Positions 1 to 64,000 of a stretch of DNA of 64,000 nucleotides are shown here, in pieces. The number at the start of each line of letters is the position of its first letter. Within the stretch, counting starts at the first letter, position 1. The notes under the pieces were generated by a model. The model searched no databases. It was not told where the DNA came from and saw nothing but the letters and a program-made list of their open reading frames with translations. A program made the translations under genes and the position numbers. The stretch covers positions 265,491-329,490 of the forward strand of contig JBKAGE010000038.1 of NCBI GenBank assembly GCA_046290225.1, given 5' to 3'. This DNA comes from Bradymonadia bacterium (lineage in GTDB: Bacteria > Myxococcota_A > Bradymonadia > UBA7976 > UBA1532).

Positions 1-3000
1 ACGGCGCAGATCCCAACGCCCGCGAAACAGGGCTGGCCCACATCCGTGGGGTTCTCGTCGGTGAAGCTGTCGCAGTCGTCGTCTTCCCCGTTGCACAACT
101 CTGGCTGGGGCTGGCCGAGCTCGGCATCACAGACAACTCGATCCCCACCAGCGGAGCACGCGAAGGTGCCCTGAGCCAGACATGCACCGATGCCGCTCAA
201 GCATGGCTGCCCGAGGTTGTTGAAGTTCTCGTCGGTGGCCCCATCGCAGTCATCGTCGAGGCCGTTGCACAGCTCCGCCACAGGTGAGGGCCCCTGGGCG
301 CCGCCGCAGGTGGTGCCGATGCGCTCGACGTCGCAGACCAGCTGACCCTCCACAGCACAGAGTCCGAGGCCCCGAATACAGGCCGTGCCGAGGTCGAAGT
401 CTTCGTCGACGCTGCCATCGCAGTCGTTGTCAGCCTCGTCGCAGCGCTCGTTCCTCGGGGTGATCTCGTTCTGGCACTGGCCAAAGGCCCCACCCGCACA
501 GGTGCGGTTGCCGGCGCGACACAAACCCTGGTCGAGAGTGCCCTCGGCGCCGGTGTAGCAGACTTCAGTGAGGGCACCTCCGTTGGGGCCCTCGTCGAAG
601 CTGCCGTCACAATCGTCGTCGAGGCCATTGCAGGTTTCATCCTGAGGCTCGCCGATGTCGGCGACGCACGCCACGCCGCCGTTGCCATTGCAGGCCAGGG
701 TGCCTTCGTCCCGGCAAATGCCGAGACCGGCGAAGCACACATTGCCGACGCCGAAGCCTTCATCGATGCGGCCGTCACAGTCTTCATCGAGACCGTTGCA
801 CCGTTCGTTGGTGGGCAACACTTGACCATTGCACTGGCCCAGGCTGCCTTCGGCGCAGAGGGCCTCGCCCCCACGACACAGACCCACGCCCTCGGTGCCC
901 GCGGGGCCTGTGTAGCACACCCCCACCAACGGCTGACCATTGCCACCTTCGTCGACATTGCCGTCACAGTCTTCATCAGCACCGTCACATGTCTCGCCTC
1001 GGGACTCGCCAGCGATGGCAGAGCACACCACTGCGCCACCCTCACCACACTGCAGCACGCCATCTGCGGCGCAGATGCCGAGGCCCTCGGTACAGGCGTC
1101 ACCCAAGCCCAGGCCCTCGTCGGCCTGGCCGTCACAATCATCGTCGAGGCCGTTGCACGCCTCGTCCACCGACACACCCGGCGTCGCGTTGCAGCTCAGG
1201 CCGCCAGCGTCGGGGGCACAGACGACCTGCCCCCCGCGACGACACTGGCCGACACCGGTGCTGCAGTCTGCGCCGATGCCGTCGAGGTTCTCGTCGGCCT
1301 GACCGTCACAATCATTGTCTTCGCCATCACACAGCTCGGCCTGGGGGGTGATCTGGGCCTCACAGGGGCCAAAACCGCCCTGGGGCTGACACACCTGAGT
1401 GCCTGCCTGACAGAGGCCCACGCCCTCGGTGCCTTCGGGCCCTCCGTAACAGGCCCGACGCTCGCCCGGCTCGCAGTTGCAATCCACCCCGTCGTCGATC
1501 ACGCCATTGCAGTCGTTGTCCACGCCATCGCAGATCTCCAACGAAGGCAGGACCTGCTCGATGCAGGCGCCCGGCACACCACCGGCGCATGCACGTACCC
1601 CGGGGGCGCACTGGCCCACGCCCTCTGAGCCCTCAGGACCGTCGTAGCAAGGGGCCTGAGCCTCGTCGGTGGTGCCGTCGCAGTCGTTGTCCTCGCCATC
1701 ACACACATCATCCACGGGGCCCTGCTGACCCACGCACAGCCCAGGTGCACCTGCGACACATGCCTGTCGACCGTCGGCGCACAGGCCTACTCGGCGGGTA
1801 CCTTCGGGGCCGTCGTAGCAAGCCACCTCCAACAGGGCTTCGTCCGCCTGACCATCACAGTCGTTGTCTTCGCCGTCACACAGCTCGGGGCTCGGCGCTG
1901 CAGGCACAGCGTCACACCGCAGGCCCTCGCCGTTGGGCTGGCACACCACCACCCCTTCGCGGCGACATTGCCCGATCCCGAGCTGGCAGGCGGCCCCTAC
2001 CCCTTCGAAGCCTTCGTCGGTAACGCCGTCACAATCATCGTCGATGCCATTGCAGCGCTCCTGAATGGGCTCCCCGGGCTGAGCGGTACAAATCACGCCG
2101 CCCAGCTCACTGCACAGGAACACCCCATCGGCGGCGCAGGCGCCGAGGCCCTCGGTGCAGGCGCTGCCGGGGCTGAAGTCCTCGTCGAAGCGGCCATCGC
2201 AGTCCTGGTCGAGACCATCACATGTCTCGTCGACGGGGATCACCTGCCCCTCACACACACCAAAGTCGCCATCGACACAGGCCTGGCTGCCTCCCTGACA
2301 GAGCCCCTGCCCCTCGGACCCCTCTGGGCCCTCGTAGCAAATGCGCCGGAGAGGCTGGCCGTTGCCCCCTTCGTCGGTGCGGCCGTCGCAGTCGTCGTCG
2401 ATGCCATTGCACGTCTCCAACCCGGGGAAGCCCGGTGAGACGTTGCAGCGCAGGTTGCCGTCGAGATCACACTGCGACATGCCGACGTTCTCGCACGCCC
2501 CCACGCCTACGGTGCAGGCCCCGCCAATGTCGAAATCTTCGTCAGTGATGCCGTCGCAGTCGTCGTCCAGCTCGTTGCACAGTTCCATTTGAGGCGGCAG
2601 GGGCAGCGCGTCACAGCGTGTACCCTGACCGTTGGGATCACAGCTGATGAGCCCCTGGACTCTGCACTGCCCCACCCCCTGCTCACAGGCCTGCCCCAGT
2701 TCGGGGAAGCCTTCGTCAAGGCGGGTGTCGCAGTCGTTGTCCAGGCCATCGCACCGCTCGACGTCGGGCCTCTGCTCGCCGACGCACAGTCCGAAGATCC
2801 CTTCGTCGTCACAAGTCTGCACGCCGCCACGACACACCCCGATGCCCTGGGTATCCTGAGGCCCCCCGTAGCAGGGCCGCTCTTCCCCGAGGGCACAACG
2901 GCACTGCACCCCTTCATCGATGTTGCCATCGCAGTCTTCATCGATGCCGGAGCACTGCTCTTCTCCAGGCGGCAGCGGGTTCCCTGCGCAGATGAGCGCC

Positions 3001-3869
3001 CCACGCATCTCATCGCAGGCGAGCTGGCCCATGGCCGTGCACTGGCCGAGGCCCACGACGCAGGCCTCTCCAATCTGCTCATAGCCTTCGTCGACGTTGC
3101 CGTCGCAGTCTTCGTCGCCCTCACCACACAGCTCGAGGCCAGGGATCACCTGCCCCTCACAGGCACCGTATGCACCCTCGGTGCACACCCGGCGGCCGCC
3201 TGCGCAGGTGCCGATCCCTTCGGACCCTTCAGGGCCCTCGTAGCAAGGCTCAGTCAGCGGGTTGCCGCCTTCACCCTCATCGGTGGTGCCATCGCAATCG
3301 TCGTCTTCGCCATTGCACAGCTCGACCGACGGCGCCCCTGCGGTGACGTTGCACTGCACGTCCTGACCATTGGGGCCACAGACCATGGAGCCTTCCTCAG
3401 CACACAGACCAAGGCCTTCGGTGCACGGGTTGCCCAGCTCGGGGAAGTCTTCGTCGGCCCGGCCGTCACAGTCATCGTCTTCGCCGTTGCACACGTCTTC
3501 GGGCCATTGGCATTCGCCCCATGTGCCGGCGTCGCAACTCTGCGTGCCGCCGCCACACGGATCATCCGGGCAATCGCGGACATCACCATCCCTGCACTCA
3601 CCGGCAGCGCCGCCCATGCCGCCCGCTTCACCACCTGCACCACCAGGGGCACCACCCTCGGCGCCCGCTCCACCTTCACCGCCCGCACCAGCACCCCCAT
3701 CGATCTCGATGGGCTCTGCATCGGCGACGACCGCACCGTTGTTGTTGCCCCCACCATCGTCGCAGGCAATGGTGAGCGCGCAGAGGGCCAGCAACCATGT
3801 CCAGGTCAGCGCGGTGCGACTCAGCCCCTTTTGGCTCAGCGCGGTGGGGCGCGGCGCAATATAACGCAT
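1..3869 (-). CDS. Large Cys/Asp-rich repeat lipoprotein (MopE-like putative metal-binding repeats), 3' partial
   Basis: Absent from the ORF track because it runs off the window. Manual translation from ATG 3869 gives MRYIAPRP...LLALCALTIAC (lipobox), a Gly-rich linker, then many CNGEDDDCDGRADEDF-type repeats. The same frame reads ...CDSFTDENPTDVGQPCFAGVGICA at positions 3-100. Confidence 0.9.
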   Translation of the reverse strand, partial: MRYIAPRPTALSQKGLSRTALTWTWLLALCALTIACDDGGGNNNGAVVADAEPIEIDGGAGAGGEGGAGAEGGAPGGAGGEAGGMGGAAGECRDGDVRDCPDDPCGGGTQSCDAGTWGECQWPEDVCNGEDDDCDGRADEDFPELGNPCTEGLGLCAEEGSMVCGPNGQDVQCNVTAGAPSVELCNGEDDDCDGTTDEGEGGNPLTEPCYEGPEGSEGIGTCAGGRRVCTEGAYGACEGQVIPGLELCGEGDEDCDGNVDEGYEQIGEACVVGLGQCTAMGQLACDEMRGALICAGNPLPPGEEQCSGIDEDCDGNIDEGVQCRCALGEERPCYGGPQDTQGIGVCRGGVQTCDDEGIFGLCVGEQRPDVERCDGLDNDCDTRLDEGFPELGQACEQGVGQCRVQGLISCDPNGQGTRCDALPLPPQMELCNELDDDCDGITDEDFDIGGACTVGVGACENVGMSQCDLDGNLRCNVSPGFPGLETCNGIDDDCDGRTDEGGNGQPLRRICYEGPEGSEGQGLCQGGSQACVDGDFGVCEGQVIPVDETCDGLDQDCDGRFDEDFSPGSACTEGLGACAADGVFLCSELGGVICTAQPGEPIQERCNGIDDDCDGVTDEGFEGVGAACQLGIGQCRREGVVVCQPNGEGLRCDAVPAAPSPELCDGEDNDCDGQADEALLEVACYDGPEGTRRVGLCADGRQACVAGAPGLCVGQQGPVDDVCDGEDNDCDGTTDEAQAPCYDGPEGSEGVGQCAPGVRACAGGVPGACIEQVLPSLEICDGVDNDCNGVIDDGVDCNCEPGERRACYGGPEGTEGVGLCQAGTQVCQPQGGFGPCEAQITPQAELCDGEDNDCDGQADENLDGIGADCSTGVGQCRRGGQVVCAPDAGGLSCNATPGVSVDEACNGLDDDCDGQADEGLGLGDACTEGLGICAADGVLQCGEGGAVVCSAIAGESRGETCDGADEDCDGNVDEGGNGQPLVGVCYTGPAGTEGVGLCRGGEALCAEGSLGQCNGQVLPTNERCNGLDEDCDGRIDEGFGVGNVCFAGLGICRDEGTLACNGNGGVACVADIGEPQDETCNGLDDDCDGSFDEGPNGGALTEVCYTGAEGTLDQGLCRAGNRTCAGGAFGQCQNEITPRNERCDEADNDCDGSVDEDFDLGTACIRGLGLCAVEGQLVCDVERIGTTCGGAQGPSPVAELCNGLDDDCDGATDENFNNLGQPCLSGIGACLAQGTFACSAGGDRVVCDAELGQPQPELCNGEDDDCDSFTDENPTDVGQPCFAGVGICA

Positions 3870-4016
3870 AGGTGATCTTTCGTGCGGGAGTGTCCGGTGA
3901 AGTGTGCTCAATGATTCTGCCGGATAACGGGGGTCGACGCACTGTTGAATTTCCCAAGTGGATTCCAGTGGCCCCGATTGTGTAAACAAGGCCATCGAAC
4001 CGCCTCAGGAGTTCCG

Positions 4017-6755
4017 ATGCATACTCTCCATCGCCGCCCTCTTCGGGGCTGGTCTCACGGCACCCTCGCCGTCCTCTTCGCCACCGGCATCACCCTCGCA
4101 GGGTGCGATGACGACTCTGGTGAATCTACCCCCACCCCTGACGCCATGGCAGGTGCCGGCGGCGACACAGGAGGTGTCGGTGGTGAAGCCGGCGGCGCAG
4201 GTGGCGAAGCAGGCGCTGGGGGTGTTGTCGGCGGTGCTGGTGGCGAAGCGGGTATGGGTGGTGAGCCCGGTGGTGCCGGCGGCATGGGCGGAGATCCAGG
4301 CGGCGCAGGCGGCATGGGTGGAGATCCGGGCGGCGCAGGTGGCATGGGTGGCGACCCAGGCGGCATGGGCGGCATGGGCGGTGCTGGTGGCATGGGCGGA
4401 GATCCCGGTGGTGCCGGCGGCATGGGCGGAGACCCCGGTGGTATGGGCGGAATGGGCGGAATGGGCGGTATGCCCATGCCTGTGGAGTTCTCCACCGGGC
4501 CACTGCCAGAGACCCCATTCCCCCGTGGGCACATCGTCGCCCTCAGCGGCGAAGACGACGCGGCATACGTGGCCTGGATCCAGGACGGCATGCTGTGGGC
4601 GGCATGGTCCCCCGAGGCCGGCATGCTCGGCGAAGCGACACCCATCGTCGACGAAGTCATCGCCCCTGCCGAGCTGCAGGGCGCCTTTGTGAACGGCCGT
4701 TGGTGGGTGGTGGTGCCCACGGCCCCCGACGGCGCACTGGTGGCCATCGACCTCGCCGCTGATCCTGAAGATGTTGAGGGCCGCATCGAACTGGGCATGC
4801 TCGCTGACTTCGACGAGGGCGAGACCCCGCGCTATGCCCTCGCTCAGAGTGGCGAGACCGTGCTGGTGGTCGGTCGCGGGATCCCCCGTGACATCACCGA
4901 GCGCGTCGACGGCGCCCCCCTGAACCTGCGCACGCTTCAAGGCAACCAGCGCGGCCCGCTGTTGAGCGACGGCCAGGGCCTGCCGTTCCCCATGACCATC
5001 GCCCCCGCTTTGGATGGTTGGGTCATGGGGGCTCTGGGCCACTGCGCCTGGTGGACCGACGAGCTGGTGTACCAGGGCCGTTGGCGCTGCCCCGATCTCG
5101 TGGCCGGTGGCCTCGTCGGCGAGGGTGAGCACCTGACCTTCGTGGGTGATCTGGCCGACGCCGCTGACCCCATGAGCGTGATGGGGGCCATGCAGGGGGC
5201 GACCCCGGGAGTGAGCCCCCTCGAGGCACCCTTCGTCGATCTCCCAGGCGCCCCCGATCTGGGCCACGCCTTGCTTCAACGCACTGGGGTGAGCGGCGAT
5301 CAGCTGGCCCTCATCCAGGGTGTCAACGCTGAGGCTGGCGACGAGGTCTCGCTTGTCTTTGCCGACGCTGACGGCACCACCCGCGTGGCCATGCCTGGCG
5401 GTGAAGACGCCGCCCCAGTGATGGCGGTCATCTCCACGGAGAACCGACTTGAGCTTGTGGTCGTGGAAGACGAGAGCGTAGCGCTGATGGCCACCGCCGG
5501 CGAGGCCGGGCCGGAGACGCCCGCGTATGCGCGGCCCGACGAGGCCTGCCCACAGGCCCTGGTGGCACCGGAAGACTGCTCCCCACAGGACCGCGACTGC
5601 GATGGCAACCCCACCAACGGCCTCTGCTGTGCCGAAGAGCAGCCCCTCTTCGAGGGCTCGTTCTCTCGACGACTCCGCGTGGGCCAGCAAGGCTTGCCAG
5701 CGCCCACGGCGCTCACCCCCGACGGTGATGGGGTGTTCTTCGCCATCGATGTGGTCCCCACCCCCCTCGACCCCCGACGCAACGACGTGATCATGGGTCA
5801 GGTGAGCCTCGACGGTGAGCAGACCGAGATCCTGAACACCTTCAGCCTGATGCACGATCCCAGCATGTTCCGGGTCACCGACAACGCCGTGGTCTTCACC
5901 GCCCTGGCAGAAGACACCGACTTGCCGGTGCTGCTCTGGTACCTGCCTCAGATGGACGGTGAGTGGGTGACCTCTCAGAGCAACGCGCCTTGTGATCCCA
6001 TCCTGGAGATGGAGCTCGTGGAGGGTGATCGCCTTCGAGTGTACTGCCCTGATGGCATTCGTCAGGTGCCTCATGGTGGTGGGGGCTTCGCCGACATCGA
6101 GGTGGTCCGCTACCCCGATAACGTGCGCGATGTGCGCTGGATCCGGCGCCGCAGCTTCTCTGGCCCTGTGGAGAACGGCTCCGAAGAGTTGCTGGTGGCC
6201 ACAGGCGTGGACTATCAGCTGCGTCACTGGCGCAGCGACCTCTCTGGCGGCGCGGTCATCGTCGAAGACGAACTGCCTCACGAGGAGCTCGATCTCCTCG
6301 GCGCCGGCGACTTCTTCGATCGTGAAGACGCAGTGTATGGCCCAGTGGCCCCAGGGGGTTACATGGTCCGCCGCACCCGCCGGCGCTGGCTCGAGGTCTT
6401 CGTGCCGGGGTATGGCTGGTCCCCGGTCCCCGGCTCGACCTGGCCCCTCGAGGCCCACGCCACCGCGGATTTGCCCTTCGCAGTGCAGTCCGTCTACCTC
6501 GGCCGTCGCCGCGATGCAGATCTGCGTATGCTCCCGGTGAGCTTCTTCGTGCACGATTTGCGGCCCGGTGGGGCCTGGTGGGGTCGCCCGCTGGTCTTCG
6601 AAGGGGGCCAGGTGGCCACCATCAACCACCGCAGCTTCGGCCTCACTGATTTCGCAGATGAAGAGGGATTGCCCCGGATGATGTTGCTGCGGGACAGCGA
6701 TGAAGGCCGGGGCTATGTCACCGGCGTCTCGATCTCCTGCGGCGAGGCCCCTTGA
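4017..6755 (+). CDS. Lipoprotein with Gly/Met-rich repeat linker, function unknown
   Basis: AGGAG precedes ATG 4017; lipobox ITLAGC; GGMGGDPGGA repeats; one degenerate repeat EDCSPQDRDCDG. Confidence 0.8.
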   Translation: MHTLHRRPLRGWSHGTLAVLFATGITLAGCDDDSGESTPTPDAMAGAGGDTGGVGGEAGGAGGEAGAGGVVGGAGGEAGMGGEPGGAGGMGGDPGGAGGMGGDPGGAGGMGGDPGGMGGMGGAGGMGGDPGGAGGMGGDPGGMGGMGGMGGMPMPVEFSTGPLPETPFPRGHIVALSGEDDAAYVAWIQDGMLWAAWSPEAGMLGEATPIVDEVIAPAELQGAFVNGRWWVVVPTAPDGALVAIDLAADPEDVEGRIELGMLADFDEGETPRYALAQSGETVLVVGRGIPRDITERVDGAPLNLRTLQGNQRGPLLSDGQGLPFPMTIAPALDGWVMGALGHCAWWTDELVYQGRWRCPDLVAGGLVGEGEHLTFVGDLADAADPMSVMGAMQGATPGVSPLEAPFVDLPGAPDLGHALLQRTGVSGDQLALIQGVNAEAGDEVSLVFADADGTTRVAMPGGEDAAPVMAVISTENRLELVVVEDESVALMATAGEAGPETPAYARPDEACPQALVAPEDCSPQDRDCDGNPTNGLCCAEEQPLFEGSFSRRLRVGQQGLPAPTALTPDGDGVFFAIDVVPTPLDPRRNDVIMGQVSLDGEQTEILNTFSLMHDPSMFRVTDNAVVFTALAEDTDLPVLLWYLPQMDGEWVTSQSNAPCDPILEMELVEGDRLRVYCPDGIRQVPHGGGGFADIEVVRYPDNVRDVRWIRRRSFSGPVENGSEELLVATGVDYQLRHWRSDLSGGAVIVEDELPHEELDLLGAGDFFDREDAVYGPVAPGGYMVRRTRRRWLEVFVPGYGWSPVPGSTWPLEAHATADLPFAVQSVYLGRRRDADLRMLPVSFFVHDLRPGGAWWGRPLVFEGGQVATINHRSFGLTDFADEEGLPRMMLLRDSDEGRGYVTGVSISCGEAP
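4250..4470 (+). repeat. Intragenic ~30-bp imperfect tandem repeat encoding GGMGGDPGGA
   Basis: Repeated GGCGGCATGGGY-GGAGAYCC units are visible in the sequence. Confidence 0.75.
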
Positions 6756-6791
6756 GGATCTACTGAGCACCCCATCGCAGCCTGCCGAGCC

Positions 6792-7574
6792 TCAGAACAG
6801 GTTGTACCCGCCGTCTACTCGAACCACCTGCCCAGTCATGTACGAGGCTTCGTCCGAGGCCAGGTACACCACAATGTCCGCAATCTCCGAAGGCTGGCCG
6901 TAGCGCTTCTGAGCAGCGCGGTCGGTGTACATTTTGGCGAACTCGGGGTTCTCGGTGAGGCCCGCGGCGAGGCGGGTCTCCACGAGGCCAGGAGCCACAG
7001 CGTTGACACGGATGCCCAAGGGGCCGAGTTCGAGAGCGAAGGTCTGCGTCATGCTGATCATGGCGGCCTTGCTCATGCCGTACACCCCCTGAAGCGGCGC
7101 CGCCCCGAGCCCGGCGACGCTGGAGATGTTGATGATGCTCCCGGGCTTCTTGGCAGCAACCAGGGCCCCAGCCACAGCCTGAATCAGCGAGAAGGGCCCC
7201 TTGAGGTTCACCTCCATCGTCTTGTCCCAGGCGGTCTCGGGGGTGTTGATGATGGGCCCGTAATAGGGGTTGGTGGCAGCATTGTTCACCAGGATGTCAG
7301 GCAGGCCAGGCCCCGCCTCGCTCCCCATCCAGGACAACAGCTCGGTGATGTGCTCTTGCTGGCCCACGTGGCACACACGGCCGATGACCTGACCACCGGT
7401 CTCCGCGACGATGGCCTCTGCGGCGGCCTCGATGGCGGGCTGCTTGCGAGAGACGATGACCACCGTGGCCCCCTCCTCGGCGAAGCGGGTGGCGATGGCG
7501 TGGCCGATGCCCCGGCTGGCGCCGGTGACGAGGGCGATGCGGCCGTGAAGACGGCCTGGGCGTTCAGTCTGCAT
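6792..7574 (-). CDS. Classical short-chain dehydrogenase/reductase (SDR)
   Basis: TGASRGIG Rossmann motif, NNAA, YGMSK (YxxxK), IRVNAVAPG. Start moved to ATG 7574. Confidence 0.92.
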   Translation of the reverse strand: MQTERPGRLHGRIALVTGASRGIGHAIATRFAEEGATVVIVSRKQPAIEAAAEAIVAETGGQVIGRVCHVGQQEHITELLSWMGSEAGPGLPDILVNNAATNPYYGPIINTPETAWDKTMEVNLKGPFSLIQAVAGALVAAKKPGSIINISSVAGLGAAPLQGVYGMSKAAMISMTQTFALELGPLGIRVNAVAPGLVETRLAAGLTENPEFAKMYTDRAAQKRYGQPSEIADIVVYLASDEASYMTGQVVRVDGGYNLF

Positions 7575-7664
7575 GGATTGCGTGCTCCGCGACCTCGTGG
7601 TCGCTGTCTCGGCTCGAAGAATGGCCGAGACACAGAGCACCTGACGTGAGTCGGTGGGGTGCGT

Positions 7665-8354
7665 CTACCTCTTGGCCATGGCGATGCCGTTGAGCATACG
7701 CCAGGCCCGGGACATTCGGCGAGACATCCGTGTGGCCCGCCGCAGACCGTTCTCCATGCGCAGCCGCGCCATCTTGGCTTGCTTCTTGGCGTAGCGGTGC
7801 TCTTTGCGCATCGTCTTCATCTGCGCCCGCACCCCCTCCATGCCCATGGGCCGGGCAGCCTCGAGCCGTGGGGGCTCGGGGGTGTCGCTGATGTCGATCT
7901 CCAGGGTGGGCACCTTCACAGTGGACTGCCCCGAGCGCAGCTGGTCCCGGGCGGCCTTGAGGCGCTCGATCTGCTTCTCGATGGCGGTAAGGGTGGTGAT
8001 GCGGTCCGCCGCCCACCGTGCATCTCGGATCACGTCGGGGTGGGTGGCGTCGAGGGCGAGGTACAGCACGTGATGAATCGCCTCGCGCATGTCCTGACCT
8101 GGAGAGATGGCCCGGCTGGCGCTGCGCCACACCTCTTCGGCCTTGCCGTGCTCGTCGCGCTCGAGGTGACCAGCCACCTTCCGCAGCGCGGTCTTCTTCA
8201 GGCCCTTGGGGGTCTTGTCGGCCTTGGCGATGCGCATGAGCATGCGAGCATCCTCGCTCACCCCCTCCGCGAGGGCAGGGGTCGCCCAGAGCAGAGATGC
8301 GACGGCCAGCAAGAGGCCTGAAGCGCCGAGCTTTCGGGAGTGTGTGCTCACCAT
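7665..8354 (-). CDS. Secreted helical hypothetical protein
   Basis: Signal peptide LLLAVASLLWATPALA; GGAGGG precedes ATG 8354; host-like codon usage. Confidence 0.65.
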   Translation of the reverse strand: MVSTHSRKLGASGLLLAVASLLWATPALAEGVSEDARMLMRIAKADKTPKGLKKTALRKVAGHLERDEHGKAEEVWRSASRAISPGQDMREAIHHVLYLALDATHPDVIRDARWAADRITTLTAIEKQIERLKAARDQLRSGQSTVKVPTLEIDISDTPEPPRLEAARPMGMEGVRAQMKTMRKEHRYAKKQAKMARLRMENGLRRATRMSRRMSRAWRMLNGIAMAKR

Positions 8355-8575
8355 GTTCCCCTCCAGAGGTCCGTACTGGGCCCCTATCGATTCGCCCGCC
8401 ATCTGTCTCTCGCGACACGCTCTTCAGAAAGAGCGGGTCTCTTTTGTTTACCGAAAAATTCGGTATGAGACGAACGGTGGCTGCAGTTCTTTCATCAAAT
8501 CTGAATTTTTCTGCGCGTATCCGTTGTTTTTATCCCTCGCCGCAGTGTGTACGCTCAGATTCACCTTTCGATCTC

Positions 8576-8735
8576 ATCGCACTCTGCAATCGGATTGAGT
8601 GTGAGTGCTTGCCTTGAGGGCAGATTTCGAGGTTGAAGATGCTCGACGATGCTTCGGCATCGCCTGCGCTCTTCGCCCCCGAACTCTGACCTCAATCCTG
8701 CGCCCTCCCGACTCAATCCGATTGCAGAGCACGAT
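8576..8735. repeat. 160-bp imperfect palindrome with 25-bp terminal inverted repeats (REPIN-like or structured RNA)
   Basis: 8576-8600 ATCGCACTCTGCAATCGGATTGAGT pairs with 8711-8735 (2 mismatches); inner TTGAGG/CCTCAA and GAAGA/TCTTC; central CGATGC-TTCG-GCATCG at 8647-8662. Confidence 0.75.
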
Positions 8736-8783
8736 CAGGCCTTCGCCGACAGTGCATGCTGTCACAATCCGAGGAGAGGCACC

Positions 8784-10058
8784 ATGCCTGCTCAGAGCGC
8801 CACCAGCGCGTCCATCCGCTGGGGCCGTACGCTCACCATCGCACTGATCGCTGCAGGGGCCGCTGCCACGGGCCTGTTTCTCTATCTGAGATCACCTGTG
8901 GAGCCGCCCAAAGGTCCTGCACAACCTGAGGGCGAATCTTTTTCTGCAGGTGTCACTGCGGCCTTCGATGGTGCAGATCGCCAGCGCCAACGGCTCGCCG
9001 TCGACCTGACCCCTGTGGGGCAGTTCGAGCTGCCCACCGACATTCAGTTCGCCCCCAATGGACTGATGATCGTCCTGCAGAAGCAGGGCGGCGCTCGCTG
9101 GCATGACCTCGAGACCGGAGAGCAGGGCACATGGTTCGACACCAAAGTGCTCACCCGATCAGAGCAGGGGCTGTTGGGTCTTGCCTTCCACCCTGATTAT
9201 TCGGCGAACGGCAAGATCTACCTGAACATGGTGGTCTCGAAGCGGGGCAAGCCCTTCACCCGCATTCAGGTCTGGCAGATGCCCCAGGGGGCCAGCATCA
9301 AGGACACAGCCCCAACCCCCGGGCCAGTGCTCATGGATGTATTGCAGCCCTACGCCAACCACAACGCCGGCCAGGTGGCCTTTGGCCCCGACGGGTTTCT
9401 ATACGTGGGCCTTGGCGACGGCGGCCACGCCAATGATCCACACGATCATGGGCAGAACACTCGGAGCTTTCTGGGATCGATGTTGCGCCTCGACGTCGAT
9501 CACCCAGCACTAGGCAAGCCATATGGGATCCCGAAGGACAACCCCTTCGTCGGTCAGGACACCCACAAGCCGGAGATGTGGGCGGTGGGTCTGCGCAACC
9601 CCTGGCGATACAGCTTTACCCCCGATGGCCGCCTCGTCACCGGCGACGTGGGCCAGAACAAGTGGGAGGAGATCACGTTCGTCCCCAAGGGTGGAAACCT
9701 GGGCTGGCGCCTCAGAGAAGCCGCGCACTGCTTCAAGCCTGCTCGGGACTGCGTCGTCGATGGGTTGACCGACCCGGTGTACACATACAGCCACGCTGAG
9801 GGGCGCTCGGTGACAGGAGGCTTTGTCGCCACAGGTGATCAGGTGCCTGCCCTGAAGGGCATGTACGTCTTCGGCGACTTTGTCTCGGGGCGCCTGTGGG
9901 CCATGAAGCTGCCCGCGGATGATGCTCAGGTGAAAGATGTGACCACCCTCGGTCGATGGCCGATCAGCCCCTCCTCTTTTGGTCGTGATGCCCAGGGTCA
10001 ACTCTATGTGGCGGACTTCCGGGGCGGCCAGGTCTACCGTTTGACGGTGGTTCGATGA
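8784..10058 (+). CDS. PQQ-dependent sugar dehydrogenase (glucose/sorbosone dehydrogenase family)
   Basis: EQGLLGLAFHP, NHNAGQVAFGPDGFLYVGLGDGG, GLRNPWR and SVTGG motifs; N-terminal TM; GAGGAG precedes ATG 8784. Confidence 0.9.
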   Translation: MPAQSATSASIRWGRTLTIALIAAGAAATGLFLYLRSPVEPPKGPAQPEGESFSAGVTAAFDGADRQRQRLAVDLTPVGQFELPTDIQFAPNGLMIVLQKQGGARWHDLETGEQGTWFDTKVLTRSEQGLLGLAFHPDYSANGKIYLNMVVSKRGKPFTRIQVWQMPQGASIKDTAPTPGPVLMDVLQPYANHNAGQVAFGPDGFLYVGLGDGGHANDPHDHGQNTRSFLGSMLRLDVDHPALGKPYGIPKDNPFVGQDTHKPEMWAVGLRNPWRYSFTPDGRLVTGDVGQNKWEEITFVPKGGNLGWRLREAAHCFKPARDCVVDGLTDPVYTYSHAEGRSVTGGFVATGDQVPALKGMYVFGDFVSGRLWAMKLPADDAQVKDVTTLGRWPISPSSFGRDAQGQLYVADFRGGQVYRLTVVR

Positions 10059-10071
10059 TCCCCTGCAACGC

Positions 10072-10533
10072 TCAGGCAAGCTCCCCAGAGACATAGGTTT
10101 CGAAGACCACCAGATCCACAGAGGCCTGCTCACCCACTGCGGTCATCACCTCTTTGACTGAGAGCCACGACAACCCACCGAGCCCTGCGCCGATCCGCGG
10201 CAACCCAATGCGCTTGACCCCGCGCCGCTCTGCACCTCTCACCATCTGCTCCAGGGCCTGCTCCACGGCCCACAGTTCGGCTTTGGACCGCCAATGGGCC
10301 TGGGTGCCCAGATTGAAGATCGTCTCGCACGCAGTGGGCCACTCGAAGACATCACCGAGGGTGAATGTACCCTCGAGGCACCTCTGCCGATATGCGCGGT
10401 ACATGGCCGGATAGCGCCGCTTGAAGGGCACAGCGATGCCCTTGCCCATTGATCCCGCGCAATTGCATCCATGGGCGAGGCCGTCGAGGCCATCGAAGTG
10501 AAACAGGTCTCCGGAGATGTACTGAACCGACAT
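10072..10533 (-). CDS. Macro domain protein (DarG/TARG1/Poa1p-like)
   Basis: GDLF, HGCNCAGSMGKGIA..FK.RYP, LPRIGAGLGGLSW motifs. Confidence 0.88.
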   Translation of the reverse strand: MSVQYISGDLFHFDGLDGLAHGCNCAGSMGKGIAVPFKRRYPAMYRAYRQRCLEGTFTLGDVFEWPTACETIFNLGTQAHWRSKAELWAVEQALEQMVRGAERRGVKRIGLPRIGAGLGGLSWLSVKEVMTAVGEQASVDLVVFETYVSGELA

Positions 10534-10685
10534 GGGGAACCTCTGAACGTTTGGTCAGAGCACCATAGCGAGGCCCCACCTTAACGTAAACAGAACACGA
10601 ACCAATTCTCTCGTCGCCCCGACCTTGATCCACGGCGGTGGATGTCGCACACTTCCCCATTCTCTTCTGCCCCTGGGAGTCCGAG

Positions 10686-11882
10686 ATGGTGCCCACCCGC
10701 ATGCTCCGAGCGCCCATCATGCTGTATCTGGCCTGCGTCGGGGCGCTGTCCGCCTGCGCAGATAGCCTCCCCTCGGAGGCGCCAGCCCCTGAAGAGAGCG
10801 CCAACGCAGGTGAGGGTGCCTACCTCGGCCACGATGTCAGCGCCGACTTTGAAGAGTTCGCCGCAGACGGCAAGGCCGACGCGCTCCCAAAGCGGTTCGA
10901 TCAGGCGTGGCTGATGTCCGACGCCTTCTTCACCCAAGCAGACGCGATCACGGCAGACGATCTGCAGGCCTTCCTCGAGGCCACCCCTTACGACAAACGA
11001 TCCTGGCTCGCTGACGAGATGGTCGGCGACTTACGGGCCGCCGACGCCATTGTCGCCGCTGGCCAGCATCAGGGCATCAACCCCGTGGTGCTCCTCGCCC
11101 GCATGCAGGTGGAGATGGGGGCCATCAGCAAGAGCGATCGCCCCAGCCGCCGCGCTGTTGACTTCGCCTTCGGCTGTGGCTGCCCCGACAACCGCCAGTG
11201 CATCGAGAGCTTTCGAGGCCTCGACAAGCAGATGGAGTGTGCAGCCGAGGTCATGCGAGAGCACTTCGACGGCTCTGTCGCCGGCACGGGCCAGTGGCGA
11301 GTGGGCAAATCGAAGCGCACCCTCGACCGCATCTCGGTGGCGCCTCAAAACCACGCCACGGCCGCCCTCTACAGCTACACCCCCTGGGTGCTCCGAGGCC
11401 GCGGTGGCAACTGGCTGGTCTGGAACGTCACCCGTAAGTTCGAGCAGTTCTTCCGAGACAAGGGCGCGTTGAGCGTACCCGAGGGCTGCCTCGGGGCCGC
11501 TTCGAGCGGTCTGCCCCCCTTCGTCGGCGCCCCCTGCAGCTGTGAATCGGACTGCGGCTTCGTGGCTCAGGGTCAGAGCGGCTGGTGCCACCCTGCGGGC
11601 TTTTGCACCATCGGCTGCGAGGGCACCTGCCCGGATCGCAGTGGTTACGCCTCAACTTTCTGCATCTCCAGCAGCAACGGCGCCCTCGGCGGCATCTGCG
11701 CCTCCCAGGCCAGCGACGTCAACGGCGACTGCGCCGATCTCCCTGGCACCCTCGATCGCCCTCGCGAGCGCTATGTCGGCAGCAGCGGCGCCTCACCGCG
11801 CAGCGCTGTGGTGTGTGTGCCTGCAGAGGACGCCTTCGAGGATGGCTCCGACAGCAATGGCTCTGGCAGCGATCACGAGTGA
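10686..11882 (+). CDS. Lipoprotein with possible lysozyme-like domain and Cys-rich C-terminus
   Basis: Lipobox ALSAC; GKAD motif; INPVVLLARMQVE...FGCGCPD...ATAALYSYTP segment. Start uncertain (10686-10719). Confidence 0.6.
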   Translation: MVPTRMLRAPIMLYLACVGALSACADSLPSEAPAPEESANAGEGAYLGHDVSADFEEFAADGKADALPKRFDQAWLMSDAFFTQADAITADDLQAFLEATPYDKRSWLADEMVGDLRAADAIVAAGQHQGINPVVLLARMQVEMGAISKSDRPSRRAVDFAFGCGCPDNRQCIESFRGLDKQMECAAEVMREHFDGSVAGTGQWRVGKSKRTLDRISVAPQNHATAALYSYTPWVLRGRGGNWLVWNVTRKFEQFFRDKGALSVPEGCLGAASSGLPPFVGAPCSCESDCGFVAQGQSGWCHPAGFCTIGCEGTCPDRSGYASTFCISSSNGALGGICASQASDVNGDCADLPGTLDRPRERYVGSSGASPRSAVVCVPAEDAFEDGSDSNGSGSDHE

Positions 11883-11894
11883 GGGAGTGAGCAG

Positions 11895-12923
11895 GTGACC
11901 GGACCGGGGGGGCCTCGCCTCAAGAGCGTCGAGTTTCGCCGGGAGCGAGAGGCCGCCTGGCAAGATCTCGAGTTCCTCGTCGATCGCATCGAAAAAAGCG
12001 GTACACAGAAGCTCAGCGCCTCTGAGCTTACCCGACTGCCCATGCTTTACCGCAGCGCGCTCTCTTCTTTGAGCGTGGCCCGGGCCATCAGCCTCGATCA
12101 GAACCTCGTGCGGTACCTCGAGGCTCTCACCGCGCGGGCCTACTTCTGCGTCTACGGTGCCCGTCGCCACTTCCGCGAGGTCATGGCCGAGTACTTCGGC
12201 CGCACCCTCCCCGAGGCCATGCGGGCCCATCGATGGCACCTCCTCCTGGCTTTTGCTTTCTTCATGCTCGGCGGCATCGCCGCCTTCATGATGACCCTCG
12301 CGGATCCAGATCTGTTCCACAGCTTCGTGAGCCCCGGCATGGCCGGTGGTCGAGGGCCTGAGGCCTCGACGGAGACACTGCGGGCGGTGCTCTACAACTC
12401 GGACAGCACTGGCTCTGACGAGCTCACAGCCTTCGCCTCGTTCTTGTTCAATAACAACGCCCGCATCGGCATCATGTGCTTCGCACTGGGCTTTGTCGGC
12501 GGGCTGCCGGTCTTCTACTTGTTGTTCACCAACGGCCTAGTGCTCGGCGCCTTCGCCGCCCTCTATCACAGCCGCGGGCTGTCGGTGGATCTGTGGGGCT
12601 GGCTCCTGCCCCACGGTGTCACCGAGCTGGGTGCCATCTTTGTGTGTGGTGCAGCAGGGCTGGCCATCGGCCAGGCGGTGATCTTCCCCGGCCGATACAG
12701 CCGCCTGAACAACCTGCGCCTCAAAGGGCCTCCTGCCGGCACGCTGGTGGTGGGCGCGGTGATCATGCTGTTCATCGCTGCCCTCATCGAGGGGCTGTTC
12801 CGGCAGCTGGTGGACGACATCGTCGTGCGATACAGCGTGGCCACCTTCACCACGGTCTTCTGGCTCTGGTACTTCGGCACCGTCGGCCGGCCCCGTGGCT
12901 TGCGTGAGGGTGCCCGAGCATGA
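11895..12923 (+). CDS. SpoIIM-family integral membrane protein
   Basis: N-terminal [31 protein letters not shown] motifs; multiple TM segments. Confidence 0.9.
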
Positions 12924-13849
12924 ACGAGAACCCGAACGCTGATCCGAACGCCCCTCACCGGGCCATCGTCACGCCCGAAGGCATCCCGCTCTTCTTCAGC
13001 ATCGCTCAGAGCGGTGATCGCCTCGGCGCCTTCCTGCTCGACCTGACCGTGCTCTATGGCTCGGTGATCCTGTTCGCGCTCCTCACCATCGCCGCCCTCG
13101 ACGAAGACGGTGGGTGGTTCCTGGCGTTCTTCTTGTTCGTCAGCTTCATCATCCGCAACGGCTACTTCATCTTCTTCGAGCTGCGTTGGAGAGGCAGCAC
13201 GCCGGGCAAGCGAAAGCTGGGACTGCAGGTGGTCGACGCCCGAGGTGGGCCCCTCAAACCCCACTCGGTCATCGTCCGCAACCTCACCCGTGATCTCGAG
13301 GTGTTCCTGCCCCTGCAGTTGCTGCTGGCCCCCGACGCGGTCTGGCCCGGGGCGCCGCGCTGGGCCGCCCTCGCCTCGACGCTCTGGCTCCTGGTCTTTG
13401 CCTTGTTGCCTGCCTTCAACAAAGAGCGGCTCCGCGTGGGCGATCTGCTCGCAGGCACTCGGGTGGTGGTCTCGCCGAAGGCCATGCTCCTTGAAGACAT
13501 CGGGGATCAACGAGGTGGCTGGATCAAAGGCCCGGGGCACACCTTCACCGCAGAGCATCTCAGTCACTATGGCGAGTACGAGCTGAGCGTGCTGGAGCAG
13601 GTGATCCGCCAGGGCGTGGATGTCGATCCGCTCACCGTGGAAGAGGTCCGACGCAAAATCTGTAAACGCATTGGCTGGAAGACCCCGGTGAAGGACTCCA
13701 TGGGCTTCCTCCGTGATTTCTATGCCGCTCAGCGGGCTCAGCTCGAGCGCGGCATGCTCTTCGGTGAGCGCCTCGCCGACAAGACCGCCGCCCGGCAACG
13801 AGCCCGTACCAAGAAAGGTCCACCGGGCTCGGGGCGCTCTGGGAGTTGA
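12920..13849 (+). CDS. RDD-family membrane protein
   Basis: [43 protein letters not shown] overlap with the upstream gene. Confidence 0.92.
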
Positions 13850-13852
13850 ACC

Positions 13853-15490
13853 ATGAACGATCGATCGAGGCGACTGGCCTCGATGCTGGCCACAGCCACG
13901 CTGAGCGCCGGGGCAATGAGTGCCGGCTCTCCGGCAGAGGCCTCTCCGACGGCCCGTGCGGCGGGGGCCCTCTCGGCCCCTGCTGACGAGGGTGGCGCCG
14001 GCCACCTGCACGTGGCCCTGGACACCTGGCACGACAGCCTGAGCACCTTCGACCTCAACGGCGACGGCGACACATATGCTTTTGGGCAGGTGGGGGCACT
14101 CCGCCTTCGACTCGGCGGCGACGTCGAGCTGGGCAAGGGGCTGACGTTCCACGGAGAGCTCGATGCCTATGCAGGCCGTACCTATGGTGATCCCACTGAG
14201 CTGGGCACCGATCGGGTAGAAGCCCCTTTCCGTGACGCGGTGCGGTTTCAGCGATTGCCCATTCTGCCCCGGCGCTTCTCGCTCTCCTGGGCCAGCCCGG
14301 TGGGGGTGGTGGAGTTGGGTCACACGACGAGCCACTGGGGCTTGGGTCTTTTGGCCAACAGCGGTCAACGAGACGGCCGCCTCTTCGCTGATCCGCAGCG
14401 CGGCAACCTCGTGGAGCGGCTCTCTTTTGCCACGGCGCCCCTCATCGGCCTCAGCGACGATCCGAACAGCTATGCTCAGAGGCTCACCATGGCCGTCGCA
14501 GGGGATCTGGTCTTCGCCGACGCTCAGGCAGAGCTGCTCGACGAAGATCTCAACCACAAGGACACGGCCTGGCAGGGCATCTTCGCTCTGTTTCTCAGGC
14601 CACCCTCCGAGCAGGGCGAGCGCCCTCGTCATGCGCTGAGTGGTGGCGGGTACGTCGTCTACCGCGACCAGGAGTACGCCGACGGCGACACCCTGCAGGC
14701 GCTGATCTTCGACGGCCATGTGCGCTATGTGCAGCGCCTCGGCGCGTCGAGCCAGCTGCGCTACGAGCTGGAGACCGCCTGGATTCAGGGCGAGACCAAC
14801 CGCCTCGTCACCGAGCTGGGCACCGAAGGCGTCGACGTGGAGTCTTCGGGCACGGCCTTCGAGCTGGCCTGGTCTTCGATGGTCTCTGGCCTGCCCTTCG
14901 AGCTTGTGGGCCTCGCAGGCACCGCCAGTGGTGATGGTGATCCCGACGACGGCGTGCTCAACCGCTTTACGTTCCATGCTGACTATGATGCGGGGATGAT
15001 CTTGTTCGCCCACGTGATCCCGGCGTTACAGCGTCAGGCGGTCTCCGAGGTGGACGACCCCCTCCGCACGGCAGAGCCCCCCGAGGGTCTGGAGTCCCTC
15101 CCCGGCTGGGGCGGCATCTCGGGTGCGAGCTATGGTGGCCTGCGACTGGTGGTAGGTCCCTGGCGCGATCTTGAGCTGGGCCTGCAGTACATCGCCGCCA
15201 CCACCACGGCCCCCCTCACTGATCCGTATGCGAGCTTCTCTGCTGGCGGCTCACCGACCAACCCTTTCGGGGGCAATGGCTCTGGCAGTCTGGGTCAGGA
15301 GTTCAACGTGGCCGCACGTTATGCCTTCGAGCTGCCCGTGCTCGATGGACTCGCCGGGCAGTTTCGGCTGACCTACGGCGCCTTCCTCCCTGGCGAGGTC
15401 CTCGAAGGTCCCGAGGGCAAGATGGGCACCGTGCACCTCGCTCAGGCGGCCCTGTCCTTCGATTGTGACTGCGTCGGAGGTGATCGATGA
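13853..15490 (+). CDS. Secreted protein, probable outer-membrane beta-barrel
   Basis: Signal peptide; alternating beta-strand pattern; G....HWGLGLLAN motif; ASGDGDPDD loop. Confidence 0.55.
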   Translation: MNDRSRRLASMLATATLSAGAMSAGSPAEASPTARAAGALSAPADEGGAGHLHVALDTWHDSLSTFDLNGDGDTYAFGQVGALRLRLGGDVELGKGLTFHGELDAYAGRTYGDPTELGTDRVEAPFRDAVRFQRLPILPRRFSLSWASPVGVVELGHTTSHWGLGLLANSGQRDGRLFADPQRGNLVERLSFATAPLIGLSDDPNSYAQRLTMAVAGDLVFADAQAELLDEDLNHKDTAWQGIFALFLRPPSEQGERPRHALSGGGYVVYRDQEYADGDTLQALIFDGHVRYVQRLGASSQLRYELETAWIQGETNRLVTELGTEGVDVESSGTAFELAWSSMVSGLPFELVGLAGTASGDGDPDDGVLNRFTFHADYDAGMILFAHVIPALQRQAVSEVDDPLRTAEPPEGLESLPGWGGISGASYGGLRLVVGPWRDLELGLQYIAATTTAPLTDPYASFSAGGSPTNPFGGNGSGSLGQEFNVAARYAFELPVLDGLAGQFRLTYGAFLPGEVLEGPEGKMGTVHLAQAALSFDCDCVGGDR

Positions 15491-18400
15491 ACCGCACCGC
15501 ACGACACGGCGCCCTCGCCCTGGCTCTGATCTGCGCCACGGCCTGCACCGAGACCTTCGACAACCGCCCCGAAGGGCTGCGCCTCACCTCCTCTGGTGGC
15601 GGCCCGAAGGTGATCTTCGATCCCGAGGCCCGGCCTCTGCCTGAGATCCCTTTTCCCAATGACGTGGCCACCCGCATCGATCCCACGAGCCCCACGGGGC
15701 GCCGGGTGAACTTCCCGATCCTCGGGGAGACGCTCCGAGAGTCGGCCCTGCGGGAGAAAGCCAACAAGCTCGACGGCTTTGGCCTCTTCGCCCCCATCAC
15801 GGTGCAGTTTGACGCCCCCATCGACGTGGTCGATTTGCAGGCCCGGCACAACAACCACGATCTCATCGACGACGCCATCTACCTGGTGAACGTCGACCCT
15901 GACAGCCCGGGCTTCGGGGAGCGCGTGCAGCTCGACATCGGGGCCAACGCGCCCCTGCCCGAGGCGATGCGGATCCACCCCGAGCAGCGCGCCCCCACCG
16001 CAGGCCGGTTCCCTGTGGCCCTCGATCGGCCCAGCCAGTACTTCGATCATGATCCTCGAACTGGATCCTCCACCCTCGTCTTCGAGACCCGATTCGAATT
16101 CGACGAGGACAACGACGGGGTGCTCGACGACGCGGAAGACACGGACGGCGACGGGGTATTCGACCGCCCGAACACCATCGACGGCGAGGCCTACGCACCG
16201 GGCAGCATCGAAGAGGTGGACGCGGTGCTCTCGTTCTACGAGCGGGAGACCAACACCCTCATCATCCGCACGGTGATGCCCCTACGAGAGGCCACCACCT
16301 ACGCCGTGGTGCTGTCGAAGTTCGTCACCGACGAGCAGGGCCGCCCCATCGAGTCCCCCTTCGACTTCATCAACCACACCCGCCAGAGCAAAGCCCTTGA
16401 GCCCCTGCCCGAGGTGCTGCCTCAGTACGGCCTGAACATGCGAGATGTGGCCTTCGCCTGGACCTTCACCACCCAGAGCGCCACCCTCGAGATGCAGATG
16501 ATTCGCCGTGGCCTCTACGCTGATGGCCCCCTCAGCTGGCTGAGCGAGCGCTTCCCCGCTCGCCTCGACGCCCTCTGGAGTTGGACTGATGACGAGGCCC
16601 TCGCAGCCTGTGAGGAGGCGGCCAACGGCAACCCCGATCGCCTCGCCCGCTGCGAGCACCCCTACGGCGTGAAGGTGCTCACCGCGGAGAAGCTCAGGGC
16701 GATCGTGGGCCCGCTGGGATCTCAGCTCGTCGATGATCCCAGCCCCCTCGTCGACGCGTATCGCTATGTGGATTACATGATCGCGGGCACCTTCATCTCC
16801 CCCGACTTCCTCACGGATCGCGACGGCTACGCCGACGAGTTCCACCCCCAAAACGACGATGAGAGCTTCGAGATCGATCTCGCCAAGGGTGACGCCGTCG
16901 TCGGCGACGGCAAGGTGACTTTCTGGTGCACGATCCCCAAGAGCCTCGAGTACACCGATCTCGACGGCACCGTGCGCCGTCATGAGCCCCCCTTCCCCGT
17001 GGTGCTCTACGGCCATGGGTACGGCGGCAGCCGCCTCGAGATGCTGGGCTTCGCCGGGCATCACGCCCGCTTCGGCCTGGCCACCTGCGCCACCGACGCT
17101 GTGGGCCACGGCCTCACGCTGCCTCAAGACCTGCTCGATCTCGCCACCAACCTGCTCCCGAACCTGGTGCAGCGCGACGGGATGGCGGTCGAGCCGGTGG
17201 TGCACAACATCACCGAGGGCCGCCACCGCGATCTCAACAACGACGGCATCCGCGACTCCGGCGGCGATTTCTGGACAGAAGATGTGTTCCACACGCGGGA
17301 CATGGTGCGTCAGAGCGCTGTGGACTGGCTGCAGCTGGTGCGGGTGCTGCGCAGCTTCGACGGCACCCGGGAGAGCGCCGTGGATCGGGACGGCGACGAT
17401 GTGCCCGACGGCCTCGCTGGCGACTTCAATGGCGACGGCGTCGTCGATCTCGGCGGCCCCAGCAACGACTACTTCGCCTGGGGCCAGAGCCTCGGTGGCA
17501 TCATGAGCGTGCTGGCCCCCGCCGTCGAGCCCTCCATGGTGGCCGTGGCCCCCACCGCCGGCGGCGCCGGTCTCATCGACATCGCCGTGCGATCCATCGA
17601 CTCCGCGGTCCCCCGGGTGGTGGTCTTGCGGATGATGGGCCCCATGATCCTCGGCGATCCGATCAACGACGAAGAGGGCAACCCCACGGGCCGCTACCAG
17701 CTCAACTGGCTGGTCCCCAACACCTCGCCCCCGGCGAGCACGCCCAGGGCCCGTCGGATCCCCATCGCCGAGGTGCAGCTGAACCCTGGAGAGATCTTCT
17801 CAGCCCGCAACCTGACCCGAGAGCGCCGAGCAGAGATCCCAGCGCCGGATCGCCACTTCGCCGTGGTGAAGCCCGAGGGCTTCCGCGTGCACTACGCCGC
17901 CGACGCCTGGAGCAGCTCCGACAAGCGCGCTCTGCTCGGCCTGAAGCCTGAAGAGGAAGGCTTCGAGCCGCTCCGCATGACTGAGGCGCAGGTCCTCGAA
18001 TCAGGCGACGAGTTCATCTTCGAGGTCTACTCGCCCACCGAGCTCGATGTGCCCCGCCTCGTGGTGGACGCCTGGGGCGCCGACGCGGAGTGGCAAGGGG
18101 CCATCTACCCCGAGGGCAGCCCCATCGTGGCCACGGGCTCGGGCTATGGCCACGAGCGCCAGAGCTCTGATCTGAGGCGGTTCTTCAACATCGCCCAGGC
18201 CATCCTCGACGCAGGAGATCCAGCGGCCTACGGGGTGCGCTACACCCGTGATCCCATCGACATGTCCGATCTCGAGCCCGACCGGCTCACGGAGACCCGG
18301 GCCCTGGTGGTGTCGACCACGGGTGATCAAAACGTGCCCATCAACACTGGCATTGCCCTGGCCCGGGTGATGGGCATCATCGACACCGAGAAGCCCCGTG

Positions 18401-18852
18401 GCGATCTGTTCGGCCTCACCGAGGACGAGTTCCTCATGGCAGTGGGCGCCTACGAGGGCACAGTGCAGTACCCCCGCTGGTGGGATGACGAGGGCCCGTA
18501 CAACTTCGACGTCGATGATCTCGACAACGGCCGCGACGGTTATGTGAACGACCCCCGGGGGAACTTCAAGCTGCGCCTCACTAAGCCCACACCTCAAGGG
18601 GGCCTCACGGCGCTGCGCATGCCATACATGGGCCGCTCCAACCGCGTGAGCGGCGTCGACGCCCACGGCATCGACGCCTCGACGCCGAGCCGCGACTTCG
18701 ACATCAGCACCTTCATGGCCAACCAGATCAGCTTGTACTTCTTGAAGCGCGGCCAGGGGCTCACCGCCCGACAGCTCGACGCCCCCTGTCTTCAGTTCCT
18801 GGGCAACGATCCCCGTAGCTGCCCGATCGCCCCGCTGTATCCTGAGGACTGA
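15487..18852 (+). CDS. Large lipoprotein with alpha/beta hydrolase (lipase-like) domain
   Basis: Lipobox ICATAC; IPFPND...LDGFG N-terminal region; YGHGYGG; nucleophile elbow GQSLGG; several DxDxDG Ca-binding-like loops. Confidence 0.75.
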   Translation: MNRTARHGALALALICATACTETFDNRPEGLRLTSSGGGPKVIFDPEARPLPEIPFPNDVATRIDPTSPTGRRVNFPILGETLRESALREKANKLDGFGLFAPITVQFDAPIDVVDLQARHNNHDLIDDAIYLVNVDPDSPGFGERVQLDIGANAPLPEAMRIHPEQRAPTAGRFPVALDRPSQYFDHDPRTGSSTLVFETRFEFDEDNDGVLDDAEDTDGDGVFDRPNTIDGEAYAPGSIEEVDAVLSFYERETNTLIIRTVMPLREATTYAVVLSKFVTDEQGRPIESPFDFINHTRQSKALEPLPEVLPQYGLNMRDVAFAWTFTTQSATLEMQMIRRGLYADGPLSWLSERFPARLDALWSWTDDEALAACEEAANGNPDRLARCEHPYGVKVLTAEKLRAIVGPLGSQLVDDPSPLVDAYRYVDYMIAGTFISPDFLTDRDGYADEFHPQNDDESFEIDLAKGDAVVGDGKVTFWCTIPKSLEYTDLDGTVRRHEPPFPVVLYGHGYGGSRLEMLGFAGHHARFGLATCATDAVGHGLTLPQDLLDLATNLLPNLVQRDGMAVEPVVHNITEGRHRDLNNDGIRDSGGDFWTEDVFHTRDMVRQSAVDWLQLVRVLRSFDGTRESAVDRDGDDVPDGLAGDFNGDGVVDLGGPSNDYFAWGQSLGGIMSVLAPAVEPSMVAVAPTAGGAGLIDIAVRSIDSAVPRVVVLRMMGPMILGDPINDEEGNPTGRYQLNWLVPNTSPPASTPRARRIPIAEVQLNPGEIFSARNLTRERRAEIPAPDRHFAVVKPEGFRVHYAADAWSSSDKRALLGLKPEEEGFEPLRMTEAQVLESGDEFIFEVYSPTELDVPRLVVDAWGADAEWQGAIYPEGSPIVATGSGYGHERQSSDLRRFFNIAQAILDAGDPAAYGVRYTRDPIDMSDLEPDRLTETRALVVSTTGDQNVPINTGIALARVMGIIDTEKPRGDLFGLTEDEFLMAVGAYEGTVQYPRWWDDEGPYNFDVDDLDNGRDGYVNDPRGNFKLRLTKPTPQGGLTALRMPYMGRSNRVSGVDAHGIDASTPSRDFDISTFMANQISLYFLKRGQGLTARQLDAPCLQFLGNDPRSCPIAPLYPED

Positions 18853-18896
18853 TTCCAACCCCTCAGTAAAAAACACGGAATACATGGCCCGCCTCG

Positions 18897-19520
18897 ATGG
18901 TGGTCCAGCTCGGCATCAAACCTCAGAAACGCGCCTCCTGGCCCTGTTATCACATCCTGGCGTGGAGGCGGCATGACGTGCCCGCGGCAGTGTTGGTTTT
19001 CACTCCCAGTCAGGCTGTGGCCGATTGGGCTGCGGAGCCGGTCAAGATGGGCTTTGGTCAGACTTACTGCCCGATCGTGGTGGGACCTGACGGCATACCG
19101 CGCATCGAGGCGCCAGATGTGGCCATTCAAGTACCACAGCTTGCATTGCTCTCGGCTCTGGCTCATGGGAACCGAAAACACAGTCGACCAGTGCTCGAAG
19201 CGTGTATCGAGTCGTGGGCGAGCCTCGACGAGGGCCAGGTGACCGACTACCATGATCTATTGTTGATGCAGCTCAATGCAGCAGTTCGAAAGGTGCTCCA
19301 CACCATGCTCAAAGAACGCAAGCGTGCATACCTGTCCGATACGTTCAACGATCTCGTTGACCAAGGCAAAAGGCAGACACTGCTCAAACTGGCACAGCTC
19401 AAGTTCGGCGAATTGACAGCGGAGCAAGAAACACGCGTTCGGCAGGCGGACGGTGAAATGCTCGAACGCTGGACCGAGAGCATCCTCACCGCCGAGACCG
19501 CTGACGACCTCTTCAACTGA
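18897..19520 (+). pseudogene. N-terminally truncated Rpn/YhgA-like protein with DUF4351-like C-terminus
   Basis: Begins at VVQL..K..SWP.Y, a mid-protein motif of this family; in-frame TAA at 18867 leaves no room for the N-terminus; C-terminal KFGEL...LERWTESILTAET; lower GC than flanks. Confidence 0.55.
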
Positions 19521-19526
19521 GCCTGC

Positions 19527-20198
19527 TCACCCGAAGTCTCGAGCCAACCCACGAATTTTGTGCTGCCAGTTGTAGACCACCTGTGTGTTTACCCCGAGGG
19601 CCTTCGCGGCATCTGCCGGTGAGCACCCATCGACGTAGAGCGCTCTCAGAACGAGACGACCACGCTCGGGCAGTTGGGCGTCCAGATGGGCGAAGAGTGC
19701 CTTAGCTTCAGAGCGAGCAGCCACCTGACGCTCTGGATCTACCTGCTCGTCGGCGATTTGGCCCATGACCTCGGGGTTCACCGCCTTCTGGTCCCCTCCG
19801 CGCTTTTGAGCCAGGCGTTTGCGCAAGATGCTCACCACCGTGCGCTCGGTCACCACCCCAACATAGCCCTCAAAGCTGGCCCCACGATCAGGCTCGAAGG
19901 CCATCAGGCGCTTCCCGCTCTCTTCGAGCAAAGCCAGCCAGACCTCCTGGGCATACTCGTCTCTCACGTCAGAGGCTACAGGTCGACGCCAATGACGCCG
20001 TAGGGTGTAACCCACCTGCGCCCGAACCACCGGCAACAGACGGCGGACCAGGCGGCGCATGGCCAGGGTGTTGCCCGAGAGGGCATCCCGCACCAGCGCA
20101 GCGTCGGCTTCGGGGTCTGAGGTTTGGCGTTCGTCGCGGCCTGCAGCCCCCACTGCCGCGGCGAACAACCCCAATATCCAGGAGAAGATGAGGGTCAT
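19527..20198 (-). CDS. ECF-type RNA polymerase sigma-70 factor
   Basis: Region 2-like DEYAQEVWLAL...FEP.RGASFEGY; region 4-like LPERGRLVLRALYVDG.SP.DAAKALG. Confidence 0.88.
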   Translation of the reverse strand: MTLIFSWILGLFAAAVGAAGRDERQTSDPEADAALVRDALSGNTLAMRRLVRRLLPVVRAQVGYTLRRHWRRPVASDVRDEYAQEVWLALLEESGKRLMAFEPDRGASFEGYVGVVTERTVVSILRKRLAQKRGGDQKAVNPEVMGQIADEQVDPERQVAARSEAKALFAHLDAQLPERGRLVLRALYVDGCSPADAAKALGVNTQVVYNWQHKIRGLARDFG

Positions 20199-21103
20199 CA
20201 GGGCGGCTGCTCTCCTCGATAGGTGACGGGGATCTCGATCCAGCGCAGGGCGCTGTTCTCTCGGGCATTTTTGGCGGTGGTGCCTGCGAGCCCCTCGAGG
20301 CCCTTCGCTTCTTTGGCCAGGGCGACATACACGAAGCGCTTGCCGGTGCGCGTACCGAAGATCGCACCGGCTTTGGCCTTGAGCAAGAAGGCGCCCTTGC
20401 GCTCCTTGATCTCGGTGGTGACGGCCTTCAGGCCCTCAGGGGTGTCAACAAAGACCTGCAGCGCGGGTGCCTTCCCGTCTGGGGCTTGCTCGGGCTTCAG
20501 GGTGATACGGATCTCGCTCACAGCGTCGAAGATGCGCTTGGCGTGGGGGTCCTCCTCGCCACGGATCTCTTGAATCATGCCCTGAACGGCGGCGACCTGG
20601 TAAGGCGAAGGCGGGGGCAGGCTGTCGGGGCGCATCAGCACCAGCACCAGGGCAGCAGCGGCGGCGATCACCCCGCTCCCGGCCCACGTGGTCCACCTTT
20701 TGGGAAACGGCACCACATTGCTGGGGCCCTCCTTGATGTTGGACGCTTCGCTGGAAGAAACAGCCTTTGCGATTCCGGCGCCTTCACCTTCGAGGAGGGT
20801 GTCGGAGTTGACCTGTTTCTCGATCTCGCCCACGGCCCACTGCTCCATGTCGCCAAGGGGCGCATCGAGGTCGTAGAGCATGGCTCTGGCGGCAGGATCT
20901 TCGACGAGCGCCTGCTCCACCTCGGCGGCCTCTTCGTCGCTGAGCGTGCCAGCCCGTAGAGCGAGGATGGTCTCGAGGGGTACCCCCTCGCCCTCTGGCT
21001 CAGCCGCTTCTTCATCTGGTGACGATGGCAAGTCTTCGAGCACGCCACCGAGGGCCCGGAGTCGGGCGTCGAGGGCTTCGTCGTTGGGTGTGTGCTCGGT
21101 CAT
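20198..21103 (-). CDS. Single-pass membrane anti-sigma factor-like protein
   Basis: N-terminal degenerate ZAS-like segment GTLSDEEAAEVEQAL; NVVPF followed by TM IAAAAALVLVL; extracytoplasmic domain; TGATG coupling to the sigma gene; AAGGA precedes ATG 21103. Confidence 0.75.
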   Translation of the reverse strand: MTEHTPNDEALDARLRALGGVLEDLPSSPDEEAAEPEGEGVPLETILALRAGTLSDEEAAEVEQALVEDPAARAMLYDLDAPLGDMEQWAVGEIEKQVNSDTLLEGEGAGIAKAVSSSEASNIKEGPSNVVPFPKRWTTWAGSGVIAAAAALVLVLMRPDSLPPPSPYQVAAVQGMIQEIRGEEDPHAKRIFDAVSEIRITLKPEQAPDGKAPALQVFVDTPEGLKAVTTEIKERKGAFLLKAKAGAIFGTRTGKRFVYVALAKEAKGLEGLAGTTAKNARENSALRWIEIPVTYRGEQPP

Positions 21104-21227
21104 GGCGCGTTCCTTTTGGACCCTGCACGGGCCCACCGGCAGTCTGACACATTCTGACGATGGGCTCACCTTCTGTGGGTGAGCTCACTGGGATCTACGT
21201 GAAATGGGGTGGTGCTCTTTTGGTAAG

Positions 21228-21527
21228 AGAGAGTTTGTCGGGCACGGGCACGGGCACGGGCACGAGTTGATACATATTCTGACCCGTGGCCCTTCCTGAA
21301 CTCAGGGCGAAGGTTACAACTGAAGCTGAGATGATGTGTTGTTGAACGACCTGAGAGTTCAGGTCTTGGGGTGTATGGAGGCCAAAAGTCGCACTGAGCA
21401 AAGCGTGGGGCTGGATGAAGGCTCCACCATCACAAACCCATGAGCGGAGTCATATAGGACAACGGGTCCAGATATGTATCAACTCGTGCCCGTGCCCGTG
21501 CCCGTGCCCGTGCCCGAAAAACTCTCT
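21228..21527. mobile_element. 300-bp MITE-like element with ~65-bp inverted repeats containing (CGGGCA)n
   Basis: Left arm AGAGAGTTTGT(CGGGCA)4CGAGTTGATACATAT; right arm reverse complement AGAGAGTTTTT(CGGGCA)5CGAGTTGATACATAT; no convincing internal gene. Mobility is inferred. Confidence 0.6.
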
Positions 21528-23895
21528 ATTTAAGCTGCATTGCCGAGGTATCCACAGCCCACGCCTTACCGAACTGAGTAATGGTGGCCACGAGCTGGGC
21601 TTTCTCGATGTTCACGATGCCCTTGGGCACCGCGAGATACTTGAAGAAGGCGCTGTCACCGGGGCGATAACCCTGACCATTGCTGGGCACAGCCAGGGGG
21701 AGGTAGGCCTGCTTGCCGTATTTGTCGGTGAGGAGCAGGTAAGGGCTGGTGAAGCGGGTGGTGGCGATGTCGTACTTGCTGCTGAAGTTGATGCTCACAT
21801 TGAGGTAGGGGAAGAGGTTGAGTACGGCGCAATCTGGACAGAGGGGCACTCGAGGCTGCGGGCCCACAGCACCAAGCGCATCACGACGCAGTCGGTCAGG
21901 CGGCTCACCCACAATCTGTGCAGGGCCAAAGCGCACATCATCATTGTTGGTGCAGTCCGTCCAGTCTACGCATGCATCATCACTCGTACCTGGCGCGTTG
22001 GCGGTGCACTGAGGTGCCGGCTCGGCCCCCTCCGGATCATACCCTGGCGGATTCCCGGGGAACGCATCACACACCTCCAGCCACTCCGCACATCGATCGA
22101 TGACATCAGGGCCTTGGCCTTGAGCCAGGCACCCAATGGCGGAGAGCAGCTCCCCACACTGCACCAGGTCATCAGCCGCCCCGACATTGAGAGCCCGCAC
22201 TGGATATCCCTGCCATGTTGAACGGTTGAGGTCATATGCGGTCAGGTAGAGCAGATCGCTCAGCTGGGCCCCACTCAACCGGGGTACTAGAGGGTCTGCG
22301 CTCCGCGCAGCGCCCAGATATGCCAACGCCCGTGCGAGGGCGCCCGTGGTCAGGGCAGCAGACACCGAAGTGCCCGTGTATGCTTCTGGGGCACCCGCGA
22401 GCGCACCTTGGGGTGTGAACACGTGCGCCCCTGGTGCGACGAGGCGGGGCTCTGCCAAGGCTCGGGGGATCGACACACCTGTCGGGGTGCCACGGGCATT
22501 GATCGCGCCGACAGCAAAAGACAGCGCCTCCCCCGCAACACATCCTTGCTGTTGATCAGACTTCACAGTGGTGCGGCTGTACTCACCAGGAAACAGCATT
22601 GGAGGCCGTGTAAGCTCTCCTCCGAGCCACCACCCATCTGTGCACGCGTCGAGGGGCTGGTTCTCATCCACCTTGTGCAACTCGGCCCGCTCACCGTTCA
22701 GTGGGCGATTGCCTGCAGCGGCAACGGCGAGGATCGGCCTCGCTGCAGTGTCCTGCTCCTGGGCGACAGCGAGCATGTAGCGCACCACGGCGCCAACTCC
22801 GTCCTCCTCTATGGCACAGCCCGGGCCACGAAGCGTACGTACACGCTCGTATTCTGGTAGCCAGCCGAGGCTGAGGTTCAACAGCAGGGGCCGGGCGGGG
22901 TCGAGCCCGTACACGGCCTCATCGATGGCCACACCCGTGAAGGCGGTGACCCCGACCCCTTCTGCGTCCATCACTTGCCAGGAGAAGATCTCTGCCGCTG
23001 TATCCGGCACCATCTGACGGATAAAGCCCACCATGGCGTCACCATGCTCGTTCACCCCAGCAGCAGCAGGATCAGGGTAGCGCCCCACGACGTCCACAGT
23101 GGGGATCGCCGCGTTGGAGACCCCAGTGTCGATGAGAGCGATTTGAGGCAGATCCCCCGCTGGTGGAGCGGGGACCTGCTGAGCAGGAGCGACGCTCATA
23201 TAGTCGAGGTGCCATCGATCGACCCCCGCCATCGGGCTGACGTTGCACGCCTCTCGCCCGATCTTCACCTGAGCGGCCTGAGCTGCGGTGAGACCATAGT
23301 CGGGGGCGAGCTGTGACACGATCTGACGCACCTGGGCGACAGCGTTGCATTGGGCGGGACCCAAGATGGGCAGGTAGGGATCCTGAGCGATGCCCTGGCC
23401 CACAAATCGAATACGCCAGAACCGCTGATGGCCATCAGCACGCCGACCATTCACATCTCGAAAAGGCAACACCGACGTCACCTCAACATCGACGCCGTTG
23501 CCGATGGCTGTACGGCATGGATCCCCACACGCATCGGCAGCACAAAACCAGGACTCGTCCACCACCCCAGTGAGCGCATCGTCGAGCTCTGTTTGGAACG
23601 CGCCCAAGAGTGGGTTCTGGGGTACCTCACTCGGCGCAGGTAGCCAAAGTGGGAAGTCCACGAAGAGCACTCGGGCTTCAGCACAGCTGTAGGGCGCCTC
23701 CGGCTCACCCGCGATCCCCAAGCTGGGGGGGGATGGATCACAGGGCCCCGGCGCAGGCTCTTGAGGCGTAGCAGACTGTATACATTGATTCTGAGCAGCA
23801 CTCTGGCCCGCGAGGAGCAGGCCCGTGATCATGAGCAACATCACACGTGAGTGCTGCATGAAGGCTGAATGTTGTCGTGCTCGGTGCATCTTCAT
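21526..23895 (-). CDS. Secreted S8 (subtilisin-like) serine peptidase
   Basis: IALIDTG (Asp), EHG (His), NLSLG, AAAGN (oxyanion hole), GTSVSAA (Ser); signal peptide. Start approximate (23895 or 23889). Confidence 0.88.
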   Translation of the reverse strand: MKMHRARQHSAFMQHSRVMLLMITGLLLAGQSAAQNQCIQSATPQEPAPGPCDPSPPSLGIAGEPEAPYSCAEARVLFVDFPLWLPAPSEVPQNPLLGAFQTELDDALTGVVDESWFCAADACGDPCRTAIGNGVDVEVTSVLPFRDVNGRRADGHQRFWRIRFVGQGIAQDPYLPILGPAQCNAVAQVRQIVSQLAPDYGLTAAQAAQVKIGREACNVSPMAGVDRWHLDYMSVAPAQQVPAPPAGDLPQIALIDTGVSNAAIPTVDVVGRYPDPAAAGVNEHGDAMVGFIRQMVPDTAAEIFSWQVMDAEGVGVTAFTGVAIDEAVYGLDPARPLLLNLSLGWLPEYERVRTLRGPGCAIEEDGVGAVVRYMLAVAQEQDTAARPILAVAAAGNRPLNGERAELHKVDENQPLDACTDGWWLGGELTRPPMLFPGEYSRTTVKSDQQQGCVAGEALSFAVGAINARGTPTGVSIPRALAEPRLVAPGAHVFTPQGALAGAPEAYTGTSVSAALTTGALARALAYLGAARSADPLVPRLSGAQLSDLLYLTAYDLNRSTWQGYPVRALNVGAADDLVQCGELLSAIGCLAQGQGPDVIDRCAEWLEVCDAFPGNPPGYDPEGAEPAPQCTANAPGTSDDACVDWTDCTNNDDVRFGPAQIVGEPPDRLRRDALGAVGPQPRVPLCPDCAVLNLFPYLNVSINFSSKYDIATTRFTSPYLLLTDKYGKQAYLPLAVPSNGQGYRPGDSAFFKYLAVPKGIVNIEKAQLVATITQFGKAWAVDTSAMQLK

Positions 23896-23988
23896 CCTCT
23901 CCGTCACCTGATGGGCCAGGGCCCCCAATGCCCTGAACCTACGCAGTTCCACGACGACTTCTTTTGGCGTCGGCGCTTTCGAGGCTGA

Positions 23989-26706
23989 TCACCTCGACCA
24001 CAGCCGAAAGGCTCTCCACACCTCGTCACCACGCTGCTGGGCTCGCTTTTGGGCCTCGTGAAAGGCCCTCGGCGTGCCCTGGGTAGGATACAGGCGATAG
24101 AAGTCTTTCATAAACTCTAAAGACTCCCCATCCTCAATTGGCCGTTCGGTCCCCACGACGAACCGGGCACCTGCGATCAAGAACGCCTCTGGTAGGCCAA
24201 TGCGAGCACCCCCTTTGACATTGCCTCCCTTGCCGGTGTCGCACCCATTGAGCACCAGAGTCTCTGCTTTTACTTGTGTCTGAAGCACGTCTTCCACGCT
24301 GAGGGTCTGACGCTCACTCAACCTGAGGTGTGAGGTCCAAGGATCTCCGTGTCGAATCACGCCATGGCCTGCAAAGTGAACGAGGCGGCTGTGTTGAATG
24401 CTCTCGATGAGGTTCGCTCGGGTGGCTTCGGAGCCAACCTTGAGGTTGATCTGCAGTGCGTTGTTGCCGAGCAGATCATTCAACGCCTGAGCCTCAACTC
24501 TCGCACCAGGTAGATTGCTTTCGGGGTCTGCCAGAAGCGTGAATGGCCCTTCGGAGAGCGCAGACGAAACACCAGGCACAGGCACCATGCTCGTCACGAG
24601 ATGGCGTGCACTGAGTGGCTGGCCGTTCAACTCGAGCTCAGCAAGATCGAACTCACGGAGCGGGCTGGTCAGCAAAACCTGAGTGCCCTCCCCCAGGGTA
24701 CGCTTCGTGAGCCATGCCTTGAGCGTCTTCGAGTTGCACTCGCTCAAGTAATGATCTTTGAATGCAACCGCCTCGGCGGCTCGATGGAGCACCGTACAGG
24801 CATCGCCTGAGGGATAGACGATGAGTTCAAAGGTGTGACTACCCGCTTCAGGGCGGATCGCATAGCGAGTCGAATGCGTATCGGAGGGCTTGAAAAAGGC
24901 GCTCTCAACCTCTTTTTTCAGGCTGTGTTTGATAGCCTCGGCCTGACTGTTCAATACCCTAATCTCACGCTCATCATATGCCAGCGCGATCTCTGATTCG
25001 AGTGCCTCTAGACGCTTCTTGAGCAGCCTGGCTCCTTGACTCTCAGACACACTCCGTTGGGCAACCTGATACAACACAGTATAAAAATTGGATACGGCGA
25101 GCATGATAACAGTCTCCACACAATCGGTATCCATCTGGGATTGGCAGAACCCCATCGCCTCTGAAAAGACATCACCATTGTCGCCAATGTAGCTCGAAAA
25201 CCCGTGTCGTGCCGAGGCATTTGCCGCCGACGCCACCAATAGCCCCGACGCCTTGAGATACATTGTACGTGCCTCTACATGCGCCTTCTGCGCTCGATAC
25301 ACACGTGCGAGCCCCAAAGTAGCCCGCCAGACGAGATCTGATGCCTCACTCCGGGTCTGGCTCAGTTCGGCATCGAGAAGGGCCTGATAGCCACTCATGG
25401 CCTCTGATACCTGCCCACGTGAGAACGCCAGCTCAGCTCGAATGAGACGCCAGAGCCTCTGGCTTTCGGGCTTCATACGGCCTTTTAGCCTGTTCAGATA
25501 TGCCTCTGCCCTTTCGAGTTCTCCATATTGGTACTCGAACCACGCTAAGTTAAGCGCTGCTGAAACCTCGACATCCTCTTCTGACAGTGCCTTTGCATGC
25601 TCTAAGAGATCAACCAAAGCCAGTTTCGACTGTTCGACCTTCTGATTTTGCTCAGATGCTGCATTGGCATTAAGTGCAATGCCTAGAATGCCAGCTTTGC
25701 CCTGCAGGCAGTAGGAAGCTGGAAGACCTTCACATCCCTCGACAATACTCAACAATTCAGGCAATAGCTGGCTGACCCCATCGAGTCGCCCAAGTCGATA
25801 GTTCACATCAAGAAGTTCCAGTCCCAAGGCACTTGTTTCCATTGGACTACCCCCTCCTCTGGAAACAGTATATGCCTCTCGATACTTCAATAGAGCTCTG
25901 TGAAACTCAGACTCAGTAATGAGTTTGAGGGCTTCGTAGTAGAGTCCCCTCGCCCGCCCCCCATAGTCCACCTCCAGCACATATCGCTCCCCCGCCTTCA
26001 GCATCCCCGTCACATCATCCAGTCGCATGTCCATCAGCGCGTAGTACGCACACGCCCGATGTCGCGCCCCTGCCTCTGAGACCCAGCCCAGCGACTCCGC
26101 AGTCTTCGCCGCCTCGAGCCACATCTCGCAGGCCTCCCCCTGTCGCCCCAGGCGTCCGAGCACGCGGCCCAGCTCCACCTGAGCCCACATCAGGTCTTCG
26201 CCCTTCAGCTCGGTAACCCGCGCCCTCAACAGCGCTTCCGCCGGCTTCAGCTCGCCTTTCTTGCGCAGCTTCACCGCCTCAGCCTGGGTCGGGCGCTCAC
26301 CTGGAGGCACGTCCCAGCGGGCGCGCCAGCGGCCCACCTCTCGCTCGTGGGCGTCTACCAGTCGCAACACCCCAGAGCTCAGCTCAGGCAGGCCCTCGGC
26401 CTCCACTTGGAACAGCCAGCCCCCCATGCGCTCCAGCAGCTTCACCTTCAGCGGCCGCTCGGCCCCTTGCGCGGGTGCCCAGAGCACCTGCCAAGCCTTC
26501 ACTTGAAGCGGACCCTCCACCCGGACCGATGGGCGCTTTTGCGCGTCGAACAGCCAGATCTCATCGCGATGAATCGCGCGGTAGCCCCAGAGTTGTAGCG
26601 CCACCGACTCCATCGGTGGAGGCGCGGGCTTTGGCGCAGGCGGAGGCTCCGAGCAAGCCCCGAGCAGGGCCATCCAGACGCACAGCCAGATCGTACGGTG
26701 ACCCAT
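23989..26706 (-). CDS. Lipoprotein with TPR-like repeats and C-terminal CHAT (caspase-like) protease domain
   Basis: Lipobox ALLGAC; helical TPR-like centre; NLPGARVEA, VHFAGHG (His), LVLNGCDTG (Cys), AFLIAGARFVVGT, WRAF. Confidence 0.88.
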   Translation of the reverse strand: MGHRTIWLCVWMALLGACSEPPPAPKPAPPPMESVALQLWGYRAIHRDEIWLFDAQKRPSVRVEGPLQVKAWQVLWAPAQGAERPLKVKLLERMGGWLFQVEAEGLPELSSGVLRLVDAHEREVGRWRARWDVPPGERPTQAEAVKLRKKGELKPAEALLRARVTELKGEDLMWAQVELGRVLGRLGRQGEACEMWLEAAKTAESLGWVSEAGARHRACAYYALMDMRLDDVTGMLKAGERYVLEVDYGGRARGLYYEALKLITESEFHRALLKYREAYTVSRGGGSPMETSALGLELLDVNYRLGRLDGVSQLLPELLSIVEGCEGLPASYCLQGKAGILGIALNANAASEQNQKVEQSKLALVDLLEHAKALSEEDVEVSAALNLAWFEYQYGELERAEAYLNRLKGRMKPESQRLWRLIRAELAFSRGQVSEAMSGYQALLDAELSQTRSEASDLVWRATLGLARVYRAQKAHVEARTMYLKASGLLVASAANASARHGFSSYIGDNGDVFSEAMGFCQSQMDTDCVETVIMLAVSNFYTVLYQVAQRSVSESQGARLLKKRLEALESEIALAYDEREIRVLNSQAEAIKHSLKKEVESAFFKPSDTHSTRYAIRPEAGSHTFELIVYPSGDACTVLHRAAEAVAFKDHYLSECNSKTLKAWLTKRTLGEGTQVLLTSPLREFDLAELELNGQPLSARHLVTSMVPVPGVSSALSEGPFTLLADPESNLPGARVEAQALNDLLGNNALQINLKVGSEATRANLIESIQHSRLVHFAGHGVIRHGDPWTSHLRLSERQTLSVEDVLQTQVKAETLVLNGCDTGKGGNVKGGARIGLPEAFLIAGARFVVGTERPIEDGESLEFMKDFYRLYPTQGTPRAFHEAQKRAQQRGDEVWRAFRLWSR

Positions 26707-26900
26707 GGGCCTCCTGACTCCTCAAGCGGCCTCATCGCACTCTGCAATCGGCCACCAGCATACGCCCCCCGCCAGTTGAGCCAGGGTGTCTCTCAGCGGG
26801 GCAGCTTGTCCAGAGCCGGAGCAAACTCTGAGGCGGTGCCGCAAGGGTCAGTCAGCAAAATGTCTGAAGATCCTCCCGTCTCAGGACGTCGCCGAACAAC

Positions 26901-27905
26901 ATGCGATACATCATGCCCCTTCTCCTGTGCCTCCCGATGCTCGCCCACAGCCATCCTGCCAGTCAGGGCACGCTCGTGCGGGCCATCGACACCTTCACCC
27001 ACCACCTGCAAGACCAGCGATACCCTGCAGCCCTGTCCTCGGCGGCCAAGGCCTTGGGCAATGCCGCTGAAGATCTCGCGCACGCCCGGCGGGGAGACGG
27101 CCGCCGCCGTGCATATCACCAACAATACCGTCAGCTCAGAGTCATGGTGGCCCGTGAAGGCCAGCGAGATGACCTGCTGCTCGATCTTTGGGACGATGTC
27201 GTGCGTCACAGCCCTGCTCGACGCCATCGTCGATACGACAGGCCTGCTCTCAATACACAGAGCTTGGATACCCTCGGCCGGGCCTGTGACGACATTTTCC
27301 CTCGGGCTCAGATCCCACGATGTGTCTCTTTGATCCGTGGTCACCCTGACGGCATCGCCCTCGTGAAGGCCTGTGGCGACGCCATGGGCGACGATCGCGC
27401 CGAGCTTCAGTGCGTCGAATTTGCCAGTCAGACCCGCTTCGCAGCGGCCCCCATGGTGCAGATGTGCGAGCAGGCCATGGGCAACGATCAAAAAGAGCTC
27501 GAGTGCATCAAGGCCGCTCGCCAAGGTGACTCCAGCATCACCAAGGTCATCTCTGCCTGTGAAGACGTCATGGACGGTGACGACGCCGAGTTGAAGTGCG
27601 TGGTGGCGGCGAGCAGCCTTCATGGCTTCCCCGAGGCCACGGTGCGGGCCTGTGACGCGGCCTTCAGTGGAGACGACTGGGAGCTGCGGTGCATCGACGC
27701 AGCTGCCGGTGGCCATGACATGGGACCCGTGGTCAAAGCCTGTGAAGAGGCCATGAGCAATGACGAGAACGAGCTGAAGTGCGTGCAGCTCGTGGCCCAG
27801 CGATCAACCGGGCGGCGCGTCGGCGCTGAGGCGGTGCGGTGGTGTGACGATCAGTTCAGCCAGGACGCCCGGGCGCTCACGTGTATCCAAGAGACCTTCA
27901 GGTAG
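26901..27905 (+). CDS. Secreted protein with ~6 Cys-pair helical repeats
   Basis: Repeats of about 31 aa such as VKACGDAMGDDRAELQCV and ISACEDVMDGDDAELKCV; hydrophobic N-terminus. Confidence 0.7.
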   Translation: MRYIMPLLLCLPMLAHSHPASQGTLVRAIDTFTHHLQDQRYPAALSSAAKALGNAAEDLAHARRGDGRRRAYHQQYRQLRVMVAREGQRDDLLLDLWDDVVRHSPARRHRRYDRPALNTQSLDTLGRACDDIFPRAQIPRCVSLIRGHPDGIALVKACGDAMGDDRAELQCVEFASQTRFAAAPMVQMCEQAMGNDQKELECIKAARQGDSSITKVISACEDVMDGDDAELKCVVAASSLHGFPEATVRACDAAFSGDDWELRCIDAAAGGHDMGPVVKACEEAMSNDENELKCVQLVAQRSTGRRVGAEAVRWCDDQFSQDARALTCIQETFR

Positions 27906-28039
27906 CCATTCCTCCATACATGACACAGTGGATTCGCCTGACAGATGACTGTGGGCGTGGTAAGAGCAGGCCCCGATCATCTCGGATTTGCTCCACCCCA
28001 CGATGGGTGGGCCCACCGGCAGGAGGAGGCCGGTTGCCT

Positions 28040-30160
28040 ATGCGTAATCTTCGATGGACCATCCCCGCCCTCGCACTGAGCACCGGCCTCGGCCTGAGCG
28101 CCTGTGGCGACAAGGGTGGCAAGACCGACGGTAAGACGGGTGGCGACAAGGGCCAGACGGCTCAGGGCCAGAAGGCTGGTGGCGAGAAGAAGGGTGGCGG
28201 CGCCATGGCCACCGAGCAGGCGGTCTTCGCCGTCGCCAACGACATCGTCAAGGCCATCCCCAAGGATGCCAAGCTCGCCTTCGTCACCACCGACTTCACG
28301 CAGATCGCCTCGGCGCTCGGTCGTGACGGCCTCATCAAGGCCTTCCCCGTCGAGTACGGTCAGATGCGCAAGGAGATGTCGGAGATCTATGGCGATCGCG
28401 ACATCCTCGACCCTGCGGCCTGGGCCGAGATGGGCCTCGACGCCTCCAAGCCCATGGCTGTGGCCATGCTCGACACCAAGTACGAGAGCATCGCCGCCTA
28501 CCTGCCCCTCACCGACGGGGCGAAGTTCGACGGCTTCGTGGGGCCCATCCTCGACAAGGCCGGCGCCCCCGCCGCCAAGCCCGGCTCCGCCGTACGGGCC
28601 ATGAAGGACAACAACAAGGAGACGTGGCAGCGGGCCTATTTGATCCGCAAGGGCAACCTCGCCATCACCCTCTACACCCGGGCATCGGATGCAGAGGCCA
28701 CGGCCATGGCGGAGAAGATCGCCACCCTCACCCCCGAGGCCTCCCTGAGCAGCAACGGCGATGCCTCCGGCGCCTTCGCCGCTCTGAAGTATGGCAAGCA
28801 CGCCAGCCTCTGGATCGATCTCATGGGCATGATCAACCAGCCCTACGACATCGAGTCCCAGTTCGGGGTCAAGCACGCCCGCGAGGAGCTCGCGAAGGCC
28901 GAGGCCGACAAAGATGAGACCCGCATCGCCTCGGCGAAGCGCCAGCTCGAGCAGGAGCTCGAGTTCACCAAGATGCGGGCCGACTTCCACGCCAAGGAGA
29001 TGAAGATCCTCGGCACCGCCTTCAAGGGGCTCAAGGGCCTCGTTCTCGGCGCCACCACCGAGGGGCCCATGGTGGGCTTCAAGGGCAGCGTCGAGTTCGA
29101 CAAGGGTGCCCCCCTCAAGGGCATCTTCAAGAAGGGCGACGGCGTGCCCATGCTGGTGCAGGCCCTCGACACCAAGCCCATCTTCATGGGCGTGGGCAAC
29201 ATCGACATCAAGGGCCTCGAGGCCTACATCGACACCATCATCGCCGCCACCGGCCAGCCCATGACCCTCGCGCAGGGCAAGGCCATGGTGGAGCCCATGA
29301 TCGGGTTCAAGATCGACGATGTCCTGGCCCTGATCCACGGCGAGGCGGGCTTCGCCGTCACCTACGACGTCTCCAAGATGTCCACGGATGATCCGCAAAA
29401 GGCCTTCGGCGGCGCCGGCACCCTGCGCCTCACCGATGGCAAGAAGTTCCTCGAGACCGTCAACACGCTGCTGGCGAACCCTGCGCTGAAGGGCGCCCCC
29501 ATCAAGAGCGTCGGCGAGGGCATGTGGGAGATCCCCGTGCCCGAGTTCAAGCCTGTCTACGTCGGCATCGTGGGCAACTACCTCGCCGCGAGCCCCGACA
29601 AGGGCTTCCTGGAGCGGTTGAAGGCCGGCGACGGCAGCAAGAGCTTCACCAACCAGCTCAGCCACCCTGGCCTCAAGAGCACCTTGAACACTGCCGACGC
29701 CAGCCAGATCTGGCTCAACGACACCACCCTCATGGGCTACCTGATGCTGAGCGTCGGCTACTGGGATCGCCCGGCCCCCTACAACAGCAACCCCTCCCCC
29801 GAGTTCACCGCGAAGCTCAAGGAGTACGAGGCTGCTCAGGCTGCGGCGAAGGCTCAGCGCGAGAAGGACCAGATGGCCTCCACCAAGGAGATGAGCGTGC
29901 TGATGGGCTTCATCGGCACCCAGGCCGGCACCGTCTCCCTCACCGATCGGGGCATCGAGCTCGCCGGCGGCCAGTACCTCGGCGCCAAGGATCTCGCCGA
30001 CACCATCTTGAAGGTCATCCAGAAGGCCATGGCCATGGAGAAGATGGAGCGCGAGCAGCGCAACGCCCGCCGGCCCCTCGAGGAGAAGGTGGACAACCTC
30101 TACAACGAGCTGAGCAACATGAACGGCAACAACATGCCTCAGCCCTCCAAGGGCTTCTGA
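28040..30160 (+). CDS. Lipoprotein, hypothetical (DUF3352-like architecture possible)
   Basis: AGGAGGAGG precedes ATG 28040; lipobox GLSAC; very strong GC3 bias. Confidence 0.75.
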   Translation: MRNLRWTIPALALSTGLGLSACGDKGGKTDGKTGGDKGQTAQGQKAGGEKKGGGAMATEQAVFAVANDIVKAIPKDAKLAFVTTDFTQIASALGRDGLIKAFPVEYGQMRKEMSEIYGDRDILDPAAWAEMGLDASKPMAVAMLDTKYESIAAYLPLTDGAKFDGFVGPILDKAGAPAAKPGSAVRAMKDNNKETWQRAYLIRKGNLAITLYTRASDAEATAMAEKIATLTPEASLSSNGDASGAFAALKYGKHASLWIDLMGMINQPYDIESQFGVKHAREELAKAEADKDETRIASAKRQLEQELEFTKMRADFHAKEMKILGTAFKGLKGLVLGATTEGPMVGFKGSVEFDKGAPLKGIFKKGDGVPMLVQALDTKPIFMGVGNIDIKGLEAYIDTIIAATGQPMTLAQGKAMVEPMIGFKIDDVLALIHGEAGFAVTYDVSKMSTDDPQKAFGGAGTLRLTDGKKFLETVNTLLANPALKGAPIKSVGEGMWEIPVPEFKPVYVGIVGNYLAASPDKGFLERLKAGDGSKSFTNQLSHPGLKSTLNTADASQIWLNDTTLMGYLMLSVGYWDRPAPYNSNPSPEFTAKLKEYEAAQAAAKAQREKDQMASTKEMSVLMGFIGTQAGTVSLTDRGIELAGGQYLGAKDLADTILKVIQKAMAMEKMEREQRNARRPLEEKVDNLYNELSNMNGNNMPQPSKGF

Positions 30161-30161
30161 T

Positions 30162-30206
30162 TCAGGGGCCCCGCGCTGGGGCTTTCTGGCTCAAGCCCCC
30201 CCCTGA
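30162..30206. terminator. Possible hairpin terminator between convergent genes
   Basis: TCAGGG...GGGGCTT-loop-AAGCCCC-CCCTGA nested stem; no U-tract. Confidence 0.35.
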
Positions 30207-30221
30207 GTCAAGGCGCTCTGC

Positions 30222-31712
30222 TCAGTACCAGAGGGCCTTGAGCTCCCCCACCGCCTGCTTGACCCGCTCTGGGGTCAGCCTCGCCATGTCCATCAGATCG
30301 AGCACGAACTTCACCGCGGTCCGCGGGTTGGTGAACGAGCCATCTGAGAGACCATTGAAGATCAAATCACCGATGAGGCCCGCCAGTGGCTCCACCCGAG
30401 GCAGCAGCTTGGGGTGACGCTCGGCGTAGATCTGCACGATGCGCCGGGCCATGGCCCGATAGTCCTCGGTGTTCAGGGGGGACAGCTCGGTGAGTCGATG
30501 ACTCGGCATCATCTCTGTGAGCAGCGTCTCCCCTTCGGCAGTGGGGGTCATGGCCATGACTGTGTAGAGCGGACAATCCCCCGGGAACCGATGGGGCAGT
30601 GACTTCATGGCGCCTCGGCCACCCTTGGGCTCGGCCTCGGGGGCAAAGGGCAGCTCGTCAGGGGGCAGCGAAGCCGCCACGAGGGCCCGGAACAGGCGCT
30701 CGGCGAAGCGCCTGTTCTCGGCGCCGAGCACACGGAACAGCTCCCCCTCATCGAGCAGGATCACCAGCCCCTTGTAGCCCGCGCAACGGCACAGCCCCGC
30801 CACCCCGCTGATGAGGTGGGCATAGATGTGAGCCCAGGGGCGATAGTCCATCATCGCCGGCAACGCCCGCTTGTTGTAGAGGCTGAACCGGCGGTTCATC
30901 GCCGGGGTGTGCTCCTGGGGCGCCCCTTCGAGCCATTCGATGACCGAGGCGGCCTCTTCTTCGTCGATGCGGGCGAGCAGCTTCAACGCCGGCGTCAGGT
31001 AGGGGTGGGGCACGACCGGATCGAGGAACCGGGTGTTCAGGCTCGCCGACTCCGTGGCCAGCGCCCGCTCCAGGAGAGGCTGCAGGCCGCGCCCCCCCTC
31101 CCCCTGGCCGTCGATGGCGGGGTGGCGCAGGCTCTTCATGAGCCCGCGGTACACCCGGCGGGGGTTGCTCGCAGGCACGTCGACGGGATCGAGAGAGACC
31201 ATCCCCACGGCAAAGCCTGCATCGAGGGCGCGGGCGGCGATGCACTCGAGCAGGTGTGTCTTGCCGGTGCCATAGTCGCCGAGAAACACCCGCGCGGCGC
31301 CGCGGGCTTCTTCGGGGCTGTCGATGCAGGCCTTCAGATCTGCGTCGATGCGCGCCAGCTCTCGATCGCGGCCCACAGTGTAGAGTTCGAGGCCTCGGGC
31401 AGGCACTGTGCCCAAGCGCAACGCCTCGAGCAGCTGCAGACGATCTCGGGACAAATCGGGTGCGGTGAAGTCACCGGGCGGCTCTGGTGGCGCGCTGGGC
31501 TCGGGCTCTGGCGGCAGGCCACCTTGAGGGATGAGCTGGCCTACGGGCAGCTGGATGTCCACGCGGCCCAGATCGTCGAAGCGGACGAGGGCAGCGCGGC
31601 CCGCCCGCACCAGACGCACCACCTCGCCGGCGCCATGGATACGATGGGTAATGCGATCTCCGGGCTGCAACACCCGCCGGGGTGAGGCTTCAGAAGTCGT
31701 CAAAGCCATCAT
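30222..31712 (-). CDS. BrxD/DUF2791-like P-loop ATPase with N-terminal SH3/Tudor-like domain
   Basis: LEALRLGTVP..GL...TVGR; Walker A GDYGTGKTH; Walker B GYKGLVILLDEGE; NPRTAVK. Confidence 0.82.
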   Translation of the reverse strand: MMALTTSEASPRRVLQPGDRITHRIHGAGEVVRLVRAGRAALVRFDDLGRVDIQLPVGQLIPQGGLPPEPEPSAPPEPPGDFTAPDLSRDRLQLLEALRLGTVPARGLELYTVGRDRELARIDADLKACIDSPEEARGAARVFLGDYGTGKTHLLECIAARALDAGFAVGMVSLDPVDVPASNPRRVYRGLMKSLRHPAIDGQGEGGRGLQPLLERALATESASLNTRFLDPVVPHPYLTPALKLLARIDEEEAASVIEWLEGAPQEHTPAMNRRFSLYNKRALPAMMDYRPWAHIYAHLISGVAGLCRCAGYKGLVILLDEGELFRVLGAENRRFAERLFRALVAASLPPDELPFAPEAEPKGGRGAMKSLPHRFPGDCPLYTVMAMTPTAEGETLLTEMMPSHRLTELSPLNTEDYRAMARRIVQIYAERHPKLLPRVEPLAGLIGDLIFNGLSDGSFTNPRTAVKFVLDLMDMARLTPERVKQAVGELKALWY

Positions 31713-33012
31713 CCTCTTCGTCGGCGTCGAGCAGCGTCTGGGCGCCCCCCATCACCCGCGCCCCAGCGTCGACGGCGTCGATTTGAGTCTCACCCGAGAG
31801 CGCCTGCTCCGTGAGCAACGCCACCCACGACTTCACGAAGATGCGCCGGTGGCTCACCTCGAACTGGGCCTCAGAGGCCTCTTCGGCGAGGGCCCGCAGG
31901 TTTCGGCCCTGCACCTCAGGGTCGAAGCGCCGTTTTCGGGCGATGGAGAAGACCTCCAGAATTCGGGCCCCGATGGCCTCGAGCAGCTTCGCAGGGGGCA
32001 GGTCGAGGGCCTCGAGATCGATGAGGGCCGACTGCGGGCTGGTCACCGAGAGGGGCACGGGGCTCGACAGCCGCTGCTGCAGCGCGGGGTACTCGGGCAC
32101 CACGTTCCGCAAAAACTCCGGCGGCACGGCGTAGGCCACCATGACCCCCGGCAGCGCCGACTTGCCGCACAGATCCACCATCTCCCGCAGATTGTCCGTG
32201 AGGCGGGTGCGGTTGCGGGTGGTGGCCCCGATGCTCAGGTTGCGGTCGAGCTCGTCGAAGAGCAGCACGGTGCCGGTGAACTCGAGGCCCTTGAGGGCCT
32301 GACACACACCCCGCAGCATGGCGAAGGCGTTGCTCTTGGTGATCGATTCGAAGACCCCCACCTCGCGGTGACTGCTCGGCGGCACCTCTTCACCGAGCAG
32401 CCAGGCGGCGAGTACATCTTGCTTGCGCAGATCGTCGTCGAGCACCGCGAGGCCATACTCGGAGATGGCGTTGCGCAGAGAAGGGCTCTCCACAGGCAGG
32501 TTGCGCACGGTGCGGTAGAGCCACGCCCGGACCGCCCGATCGCCGTGCTCGTCCCGACGGGCCTCCACGAGATCCCGCAGCAGATCGGGCAGCCCCGTGG
32601 TGGGCAGCAGCGGCTCGTCACCGGGGGGCGGCGCCCGCAGGGCCTTCACCACGGCCCGATAGACCGCCAGGGGCTCGTGGAACGGACACTCGGAGGGCGA
32701 GAGCCCCACATAGGCGCTGGCATAGCCCGAGGCCCAGGCGAGATCTCGCAGGCACATCAGGAAGTGGGTCTTGCCTCCGCCGTAGTAGGCCTGCACCAGC
32801 TTGAAGGTGGATCCCCCGGCAGGGAGCAGCATGTCGAGATACTCGTCGCGGATCACGTCGAGGTAGGTGTGGTTGCCCACGTTGATGTGAGCCACACCAC
32901 GCTCTGGAGGTGTACCCGTCTCTCCGAGGCTCTGGATGATGCGCATGGCCTGGGGCCTGGAGAGCGCGTCTACGGCGTCGGTGGCTGTTGCTACGTGAAT
33001 GTCATCGCCCAT
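31690..33012 (-). CDS. BrxD/DUF2791-like P-loop ATPase
   Basis: IIQSLGETGTPP..GV..INVG; Walker A AYYGGGKTH; Walker B VLLFDELD; YPALQQRL. Confidence 0.82.
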   Translation of the reverse strand: MGDDIHVATATDAVDALSRPQAMRIIQSLGETGTPPERGVAHINVGNHTYLDVIRDEYLDMLLPAGGSTFKLVQAYYGGGKTHFLMCLRDLAWASGYASAYVGLSPSECPFHEPLAVYRAVVKALRAPPPGDEPLLPTTGLPDLLRDLVEARRDEHGDRAVRAWLYRTVRNLPVESPSLRNAISEYGLAVLDDDLRKQDVLAAWLLGEEVPPSSHREVGVFESITKSNAFAMLRGVCQALKGLEFTGTVLLFDELDRNLSIGATTRNRTRLTDNLREMVDLCGKSALPGVMVAYAVPPEFLRNVVPEYPALQQRLSSPVPLSVTSPQSALIDLEALDLPPAKLLEAIGARILEVFSIARKRRFDPEVQGRNLRALAEEASEAQFEVSHRRIFVKSWVALLTEQALSGETQIDAVDAGARVMGGAQTLLDADEEDDGFDDF

Positions 33013-33013
33013 C

Positions 33014-33868
33014 TCAGGCTCCTGTCCGCTTGAGGGTGAACGACAGGTAGTACTGACCGCCTCCGGGGCCAGACTCCAAGAACAGCACCTTCTTCTTTTG
33101 AGAGGCAGAGCCTGCGGTGGCGGTGCCCAGCACGATGCGCCATCCGCCTTGCTCCAAGGCTCGAGCTTTCTGCAGCTGATCGAGCTCCCAGGCGAGGCGC
33201 GCCCGGGTCACGGTGATCAGTCGGCGTGGATCCTGTCGCTTCCAGAAAGCGTCGCTCTGCCGCGCCGGCAACAGCTCGGGGATGAGATCGACGAGGAACA
33301 CACGCTCACCCCCTGGCAATGACTTGCGGCCGAGGAGGGCTCGATAGGCCCCGGTGATCTGCTCGAAGACCTCTGCGGCGTCGAAGCCCCCCGAGGTGAG
33401 CTCGGCCATGGCCTTGCCCACCCCGCTGACCAGCGCTCGGGGCTCTGCTGAGACCTCCGTCAGGGGCTCTCGGGCGTAGCAAACCTTCGCCACGCCCTTG
33501 TCGAGATCGAGCACCGCCGTGGCCTCTCCAAGGCGCACCTCGCTCTGGGTGAGCCGGGCGAAGGCCACCCCCTGGCTCTGCGCCTCGGCCTTGAGTCCGT
33601 TGAGGAACTGCATGCGCCAGGCCCCGCGGGCTTGCTCTATGGCCCCCTTGAGGGCATCGACGGTGGCCTGCTCGATGGGGGCGCAGGACAACGCGGAGAG
33701 GGCGTCGAGGGCCTTGAGCGCCGCCACGGGCGAAGTGGCGGGATCACCGACGGCCTTGAGGGCCTTTTCGGCGGCGGTGGCGGCCTTCAGGGCCTGCTTC
33801 ACCGCATCTCGGGCCTCGCCCCAGAGGGTCGCGAGATCGCCGTCTTGGGGAGGGTGAGCTGAGGTCAA
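33014..33868 (-). CDS. Hypothetical protein, first gene of the ATPase operon
   Basis: AGGAG lies 7 nt before TTG 33868; helical N-terminus; 1-bp gap to the next gene. Confidence 0.75.
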   Translation of the reverse strand: MTSAHPPQDGDLATLWGEARDAVKQALKAATAAEKALKAVGDPATSPVAALKALDALSALSCAPIEQATVDALKGAIEQARGAWRMQFLNGLKAEAQSQGVAFARLTQSEVRLGEATAVLDLDKGVAKVCYAREPLTEVSAEPRALVSGVGKAMAELTSGGFDAAEVFEQITGAYRALLGRKSLPGGERVFLVDLIPELLPARQSDAFWKRQDPRRLITVTRARLAWELDQLQKARALEQGGWRIVLGTATAGSASQKKKVLFLESGPGGGQYYLSFTLKRTGA

Positions 33869-34079
33869 TGAGATACTCCTGGGCCGTGATTGCCGGCGCA
33901 CGGCCTGTGAAGGCTCACCGCGTCCTTCGCGCGTTGCACTCTGGACGCGGTGTTTTGAGATCTGGGATTTGGAATCAGGGGTTGAAAGAGGTGGTATAGG
34001 AATCTTGCGGCGTGATCCAGCGTCACTTGGACACCTCGTTTTGAAGCCCGGAACACCACGCACCATTCATTGAGAGCCC

Positions 34080-35384
34080 ATGCCTGAGATCAATCCCGTC
34101 GTCGAGCTCTGGGCTCGGGACTTCTCCCCAGATGTCGTGCGCTGCCTCGCGGTTGCGTGTGGGACCCCCACCCGCGGGCCGAAGCGGCGCTTGCCCATCA
34201 CCACGGTGGCCAAAAGGTGTGTCGAGGCCCTCCTCGCCGAGGGCCCCGACGAGCTGGTCCCCCACATGGAGCCGGGTGATCGAGAGCTGCTGCGCCAGGT
34301 CCTCGGCCACACCGCCGAGACCCTCGGCCCTGCAGATCCCTTTCGGGCAAGCTGGGCCGCGCTGCAGCGCATGGCTCCGCCAGAGCCCGTGAAGCCTGCG
34401 GCCCGCACGCCCGACGGCACCGCTGACGACCTGGTCGTGGTTCTGCAAGGCGGGCTCACGTGTCATGCACACCCCCTGCCCCACAGCGCCCGGTTGCTGG
34501 TTCATGGTCGAGAGGTGGCTGCACAAGTGGAGGCGCCGAAGGTCTTCGACGCCCTCAGAGGCAAGAAGCTCTGGCTGCCCTCTCAATGGCGCGAGACGCC
34601 GGAGCGCACCCTCGACCGCTTCACCGAATGCCTCGAAGGCCCTGACTTCACTCAGCGGCGTCTGCGGGCCCGCGCCTGGCCGCGGTTGTTGTCGCTGCTG
34701 CCCATGGTGCAGCCCGTGAGCAAGGTGAGCTTCGCCCTGGGAGAAGAAGGCGAGCGGCTCAAGGGCTGGACCCCACGGCAGCTGCTGCGGCTGGTCTTCT
34801 CGTCCTGGCTGCGGCACGACGATTACGATGGTCTCGAGTCTCTGATTCGAGTGAGCGAGCGCGACGAGATCGTCGATCTCACGGGGATCACCACAGCGCC
34901 TTTGCGGCGGCTCAAAGCAGTGGGCGCGCTCAAGCTGCTGCCTGTGGGTCAGTGGGTAGATATGGCGCGGTTTCTCGAACACGCCTATGCCCTCGACATG
35001 TTGCCTCAGGTGGCGCCCAACATGGTGATCTGGGGCTACGACCCAGGGCGCTGGATGGCGTTCCGTCTGCCCCCGGATGATCCCCGTGGGCCTCTCTACC
35101 GACTCACGGCCCCTTTCATGCTCACGGTGCTCTTCGAGGTGATGGCCACCCTCGGGATCATCGACGTGGCCTGGCTCCGGGGCGGGCTGGGCATCTTCCG
35201 ACGCCACGACATGGTGTCGTACCCCGACATCAAGCGGGCACAGCCATACGATCGGCTGACGCACGTTCGGCTGACAGAGTTGGGGGCCTGGTTGCTGGAT
35301 CCCTACAACGGGGTCCCAGAGGCATCAGGTGAGGCAGGAGGCGGCGCCGGAGATCTGGACGCCCTCGCGGACTTGCTGCTCTGA
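34080..35384 (+). CDS. Hypothetical protein, weak resemblance to helicase-associated-domain proteins
   Basis: LFEVMATLGIIDVAW...YDRLTHVRLTELGAWLL; resemblance recalled from memory only. Confidence 0.55.
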   Translation: MPEINPVVELWARDFSPDVVRCLAVACGTPTRGPKRRLPITTVAKRCVEALLAEGPDELVPHMEPGDRELLRQVLGHTAETLGPADPFRASWAALQRMAPPEPVKPAARTPDGTADDLVVVLQGGLTCHAHPLPHSARLLVHGREVAAQVEAPKVFDALRGKKLWLPSQWRETPERTLDRFTECLEGPDFTQRRLRARAWPRLLSLLPMVQPVSKVSFALGEEGERLKGWTPRQLLRLVFSSWLRHDDYDGLESLIRVSERDEIVDLTGITTAPLRRLKAVGALKLLPVGQWVDMARFLEHAYALDMLPQVAPNMVIWGYDPGRWMAFRLPPDDPRGPLYRLTAPFMLTVLFEVMATLGIIDVAWLRGGLGIFRRHDMVSYPDIKRAQPYDRLTHVRLTELGAWLLDPYNGVPEASGEAGGGAGDLDALADLLL

Positions 35385-35387
35385 ACG

Positions 35388-36047
35388 TCAGCGCAGGGTG
35401 CCCTGATCGAGGCGGGCGCAGGCCACCGCATATTGTGCGGCGGTCTCGTCGGCGACAGCCTTGAGGTTCCCCTTGCGGATCTTGCGATGCGCGCGTTTCG
35501 CCTTCTTGAACAGCGCCTTGGAGAGGGCCTCTTCGCTGAGGTGCTTCTTGCTCCGTTTGCACATGGTCTCGGCCCAGGTGCCCATGTCAGCCCGCACCTC
35601 GTCGAGCGGGTCGATGTCCTCGCCCCCGTTGGCCACCTGATTCAGGTAGCGGGCGAAGGCCCCCGGTGACGAGACCTTGGTGACCCCCTTCACCTCGAAG
35701 CGGCTGGTGCATTGTGCGGTGATCGAGTCGCTCTGTTTGCGCACCGAGCGCCCCACGGACTTGGCCATCTGGCCCTTGAGCACCACCCACACCTCGCTGG
35801 CGCCGGCGTCACGGCCGTTGATGTTCAGGCTTTCTACCCGCATCAGATCGCCCGAGGAGGGCTTCCCGTTGGTGTCCCGATCCCAGAGGCTGCCCTGCAG
35901 CACATAGCGCCGCTTGCCCGCCTTGAAACTGTGACTGATGTCGGACCACTGAATCTGCCCGAGCTCTTTGGGACAGACTGGAGGGGCCGTCATCACTGGG
36001 GGGCTGCTCAACCCCGCCCACAACATGCCCGCCAACCAGATACTCAT
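35388..36047 (-). CDS. Secreted hypothetical protein
   Basis: GGAGGTG precedes ATG 36047; hydrophobic N-terminus; DRDTNG loop. Confidence 0.6.
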   Translation of the reverse strand: MSIWLAGMLWAGLSSPPVMTAPPVCPKELGQIQWSDISHSFKAGKRRYVLQGSLWDRDTNGKPSSGDLMRVESLNINGRDAGASEVWVVLKGQMAKSVGRSVRKQSDSITAQCTSRFEVKGVTKVSSPGAFARYLNQVANGGEDIDPLDEVRADMGTWAETMCKRSKKHLSEEALSKALFKKAKRAHRKIRKGNLKAVADETAAQYAVACARLDQGTLR

Positions 36048-36252
36048 ATCACCTCCTGTAGGCGCTCGAGACACGCCCTCGGTGTGCATACGCTACAACA
36101 AGCGTGCCATTCAACAGAGCTGGGATTTGATGAGGCAGGTCGACGGTTACGCCCGCGATGGCGCTGTACGCAGACGAGGGTGGGGTCAGGGTTGGAGACA
36201 GCGGTGGGGCCATCGGTCCGAGACCCGGAGGTCTCACTCCATGGCGGGTGGA

Positions 36253-37278
36253 TCAGCCCTCTGAGGGCGTCCCACCAGCGGCGAGCACAGGATCAACGAG
36301 CAGTTTCTTCTCCACAGGGGCCTCTTCTGCAGGAGCCTCTTCTACAGGGGCAGATTCAGCAGCAGCCTCAGGCGCAGCAGGGGTCACCGGCGGCGCGTCG
36401 GGGAGCACCTCGGCGAGGGGTTTCGGCGGTGCGGCGTCGGCGGCGCGGGCCTCGGCAGTCCGGCTGGCCTCGGCAGCCTGCGCCTCTGCGGCGACGGCGT
36501 CGCGGGCCTCACCCTTGAGGGCCTCGAGCTTGTGGGCATAGGCCTGCTCGCGGCCCTTGTCCTTGTCGACGAGGGCTTCGTACTGCTGCTGCAGGATCTT
36601 GTAGGCCTTCCGCTCGGAGCGCAGGTGATGCTGCATGTCCCGGACGGCGGCCTCGGCCTTGTTGACCTCGCTGGCCCGGCGCTTCTCGGCGCCGCGGGCG
36701 TCACGCTCCGCTTTCTCTACGCGGGCCTTCAGGGCGTCGCGCTCGCTGGTGACGCCGTCGAGCTTCTCCTCGAGGCGCTGCAGCTTGAGATCGTCGTTCG
36801 AGCGACGGGGGCGAGGCGCTGGTGCAGGCTCGGGCCGAGGTGCCGGTGCAGCCTGGACCTTGGGGGCCGGAGCAGCCGAGGCCAGCTTGCGCTCGGCCTC
36901 CATGCGGCCGGCGAGGGCTTCCTCCGCAGCATCCTTGGCCTCGAGCATGGCCTTGCGCATTGTCTCGAGCTCGGCGGTGAGGCTGGCGTTCTTCTTCTCG
37001 CCCTGAGCAGCCTTCTCTTCGGCGGCAGCCCGACCCTGCTGGGCCTGCTGCACCTTCTTCTCGGCCTTCTTCCTGGCCTGGCGGGCATCGGCGAGGGCCT
37101 GCTCGTGATCACTGGCCTTGTTGTTGGCCTTGCTCTTCGCCTTGCCCTTGGACTTCTGCTGTGCCTCAGCGAGGGCGCTCTCGGCATCAGCCAGTTTGCG
37201 GTTGGCCTCGTCGAGGGCCTGGCTCAGCTCGTCGTACTTCGCTTTGGCCACACCACCGAACAGCTCTGCCAGACCCAT
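36253..37278 (-). CDS. Coiled-coil, Ala/Glu/Lys-rich hypothetical protein
   Basis: Long heptad-like helices with Pro/Ala linkers; GAGG precedes the start. Confidence 0.75.
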   Translation of the reverse strand: MGLAELFGGVAKAKYDELSQALDEANRKLADAESALAEAQQKSKGKAKSKANNKASDHEQALADARQARKKAEKKVQQAQQGRAAAEEKAAQGEKKNASLTAELETMRKAMLEAKDAAEEALAGRMEAERKLASAAPAPKVQAAPAPRPEPAPAPRPRRSNDDLKLQRLEEKLDGVTSERDALKARVEKAERDARGAEKRRASEVNKAEAAVRDMQHHLRSERKAYKILQQQYEALVDKDKGREQAYAHKLEALKGEARDAVAAEAQAAEASRTAEARAADAAPPKPLAEVLPDAPPVTPAAPEAAAESAPVEEAPAEEAPVEKKLLVDPVLAAGGTPSEG

Positions 37279-37487
37279 ATTCGACCGCCTCTCTCAACAA
37301 GATCTGATATACGGTTGACACACGCTCGCCCACTGCACACCCAGATGTGTGCCGTGGCGCAAGGCGGCGAACGATAACCATGAAACCTGCCCAGGGCAAG
37401 AGTGCTGGAGCAGCGACGGATGAATCGTCTGCAGCCTTGACGTCGGCGGCTCGCCGGTGATGATCGGCGCGGTCCGGAGGCCCCTCG

Positions 37488-38846
37488 ATGCGCACACCAC
37501 TCACCCGGCGTCTTTCACGCCCCCTCGCCCTGGCTTTCACCACAGCCACGACGTTGTGGTGCGCCGGCTGTGCATCCGGCGATGCCCAGATTGCGCCAGT
37601 GGCCCCGGAGATCCCCTCGGAGGGTACTCTCGAGGTGCCCACCGATCGTGGCGCCGCCGCAGCGGCACACACAGCAGGTAAGGCTGATGGTGAGTGTGGT
37701 GATTTCCCCAGCTGGGCGCTGGAGCACCTCGACGACACCCGATGTCGCAAAGCACAGCCCTCCAGCAACGATCGCTCCTGGATGTGCCCCACAACGCACA
37801 CCTCCGAGAAGGCCTCGCGCCTCGACACTGGCGCTGAGGTGGTCTACCGCTCAGAGGGTGCCTTTGTAGAGGTCGACGACACCGCCCTCGTCGATCTCGT
37901 GCCGCCTCACATCCGCATGACCCTCATCCTGATCCGCCGGATCGATGGGGTGCCGCACTTTCGCTACCTGAGCAATGGCGCCCACGACGAAGCCCGAGAA
38001 ACTTGGAGTTCCTCGAAGTTCCTCGCCGTGGCCAACGCCGGCGCCCACATGCGAGAGGCCTCACAAGGTGTGGTGGGCCTCGACTCGGTGGTGAAACTCG
38101 ACTCTGGCGAGGCGCTGCCCCTTGGTGATCTCGTCACTGTGATCCACAGCTATGATCAGCGGCGCTTCACCTCCAACGGGCTCGCTCGGTGGTTCCACGA
38201 CATCGGCGGCCGCGACCGGGCCAACGCCCTGGTCCACGCCGGGTGGCTCGACCGTCCGGCCTCCGAGACCTTTGGTGGCAACTATGGCGCCCCGGCCCCT
38301 GCCCTGCCCCTGCGTTTCGACGGATCGGCAGGCGCCCTCACCCTCGAGGCCGATGACACCACCGGCCCCGACAACACACTCTCGACCTTCACCCTCGCCG
38401 AGGCCCTCAAACGCCTGGTGCTCCATCGCGAGCTGGCAGGCAGCCGCATGCCCCACCTGACCTGGGCCGACGTGCAGGTCCTGCTTTATGGTGCACCACA
38501 GTCATCGGCATACGGCCAGGACGCCCCCCAGGGCATGCAGGGCGACACCGCGATCTATGTGCAGCAGGCCCTCGACCTGCCCAGCCTCGAAGCCCGCAGC
38601 CAAGGGCAATGGCGCATCTTCTCCAAGCTCGGGGCTGGCCCCTCACGGGGTGGAGAGATCGTGCACAATGCCTATGGATGCCTTCCGGTCCTCGACGAGG
38701 CAGGTCGACCTGTCGCAGACCAGGGCAAAGAATTCGTCATCGCCACCCACATGAGCGCGGGGGGCGACATGAAGGCCGCTGATCAGCAGCTGGCGCGCCT
38801 CTACTCTGCCCTCATCGAGCGTGTGCTCGATGGAAGGCTCAAGTGA
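37488..38846 (+). CDS. Lipoprotein with possible serine beta-lactamase/PBP-like fold
   Basis: Lipobox WCAGC; WSSSK (SxxK), TSN and SKLG (KxG-like) in the expected order. Confidence 0.5.
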   Translation: MRTPLTRRLSRPLALAFTTATTLWCAGCASGDAQIAPVAPEIPSEGTLEVPTDRGAAAAAHTAGKADGECGDFPSWALEHLDDTRCRKAQPSSNDRSWMCPTTHTSEKASRLDTGAEVVYRSEGAFVEVDDTALVDLVPPHIRMTLILIRRIDGVPHFRYLSNGAHDEARETWSSSKFLAVANAGAHMREASQGVVGLDSVVKLDSGEALPLGDLVTVIHSYDQRRFTSNGLARWFHDIGGRDRANALVHAGWLDRPASETFGGNYGAPAPALPLRFDGSAGALTLEADDTTGPDNTLSTFTLAEALKRLVLHRELAGSRMPHLTWADVQVLLYGAPQSSAYGQDAPQGMQGDTAIYVQQALDLPSLEARSQGQWRIFSKLGAGPSRGGEIVHNAYGCLPVLDEAGRPVADQGKEFVIATHMSAGGDMKAADQQLARLYSALIERVLDGRLK

Positions 38847-38912
38847 TCCCACAGACCTGCGTCCACGAGCAGGGGCCCTGCCTCCGCTCGAGGTCGCCTC
38901 AGGAGAGATGCT

Positions 38913-39074
38913 GTGATCGATAAACTTCTGGATCTCATCAAGCAGCTGATGATGGCCTTCTTCATGCGCATGGCCTCCGAGGTGGCCCGAGGCATCATCA
39001 ACGGCCTCATCCAGGGCCTCATGGCCGCCTTCGCCGAGGCCCTCGGGCGCAAGCAGCAGGCAGCTGCGAGCTGA
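38913..39074 (+). CDS. 53-aa amphipathic small protein
   Basis: AGGAG then GTG 38913; MIDKLLDLIKQLMMAFFMRMASEVARGIINGLIQGLMAAFAEALGRKQQAAAS; strong GC3 bias; below the ORF-track cutoff. Confidence 0.7.
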   Translation: MIDKLLDLIKQLMMAFFMRMASEVARGIINGLIQGLMAAFAEALGRKQQAAAS

Positions 39075-39122
39075 GCGTCTCCCTATCTTTCACCTTCACC
39101 CCCCAATCGAGAGGGATCCCCC

Positions 39123-40502
39123 ATGATGCACGGCGCAGTGGCCAACGTGGTCGAGGCCATCGGCAACACCCCCATCGTCAAACTCAACACCCTGGCGGCG
39201 GGCCTCAAGGCCAACATCTTCTGCAAACTCGAGTACATGAACCCCGGCGGCTCCGTGAAGGATCGCATCGGCGTGCACATGCTCCGAGAGGCGGAGCGTC
39301 GCGGTGAGATTCAGCCTGGCGGCACCATCATCGAGGCCACCAGCGGCAACACCGGCATGGGGCTGGCCCTCTACGCCGCCCTCAAGGGCTACCGCTGCAT
39401 CTTCGTCATGGCCGACAAGCAGTCCATGGAGAAGGTCCGGGCCCTGCGGGCCGTGGGGGCCAAGGTGGTGATCACCCCCACCGACGTCGAGCCCGAGGAT
39501 CCCCGAAGCTACTACTCCGTGGCCAAGCGCCTCTACAAAGAGACGCCGAACTCGTTCTACGCCAACCAGTATCACAACCCCGACAACCCCGAGACCCACT
39601 ACCAGTGGACCGGCCCTGAGCTCTGGAAGCAGACCAACGGCCAGATCGACGCCTTCGTGGCGGGCCTGGGCACCGGGGGCACCATCTCGGGCACCGGGCG
39701 CTACCTCAAAGAGCAGAGCCCCGACGTGCAGCTGGTGGGCATCGACATCGAAGGCTCGGTCTATTACGACTTCTGGAAGTCCGGGAAGGTGGTCCCCGCC
39801 TACTCGTACAAGACCGAAGGCATCGGCGAGGACTTCTTCCCCAGCACCATCTCTCTCGACATCATCGACGAGGTGGTCCAGGTGAACGACAAAGACTCCT
39901 TCGACATGACCCGCAAGCTCGCCCGTCTCGAGGGCATCTTGACTGGGGGTTCCGGGGGCTCTGCCGTGCTCGGGGCGATCCGCTACGCCGAGAAGATCGA
40001 CCGCGAGGCCAACATCGTGGTGCTGCTCCCCGACAGCGCCACCCGCTACCTGAACAAGATCTTCGACGACGAGTGGATGCGGGAGAATGGCTTCCTCGAT
40101 CCCGAAGAAGAGCTGGGCACCATCCGCGAGCTGCTCACCGGCAAGAGCGGTGAGGTCTTCACCCTCGATCACGCCACCCCGATTCGGCAGGTCATCGAGC
40201 TGATGAAGGCCCACGGCATCAGCCAGGTGCCGTTGATGGACGGCGGTCGGCTCAAGGGCATCGTCAACGAGTCGGCCCTGCTGAGCTACATCCTCGACGG
40301 CGAGGGCAACCTCGACAAGCCTGTGGGCGAGATCGCCTCCGACGCCTTCGAGGTGGCCGATCCGGATGCGCCGGTGGGCCTGTTCAACCACATCTTCGGC
40401 CAGGGCAAGGTGATCATCGTCTGGGAGCGGGGCACCTGCCGCGGCATCATCACCAAGATCGACGTCCTCGACTACCTGGCCCACCGCCGCCGCGTCTCTT
40501 AA
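39123..40502 (+). CDS. cbs: Cystathionine beta-synthase with C-terminal CBS domains
   Basis: KLEYMNPGGSVKDR (PLP Lys), EATSGNTG, GTGGT, EGIG; CBS pair at the C-terminus. Confidence 0.9.
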   Translation: MMHGAVANVVEAIGNTPIVKLNTLAAGLKANIFCKLEYMNPGGSVKDRIGVHMLREAERRGEIQPGGTIIEATSGNTGMGLALYAALKGYRCIFVMADKQSMEKVRALRAVGAKVVITPTDVEPEDPRSYYSVAKRLYKETPNSFYANQYHNPDNPETHYQWTGPELWKQTNGQIDAFVAGLGTGGTISGTGRYLKEQSPDVQLVGIDIEGSVYYDFWKSGKVVPAYSYKTEGIGEDFFPSTISLDIIDEVVQVNDKDSFDMTRKLARLEGILTGGSGGSAVLGAIRYAEKIDREANIVVLLPDSATRYLNKIFDDEWMRENGFLDPEEELGTIRELLTGKSGEVFTLDHATPIRQVIELMKAHGISQVPLMDGGRLKGIVNESALLSYILDGEGNLDKPVGEIASDAFEVADPDAPVGLFNHIFGQGKVIIVWERGTCRGIITKIDVLDYLAHRRRVS

Positions 40503-40512
40503 GGAGCCTGCC

Positions 40513-41706
40513 GTGAGTGATCATCCGAACCCCAACGCCCCTCAGCCGGTGAACCCCGAGGGGCACCGCTTCGAGACCCTGGCGATCCACGCTGGCCAAG
40601 CGCCCGACCCTTCGACGGGGGCGGTGAACGTGCCGGTCTACCTCAACAGCACTTATGTGCAGGCGGGGCCCGGCGAACATCAAGGCTACGAGTACAGCCG
40701 CACAGCCAATCCCACCCGCACCGCCCTGGAGCGCAACCTCGCCGCCCTCGAGGGGGGCCGGTCGGGCGTCTGCTTCTCCAGCGGCTGCGCGGCCTCGGCG
40801 GCCCTGGCCCACTGGATCGGCCCCAACGGCCACATGATCTGCTGTGACGACGTCTACGGGGGCACCTTCCGCCTCTTCGACAAGATGTTCACTCAGGCTG
40901 ATCGGCAGTTCACCTTCACCGATCTCACTGATCCCGACGCCCTCTTCGAGCACATCCGGCCCAACACCAAGGCGGTGTGGCTCGAGACGCCGACGAACCC
41001 CCTGCTCAAGCTCATCGACATCGAGGCCATCGCCGAGCGCGCCCACAGCAAGGGGCTCAAGGTCATCGTCGACAACACCTTCATGTCGCCCTTCTTCCAG
41101 CGCCCGCTGGATCTCGGAGCCGACATCGTGGTGCACAGCTGTACCAAGTACCTCGGGGGTCACTCCGACGTAGTGCTCGGGGTGGCCATCACCAACGACG
41201 ACGCCATCGCCGAGCGGCTGCACTTCATCCAGAACTCCTCTGGTGGCATGCCGGGCCCCATGGATTGCTTCCTTGCGCTGCGGGGCACCAAGACGCTCCA
41301 TGTGCGCATGGCCCGCCATGCGGAGAACGCTGGCATCCTCGCGCCGTGGCTCGAAGCTCACCCCAAGGTGGAGAAGGTCATCTACCCGGGCCTGCCCAGC
41401 CACCCGCAATATGACCTGGCCCAGCGCCAGATGAGCGGCTTCGGTGGCATGATCAGCTTCGTGGTGAAGGGGGGCCTGCCCGCAGCGACCCGTCTGCTGA
41501 AGGCCTGCAAGGTCTTCGCCCTCGCCGAGAGCCTCGGTGGTGTGGAGTCACTCATCGAGCACCCCGCCATCATGACCCACGCCAGCGTGCCCGCCGAGAC
41601 CCGCGCCCGTCTGGGCATCGACGACGGCTTGATCCGCATCAGCGTCGGCATCGAGCACATCGACGATCTGCAGGGCGAGCTCGCCCACGCCCTCGAACTG
41701 GCATGA
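40513..41706 (+). CDS. Cystathionine gamma-lyase/gamma-synthase (Cys/Met PLP family)
   Basis: YEYSRTANPT, ETPTNP, VDNTF, HSCTKYLGGHSD, AESLGGVESL. Confidence 0.93.
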   Translation: MSDHPNPNAPQPVNPEGHRFETLAIHAGQAPDPSTGAVNVPVYLNSTYVQAGPGEHQGYEYSRTANPTRTALERNLAALEGGRSGVCFSSGCAASAALAHWIGPNGHMICCDDVYGGTFRLFDKMFTQADRQFTFTDLTDPDALFEHIRPNTKAVWLETPTNPLLKLIDIEAIAERAHSKGLKVIVDNTFMSPFFQRPLDLGADIVVHSCTKYLGGHSDVVLGVAITNDDAIAERLHFIQNSSGGMPGPMDCFLALRGTKTLHVRMARHAENAGILAPWLEAHPKVEKVIYPGLPSHPQYDLAQRQMSGFGGMISFVVKGGLPAATRLLKACKVFALAESLGGVESLIEHPAIMTHASVPAETRARLGIDDGLIRISVGIEHIDDLQGELAHALELA

Positions 41707-42128
41707 GCTCAAGGCTCACCATCGCCCTCCTGCTTCTGCCACTTTGGGCTGGTTGTGGGGGCTCTCGCGAAGAGCCTGCCACTGGGAAGGCCACTTCAGC
41801 TGATGCTGCGCCTGCTCAGGCCACACCGCCGAAACCGGTGGTGGGCAAGGCGATCAAAGCTCAAGTGGGGCACCCGGGCATGGCCAGCTTCCTGGCGGAG
41901 GGCTTTGGCGACGCCAACAAGGTGAGCGCGGCGCTGAAGCGCTTCGCCCCTGAGGGCCTCGACCTTGCCGACATGGACGTCTTCGAGTTGCGCGATCCTC
42001 AGATCACCGCTCAGGCCGATGTCTGTTTCACTGTGGAGGCCACGGCGGGCATCACGCTGAGAACCTATGTGCTGTGCTGGGCAAGCGACGCCCAGCTGGC
42101 TTCGGTGAAGTTCAAGGGCATGCGCTGA
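41703..42128 (+). CDS. Small lipoprotein, hypothetical
   Basis: Lipobox LWAGC; ATGA overlap with the upstream gene. Confidence 0.6.
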   Translation: MSSRLTIALLLLPLWAGCGGSREEPATGKATSADAAPAQATPPKPVVGKAIKAQVGHPGMASFLAEGFGDANKVSAALKRFAPEGLDLADMDVFELRDPQITAQADVCFTVEATAGITLRTYVLCWASDAQLASVKFKGMR

Positions 42129-42135
42129 GCGCGCG

Positions 42136-43188
42136 TCAGGGCGACAACACATAGTCGGGTTTTGGGCCTTGCCCCTGACCCAGCGCCCACAGCAACCCCG
42201 CCACACACCTGCCGGCCATCCCCACGTCAGCCTGTGGGGAGAGGCGCGTCTCTTCGGTACCCGATCCGAAATGGTGAAACACACGCACGCGATCGGCGAG
42301 CTCGGGGTGCAGCAGTGGGCTGTGCTGCGGCAACGGCTCTGTCTCGAAGACGTCGAGGGCCACGCCACCGAGATGGCCGCCCCTCAACACCTGGGCGAGG
42401 GCCTCTTCGTCCACCACTGCCCCCCGGGCAGTGTTCACCAACAGCGCAGAGGGCTTCAGCCGGGCGAGGGCCGAAGCGTCGATCAGGTGCCGGGTCTCGT
42501 CGGTGAGGGGCACGTGCAGCGAGAGCGCGTCAGACTCGGCGAGCACAGTGTCGAGGGTGCCATAGCGTGCAGTTCGCGGCCTTTGTGCGCCTGTGGACGC
42601 GAGGGTGTCCATCACCAACTGCAGCGCGGCGAGGAACGTCGGATCTTCGTGGCGGGGATCACACAGCAACAGATCGACGTCGAGGGCGGCACATCGAGCG
42701 GCGAAGGCCCTGCCGATGCGGCCCAGCCCCACCACACCGATGGTCATGCCCGCCACCTCACGACCGAGGAAGGGCTGTGAAGGGTGCCAGCTCGACCATG
42801 CACCATCGCGGACGAGGGCTTCAGAGGCCCGCAACCTGCGCGCCAGAGCCCCGAGGGCGAAGAGCGCGAACTCTGCCGTGGCCCCCGTGAGCACGCCTGG
42901 CGTGTGGGTCACCGTGATCCCCAGTCGGTGGGCGGCATCGACGTCGATGTTGTCGAGCCCCACGGCACACTGGGCCACCACCTTCAGATGAGGCACCCCC
43001 ACCTGGAGCATCTGCGCGTCGATCGGATCCCGCAGCGTGGTGATCAGCCCCGCCACCCCGCTGCGCAGCTGGGCCTCGATGACTGAACGCTCGGGGGGCT
43101 CCGGTGAAGGATGTACCTCCAGCGTGTACCCCGCGTCGCGGATCTGCGAGAGCGCTGGCCCCAGATCACACGTGGCGTATACCCTCAC
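42136..43188 (-). CDS. D-isomer-specific 2-hydroxyacid dehydrogenase (glyoxylate reductase-like)
   Basis: VGLDNID, TPGVLT.ATAE, GLGRIG, LHVPLTDET, NTARG, LDVFETEP. Confidence 0.92.
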   Translation of the reverse strand: MRVYATCDLGPALSQIRDAGYTLEVHPSPEPPERSVIEAQLRSGVAGLITTLRDPIDAQMLQVGVPHLKVVAQCAVGLDNIDVDAAHRLGITVTHTPGVLTGATAEFALFALGALARRLRASEALVRDGAWSSWHPSQPFLGREVAGMTIGVVGLGRIGRAFAARCAALDVDLLLCDPRHEDPTFLAALQLVMDTLASTGAQRPRTARYGTLDTVLAESDALSLHVPLTDETRHLIDASALARLKPSALLVNTARGAVVDEEALAQVLRGGHLGGVALDVFETEPLPQHSPLLHPELADRVRVFHHFGSGTEETRLSPQADVGMAGRCVAGLLWALGQGQGPKPDYVLSP

Positions 43189-44237
43189 CCGCTCAACTCA
43201 CCAGCAAGATCTTGTGACATCAAGATACGGGCCTCTCCGGGCGTGCGCCCAGTGCCCAGCAACACGTAGAGCTTGGTCAGGGCCGCCTCAGGGGTCATGT
43301 CCTGTCCGGAGATCACCCCCACACTCGACAGCCCCTGCCCCGTGCGATAGCGGTCCTGCTCCACCCGCCCCGAGTGGCACTGGCTCGTGTTTACCACCAG
43401 CACGTTGCGATCAGGCGCCGTCGCCCGGGCCAGGGCCGCCATCAGATCGTGATCCCCTCGGGGAAAGTTCCCCGTGCCGTAGGTCTCCAGAATCACCCCC
43501 TCCGTGGGGGGCGCCAGGATACGGTCGAGGGCCTGTGCGGTCATGCCAGGGTAGAGCCGGAGCGCCACCACCTCGGGTACCCGATCAGGACGCCGAGCGA
43601 TGAGGGGCCCTTCACCCGGTGGCCGGATCAGGTGGGCGTTGAGCTCGATGTCCACGCCCACGTCGGCGAGGGGCGGCAGGTTGCCGCTGGCGAAGGCCAC
43701 GAAGTCGGCGCTGTGCAGCTTCTGCACCCGGTTGCCGCGATAGAGCTGGGATCCGAAGTACACACACACTTCGGGGATCGCCAGAGAGCCCGCGAGGATG
43801 AGGGCGGTGGTGATGTGGGCCCGACCATCGCTGCGTACATGCTCCAGGCTGAGCTGAGCCCCGGTGAGGATGACCGGCTTGGTGAGCCCGGTGAGCAGGA
43901 AAGAGAGCGCCGAGGCGGTGTAGGCCATGGTGTCGGTGCCATGGAGCACCACGAAGCCGTCGAACTCGTCGTACCTGCGCTCGATGGCCCGGGCGATGCG
44001 CCACCAGTCCACCGGGCGCATGTCGGCGCTGTCGAGCAGGGGCTCGAGCCGCTCCCGCTCGAAGGCAGGCACGTCGTCGTGAAACAGCAAGCGACTCTCG
44101 CGGAGGAACCGGTCGAGGACCTCGGCGTCGGGTACGTACCCTGTAGAGGTCTCGGTCATCCCGATGGTGCCGCCGACGTGGAGCAACAACACCCGAGGTC
44201 GACGACCCTGCCTGGCGTTCTCTGAGATTCGAGCCAC
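43185..44237 (-). CDS. ansA: Type I L-asparaginase
   Basis: GGTIGM, LLDS, HGTDTMAYTAS, ILTGAQ, YGTGN, DMTPEAALTKL; GGAGG precedes GTG 44237. Confidence 0.92.
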   Translation of the reverse strand: MARISENARQGRRPRVLLLHVGGTIGMTETSTGYVPDAEVLDRFLRESRLLFHDDVPAFERERLEPLLDSADMRPVDWWRIARAIERRYDEFDGFVVLHGTDTMAYTASALSFLLTGLTKPVILTGAQLSLEHVRSDGRAHITTALILAGSLAIPEVCVYFGSQLYRGNRVQKLHSADFVAFASGNLPPLADVGVDIELNAHLIRPPGEGPLIARRPDRVPEVVALRLYPGMTAQALDRILAPPTEGVILETYGTGNFPRGDHDLMAALARATAPDRNVLVVNTSQCHSGRVEQDRYRTGQGLSSVGVISGQDMTPEAALTKLYVLLGTGRTPGEARILMSQDLAGELSG

Positions 44238-44611
44238 GGTGGGCCTCCCATAGAGCGAAATGGTGCACGTGCTGCACCTGCGGGGGCGCACCATGCCACA
44301 GGCGCCAGGGCGGCGTCACCCGGTGCCGAGGGCCTCGGCGCACGATCAGATCACCCCACCTGGATCTGAACACCCCGGTCTACATATCCTACTATCCGTT
44401 GAGTCCTCAGGGGTTTGAGACGCGGGCCATTAAATTGTCGAAACACAGGGAGCTGACACAGTTGTCTCGATGACGTGTCGCATCTACCCTTCTCGGCGAA
44501 ACGTGACCCGGGGCCTTCAGCCTTAAGGGCTCATTCGAAAAAACCGACCCTGTGCACGGCGATCAACCGTGGCACATCTCGCATCAGCATTCCGAGTTTA
44601 CGGAGTTCAGG

Positions 44612-48016
<3,405 letters not shown>

Positions 48017-48098
48017 ACCTGACGAGGGCTTACCTGCGGGTGAACCCTCGGCAAATTTGACACATCTGATATAACCGTTCGGTGAAATCCTGCCCGGC

Positions 48099-48337
48099 GA
48101 AGATGCCCATCTGATGGCGTTTTCGACCGGGCTTTTCAGCTGAATGAGCTCTTCGTTTTCGTCGCTTGTGGCAGATGGCGTGAAATTTACGCCATCTGCA
48201 CTGGCATCGAACTGGTCGATCGTGTAGATCCGGCGATTCGTCGTGGAAGGTATGCCCTGATCTTCCACAGTTGACCCCGACAAAGGTGATCGACCACTGC
48301 GGCAGGCGCTGGGGGGCCCACCGGCGCCAAGAGGTCG
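48099..48337 (+). promoter_or_regulatory. Structured leader region upstream of rpoC
   Basis: Perfect 11-bp stem GCAGATGGCGT/ACGCCATCTGC at 48171-48199; weaker stems at 48099-48124 and 48305-48328. Confidence 0.4.
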
Positions 48338-48363
48338 CTTGACACCACAGGGTGGGAGACAAG

Positions 48364-52482
<4,119 letters not shown>

Positions 52483-52579
52483 GGCGAAATGCTTGCATGA
52501 CGCAGGCACGCTTCAGCTCGAAGATCCCCCACCACACCCCTCAAGTTCGACGGGCAAGGCACCGAAGCAACAAGGTGCC

Positions 52580-55500
52580 ATGCATGCCCCTCATCCCACT
52601 GCGAGTCACATGCAGCCCGCTCTCCTGAGCGGCCGCTATCGCCTTGGCCCCAAACTCGGGGCTGGGACGGGGGGCGTGGTGTATCAAGGCCACGACCGGC
52701 TCCTCGATCGGGCCGTGGCCATCAAGATCCTGCCATCGACCGCGAGCAATCGGGACGAGTTCCTGGTGGCCCGCAGCCTCGATCACCCCTTCGTCGTGGC
52801 CACACACGACTTTGGCCAGGTCGACGCCGAGCACGACTTTGTGGTGATGGATCTCGTCAAGGGCCAGCCCCTGGACGCCTGGGGCCAGTCTCAGGACATC
52901 ACCGCCAAGTTGAAGGTGGCGCTCTGTGGGGCCCTTGCCCTCGCGCACTTGCACACGCGCAGGCTGACCCACGCCGACATCAAGCCCGACAACCTGCTCG
53001 TGGAGGACACCGAGCAGGGCCCAGTGGCCCGTCTCATCGACTTCGGCATGGCCACCGACGCTCAGCATGGCTTCAAAGGCACCCCTGCGTATGCTGCCCC
53101 GGAGATCTTCCAGGGCGGCGCCCCCACCTCTTCTTCTGATGTCTACGCCTTCGGTGTCTCTCTCTACGAGATGCTCAGCGGCATCAACCCCTTCGCTGCC
53201 GAGACCATCGAGGAGACCAGCGAGCGCCAGCGCACGCTGACCCCACCTCTGCTCGAGCAGATCCCGGCGCAGCTCGCTCAGGTCATCGCGAAGTGCATGG
53301 CCAAGCCCATCGAGAGCCGCTATGCCGATGCGGAGGCCTTGCTCTTTGCTCTGACAGATGCGTTGCCAGAGCTGACAGCCACCGTCGATGCCAGCACGCT
53401 GATCCGCCCTGAGGGGTTGCCGCTGCAAGAGCGAGAAGACCTCGTCGAGAAGCTCGGCCAGACCCTCGACAACATCAGCGAAGGCCCCTTCCGCATCAGC
53501 GCCCCGAAGGGCGGCGGGCTCTCACGCGTCCTCGACACGATCTACAGTCAGGCCAGGCTGCTCGGACGCCGTGTGTTCTGGCTTTCGGGTCGTCAGGCAG
53601 AGCACCATCTGCACCATCAGCTCGAGCAGTGGCTCTCCGATGCGCCCATCGAGCCCGCAGCGATCCCTTCTCTGAGCTCGGAGCAGCTCGACGCGTTGCT
53701 CGCTCGGCTCTCCAGCGAGCCCACGGTGATCTTGATCGACGATCTCGACGCCGCCTCGACCCCAGAGCTGACCTTCCTGAGCACGTTGTGCGGGCGCATG
53801 ACGCCCAAGCAACCCCTGTGGCTTTACTACACGACCCGACCCGCTGGCTGCCGGAAGCAGGCGCAGTTGAACCTGCCTGGGCACACCCACCGGCTCACGG
53901 CGCTGACCCCTGCCGGCGTCCACGGTGCCCTCCAGAGCGCCTTGGGCACGATTGATCCCGAGCAGCGCTTCGCGCGTTTGTGCCACACCGCCACCGAGGG
54001 CACACCCGGAGCCTTGTGGGCGCTGATTCGCCATCAGATACAATCAGGCCGCATCTGGTGGGGTGAAGGGCGCTGGCGCCTCGATGATCGCTTGCTGCTG
54101 ATGGCGCCTGAGGCTCTGTGCCCGCCAGACAGCGCCGACGATGCGCCCCCCCTTGATCTGACTCAACTCACCGCCCATGGCCGAGAGGCGCTGCTCAGCG
54201 TGGCGGTGCTCAGCTCAGGGCCCGCCAAGGGGACCTCGCTCAAGCGACAGGTGGTGGACGCGATGTTGTCGGCCAACCACCGCAAGGCGCTCAAAAACCT
54301 CCTCAAGGGTGGGCTGTTGACCACGCGAGGGACCACCTTGAAGCTCACGCACGGGGGCCACCTGGAGCCCCTGCTCGCTCAGCTCAAGACGCTCAAGCAT
54401 CGCCGCCTGCACCGCCTGGCGGCCATCGCTTACTCCGAAGCAGATCCCAACTCCCTCACCCGCTGGGCTTACCATACCCGGGAGGCCGGCTACCCTGAGC
54501 AGGCCATCCCGCTGATGGCCCGCGCAGCCTCGGAGGCGCTCCGCACAGGGCACCCCGAGCAGGCCGCACAACACCATCGCTGGCTGATCCTCAACGGTGC
54601 AGATGCGGTCGAGCATCACGAGCGCGCCGGCGACTGCGAGCTGCTCAACGGAGATCACTCCCGGGCCCTGGACCATTACCGTGAGGCGTTGGCCCTCGGT
54701 GCTGATGCAGGCCGCCTCAGCTTCAAGCTCGCCTGGGCCCTCATCGATGCGGGGCAATACGACGAGAGCCTGGTCCATGGTGAGCAGGCTCGTGTGCACG
54801 GGGAGACTTCTGGCGAGCAAGAGACTCTGTTCACTGCGCACATCGGCCTGGGCTGGGCCAAGATGATGAAGGGGTCCTACGACGAAGCTCTGGCCCATGC
54901 AGAGCAGGCTGAGGCCTGCCTGCCTACGCTGCTTGAGCGCACTGGCTGGAGTCAACTGAGCCGCTACCACCGCCTCCAGGGCACCATCGCCTGGCACCAG
55001 GGCCGCTCGGAAGACAGCATCGCGTTCTTCAAGAGCGGCATCGAGCTCGGCCTCGAGCGCGGTGAGCTCGAAGCCCTCGCCGAGTGTTATCTGGGCCTGG
55101 GTACGGGCCTCATGCTTCAGGGCAACTACGAGGAGGCCATCGAAGCGCAGCAAGAGGCGATCTTGCGCAACGAGGCCCTCGGGCGACTGCGATACAGCGC
55201 CAAGTCCCTCAACAGCCTGGGCATCAACCAGTACCTGAAGGGCCGTCTCAAAGACGCCGAGAAGAGCTGGGCCCGGTTCCGCGATATGTGCACCCGCACC
55301 CACGATCTGCCGGATCTGGTCATCGCCCACAACAACCTCGGCTTCTTGCACAAAGACCGAGGTGCCTTGGAGCGCGCGGCGGCAGAGCTGGAGCGCGGTC
55401 GCGCCATCGCCGAGGAGACGGGCTTCCAGAGAGGCCTGGCCATGGTGCTCGGCAACCTTGGCGAGGTCCGGGGCGCTCAAGGGCACCTCGAGCAAGGCCG

Positions 55501-57589
55501 GCAATGCCTCGAAGAAGCCAGAGAGCTGGCCCTCGGCCTGAACATTCAGGACGAGGCCCTCGAGGCCACCCGTCGCTTGGTGGCGATTCGACTCAAGGCT
55601 GGCCAGCCCCAAGAGGCCTTCGACGAAGCGGAGATGGCCCTCAAAGACGCTAAAGAGGCCAAGGCTGACGGTGAGATCGCACACCTGCTCCAGCTCAAGG
55701 GTGAAGCACAGCTCGCCCTCGGACACCCATGGAAGTCCACCGAGCTGCTGATGCAGGCCATCTCTCGCTTCACCCCGGGCAGCCTCGATGGCGCTCGGGC
55801 AGCCCTCGCCCTCTCCGAGAGCGCCCTGGCCTGCCAGGACGGGCTGGTGCTCACCCTGTTGCAGAAGGCGCGACAGACCGCCACCGAGGTGGGGGCCAGC
55901 GATCAGCTCATCCGCACCATCGACGAGCACATCCGTACCCACCGGCAAGCGAGAGCGAACGATCAGCAAGGGCATCAGATGCTCGAGATCGCGCGCTCGC
56001 TGAGTGAGAAGACCAGCCTCGAAGAGATGCTGCCCGCCCTCGCAGAGCGCGCCATGAAGCTCGTGGGCGCGCAGCAGGGCATGGTCATTCTCTATGAAGA
56101 AGACGGGGTGGTGATTTATCCGGATCCCGTCACCTACGCCGCCCACGGGCAACAGGTGAACTACAGCCGCAGCATCGCCGATCGGGTGCACACCTCCGGA
56201 CAAGCGCTGCTCAGCAACCAGATGCTCGACCAGCAGCAGGGCGGTGATGCCTCCAACAACAGCATCATCGCCAACAACATCCGGGCGGTGGTCTGTGTGC
56301 CCCTCGTGGCCCGTGGCGCCACCATCGGGGTGCTCTACGTCGACAGCCAGGAGCCCAACCTGGCCTGTGACGAGTACAAAGATCTACTCGAGATGCTCGC
56401 GCGACAGACGGCGGTGAACGTACGCAACGTCTGGTTGCTGGAAGAGGCCCGTCGCTCAGAAGAAGCGGTGAACAACTTCCTGGCCAACATCAACCACGAG
56501 CTGCGCACCCCACTCAACGGCATCCTCTCGGCCCTGACGCTGGCCCTGGACACCACCGATCTCCCCACCGAGGTGCGCTCGGCGCTGCAGACTGGGCTGG
56601 ACTGCACCGAGAACCTCACAGTGCAGATCCACAATGTGCTCGATCTCGCCCGGTTCCGCGGTGACGACGCCCGCCCGCTCAAGCCCATCCCCTTTGATCT
56701 GCACACGCTCCTGCCCTCGGTATTGAGGGTGGTCCGCGCAGACGCCGAGGCCAAGGGCATTACAGTCGACGCCTTCGTCGATCCGACGGTGCCCCGCGAG
56801 GTGGTCGCCGACAAAGACAGGCTGCGTCAGGTGCTGATGTACTTGTTGAGCAACGCCCTCAAGTTCACCCCCAGCGGCGGCTCGGTGAAGGTGCACCTCA
56901 CAGTGAACGCCCTGCTCGACGGCAAGGCCATGGTGCGGTTCGCCGTGCGCGACACCGGGGTGGGCATCACCCCCGAGGCCATGCCCAACCTGTTCAAGCC
57001 CTTCAGCCAGGCTGACGCCAGCAGCACTCGGGAGCACGGCGGCACGGGCCTCGGGCTCTACCTCGCCAAGCGCCAGGTGGAGCAGATGTCCGGGGAGATC
57101 GAGGTCACGAGCGTGCCCGGTGAAGGGAGCACCTTCTACTTCACCAGCCTCGTAGAAGCAGATGTCAAAGCCCCGGCCCCCGAAACCTTCGACCCTGTAG
57201 AGGAGTTGTCCTGCCTCGTGGTGGAGGACAACCCCGTGAACCGGAAGGTGGCGAGCCGGATTCTCAGCAAGATGGGTCACACCGTCGACACCGCCGATAA
57301 CGGTCAGCTCGGTGTCGAGGCCTTCAAGAGCAAGCATTACGACGTGATCTTGATGGATCTCCAAATGCCGGTGATGGACGGCTTCGCCGCCACTCGGGCC
57401 ATTCGGGCACTGCGGGGCGCCGGATCTCAGATCCCCATCATCGCCGTCACCGCCAATGTCACCCCCCACGATCGCGAGCAGTCCAAGCTCTCGGGCATGG
57501 ACGACTTCGTGTGCAAGCCGATCAAGAAGTCGCTCCTCGCCGAGGTCATCGCCCGCTGTGTCGCTCGAAAAGCCACCGCCAGCCTTTGA
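52580..57589 (+). CDS. Hybrid Ser/Thr kinase - degenerate AAA - TPR - GAF - His kinase - receiver protein
   Basis: VAIK, HADIKPDN, DFG, GTPAYAAPE; TPR-like helices; GAF-like VCVPL...IGVLYVD; HELRTPLNG; N/G boxes; ILMDLQMPVMDG. Start uncertain (52580 or 52610). Confidence 0.9.
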   Translation: MHAPHPTASHMQPALLSGRYRLGPKLGAGTGGVVYQGHDRLLDRAVAIKILPSTASNRDEFLVARSLDHPFVVATHDFGQVDAEHDFVVMDLVKGQPLDAWGQSQDITAKLKVALCGALALAHLHTRRLTHADIKPDNLLVEDTEQGPVARLIDFGMATDAQHGFKGTPAYAAPEIFQGGAPTSSSDVYAFGVSLYEMLSGINPFAAETIEETSERQRTLTPPLLEQIPAQLAQVIAKCMAKPIESRYADAEALLFALTDALPELTATVDASTLIRPEGLPLQEREDLVEKLGQTLDNISEGPFRISAPKGGGLSRVLDTIYSQARLLGRRVFWLSGRQAEHHLHHQLEQWLSDAPIEPAAIPSLSSEQLDALLARLSSEPTVILIDDLDAASTPELTFLSTLCGRMTPKQPLWLYYTTRPAGCRKQAQLNLPGHTHRLTALTPAGVHGALQSALGTIDPEQRFARLCHTATEGTPGALWALIRHQIQSGRIWWGEGRWRLDDRLLLMAPEALCPPDSADDAPPLDLTQLTAHGREALLSVAVLSSGPAKGTSLKRQVVDAMLSANHRKALKNLLKGGLLTTRGTTLKLTHGGHLEPLLAQLKTLKHRRLHRLAAIAYSEADPNSLTRWAYHTREAGYPEQAIPLMARAASEALRTGHPEQAAQHHRWLILNGADAVEHHERAGDCELLNGDHSRALDHYREALALGADAGRLSFKLAWALIDAGQYDESLVHGEQARVHGETSGEQETLFTAHIGLGWAKMMKGSYDEALAHAEQAEACLPTLLERTGWSQLSRYHRLQGTIAWHQGRSEDSIAFFKSGIELGLERGELEALAECYLGLGTGLMLQGNYEEAIEAQQEAILRNEALGRLRYSAKSLNSLGINQYLKGRLKDAEKSWARFRDMCTRTHDLPDLVIAHNNLGFLHKDRGALERAAAELERGRAIAEETGFQRGLAMVLGNLGEVRGAQGHLEQGRQCLEEARELALGLNIQDEALEATRRLVAIRLKAGQPQEAFDEAEMALKDAKEAKADGEIAHLLQLKGEAQLALGHPWKSTELLMQAISRFTPGSLDGARAALALSESALACQDGLVLTLLQKARQTATEVGASDQLIRTIDEHIRTHRQARANDQQGHQMLEIARSLSEKTSLEEMLPALAERAMKLVGAQQGMVILYEEDGVVIYPDPVTYAAHGQQVNYSRSIADRVHTSGQALLSNQMLDQQQGGDASNNSIIANNIRAVVCVPLVARGATIGVLYVDSQEPNLACDEYKDLLEMLARQTAVNVRNVWLLEEARRSEEAVNNFLANINHELRTPLNGILSALTLALDTTDLPTEVRSALQTGLDCTENLTVQIHNVLDLARFRGDDARPLKPIPFDLHTLLPSVLRVVRADAEAKGITVDAFVDPTVPREVVADKDRLRQVLMYLLSNALKFTPSGGSVKVHLTVNALLDGKAMVRFAVRDTGVGITPEAMPNLFKPFSQADASSTREHGGTGLGLYLAKRQVEQMSGEIEVTSVPGEGSTFYFTSLVEADVKAPAPETFDPVEELSCLVVEDNPVNRKVASRILSKMGHTVDTADNGQLGVEAFKSKHYDVILMDLQMPVMDGFAATRAIRALRGAGSQIPIIAVTANVTPHDREQSKLSGMDDFVCKPIKKSLLAEVIARCVARKATASL

Positions 57590-57674
57590 GTGGTGCGCCA
57601 GCGCATTGATTGCCAACGCAGGGCAAGCCGTTTAGGCTCCCCTCAACTCGAGCCACCCCGGACCCCCACACACC

Positions 57675-58280
57675 ATGTCCACGCGAGATCGCTTCGACAT
57701 CTCCCCGACCACGGCCTTCTGGATCGTCGTGAGCAGTCTCATGATTTGTGCGCTGTTCTTCACCATCTCGGTGGAGACCCGCCGGGGACAATGGAACGAG
57801 AAAGACCCTGAATTGATCGTCGAAGCCGGTGAGCAGGTCGAGGTGGTTCAGGTCATCGACGGCGACGAGGTCTCGGTGAAGCGCGGTGAAGATGTCTTCG
57901 TGGTCCGTTTGCTGGGCATCAAGTGCTTCAGCTCGAAGGTGAACGAGCCGGGCATCAGCCAGATCGGCGCCGCCTGCGAAGCCACCCTCAACCGCCTCGC
58001 AGCAGGCAAGACGGGCACGGTGGAGTTCGACGAGTTCAAGAAAGACAAAGCCAAGCGGGTGCTGGCGTACCTGAAGGTGGCCGAGACCGACATCGGGCAG
58101 CAGCTTGTGCTTGATGGCCTCGCTCTCACCTACACCCGCTACCCCTTCAGCCGCGAAGACAGCTACCTGTCAGCAGAAGAGACAGCCCGGACCCGGGCCC
58201 GAGGTTTGTGGGGTCAGCCCATCGCCACTGATCGGGCCAAGGCACTCAAGGCCGAATGGAAGTCGAGTCGTGAGCCATGA
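57675..58280 (+). CDS. Membrane-anchored thermonuclease (SNase)-fold protein with degenerate active site
   Basis: VIDGDEV, VRLLGI, RVLAY, LVLDGLA, AR...RGLWG; N-terminal TM. Confidence 0.8.
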   Translation: MSTRDRFDISPTTAFWIVVSSLMICALFFTISVETRRGQWNEKDPELIVEAGEQVEVVQVIDGDEVSVKRGEDVFVVRLLGIKCFSSKVNEPGISQIGAACEATLNRLAAGKTGTVEFDEFKKDKAKRVLAYLKVAETDIGQQLVLDGLALTYTRYPFSREDSYLSAEETARTRARGLWGQPIATDRAKALKAEWKSSREP

Positions 58281-59332
58281 TCAGACTGCTGGTTCATTTC
58301 TTCAGACGCATCCGCAAGAGCCACGGCACTCAGCTGTTCCGGCTGGGCATTCTGACGCTGGCCATCCTGGCGTTTTCCAGCTCTGGCTTCATGTATTTCG
58401 AGATCAACGATCGGCCCAACCTCACCTGGGGTGATTCGGTCTGGTGGGCCGTGGTGACCATGACCACCGTGGGCTATGGCGATCTCTTCCCTCAGACCAT
58501 AGGTGGCCGGTACCTCATCGGCTTCCCCACGATGCTCTTCGGCATCAGCATCCTCGGTTATCTGCTCAGCGTGGTGGCCTCGTACCTCATCGAGGCCCGA
58601 GCCAAGGAGTTGAAAGGCATGGGCGAGTCCCTCATGAAAGACCACATCCTCGTGGTCCACTACCCTGGCTTCAACCGCACCCGCTCGGTGATTCAAGAGC
58701 TGCGCAATGATCCCAAGACGAAGACGACCCCCATCGTCCTGGTCGACGATCAGCTGCAAGAGCTGCCCAACGCCCTGGCCCAAATGAAGGTCCGGTTCAT
58801 TCGTGGCAACCCCAGCAAGGCCGAGACCCTCGACCGCGCTGGATTCCGCCAAGCGACCCACGCCATCGTCCTCGCTCGAGATCCATCTGACTCTACCTCG
58901 GATCACCACGCCCTCGCCGTGGTGCTCACCCTCGAGAAGCTGCACGCCGAGATCATCAGCACCGCCGAGTGCGTCGACCCCGAGCACATCGAGCTCTTCG
59001 AGCGGGCGGGCTGCGACAATGTGGTGTGTCTTGCTCAGATGAGCACCAACATGATCGTGCAGGAAGCCCTGGATCCAGGAGTGCAGGGGGTGATTCGGGA
59101 GATCACCAGCAACATCTACGGGCAGCAGCTGTACGTGGTGCCCATCAAGCGGCTGCCGAGCTGGCGCTGGTCCGCTGTCACCGAGCACTTCATGTCACAG
59201 CCCACGATGCCAGTGGGCATTCAGCGCGGCGCCATGGTGTTGCTCAACCCGGCGCCGGACGCCGAGGTGCAGACCGATGATCGTCTGGTGTGTATTGGGC
59301 CGGAGCGTCCGGAGGCCCTGGAGATCGGGTGA
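58277..59332 (+). CDS. 2-TM potassium channel with RCK (TrkA-N/C) domain
   Basis: Selectivity filter TMTTVGYGD; two TMs; RCK domain. Confidence 0.93.
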   Translation: MIRLLVHFFRRIRKSHGTQLFRLGILTLAILAFSSSGFMYFEINDRPNLTWGDSVWWAVVTMTTVGYGDLFPQTIGGRYLIGFPTMLFGISILGYLLSVVASYLIEARAKELKGMGESLMKDHILVVHYPGFNRTRSVIQELRNDPKTKTTPIVLVDDQLQELPNALAQMKVRFIRGNPSKAETLDRAGFRQATHAIVLARDPSDSTSDHHALAVVLTLEKLHAEIISTAECVDPEHIELFERAGCDNVVCLAQMSTNMIVQEALDPGVQGVIREITSNIYGQQLYVVPIKRLPSWRWSAVTEHFMSQPTMPVGIQRGAMVLLNPAPDAEVQTDDRLVCIGPERPEALEIG

Positions 59333-59360
59333 GCGAAGAGTGCGTAGCGCGGTTGCCTGC

Positions 59361-59786
59361 TCACCCGTCTTTCGAGTTACCCCGGTTGAAAGGGTTGAGC
59401 ATACTCATGAAATCGGTGGGCTTCGGCGCCATTTGATGCATCAGCTCCAAATTCTTGGCCACCGCTTGCTGAGCCACAGTGAAAGAGCTCAGCGTCATCG
59501 AGACATAGTGCTCGAACAAACGACGCATAGAGTGATCTCGCAGCTGAATCAGGGTGCGTAGGAAGTCGACCGGCAGGCAGTCGAGCTTGTGTACGTGATC
59601 GTCGGTGAGCATCACCTGTACCAGCACTCGCCGTGTCAGATCGTCGCCTGAGCGGGCGTCGATCACCTGAACCTCCTGGCCCTCGAGGACCATGCGGGCC
59701 AGATCTTCCAGCGTGATGTACTTGCTCTCTCGGGTGTCGTAGAGGCGACGGTTGGGATACCGCTTGATCAGGGTGGGCTTGGACAC
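59361..59786 (-). CDS. phaR: PHA synthesis regulator with PhaR/AniA-type DNA-binding domain
   Basis: IKRYPNRRLYDT.ESKYITL...GDDLTRRVLVQ; GGAGG precedes GTG 59786. Confidence 0.85.
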   Translation of the reverse strand: MSKPTLIKRYPNRRLYDTRESKYITLEDLARMVLEGQEVQVIDARSGDDLTRRVLVQVMLTDDHVHKLDCLPVDFLRTLIQLRDHSMRRLFEHYVSMTLSSFTVAQQAVAKNLELMHQMAPKPTDFMSMLNPFNRGNSKDG

Positions 59787-59904
59787 AGGCGTTCCTCCGC
59801 ATGCCGAAGCGGCATGTGTGCAACTGCGAATTTGTGCAATTGCCACAACCCTACCTGATTTACAGGCTAACTGCCTATACTTCTCAAGATGTTCGGTGGG
59901 TTTT

Positions 59905-60825
59905 CTAGGATTGTGCCACTGCGAAAGCCATCTCGATGATGGCAGGGTTGACCACCTCGGGGCGTTCGAGTTGCACCATGTGGCCCACCTCGGCCACACG
60001 ATGCACCTTCGCATGGGGCAGCAGCTTCTCTGTTTCGGCGATGATGTCGTTGATGGTCAGCGAGCGGTGAAGAATCCGGTTGGGGATCAGGCGGTCGTCC
60101 TCAGGGATGATCAGCTCGATGGGCAAATCGTCTGAGATGCCTTCTCGGGCCAGACGACCCGCCACAGGCTCGTCGAGCATCGCCACCACCCCCCAGCACA
60201 CCGATTGAGCGTAGCGCCGGAAGTCTGGAGCCTCCCGAAACCGGATGCGCTCTCGCAGACGCGCTCTGGCAGCATCGTTGAACACCCCGAACAAGCGGTT
60301 GCGATAGTCGTTCTCCAACAGATCTGGTGTCATCGCAGCGTACATCTCGGGGGTGGACGCCATCTTCAACATGGCCGCCTCCCGACCAGTGAAGCGCTCG
60401 ATGCCCGCTGGGGCCAGCAACAGCGCGCCGGCCATGCGATCTGGCGCATCGAGGGCCATGAGCAATGCCATGTGACCGCCCATGGAGTGCCCCACCACCA
60501 ACGGCTTCACCCCTGCGCCCAAGGTGGCGTCACACACCGCGAGGGCTTGCTGCACCTGCCAGCTGAGCCTGAAAGGCCCATCGAGCTTGCTCGAGCGACC
60601 GAAGCCCGGCAGCTCTGGCGCAACCACCCTCAAACCGGCCTTCGCCAATGCAGGGATGGTCTCGGTCCAATAACCCAGGTGCTCACCGAGGCCATGGATC
60701 AACAAAACCGGAGGCCCGTCTTCAGGGCCATCGATGACGGTGGCGATCTCCGAAGCACCGATGGTCAGTCGACTCAGCGGACCTGGGACCGGGAGATCTT
60801 CGAAAGTGAACCCATTTACACTCAT
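59905..60825 (-). CDS. Alpha/beta hydrolase (possible PHA depolymerase or lipase)
   Basis: LIHGLG, LPGFGRS, GHSMGG, GHMVQLE. Confidence 0.85.
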   Translation of the reverse strand: MSVNGFTFEDLPVPGPLSRLTIGASEIATVIDGPEDGPPVLLIHGLGEHLGYWTETIPALAKAGLRVVAPELPGFGRSSKLDGPFRLSWQVQQALAVCDATLGAGVKPLVVGHSMGGHMALLMALDAPDRMAGALLLAPAGIERFTGREAAMLKMASTPEMYAAMTPDLLENDYRNRLFGVFNDAARARLRERIRFREAPDFRRYAQSVCWGVVAMLDEPVAGRLAREGISDDLPIELIIPEDDRLIPNRILHRSLTINDIIAETEKLLPHAKVHRVAEVGHMVQLERPEVVNPAIIEMAFAVAQS

Positions 60826-60878
60826 TACAGCTCACCTTGAAGAGGATGAAAACAGTTGACAACCACGCTGAGCCTTGG

Positions 60879-61013
60879 AAAAAAGAAGGGACCCGACACC
60901 CCGCACGGTGGGGAAAGAGATAGGGTGACGGGCCCCCAAAATCGATGTGCCCCGACCCCATTGTCGAGGCGTTTTCGATGCACGCTCACCGGATGTCGTG
61001 CGATCCGGTGGGC
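60879..61013 (-). ncRNA. Candidate structured RNA ending in an intrinsic terminator
   Basis: Three consecutive hairpins (60984-61013, 60941-60979, 60888-60935); the last has a CU-rich loop and a UUCUUUUUU tail on the minus strand. Confidence 0.45.
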
Positions 61014-61022
61014 TGCTCAGTG

Positions 61023-61098
61023 CTTCAACGGCACTGAGCTTCAACGGCACTGAGCTTCAATAACACTGGCCTTCAACGGCACCAGTCTTCAGCAGCGC
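61023..61098. repeat. 16-bp tandem repeat, about 4.7 copies (CTTCAACGGCACTGAG)
   Basis: Units start at 61023, 61039, 61055, 61071 and 61087; the first two are identical. Confidence 0.85.
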
Positions 61099-61105
61099 CT
61101 GCTGG

Positions 61106-62617
61106 CTAGACGTCACCATACAGGGATTTGACCTCTGCCTTGATCACCTTACCGCTGGTGTTCTTGGGCAGCGTGTCCGCCACTTTGAAGTACTTTGGCA
61201 CTTTAAAGCGGGCGAGATGCTCAGAGCAATGGCTCTTGAGTGTGCCTGGATCGAAGCCGCTGCCGGCCACGGGCACCACCACCGCGAGCCCCACCTCGCC
61301 CCAGCGGGCGTCGGGCACGCCGATGACCACCGCCTCGTCCACCTGCGGGTGCTCCAGGATCGCGTTCTCCACCTCGGCGGGATACACGTTTTCTCCGCCG
61401 CTGATGAACATGTCTTTCTGTCGACCTGCGATGTAGAAGAAGCCACCTTCGTCCACCCGGGCGAGATCACCGGTGTGGAACCAACCATCCTTGATGGCCT
61501 TGGCGGTGTTCTCAGGATCCTGCCAGTAGCCTGCACACACGATGGGCCCGCCGAGCAACAGCTCACCCACTTCGCCCACTGGGGCGTCGACTCGGGCGCC
61601 ACCGTGAATCACGGGCTGGCCCACGCTCCCCCGCTTCCGGCCCACCATCCATGGGGGCAGGGAGAAGCAGTTGGGGCCCACTTCGGTCATGCCGAAGCCC
61701 TGACGGAAGTTGAAGCCTCGATCGAGCCACGCGTCGAGCAGCACATCGGGGAGCGGCGCACCACCACAGAGCAGTGTGTGCATGCTCGACAGGTCATATC
61801 GGTCGAGTCCGCTCTCGAGGAGCATGTGATACATGGTGGGCACCCCCACCATGACCGTGGCCCGCTGAGCCTCACTGATCTGCAGGATCTGCTCGGGGTC
61901 GAAGGCATCGGAGAGCAGCATGGTGCCCCCACGATACAACGCCGGGGTGGCCAGGCAGTTGAGGCCGCCGGTGTGGAACAACGGCAGGCAGGCCACCACC
62001 CGATCATCAGGGCCCATGTCGGTGGCGTAGACGGTGTTGATGGCGTTGTAGAACAGCTGCTTGTGGGGCAGCATCACGCCCTTGGGACGACCGGTGGTGC
62101 CGCTGGTGTAGAGCAGCATGCCCACAGTTTCTTCGGGATGAGTCACCCTGGCCACGGTGTCGGAGGCCTCGGTGAGCAACCGCGCATAGGTCTGATGATC
62201 ACCCACGGCGTGGCCCAGGGCGATGCCCTTCATCTCGGGCATCGCTTCGAACAAAGCCCCCGCGGCCTCGGCGAAATGGTCGTCGTAGACGAGGACCTTG
62301 GGGGTGCAATGACCGAGGATGTCGCCCAGCTCGGGCACGGCGAGACGCCAGTTGAGGGGTGTGTACGCTGCCCCCCGTCGTAGACAGGCGACGAGCAGTT
62401 CGAATGACGAGGGCGCGTTCTTCGCCAGGATCGCCACTCGATCGCCCGCCTCTACGCCGAGGGCGCCGAGGGTGTGGGCCCACCGCCAGCTGCGGGCGGA
62501 GAGCTCGCCATAGTGCAGCGCCTGGCCGCTCCGGGTCTCTCGAATGGCCACGCGCCACGGGGCCACCTCGGCCCACTTCTGTACCCAGTCACCATACCCG
62601 GTGATCACCGCACCCAT
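61106..62617 (-). CDS. AMP-forming acyl-CoA ligase
   Basis: YTSGTTGRPKG, QGFGMTE, HTGDL, ISGGENVYPAEVE, LPKNTSGK. Confidence 0.93.
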   Translation of the reverse strand: MGAVITGYGDWVQKWAEVAPWRVAIRETRSGQALHYGELSARSWRWAHTLGALGVEAGDRVAILAKNAPSSFELLVACLRRGAAYTPLNWRLAVPELGDILGHCTPKVLVYDDHFAEAAGALFEAMPEMKGIALGHAVGDHQTYARLLTEASDTVARVTHPEETVGMLLYTSGTTGRPKGVMLPHKQLFYNAINTVYATDMGPDDRVVACLPLFHTGGLNCLATPALYRGGTMLLSDAFDPEQILQISEAQRATVMVGVPTMYHMLLESGLDRYDLSSMHTLLCGGAPLPDVLLDAWLDRGFNFRQGFGMTEVGPNCFSLPPWMVGRKRGSVGQPVIHGGARVDAPVGEVGELLLGGPIVCAGYWQDPENTAKAIKDGWFHTGDLARVDEGGFFYIAGRQKDMFISGGENVYPAEVENAILEHPQVDEAVVIGVPDARWGEVGLAVVVPVAGSGFDPGTLKSHCSEHLARFKVPKYFKVADTLPKNTSGKVIKAEVKSLYGDV

Positions 62618-62620
62618 ACC

Positions 62621-63661
62621 CTACGCGCTCCTCTCTGCGACCCAGGACTCGATGGGGGGCCAGAAGACCGTGGCCCCCTTCCCCGAAGTCGACAGGCCGA
62701 TGTGGCCGGTCTTGTACTTGATCAGCTGTGTGTCTTCACTGCCCACCAGATCCATGAGGGGCTCACCGCTCGACAACGGCACGATGTGATCGCGCTCGGC
62801 GAGGATGGCCAGCACAGGGCAGGTGATCCGACTGAGATCGACGGTCTCACCATCGATCTGCATCTCGCCTTTGACGAGCAGATTCTGCTGGTAGCAGTCA
62901 CGGATGTACTGGCGATAGAGCTCGCCTGGGAACGGCACATTATCCGCAGACCAGGTCTCCATGGCCCGCCAGGTATCCACGAAACCGTCCCGCTCGCGGT
63001 TCTGCCACAGATCACGCCACTTGGTGAGGTTGCCCAGAGGGTTGAGCATGCGAAAACCTGCCTCGAGCAGCCAGCTGGGGATATGACCATAGGCGTCGAC
63101 GAGAGCGTCGACATTGAACAGGTCGCTGCGGGTCCAGGTGTTGAGCAGGCCCTCACCTTCGAAGTCCACAGGGGTGGCCAGAGCCACGAGGCTGTTCACC
63201 CGCTCGGGGCGCAGGGCGGTGTACATCGCCCCCATGGTGCCCCCCATGCAGTAGCCGAAGAGCGACACTGACTCGACGCTGTCGCGCTGGCAGATGTGCT
63301 TCACGGCACCGCCGAGGTACGTGAGCAGGTAGTCGGCGAGGCCCTTCTTGGCCTCGGACACCCCAGGTACACCCCAGTCGATGACGTAGCAGGCATGCCC
63401 CTTCTGAGTGAAGTGCTCGATGAGGCTACGCCCCGGCATAAAGTCGAGGATGTAGTACTTGTTGATGAGGCTGTAGATGAAGAGCACAGGGGTCCGGTGC
63501 ACCTTCACCCCATCTTTGGGGGGGTAGTACAACAGCCGCGTGGGGCCGTGGGTGTGGATGACGTCGTGCGGCGATCGTCCTGTGGGCGTCTCGGGTCCTC
63601 GCAGCTCCGCAGGGACGATCCGAGTGGCGGCTTCTCGGACGGCCTCGGCGATCTTCAGCAC
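62621..63661 (-). CDS. phaC: Class III-type PHA synthase subunit
   Basis: TPVLFIYSLINKYYILD, IDWG, Cys lipase box GYCMGG, AERDHIVP (Asp), GHIG (His); 346 aa; AAGGAG precedes GTG 63661. Confidence 0.85.
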   Translation of the reverse strand: MLKIAEAVREAATRIVPAELRGPETPTGRSPHDVIHTHGPTRLLYYPPKDGVKVHRTPVLFIYSLINKYYILDFMPGRSLIEHFTQKGHACYVIDWGVPGVSEAKKGLADYLLTYLGGAVKHICQRDSVESVSLFGYCMGGTMGAMYTALRPERVNSLVALATPVDFEGEGLLNTWTRSDLFNVDALVDAYGHIPSWLLEAGFRMLNPLGNLTKWRDLWQNRERDGFVDTWRAMETWSADNVPFPGELYRQYIRDCYQQNLLVKGEMQIDGETVDLSRITCPVLAILAERDHIVPLSSGEPLMDLVGSEDTQLIKYKTGHIGLSTSGKGATVFWPPIESWVAERSA

Positions 63662-63665
63662 CGTC

Positions 63666-64000
63666 TCACTCCTTGGTGGTGCCCTCCCCTGCAGGGGCAG
63701 GGCGCTTGCTCGTGGCTGGCTTGGATACGGTCTTGGATTCAGTCTTGGACGAGGCTGCTGTCCGAGTGCTGGTCTTGCGACTCGAGCTGGCACTCGACTT
63801 CCGAGTGCCGGTGCGGGCAGGTGCCTTCTTTGTGGGGGCCTTCTTCTCAGGCGCCTCTGCAGTCGTTGCATCATCAGCTTTGGCGACGGGAGCCTTCGCT
63901 GGTGCAGTCCTGGCTGCGGGCTTCTTCGCTGGAGCTTTCTTCGCTGGAGCTTTCGTTACTGGGGCTTTCTTCTCAGCAGCCAGTGCAGGCTCGGCCTTGC
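63666..64000 (-). CDS. C-terminal Lys/Ala/Pro-rich (histone H1-like) tail of an upstream gene, 5' partial
   Basis: Manual translation KAEPALAAEKKAPVTKAPAKKAPAKKPAAR...GEGTTKE-stop; the stop lies 4 nt before phaC. Confidence 0.7.
   Translation of the reverse strand, partial: KAEPALAAEKKAPVTKAPAKKAPAKKPAARTAPAKAPVAKADDATTAEAPEKKAPTKKAPARTGTRKSSASSSRKTSTRTAASSKTESKTVSKPATSKRPAPAGEGTTKE

Follow-up and report, generated by a model that had tools for sequence, protein, structure and literature searches.

What could connect a caspase-like enzyme outside the cytoplasm to a sigma factor inside it? The question is raised by four neighboring genes from a Bradymonadia genome, which encode a TPR-CHAT lipoprotein, an S8 protease, a single-transmembrane (TM) anti-sigma factor and an ECF sigma factor. 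A preliminary description had proposed a cascade in which the activated CHAT enzyme processes either the subtilase or the anti-sigma factor and thus releases the sigma factor. We analyzed the locus within a window of 64,000 nt (the whole stretch of DNA considered here), in which no Rfam matches were found. We lean, with somewhat better than even confidence, toward one branch of that cascade: the exported TPR-CHAT protein is predicted from sequence to act as a site-1 protease on the neighboring anti-sigma factor, cutting it after Arg181 and freeing the ECF sigma factor.

Layout and recurrence of the four-gene unit

All four open reading frames are intact and co-oriented on the minus strand, at the coordinates given in the preliminary description (the features below lie on this strand unless noted). 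Among 59 sigma-anchored GTDB loci, many of them cut by contig ends, we found the anti-sigma gene in 54, CHAT in 42 and S8 in 34; the complete set of four, whose co-occurrence had been named as a check, is present in 32/59. A second set, anchored on the same S8 family (n = 34), contains all four genes in 20 loci, some in 6 and none in 8; the two sets overlap, and 15 loci were flagged as duplicates. The titled relatives are metagenome-assembled genomes of Myxococcota, Bradymonadia or Deltaproteobacteria, and the Bradymonadia genome itself carries several paralogous units. In ~10 of the 59 loci, CHAT was not found near sigma and anti-sigma in the flanks fetched, and a trans-acting CHAT or another activator would thus be needed there. 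The genome (99.4% complete) has no Cas1 or RAMP matches, in line with the CRISPR independence proposed earlier.

The unit is not a single tight operon: it is interrupted by a 420-bp gap with a repeat element and contains two internal promoter-like motifs. The element, an inverted repeat (MITE/REP-like) of ~300 bp (21225..21530, no strand assigned), is located between S8 and anti-sigma genes, which are only 12-16 bp apart in the same-order C35 paralogue and in L054. It has 43 near-full-length matches on 27 contigs, the window copy counted, and is a passenger outside the mechanism. The split by this element, together with the lower GC content of the CHAT gene (0.55 for 24001-26000 versus ~0.63-0.67 in the surroundings), might suggest a chance cluster, but the same four families recur across dozens of loci in widely varying orders and orientations, which refutes this explanation and leaves it a negligible probability.

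The CHAT protease and the Arg181 loop of the anti-sigma factor

The TPR-CHAT protein (905 aa, 23989..26706) was assigned from Pfam, lipobox, catalytic dyad and a structure model. Its CHAT domain (PF12770, E 5e-30, residues 730-892) is located behind TPR repeats and contains the His/Cys dyad reported earlier, which we identify as His781 (24364-24366) and Cys822 (24241-24243), both retained in all 40 covering rows of a 43-row alignment. The lipoprotein signal is likewise borne out: the lipobox reads LLGA-C18 (Cys18, 26653-26655), and 32/37 relatives having an N-terminus show a lipobox-like one, with signal peptides assessed by eye and by hydropathy. In the model, a beta domain and the TPR helices are accompanied by a long pair of helices and by two alpha/beta domains; its best Foldseek matches are Myxococcus xanthus DdvA (top), Csx29 and separase. 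DdvA is also the only CHAT protein among the 60 sequence matches listed (E 2e-12). Two further residues are candidate S1 acidic residues: Asp727 (24526-24528), which follows the first protease-domain strand and is found in 40/43 rows, and Asp859 (24130-24132), at the start of a later helix and found in 39/43, the misses being mostly gaps in both cases. As judged from secondary-structure order, their placement agrees with that of the two acidic residues reported to anchor the P1 Arg in Arg-specific enzymes of clan CD (PMC4626109).

The anti-sigma factor (301 aa, 20198..21103, the start at 21103 being the more likely one) was defined by its overlap with sigma, hydropathy, homology and a model. 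It consists of a zinc-less ZAS-like domain (residues ~43-80), a TM helix (residues ~139-157) and a periplasmic Ig-like domain (residues ~164-297). The TM helix is its single hydrophobic segment, a TM-like segment is present in 54/56 locus anti-sigmas, and the stop/start overlap TGATG agrees with the translational coupling to sigma described before. For the N-terminal domain, a match was obtained to the anti-sigma factor ChrR (E 1e-4), but the DdvA N-terminus scored only E 0.74; the zinc ligands HxxxCxxC, present in 70/151 alignment rows, are missing here.

The predicted cut site, Arg181/Gly182 (Arg codon 20561-20563), is found in a loop of the anti-sigma structure model. Arg181 is conserved in 53/55 locus anti-sigmas and followed by Gly, Ser or Ala in 50/55; among 150 representatives clustered at 50% identity, the position is Arg in 140 and Lys in 4. 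We compared this residue with position 859 of the associated CHAT proteins and found the pairs Arg-Asp 46 times, Arg-Glu once, Arg-gap once, Leu-Ala once, Gln-Glu twice (one locus with two CHATs), Met-Asp once and Gln-Asp once. The Fisher test gives p 0.014 for loci that are non-independent, with the L015 residue alignment-ambiguous, and the pairing is weak because Asp859 is kept in 2/4 non-Arg loci (L030, L033).

Arg181 could instead be a structural or docking residue. The same conservation is expected if CHAT merely binds the Arg181 loop uncut or retains it as a pseudo-substrate, with sigma freed by a conformational change or by a general envelope protease. A precedent for such binding is the gingipain prodomain, described as inhibiting by inserting an Arg loop (PMC4357240), and DdvA is reported to have an intact dyad, an incomplete active site and unproven self-cleavage (PMC11506125). 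The retention of both dyad residues throughout the covering rows, and of a small residue after the Arg, as favored by cut sites, speak against binding only, which we regard as unlikely. The Csx29-type enzymes discussed in the same paper cleave after Met or Leu; CHAT specificity thus varies between enzymes, making an Arg-specific cut less certain.

If CHAT does cut the anti-sigma factor, the sequence of events may be as follows. CHAT would be made without a sigma-type promoter and be gated by its own TPRs. Once activated, it would cut Arg181/Gly182, ~24 residues outside the membrane, and most of the Ig-like domain would be lost. An RseP-type site-2 protease would next cut the remaining stub, as for truncated DdvA: RseP is reported to degrade DdvA lacking its TPR-CHAT region (PMC11506125), and the genome analyzed here encodes M50 proteases as well as Lgt. 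The freed sigma factor would then bind AAAAGA-N16/17-(C)GTA promoters, inducing S8 and the anti-sigma/sigma pair as well as ~15-20 genes that are dispersed over the genome and encode lipoproteins and secreted proteins, a regulon possibly shared among paralogous sigmas. A fuller version, in which an Arg-specific periplasmic CHAT lipoprotein frees a membrane-tethered sigma via Arg181/Gly182 to run a genome-wide secreted-protein program that covers its own subtilase, with paralogues insulated by matched pocket and target changes, is more tentative, and we would give it about one chance in three.

The sigma factor, its predicted targets and the S8 protease

The ECF sigma factor (223 aa, 19527..20198) scores above the cut-off against TIGR02937. 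Its residues 1-19 form a hydrophobic leader that is translated, as indicated by the start overlapping the anti-sigma stop, by a GC3 of 0.90 and by differences at codon positions 1/2/3 of 40/26/65 in 9 close pairs. The leader, which probably holds sigma at the membrane, is lineage-linked rather than module-specific, being common to two unrelated ECF families of the lineage; it is dispensable for the module and represents a separate lead. It may resemble the pro-sequence of pro-sigmaK. A translated N-terminal extension also characterizes pro-sigma factors of the pro-sigmaK and BldN type, and pro-sigmaK is described as a precursor matured by an intramembrane protease (PMC6242693). No conserved cut site was seen in the leader alignment.

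A promoter-like motif, derived from upstream regions of relatives with the window excluded, points to the predicted targets. In the window, the ECF-type core AAAAGA-N16-CGTA is found before S8 (CAAAAGA-N16-CGTAG, 23939..23966) and, as a second copy suggestive of autoregulation, before the anti-sigma/sigma pair (21195..21222), and is absent before CHAT. The two exact copies compare with 0/100 shuffles containing any, for a pattern written from these copies themselves. In the training loci, where the counts are partly circular, the motif precedes anti-sigma in 18/53, S8 in 6/33, CHAT in 5/39 and sigma in 1/59 cases (background 1.2%); in a further count, it precedes 8/44 training CHAT genes, and CHAT may thus sometimes belong to the regulon. 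In held-out metagenome loci, one of which (L188) is a near duplicate of a training locus, the figures are 3/7 for S8, 2/7 for anti-sigma, 1/8 for CHAT and 0/17 for sigma (background 2.8%). Across its own genome the motif has 30 sites, 19 with a Shine-Dalgarno-bearing downstream ORF, of which 16/19 have a signal-like N-terminus; wrong-spacer controls yield 1-4 such ORFs from 20-26 sites, and the A-tract baseline is 202/727. Counts by spacer length are highest at 16-17. Relative to the reversed pattern, the motif is enriched in some module-bearing genomes (G000 34 versus 20, G024 21 versus 4, G002 16 versus 6) but not in others (G021 0 versus 10, G015 0 versus 3, G006 68 versus 93). We predict that the motif is a target of the unit's sigma or of a paralogous one.

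The S8 subtilase (~787 aa, 21526..23889), assigned from Pfam (PF00082, E 5e-9), triad and family alignment, has an Asp-His-Ser triad with an oxyanion Asn (Asp254, His282, Ser508 and Asn394), invariant in 42/42 aligned rows, and the catalytic residues are intact in 34/35 locus S8s. The full triad reported earlier thus stands; the long N-terminal region, located ahead of the catalytic Asp, is read here as a signal peptide and a presumed prodomain. Subtilases usually mature through self-cleavage. A start at 23895/23889 appears more likely than the GTG at 23952, given a Shine-Dalgarno sequence upstream and the promoter-like motif lying over the GTG. The C-terminal tail is Cys-rich with an invariant P..C..C motif (here GPQP..CPDC). 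This tail domain, with its invariant CxxC, weakly resembles the lone lipoprotein of the S8-less C78 locus (hhalign probability 27%, E 7e-4).

Does the S8 protease relay the signal? The other branch of the proposed cascade, in which CHAT, once activated, processes pro-S8 and the mature protease goes on to cut the anti-sigma factor, gains some plausibility from the predicted extracytoplasmic location of both enzymes, from the adjacency of CHAT and S8 without sigma on C73, from the near-invariant S8 residue Arg212 (34/35) close to the prodomain end and from a CHAT-to-caspase cascade described in Haliangium (bioRxiv 2023.06.23.546230). Against it, the family consensus has Glu and an invariant Cys after Arg212, and S8 is missing from seven CHAT/anti-sigma/sigma loci with long flanks covered (L014, L056, L069, L085, L087, L088 and L108), with a C14 caspase in its place in L014, L056, L108 and the truncated L061. 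S8 also sits behind a sigma-type motif in the window and in its three closest same-order relatives (L054, L175, L176). The S8-processing branch is therefore not upheld and seems improbable to us, while the anti-sigma-cutting branch fits Arg181 and the CHAT acidic residues.

Only slightly less improbable is that S8 itself cuts the anti-sigma factor or amplifies the signal, with the binding of CHAT gating a basal amount of S8, and S8 made under sigma control adding positive feedback. S8 is family-specific, catalytically intact and linked in 32/59 loci, and its tail recalls the C78 lipoprotein; however, the seven S8-less loci count against this role, as do four loci (L038, L039, L043, L044) in which S8 occurs by itself although long flanks were covered, and an Arg followed by a small residue suits a clan CD enzyme with an acidic pocket. 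Among the 59 loci, S8 with anti-sigma or sigma and without CHAT occurs only in L068 and L096, both contig-truncated. With CHAT as the preferred cutter, S8 looks like a sigma output, possibly a feedback component, rather than a relay.

Comparison with known systems

Neither the combination of genes nor the export of CHAT is in itself new. The preliminary description had singled out the exported form; a periplasmic TPR-CHAT controlling an ECF sigma factor has already been published for DdvA (PMC11506125). That paper proposes that a CHAT protease can make the site-1 cut in regulated intramembrane proteolysis, terms this unprecedented and states that the role can be validated only once the signal is found. 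The split system makes the question testable: the enzyme is a protein of its own, the substrate domain is small and soluble, and predictions are available for the bond (Arg181/Gly182), the pocket (Asp727/Asp859) and the promoter. It also suggests what the numerous TPR-CHAT genes of bacteria that are not tied to CRISPR might do, and offers a regulon prediction, the first for an unclassified sigma clade. If the model is true, a site-1 protease role would for the first time have been shown for a caspase-like enzyme.

The genomic context of ECF54 was reportedly treated by Huang et al. in 2015. The supplement of PMC7826278 lists, as the neighborhood of ECF54, a sigma factor combined with a subtilase and a TPR-CHAT protein, and the proteolytic regulation proposed for it is described as untested (PMC7826278, PMC8999054). 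Our unit shares the subtilase and TPR-CHAT genes near an ECF sigma but differs from ECF54, which is described as 100% actinobacterial, without a recognized anti-sigma factor, with a carboxypeptidase-regulatory-like gene at +1 and with a predicted promoter GTATCAG/CTCC (PMC7826278), whereas we find a TM anti-sigma factor and AAAAGA/CGTA. In the type III-E Csx29-Csx30-CASP-sigma system, a gated TPR-CHAT protein, whose overall fold is shared with our CHAT model, cuts a C-terminal-domain loop of a sigma inhibitor; that system is, however, cytoplasmic, Cas7-11/RNA-gated, cut at a non-Arg site and free of a membrane step (PMC10028731), and neither a Cas1 or RAMP match in the genome nor an Rfam match in the window points here to the Cas7-11 partner and CRISPR locus of a type III-E craspase. 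The order of cuts, site-1 outside and site-2 within the membrane, would be that of RseA/DegS/RseP (PMC6242693), but with a caspase-like cysteine protease as the site-1 enzyme.

The closest parallel is DdvA/DdvS of Myxococcus xanthus (PMC11506125, PMC6061681; PDB 8rot, 8rw5, 8rlz). Both systems have an ECF sigma adjacent to a cognate single-TM anti-sigma factor with a ZAS-type N-terminal domain (homologous here, with the zinc ligands missing), a periplasmic His/Cys-dyad TPR-CHAT as proposed site-1 protease upstream of RseP, and promoter cores similar in kind (AAc and cGT). In DdvA, the TPR-CHAT region is fused as the periplasmic domain of the anti-sigma factor, whereas here it is a separate lipoprotein gene and the C-terminal part of the anti-sigma factor is a small Ig-like domain, in which the Arg loop is conserved. 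The DdvA operon contains a putative C25 peptidase, in contrast to the linked S8 protease, and our unit further differs in its genome devoid of Cas1 or RAMP matches and in its predicted targets, which are scattered exported proteins. It is thus likely that the unit represents a split variant of the known Myxococcus DdvA-type switch.

Composition and distribution of the four-gene unit

We found the four genes of the preliminary description as minus-strand ORFs in the window, coding for a CHAT protein (23989-26706), an S8 protease (21526-23889), an anti-sigma (20198-21103) and an ECF sigma (19527-20198). Pfam and NCBIfam assign CHAT, S8 and the ECF sigma to their families and give only a weak anti-sigma match (E 8e-4) for the third gene. 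The CHAT protein indeed carries a lipoprotein signal, with lipobox Cys18 near its N terminus, and the expected His/Cys dyad (H781/C822). In its predicted structure (mean pLDDT 79), a beta domain at the N terminus is accompanied by a TPR solenoid, a pair of long helices and a protease region that resembles separase, and the nearest structures to the model are DdvA, Csx29 and separase. A phmmer search of the PDB with the single CHAT sequence returned 0 matches; a profile search did succeed. The full triad ascribed to S8 is invariant in 42/42 aligned rows. The anti-sigma has a ChrR-like N-terminal domain devoid of zinc ligands and, beyond a single TM helix, an Ig-like ectodomain, and its stop codon overlaps the sigma start, in line with the single-pass, translationally coupled arrangement described before. 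Fold searches with the ectodomain yielded generic Ig-like folds only (best Z 8.1, rmsd 3.2, 94 aligned), and the Atlas hints at DUF4384 for a minority (33%) of cluster members; we thus give this domain no family name. PADLOC, run on the four genes, reported a weak CHAT-domain match (BovA) and nothing else. Within the CHAT gene, GC content drops to 0.55 in the TPR-coding part (24001-26000), markedly below its surroundings, and low GC3 is also seen in the CHAT genes of contigs C73, C68 and C37 of the same genome.

The four-gene unit is real and conserved. The window's own genome contains 11 CHAT matches, with complete units on the window's contig (C38) and on C35 and C76; sigma, anti-sigma and CHAT occur without S8 on C78 and C68, CHAT and S8 on C73, and S8, CHAT and an anti-sigma fusion on C37. 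Neighborhood conservation, which had been named as a check, holds across genomes: among 59 sigma-anchored GTDB loci, 54 contain the anti-sigma, 42 CHAT and 34 S8, and 32 have all three and hence the entire unit. The S8 family was found in 15/27 genomes of the same family and in 0/33 other relatives, and the 34 S8 loci fetched from same-family genomes contain all four genes in 20 cases, some in 6 and none in 8; these S8-anchored loci overlap with the sigma-anchored set, and kin are not independent. Metagenome loci also carry the unit. Gene order and orientation are highly variable, which argues for selection on linkage. In a phylum sample with 3 candidates scored per genome, the unit was found in 11/14 same-family genomes and 0/286 others. 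A pattern scan located it in records titled Archangium, Sandaracinaceae and Polyangia, and its occurrence outside the family is therefore patchy rather than nil. Neighbor clustering, based on a crude gene caller, revealed no fifth conserved gene except a C14 caspase (4 loci).

A hairpin element of ~300 bp (21225-21530, z -11.6) separates S8 from the anti-sigma; its long terminal inverted repeats are built of tandem GGGCAC units. It has 43 near-full-length matches on 27 contigs of the genome and, judged by its sequence, is a MITE- or REP-like element; on C35, in the paralogue of the same gene order, S8 and the anti-sigma are 12 bp apart. Two adjoining BrxC/D-like AAA ATPase genes (30222-33012) are located about 3.5 kb upstream of CHAT and did not emerge as conserved neighbors in the clustering of loci. 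A divergent gene (26901-27905) encodes a secreted 334-aa protein with Cys-rich repeats of ~30 residues and no family match, and an Rpn/DUF4351-like ORF (18897-19520) immediately follows the sigma gene, with a similar ORF near the C76 unit.

A candidate cleavage site in the anti-sigma

We asked which protein CHAT might cut, the anti-sigma or S8. The anti-sigma varies strongly in sequence (mean column identity 31%), yet its G175 and R181 are each kept in 53/55 locus copies; among 150 library representatives, G175 is found in 149 and R181 in 140. In the model, R181 maps to a loop just outside the membrane, and the residue after it is usually Gly, Ser or Ala. On the side of the protease, D727 is kept in 40/43 and D859 in 39/43 CHAT sequences. 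Arg-specific clan CD enzymes have acidic residues at comparable places (PMC4626109, PMC4357240), and the order of secondary-structure elements, the sole basis of the comparison, suggests that D727 and D859 are equivalent to the acidic residues of their Arg pockets. We paired the anti-sigma residue with CHAT position 859 after removing 15 duplicate loci and found R-D in 46 of 53 pairs, R-E in 1, R-gap in 1, L-A in 1, Q-E in 2, M-D in 1 and Q-D in 1. Position 859 is still Asp in two of four non-Arg loci. CHAT could also bind the anti-sigma without cutting it, a reading that we regard as unlikely.

Seven loci contain CHAT, anti-sigma and sigma without S8. The earlier proposal of a cascade from CHAT to S8 is not borne out, as S8 is missing from these seven, and it is the least probable of the mechanisms weighed here. 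S8, with its invariant triad, may instead serve as a site-1 enzyme or an amplifier, which is only a little more probable. A C14 caspase occurs in three of the seven S8-less loci and in one truncated locus; in a scan of ten other candidate proteins, six of which neighbor S8-less loci, no additional protease family was detected. The absence of S8 from seven loci, together with the conservation of R181 and of the CHAT acidic residues, makes CHAT and anti-sigma look like the core pair, as far as sequences can tell.

It is thus cleavage of the anti-sigma that we favor, with moderate confidence, as part of the most likely order of events. A signal would activate the TPR-gated CHAT protein, which would then cut the anti-sigma at R181/G182. 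A second, RseP-type cut would release the sigma, which may in turn transcribe S8, its own anti-sigma/sigma pair and genes for exported proteins scattered over the genome.

Two paralogous units of the genome depart from the common plan. The unit on C37 (L017:3922-11123) encodes a 613-aa anti-sigma fusion with no recognizable sigma; here the conserved Arg is replaced by Leu and CHAT D859 by Ala. The S8-less unit on C78 (L014:2388-11170) comprises a C14 caspase, an anti-sigma, two CHAT genes and a sigma that probably starts at CTG. A 166-aa lipoprotein with weak likeness to the S8 tail lies there behind the promoter motif described below.

Putative promoter motif, predicted targets and the sigma leader

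We derived a putative promoter motif by counting words in the upstream regions of relatives (68 regions, with the window excluded). The counts pointed to an A-tract and, 16-18 nt on, a GTA. In the window, CAAAAGA-N16-CGTAG occurs in two exact copies, one ahead of S8 and the other ahead of the anti-sigma, and CHAT is not preceded by any; three CAAAAGA/CGTAG matches at spacers 15-17 occur in the entire genome. Motif counts are far above background in training loci and held-out metagenome loci alike, and enrichment is mixed across other genomes. The three nearest relatives that share this gene order carry the motif ahead of S8 only. We read S8 as a predicted target of the sigma, with the motif not attributable to one paralogous sigma. 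A scan for sigma-70 promoters and terminators remained at chance level.

In the window's genome, 19 motif sites are followed by an ORF, and in 16 of these cases the ORF has a signal-like N terminus, against a baseline of 28% (Fisher p 3e-7). Of 16 such products scanned, 13 have no Pfam match; the remaining three comprise a second S8 and two repeat proteins, one of the RCC1 and one of the HEAT type. The predicted output would read as a set of functionally uncharacterized exported proteins. The loci fetched for this putative regulon (L113, L115, L121, L122, L126 and L128) encode large secreted proteins, mostly with no Pfam match, among them the second S8 of 1275 aa, the RCC1-repeat protein and an Ig-domain-containing, lipase-like protein; two members are paired with a downstream partner gene.

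A hydrophobic start of about 10-15 residues, likely a membrane tether, is found in 41/66 module sigmas. A start codon falls inside the scored interval in 33 of these 41, an ATG follows the leader in 1 only, and the leader evolves as coding sequence. It is absent from 25/66 (in L095 and L100, among them, a shortened form scores below the cut-off) and from the Archangium- and Sandaracinaceae-titled records, and 44/92 database homologues, as annotated, carry it. On the sigma tree it is scattered, with 8 changes, only 2 of which are forced by well-supported branches. Among 45 sigma-like ORFs of the genome, a rough control with some poorly anchored rows, only the four module sigmas and a single unrelated ECF score positive for the leader. 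The latter (L132:3661-4341; contig C8, 51660-52337) shares it with most orthologues across the class (L133-L174), in which the hydrophobic stretch is short and usually precedes basic residues; it is missing from five or six phylum members at greater distance. We thus rejected the leader as a module-specific regulatory part, as it is missing in 25 module sigmas and present in an unrelated ECF and its orthologues. Its spread across the class instead makes it a lineage trait, and membrane-tethering leaders may be lineage-wide among ECF sigmas. A literature search, thin in subscription papers, returned no paper on such a leader.

Comparison with known systems

We compared the unit to other CHAT-containing systems. 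Neither Cas1 nor a RAMP gene was found in the window's genome, consistent with the CRISPR independence proposed earlier, and the unit is not a craspase (PMC10028731). In our literature search, with subscription papers thinly covered and a catalogue entry possibly missed, no paper on a split exported unit was found. The unit shares its gene combination with ECF54 (PMC7826278) but differs in phylum, in promoter and in having an anti-sigma, which ECF54 lacks. The DdvA/DdvS pair of Myxococcus xanthus (PMC11506125) works in a way like that predicted here, yet the present unit is not a member: here CHAT is a separate lipoprotein rather than fused to the anti-sigma as in DdvA, and the anti-sigma has no zinc site. 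The unit renders the question of CHAT as a site-1 protease testable.

Follow-up and report, generated by a model that had tools for sequence, protein, structure and literature searches.

The three genes at this locus (A, B and C, Table 1) are the front of a conserved, widespread and unnamed cassette, A-B-C-D. The fourth gene, D, encodes an Lhr/BrxHI-like SF2 helicase, and its absence at this locus is a local, derived state. The cassette is neither BREX nor Shango by membership. A-B-C may be a split ORC/Cdc6-like loader for the helicase, probably acting in genome maintenance; the chance of this is judged to be slightly below even.

The trio and the four-gene cassette

The window is the whole 64,000-nucleotide stretch of DNA that was analysed. 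The first-pass annotation described three genes with a 1-bp gap (A/B), a 23-bp overlap (B/C) and intact Walker motifs in both ATPases, and this was confirmed. B has the Walker A motif AYYGGGKT (K81) and the Walker B motif LLFDE (D253-E254); C has GDYGTGKT (K151) and ILLDE (D321-E322). The start of gene A gives an N-terminus identical in length to that of its closest homolog. Both ATPases score above the cut-off of 22.2 bits for PF10923 (BrxC_BrxD, Pfam), at 133.5 bits for B and 105.4 bits for C, which supports the family assigned to them earlier. Their scores for the BrxD equivalog NF033438 (NCBIfam; 118.8 and 86.3 bits) are far under the cut-off of 350. The PADLOC BrxD model gives 117 and 86 for the trio ATPases and 548 for the true BrxD of this genome, and the SngB model gives weak scores for the two (44 and 57 bits). 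Good pairwise alignment of B and C is limited to the N-terminal 99 residues (35%), and profile-to-profile comparison aligns 359 columns with a probability of 99.8.

Table 1. Features of the locus, in window positions
Feature	Positions	Strand	Description
Gene A	33014-33868	minus	284 aa, TTG start; no Pfam family name
Gene B	31690-33012	minus	440 aa, BrxD-like AAA+ ATPase
Gene C	30222-31712	minus	496 aa, second BrxD-like AAA+ ATPase
AGGAG, Shine-Dalgarno-like	33876-33880	minus	7 nt upstream of the TTG start of A; read from sequence
Tudor-like barrel, N-terminal in C, residues 13-63	31524-31676	minus	homologous to UvrD/PcrA C-terminal domain
Predicted winged helix of A, residues 162-284	33017-33385	minus	from fold matches
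Domains of protein A			N-terminal helical hairpin; ~80-161 middle alpha/beta; ~162-284 C-terminal predicted winged helix

No match to PglW, PglX, BrxC/PglY, PglZ, TerB or a helicase was found among the window neighbours scanned, in agreement with the earlier description of a locus without a helicase, PglX, PglZ or TerB. The view that the trio falls outside the catalogued BREX and Shango systems also stands; the required members are absent and the BrxD and SngB scores are weak. A complete type 2 BREX is present elsewhere in the genome (contig C57), and its BrxD and BrxHI fall outside the cassette clades.

The order A-B-C is found in 54 of 60 related loci; therefore, the arrangement is not due to chance, and the trio is conserved as a unit. 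The suggestion that it is a self-contained module does not hold in general, because D directly follows A-B-C in 40 of the 60 loci and a D-clade helicase is present in 60 of the 70 genomes with A. Of 38 metagenome loci roomy enough on both flanks, 33 likewise have D directly after the trio. Across 301 genomes, which as kin are not independent, both A and D occur in 60, A only in 10, D only in 7 and neither in 224. D scores 221-271 bits with the PADLOC BrxHI model and 178-224 bits with the SngC model. In relatives its Walker A, DExH and motif VI are intact. D forms a separate clade with sub-groups that resemble those of B and C. No nuclease is present in the cassette. The literature searched, largely without subscription papers, did not contain a description of this cassette, which supplementary neighbourhood tables may list.

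Domains of A, B and C and a possible loader

Gene A has no match in Pfam or NCBIfam, and its single weak PADLOC match is to a MukB-like model. The family has 660 representatives at E<=0.001, and an LGxATxxS loop is conserved in the C-terminal winged-helix part. The AlphaFold2 model of A has a pLDDT of 94.7; the C-terminal domain folded poorly from a single sequence (pLDDT 41.7), and that fold was set aside. An unbiased VIA-align search of 48,161 chains gave Cdc6/ORC1 as the top fold matches of the winged helix. The best match, 8s0e_G, has a middling Z of 6.6 (rmsd 3.5, 80 aligned), followed by 7jpo_A (ORC, Z 6.0) and 1fnn_B (archaeal Cdc6, Z 5.2). Other winged-helix proteins score Z 5.2-5.5, close to the Cdc6/ORC values, and all scores are below Z 8. 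Foldseek gave no match for A at E<=0.001, and the Atlas search returned unnamed clusters only. There is no Pfam TerB or PADLOC SngA match in A, and no TerB-like chain among its listed fold matches, which does not by itself decide TerB.

B and C form separate clades (support 99 and 100) in FastTree trees, apart from BrxD and from five single-ATPase outgroup rows. Similar sub-groups occur in each clade, and transfers are visible in the trees. Walker A, Walker B and the sensor-2 arginine are fully or almost fully conserved across 68 sequences each of B and C; the likely sensor-2 residues, labelled by position, are R390 in B and R464 in C. R314 of B, a likely arginine finger by position, is present in 68/68 sequences. 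C has no conserved arginine finger, and the best arginine column in the matching stretch reaches at most 23/68. At columns at least 85% conserved, the B of this window has one deviation and the C has two, all conservative. A sequence search of solved structures gave no match for B. The first-pass annotation proposed that the two ATPases form a hetero-oligomer with the small protein as adaptor or effector; a heteromer in which A is the adaptor would be compatible with this motif pattern.

The Tudor-like barrel was found in 52 of 67 C homologs, with individual members under the Pfam cut-off for the Tudor domain. The top 9 of 15 PDB matches of the barrel are UvrD/PcrA (E 2e-8 to 0.014), and it has an invariant histidine as in the UvrD/PcrA C-terminal domain. 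PcrA K712 is required for RNA polymerase binding (PMC5397179), and no equivalent lysine is conserved in that strand of the C Tudor (53 sequences). PMC8318588 gives the motif bound by Tudor as [VIL]-D-x-x-T-G-E. Of the 64 D proteins, 52 carry a hairpin with a looser form of this motif, against 0 of 5 outgroup helicases. The cassette therefore resembles UvrD/PcrA and its TGE-hairpin partners (RpoB, UvrB) in having a homologous domain in C and a similar hairpin in D; however, the arrangement is inverted, in that the ATPase bears the Tudor and the helicase bears the hairpin, the lysine equivalent to K712 is not conserved, and the motif glutamate is mostly Arg, Gln or Asp in D. Among 12 cases in which the Tudor of C was lost, D still has the hairpin in 10, and in this genome C retains the Tudor and D is without the hairpin region. 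Therefore, the two do not change together, and correlated loss was not seen. Tudor domains are also found on BREX helicases, according to PMC12839542. RNA polymerase docking was set aside as the main model because K712 is not kept and the N-terminal part of RpoB in this genome shows no D-x-x-T-G hairpin.

PMC12839542 describes BrxD as an ATPase of the ORC/Cdc6 type that lacks DNA-binding domains, and puts it forward as the proposed loader of BrxHI; the paper also places ORC/Cdc6 loaders in the same AAA+ clade. The cassette is like these loaders in its unequal subunits and in a predicted winged helix with Cdc6/ORC1 top fold matches of middling Z. It differs in that a separate protein carries the predicted winged helix and the client would be a monomeric SF2 helicase instead of MCM. 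Unlike ORC/Cdc6 initiators, the cassette has no identified origin. As a loader, B with its arginine finger would oligomerise head to tail, and C, which has an ATP site and no finger, would cap the chain to give an open, directional oligomer. A would bind DNA and, with its winged helix, make up in trans for a domain missing from BrxD-type ATPases. The Tudor of C may grip D through the V-D-x-x-T-G hairpin, or grip another hairpin-bearing partner. ATP hydrolysis would then free D on its substrate, probably a stalled fork, a transcription conflict or an RNA:DNA hybrid. PMC8301817 states that Lhr-type helicases unwind RNA:DNA hybrids.

B, C and D have only defence proteins (BrxD, SngB, BrxHI and SngC) as their closest relatives, which counts against the loader reading. 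Other points counted against it are the patchy families, the tree transfers, the low winged-helix Z, the K712 loss and the usual replacement of the glutamate. The list also includes A-B-C without D in five genomes, the lack of a LexA-like box, the Tudor and hairpin not co-varying and the Tudor on BREX helicases.

Distribution and comparison with defence systems

The cassette is carried by 70 of 301 sampled genomes of the phylum, about a quarter, with a single match in 66 of the 70. Some families carry it in all or most sampled members (10/10, 17/26 and 10/13), and others are without it in the sample (0/23, 0/18 and 0/19). Among close relatives the upstream neighbour is recurrent, and many neighbours are ordinary enzymes. 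The defence context suggested by the first-pass annotation is not favoured: PADLOC matches 9 of 121 flank ORFs (33 related loci, 1e-15; crude ORF picking, no background rate), two of them phospholipase D. No PglW, PglX, BrxC/PglY or PglZ was found in these ORFs. In four loci the A homolog follows DndD-like and DndH-like genes. Plasmids hold no close copy, with four weak matches at 25-28% identity, none covering 80%, and viral contigs, scanned with D, hold no relative of it. Each of six LexA-type patterns matched at most 1 of the 61 upstream regions (0 or 1), and these regions had no conspicuous palindrome in common. The single match, family-wide carriage, recurrent neighbour, ordinary-enzyme neighbours, few PADLOC flanks and lack of a close plasmid copy suggest housekeeping-like behaviour.

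The BrxD-BrxHI dyad of type 2 BREX (Pgl) likewise places a PF10923 ORC/Cdc6-like ATPase beside a Ski2/Lhr-like helicase. In contrast to type 2 BREX, the cassette has two divergent ATPases, not one, is without PglW, PglX, BrxC and PglZ, and adds a winged-helix protein and a Tudor domain. There is also no adjacent helicase in the window, and the adjacent helicase of relatives is a separate clade. Shango presumably consists, partly judging from PADLOC model names, of the TerB protein SngA, the DUF2791 ATPase SngB and the SF2 helicase SngC. The cassette has the same compact stand-alone layout of a first gene, DUF2791 ATPase and SF2 helicase. However, A has a predicted winged-helix end and no TerB/SngA match, there are two ATPases instead of the single SngB, the window has no adjacent helicase, and the cassette lies outside defence islands in the sampled loci. 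The TerB domain and defence activity of Shango are confirmed in the Millman preprint. On the basis of PMC12839542 and PMC10853773, the main cassette was judged not to belong to the HerA/FtsK capture or BREX-related capture systems.

It is possible, though somewhat unlikely, that the cassette is an uncatalogued Shango-like anti-phage system, in which A would sense, B and C would load, D would unwind invading DNA, and the local copy would be crippled or rewired. The matches of B and C to BrxD and SngB and of D to BrxHI and SngC, the patchy spread across families with transfers, and the four loci with DndD-like and DndH-like genes are consistent with such a system. However, the 9/121 flank count (again with no background rate), the retention of the cassette by whole families, the lack of a TerB match or nuclease, and a D that is often away from the trio yet intact (7/13 cases) argue against it.

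The degenerate helicase of this genome

The D ortholog of this genome is on a separate contig (C71). It has lost Walker A, DExH and motifs V and VI, and the barrel region is short of ~60 residues. Although the gene is 60% diverged from its closest kin, its frame stays open over 619 codons, free of stops and frameshifts, which suggests continued selection as a non-catalytic protein. Its GC3 of 0.78 is slightly under that of the trio (0.82-0.85, normal), and its branch length is 1.32. A, B and C are intact, and the trio has short tree branches (0.31 and 0.42). As a loader, the trio would here serve another partner or work without an active motor.

The trio might instead have a helicase-independent job, for example as a clamp-like ATPase that binds DNA and docks on RNA polymerase or a different hairpin-bearing partner, with D as an optional accessory. 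This is quite unlikely. The intact, normal and short-branched trio beside the long branch of D would fit such a job, as would the C Tudor kept despite loss of the D hairpin and five further sampled genomes with A-B-C in which no D-clade gene was found. However, those genomes are drafts (92-99% complete) and no proof of absence, the D-clade helicase accompanies A in most genomes, and the RpoB N-terminal part is hairpin-free. It is very improbable that the local cassette is a relic in which D decayed first and A-B-C are yet to follow: the lost motifs and barrel residues and slightly lower GC3 fit decay, but the open frame of D and the nearly complete retention of conserved columns in B and C do not.

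A broader proposal, which is doubtful at present, is that a three-protein bacterial ORC-like loader, with a polymerising finger ATPase, a finger-less ATPase as cap that holds an Lhr-like helicase by its UvrD-type Tudor domain, and a free winged-helix subunit, may be an ancestral housekeeping machine. The BrxD-BrxHI and Shango motors would have been recruited from it, and it would run without an active helicase in some lineages, including this one. The cassette splits the loader job proposed for BrxD into separable parts; therefore, the loader idea could be tested by point mutants. Its specific predictions assign polymerisation to one ATPase and capping to the other, and name the DNA-binding protein and the surface that holds the helicase. 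Whether the ATPases also work independently is put to the test by natural variants that lack an active helicase, such as this one.

The A-B-C-D cassette and its distribution

The window genes A, B and C are part of a quartet, A-B-C-D, in which D encodes an SF2 helicase nearest to BrxHI and SngC. The A profile matched 70 of 301 phylum genomes, clumped by family, with a single match in 66 of them. Gene order was compared at 60 of the 74 matches (58 genomes), omitting the host genome, 11 others and two second pieces. The order is A-B-C-D in 40 loci and A-B-C in 14, one of which reaches a contig end; only A-B is seen in 2 loci, both cut by a contig end, and 4 have A without the others. The triplet, proposed as a module by the first-pass annotation, is conserved in 54 of the 60. 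The 38 of 80 metagenome loci with room on both sides gave 33 A-B-C-D and 5 A-B-C. Thirteen named loci found with B, some of them the same DNA as loci among the 60, gave 11 A-B-C-D, and 2 stop at a contig edge. Across the 301 genomes, with D scored as a match above 500 bits, A and D co-occur in 60, A alone is found in 10, D alone in 7 and neither in 224. Five D-only genomes were inspected; three have full cassettes with a divergent A and two are cut by contig ends. Thirteen A-B-C loci could be followed beyond C; D lies elsewhere in 7 genomes, a second full cassette is present in 1, and no D-clade gene was found in the genomes of 5.

In genome G003 (L053 and L099) A is apart from B-C-D, which sit on another contig, so the cassette can also be split at another junction. 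Loci L108 (3355-7430) and L107 (4841-10453) hold a distant B-C-D-like variant with no A detected and a 1870-aa helicase related to D. Proteins P0096 and P0112 (~730 aa each) join phosphoglucomutase to a full A domain, by fusion or read-through.

The host genome

Genes of the cassette in the host genome
Gene	Location	Strand	Feature
A	window 33014-33868	minus	TTG start behind AGGAG; 284 aa
B	window 31690-33012	minus	440 aa
C	window 30222-31712	minus	496 aa
Nearest D match	C71:119494-121350		619-codon open frame

Contig C38, which carries the window, belongs to an 8.6 Mb genome whose closest named relatives are Myxococcota assemblies. The three-gene run first described, with a 1-bp A/B gap, a 23-bp B/C overlap and two BrxD-like ATPases, stands. 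B and C exceed the Pfam BrxC_BrxD cut-off. Both match the PADLOC BrxD and SngB models weakly and fall far below the NCBIfam BrxD cut-off. Family-model searches found no named family for A, and the GC of the region is ordinary for the window.

The helicase gene on contig C71 has as its best match in close relatives the cassette D or a relocated intact D. In a FastTree phylogeny it groups in the seven-member family clade that B and C also join (support 100), on a branch of 1.32, whereas those of B and C measure 0.31 and 0.42. Its frame is open over 619 codons, but substitutions have removed Walker A, DExH and motifs V and VI, and a deletion has taken out the barrel region. Since this ortholog groups with cassette D but has lost its catalytic motifs, the lack of a helicase noted earlier is true locally but is a derived state.

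Close relatives (L022, L023, L025, L026) have GTATCAC ~10 nt before the A start codon, which resembles a -10 box from which the mRNA would be almost leaderless. At the corresponding position the window reads GTATCTC, which overlaps the spacer of A's Shine-Dalgarno. A short inverted repeat (30178-30199) in the gap where C and a 759-aa gene converge is a possible terminator. A minus-strand cluster at 19527-26706 encodes a CHAT protease, an S8 peptidase, an unknown gene and an ECF-like sigma factor; within it GC falls as low as 0.53-0.57 between 24 and 26 kb. The genome has one rpoC, standing by itself at 48352-52482, and one rpoB, found on contig C78 within the ribosomal protein cluster, with an rpsL-like gene directly after; the usual rpoBC pair is split.

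Features of the four proteins

In the FastTree analysis B and C fall into separate, well-supported clades whose sub-groups resemble each other, which makes the pair an old one, passed on jointly with some transfers. B has an invariant Y-x-A-L-x-x-R (R314, 68/68), kept in looser form by five outgroup rows. By position, following the BrxD description in PMC12839542, R314 is read as an arginine finger. In the corresponding stretch of C, arginine occupies no column in more than 23/68 sequences, while C keeps its Walker motifs and R464. The paper also describes BrxD as lacking DNA-binding domains and possibly loading BrxHI.

The predicted fold of A is confident (pLDDT 94.7), and residues 162-284 match winged helices. 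Cdc6 and ORC1 chains scored highest in a second comparison and again in an unbiased search (Z 6.6 and 6.0); these are middling values that speak for the fold, not for kinship.

A 50-residue barrel occupies the C N-terminus in 52/67 homologs, and UvrD/PcrA C-terminal domains are the top 9 of its 15 PDB profile hits. That domain binds RpoB and UvrB through a hairpin of the form [VIL]-D-x-x-T-G-E (PMC8318588). A looser form occurs in 52/64 D sequences versus 0/5 outgroup helicases, with the glutamate position mostly another residue. The hairpin persists in 10/12 cases where the C barrel is lost, host C keeps the barrel though its D ortholog has lost the hairpin, and C barrel sequences do not conserve the lysine required by PcrA for RNA polymerase binding (PMC5397179). 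These points count against a simple C-D tether.

Host UvrB has the hairpin D-P-L-R-G-R, not the T-G-E form, and lysine is missing from the binding strand of the host UvrD Tudor domain (UvrB/UvrD loci G000:C35:413764-415833 and G000:C46:60898-63288 of the host genome); the pair may have changed together.

Role and working mode

The cassette belongs to neither type 2 BREX nor Shango, but would work like their ATPase-helicase dyad. A complete type 2 BREX on contig C57 (L019 1-16265: PglW, PglX, BrxC, PglZ, BrxD, BrxHI) has a BrxD and a BrxHI that group with none of the B, C or D clades; an opposite-strand ORF of unknown product lies between brxD and brxHI. No description of the cassette was found in the available portions of the main texts searched, among them PMC12839542, PMC10853773, PMC5397179, PMC8318588, PMC6511836, PMC8301817 and bioRxiv 10.1101/2022.05.11.491447.

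Genome maintenance is tentatively favoured as the role. Whole families retain the cassette, mostly in single copy, the upstream neighbour is stable among close kin, neighbours are ordinary, and no close plasmid copy was found. Crudely picked flank ORFs, long ones cut to 600 residues, gave PADLOC matches for 9 of 121 at 33 loci, a raw count, and no BREX core or TerB gene was among the matches. No LexA-like box was found in the upstream regions searched. A defence system is rather less likely. In its favour, the nearest named relatives of B, C and D all belong to defence systems, the cassette is absent from whole families, and an A homolog lies behind DndD-like and DndH-like genes in four loci. 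There it directly follows a DndD-like SMC ATPase and a DndH-like HerA/FtsK gene (L062 5194-9036, L068 2244-5932, L074 1059-4645, L077 9384-11707); three of the four lack B, C and D downstream, and these loci are possibly a second system using the A family. That the trio works independently of a helicase is improbable, and that the cassette here is a relic is more doubtful still.

As the most likely working mode we infer helicase loading. B subunits would stack head to tail; C would accept B's finger and, offering none, end the chain. A would contribute a predicted DNA-binding winged helix, the C Tudor domain would hold D, and hydrolysis would leave D on DNA. Helicases of the Lhr type unwind RNA:DNA hybrids as well as forks (PMC8301817), which suggests that D may act on repair or transcription-conflict substrates.
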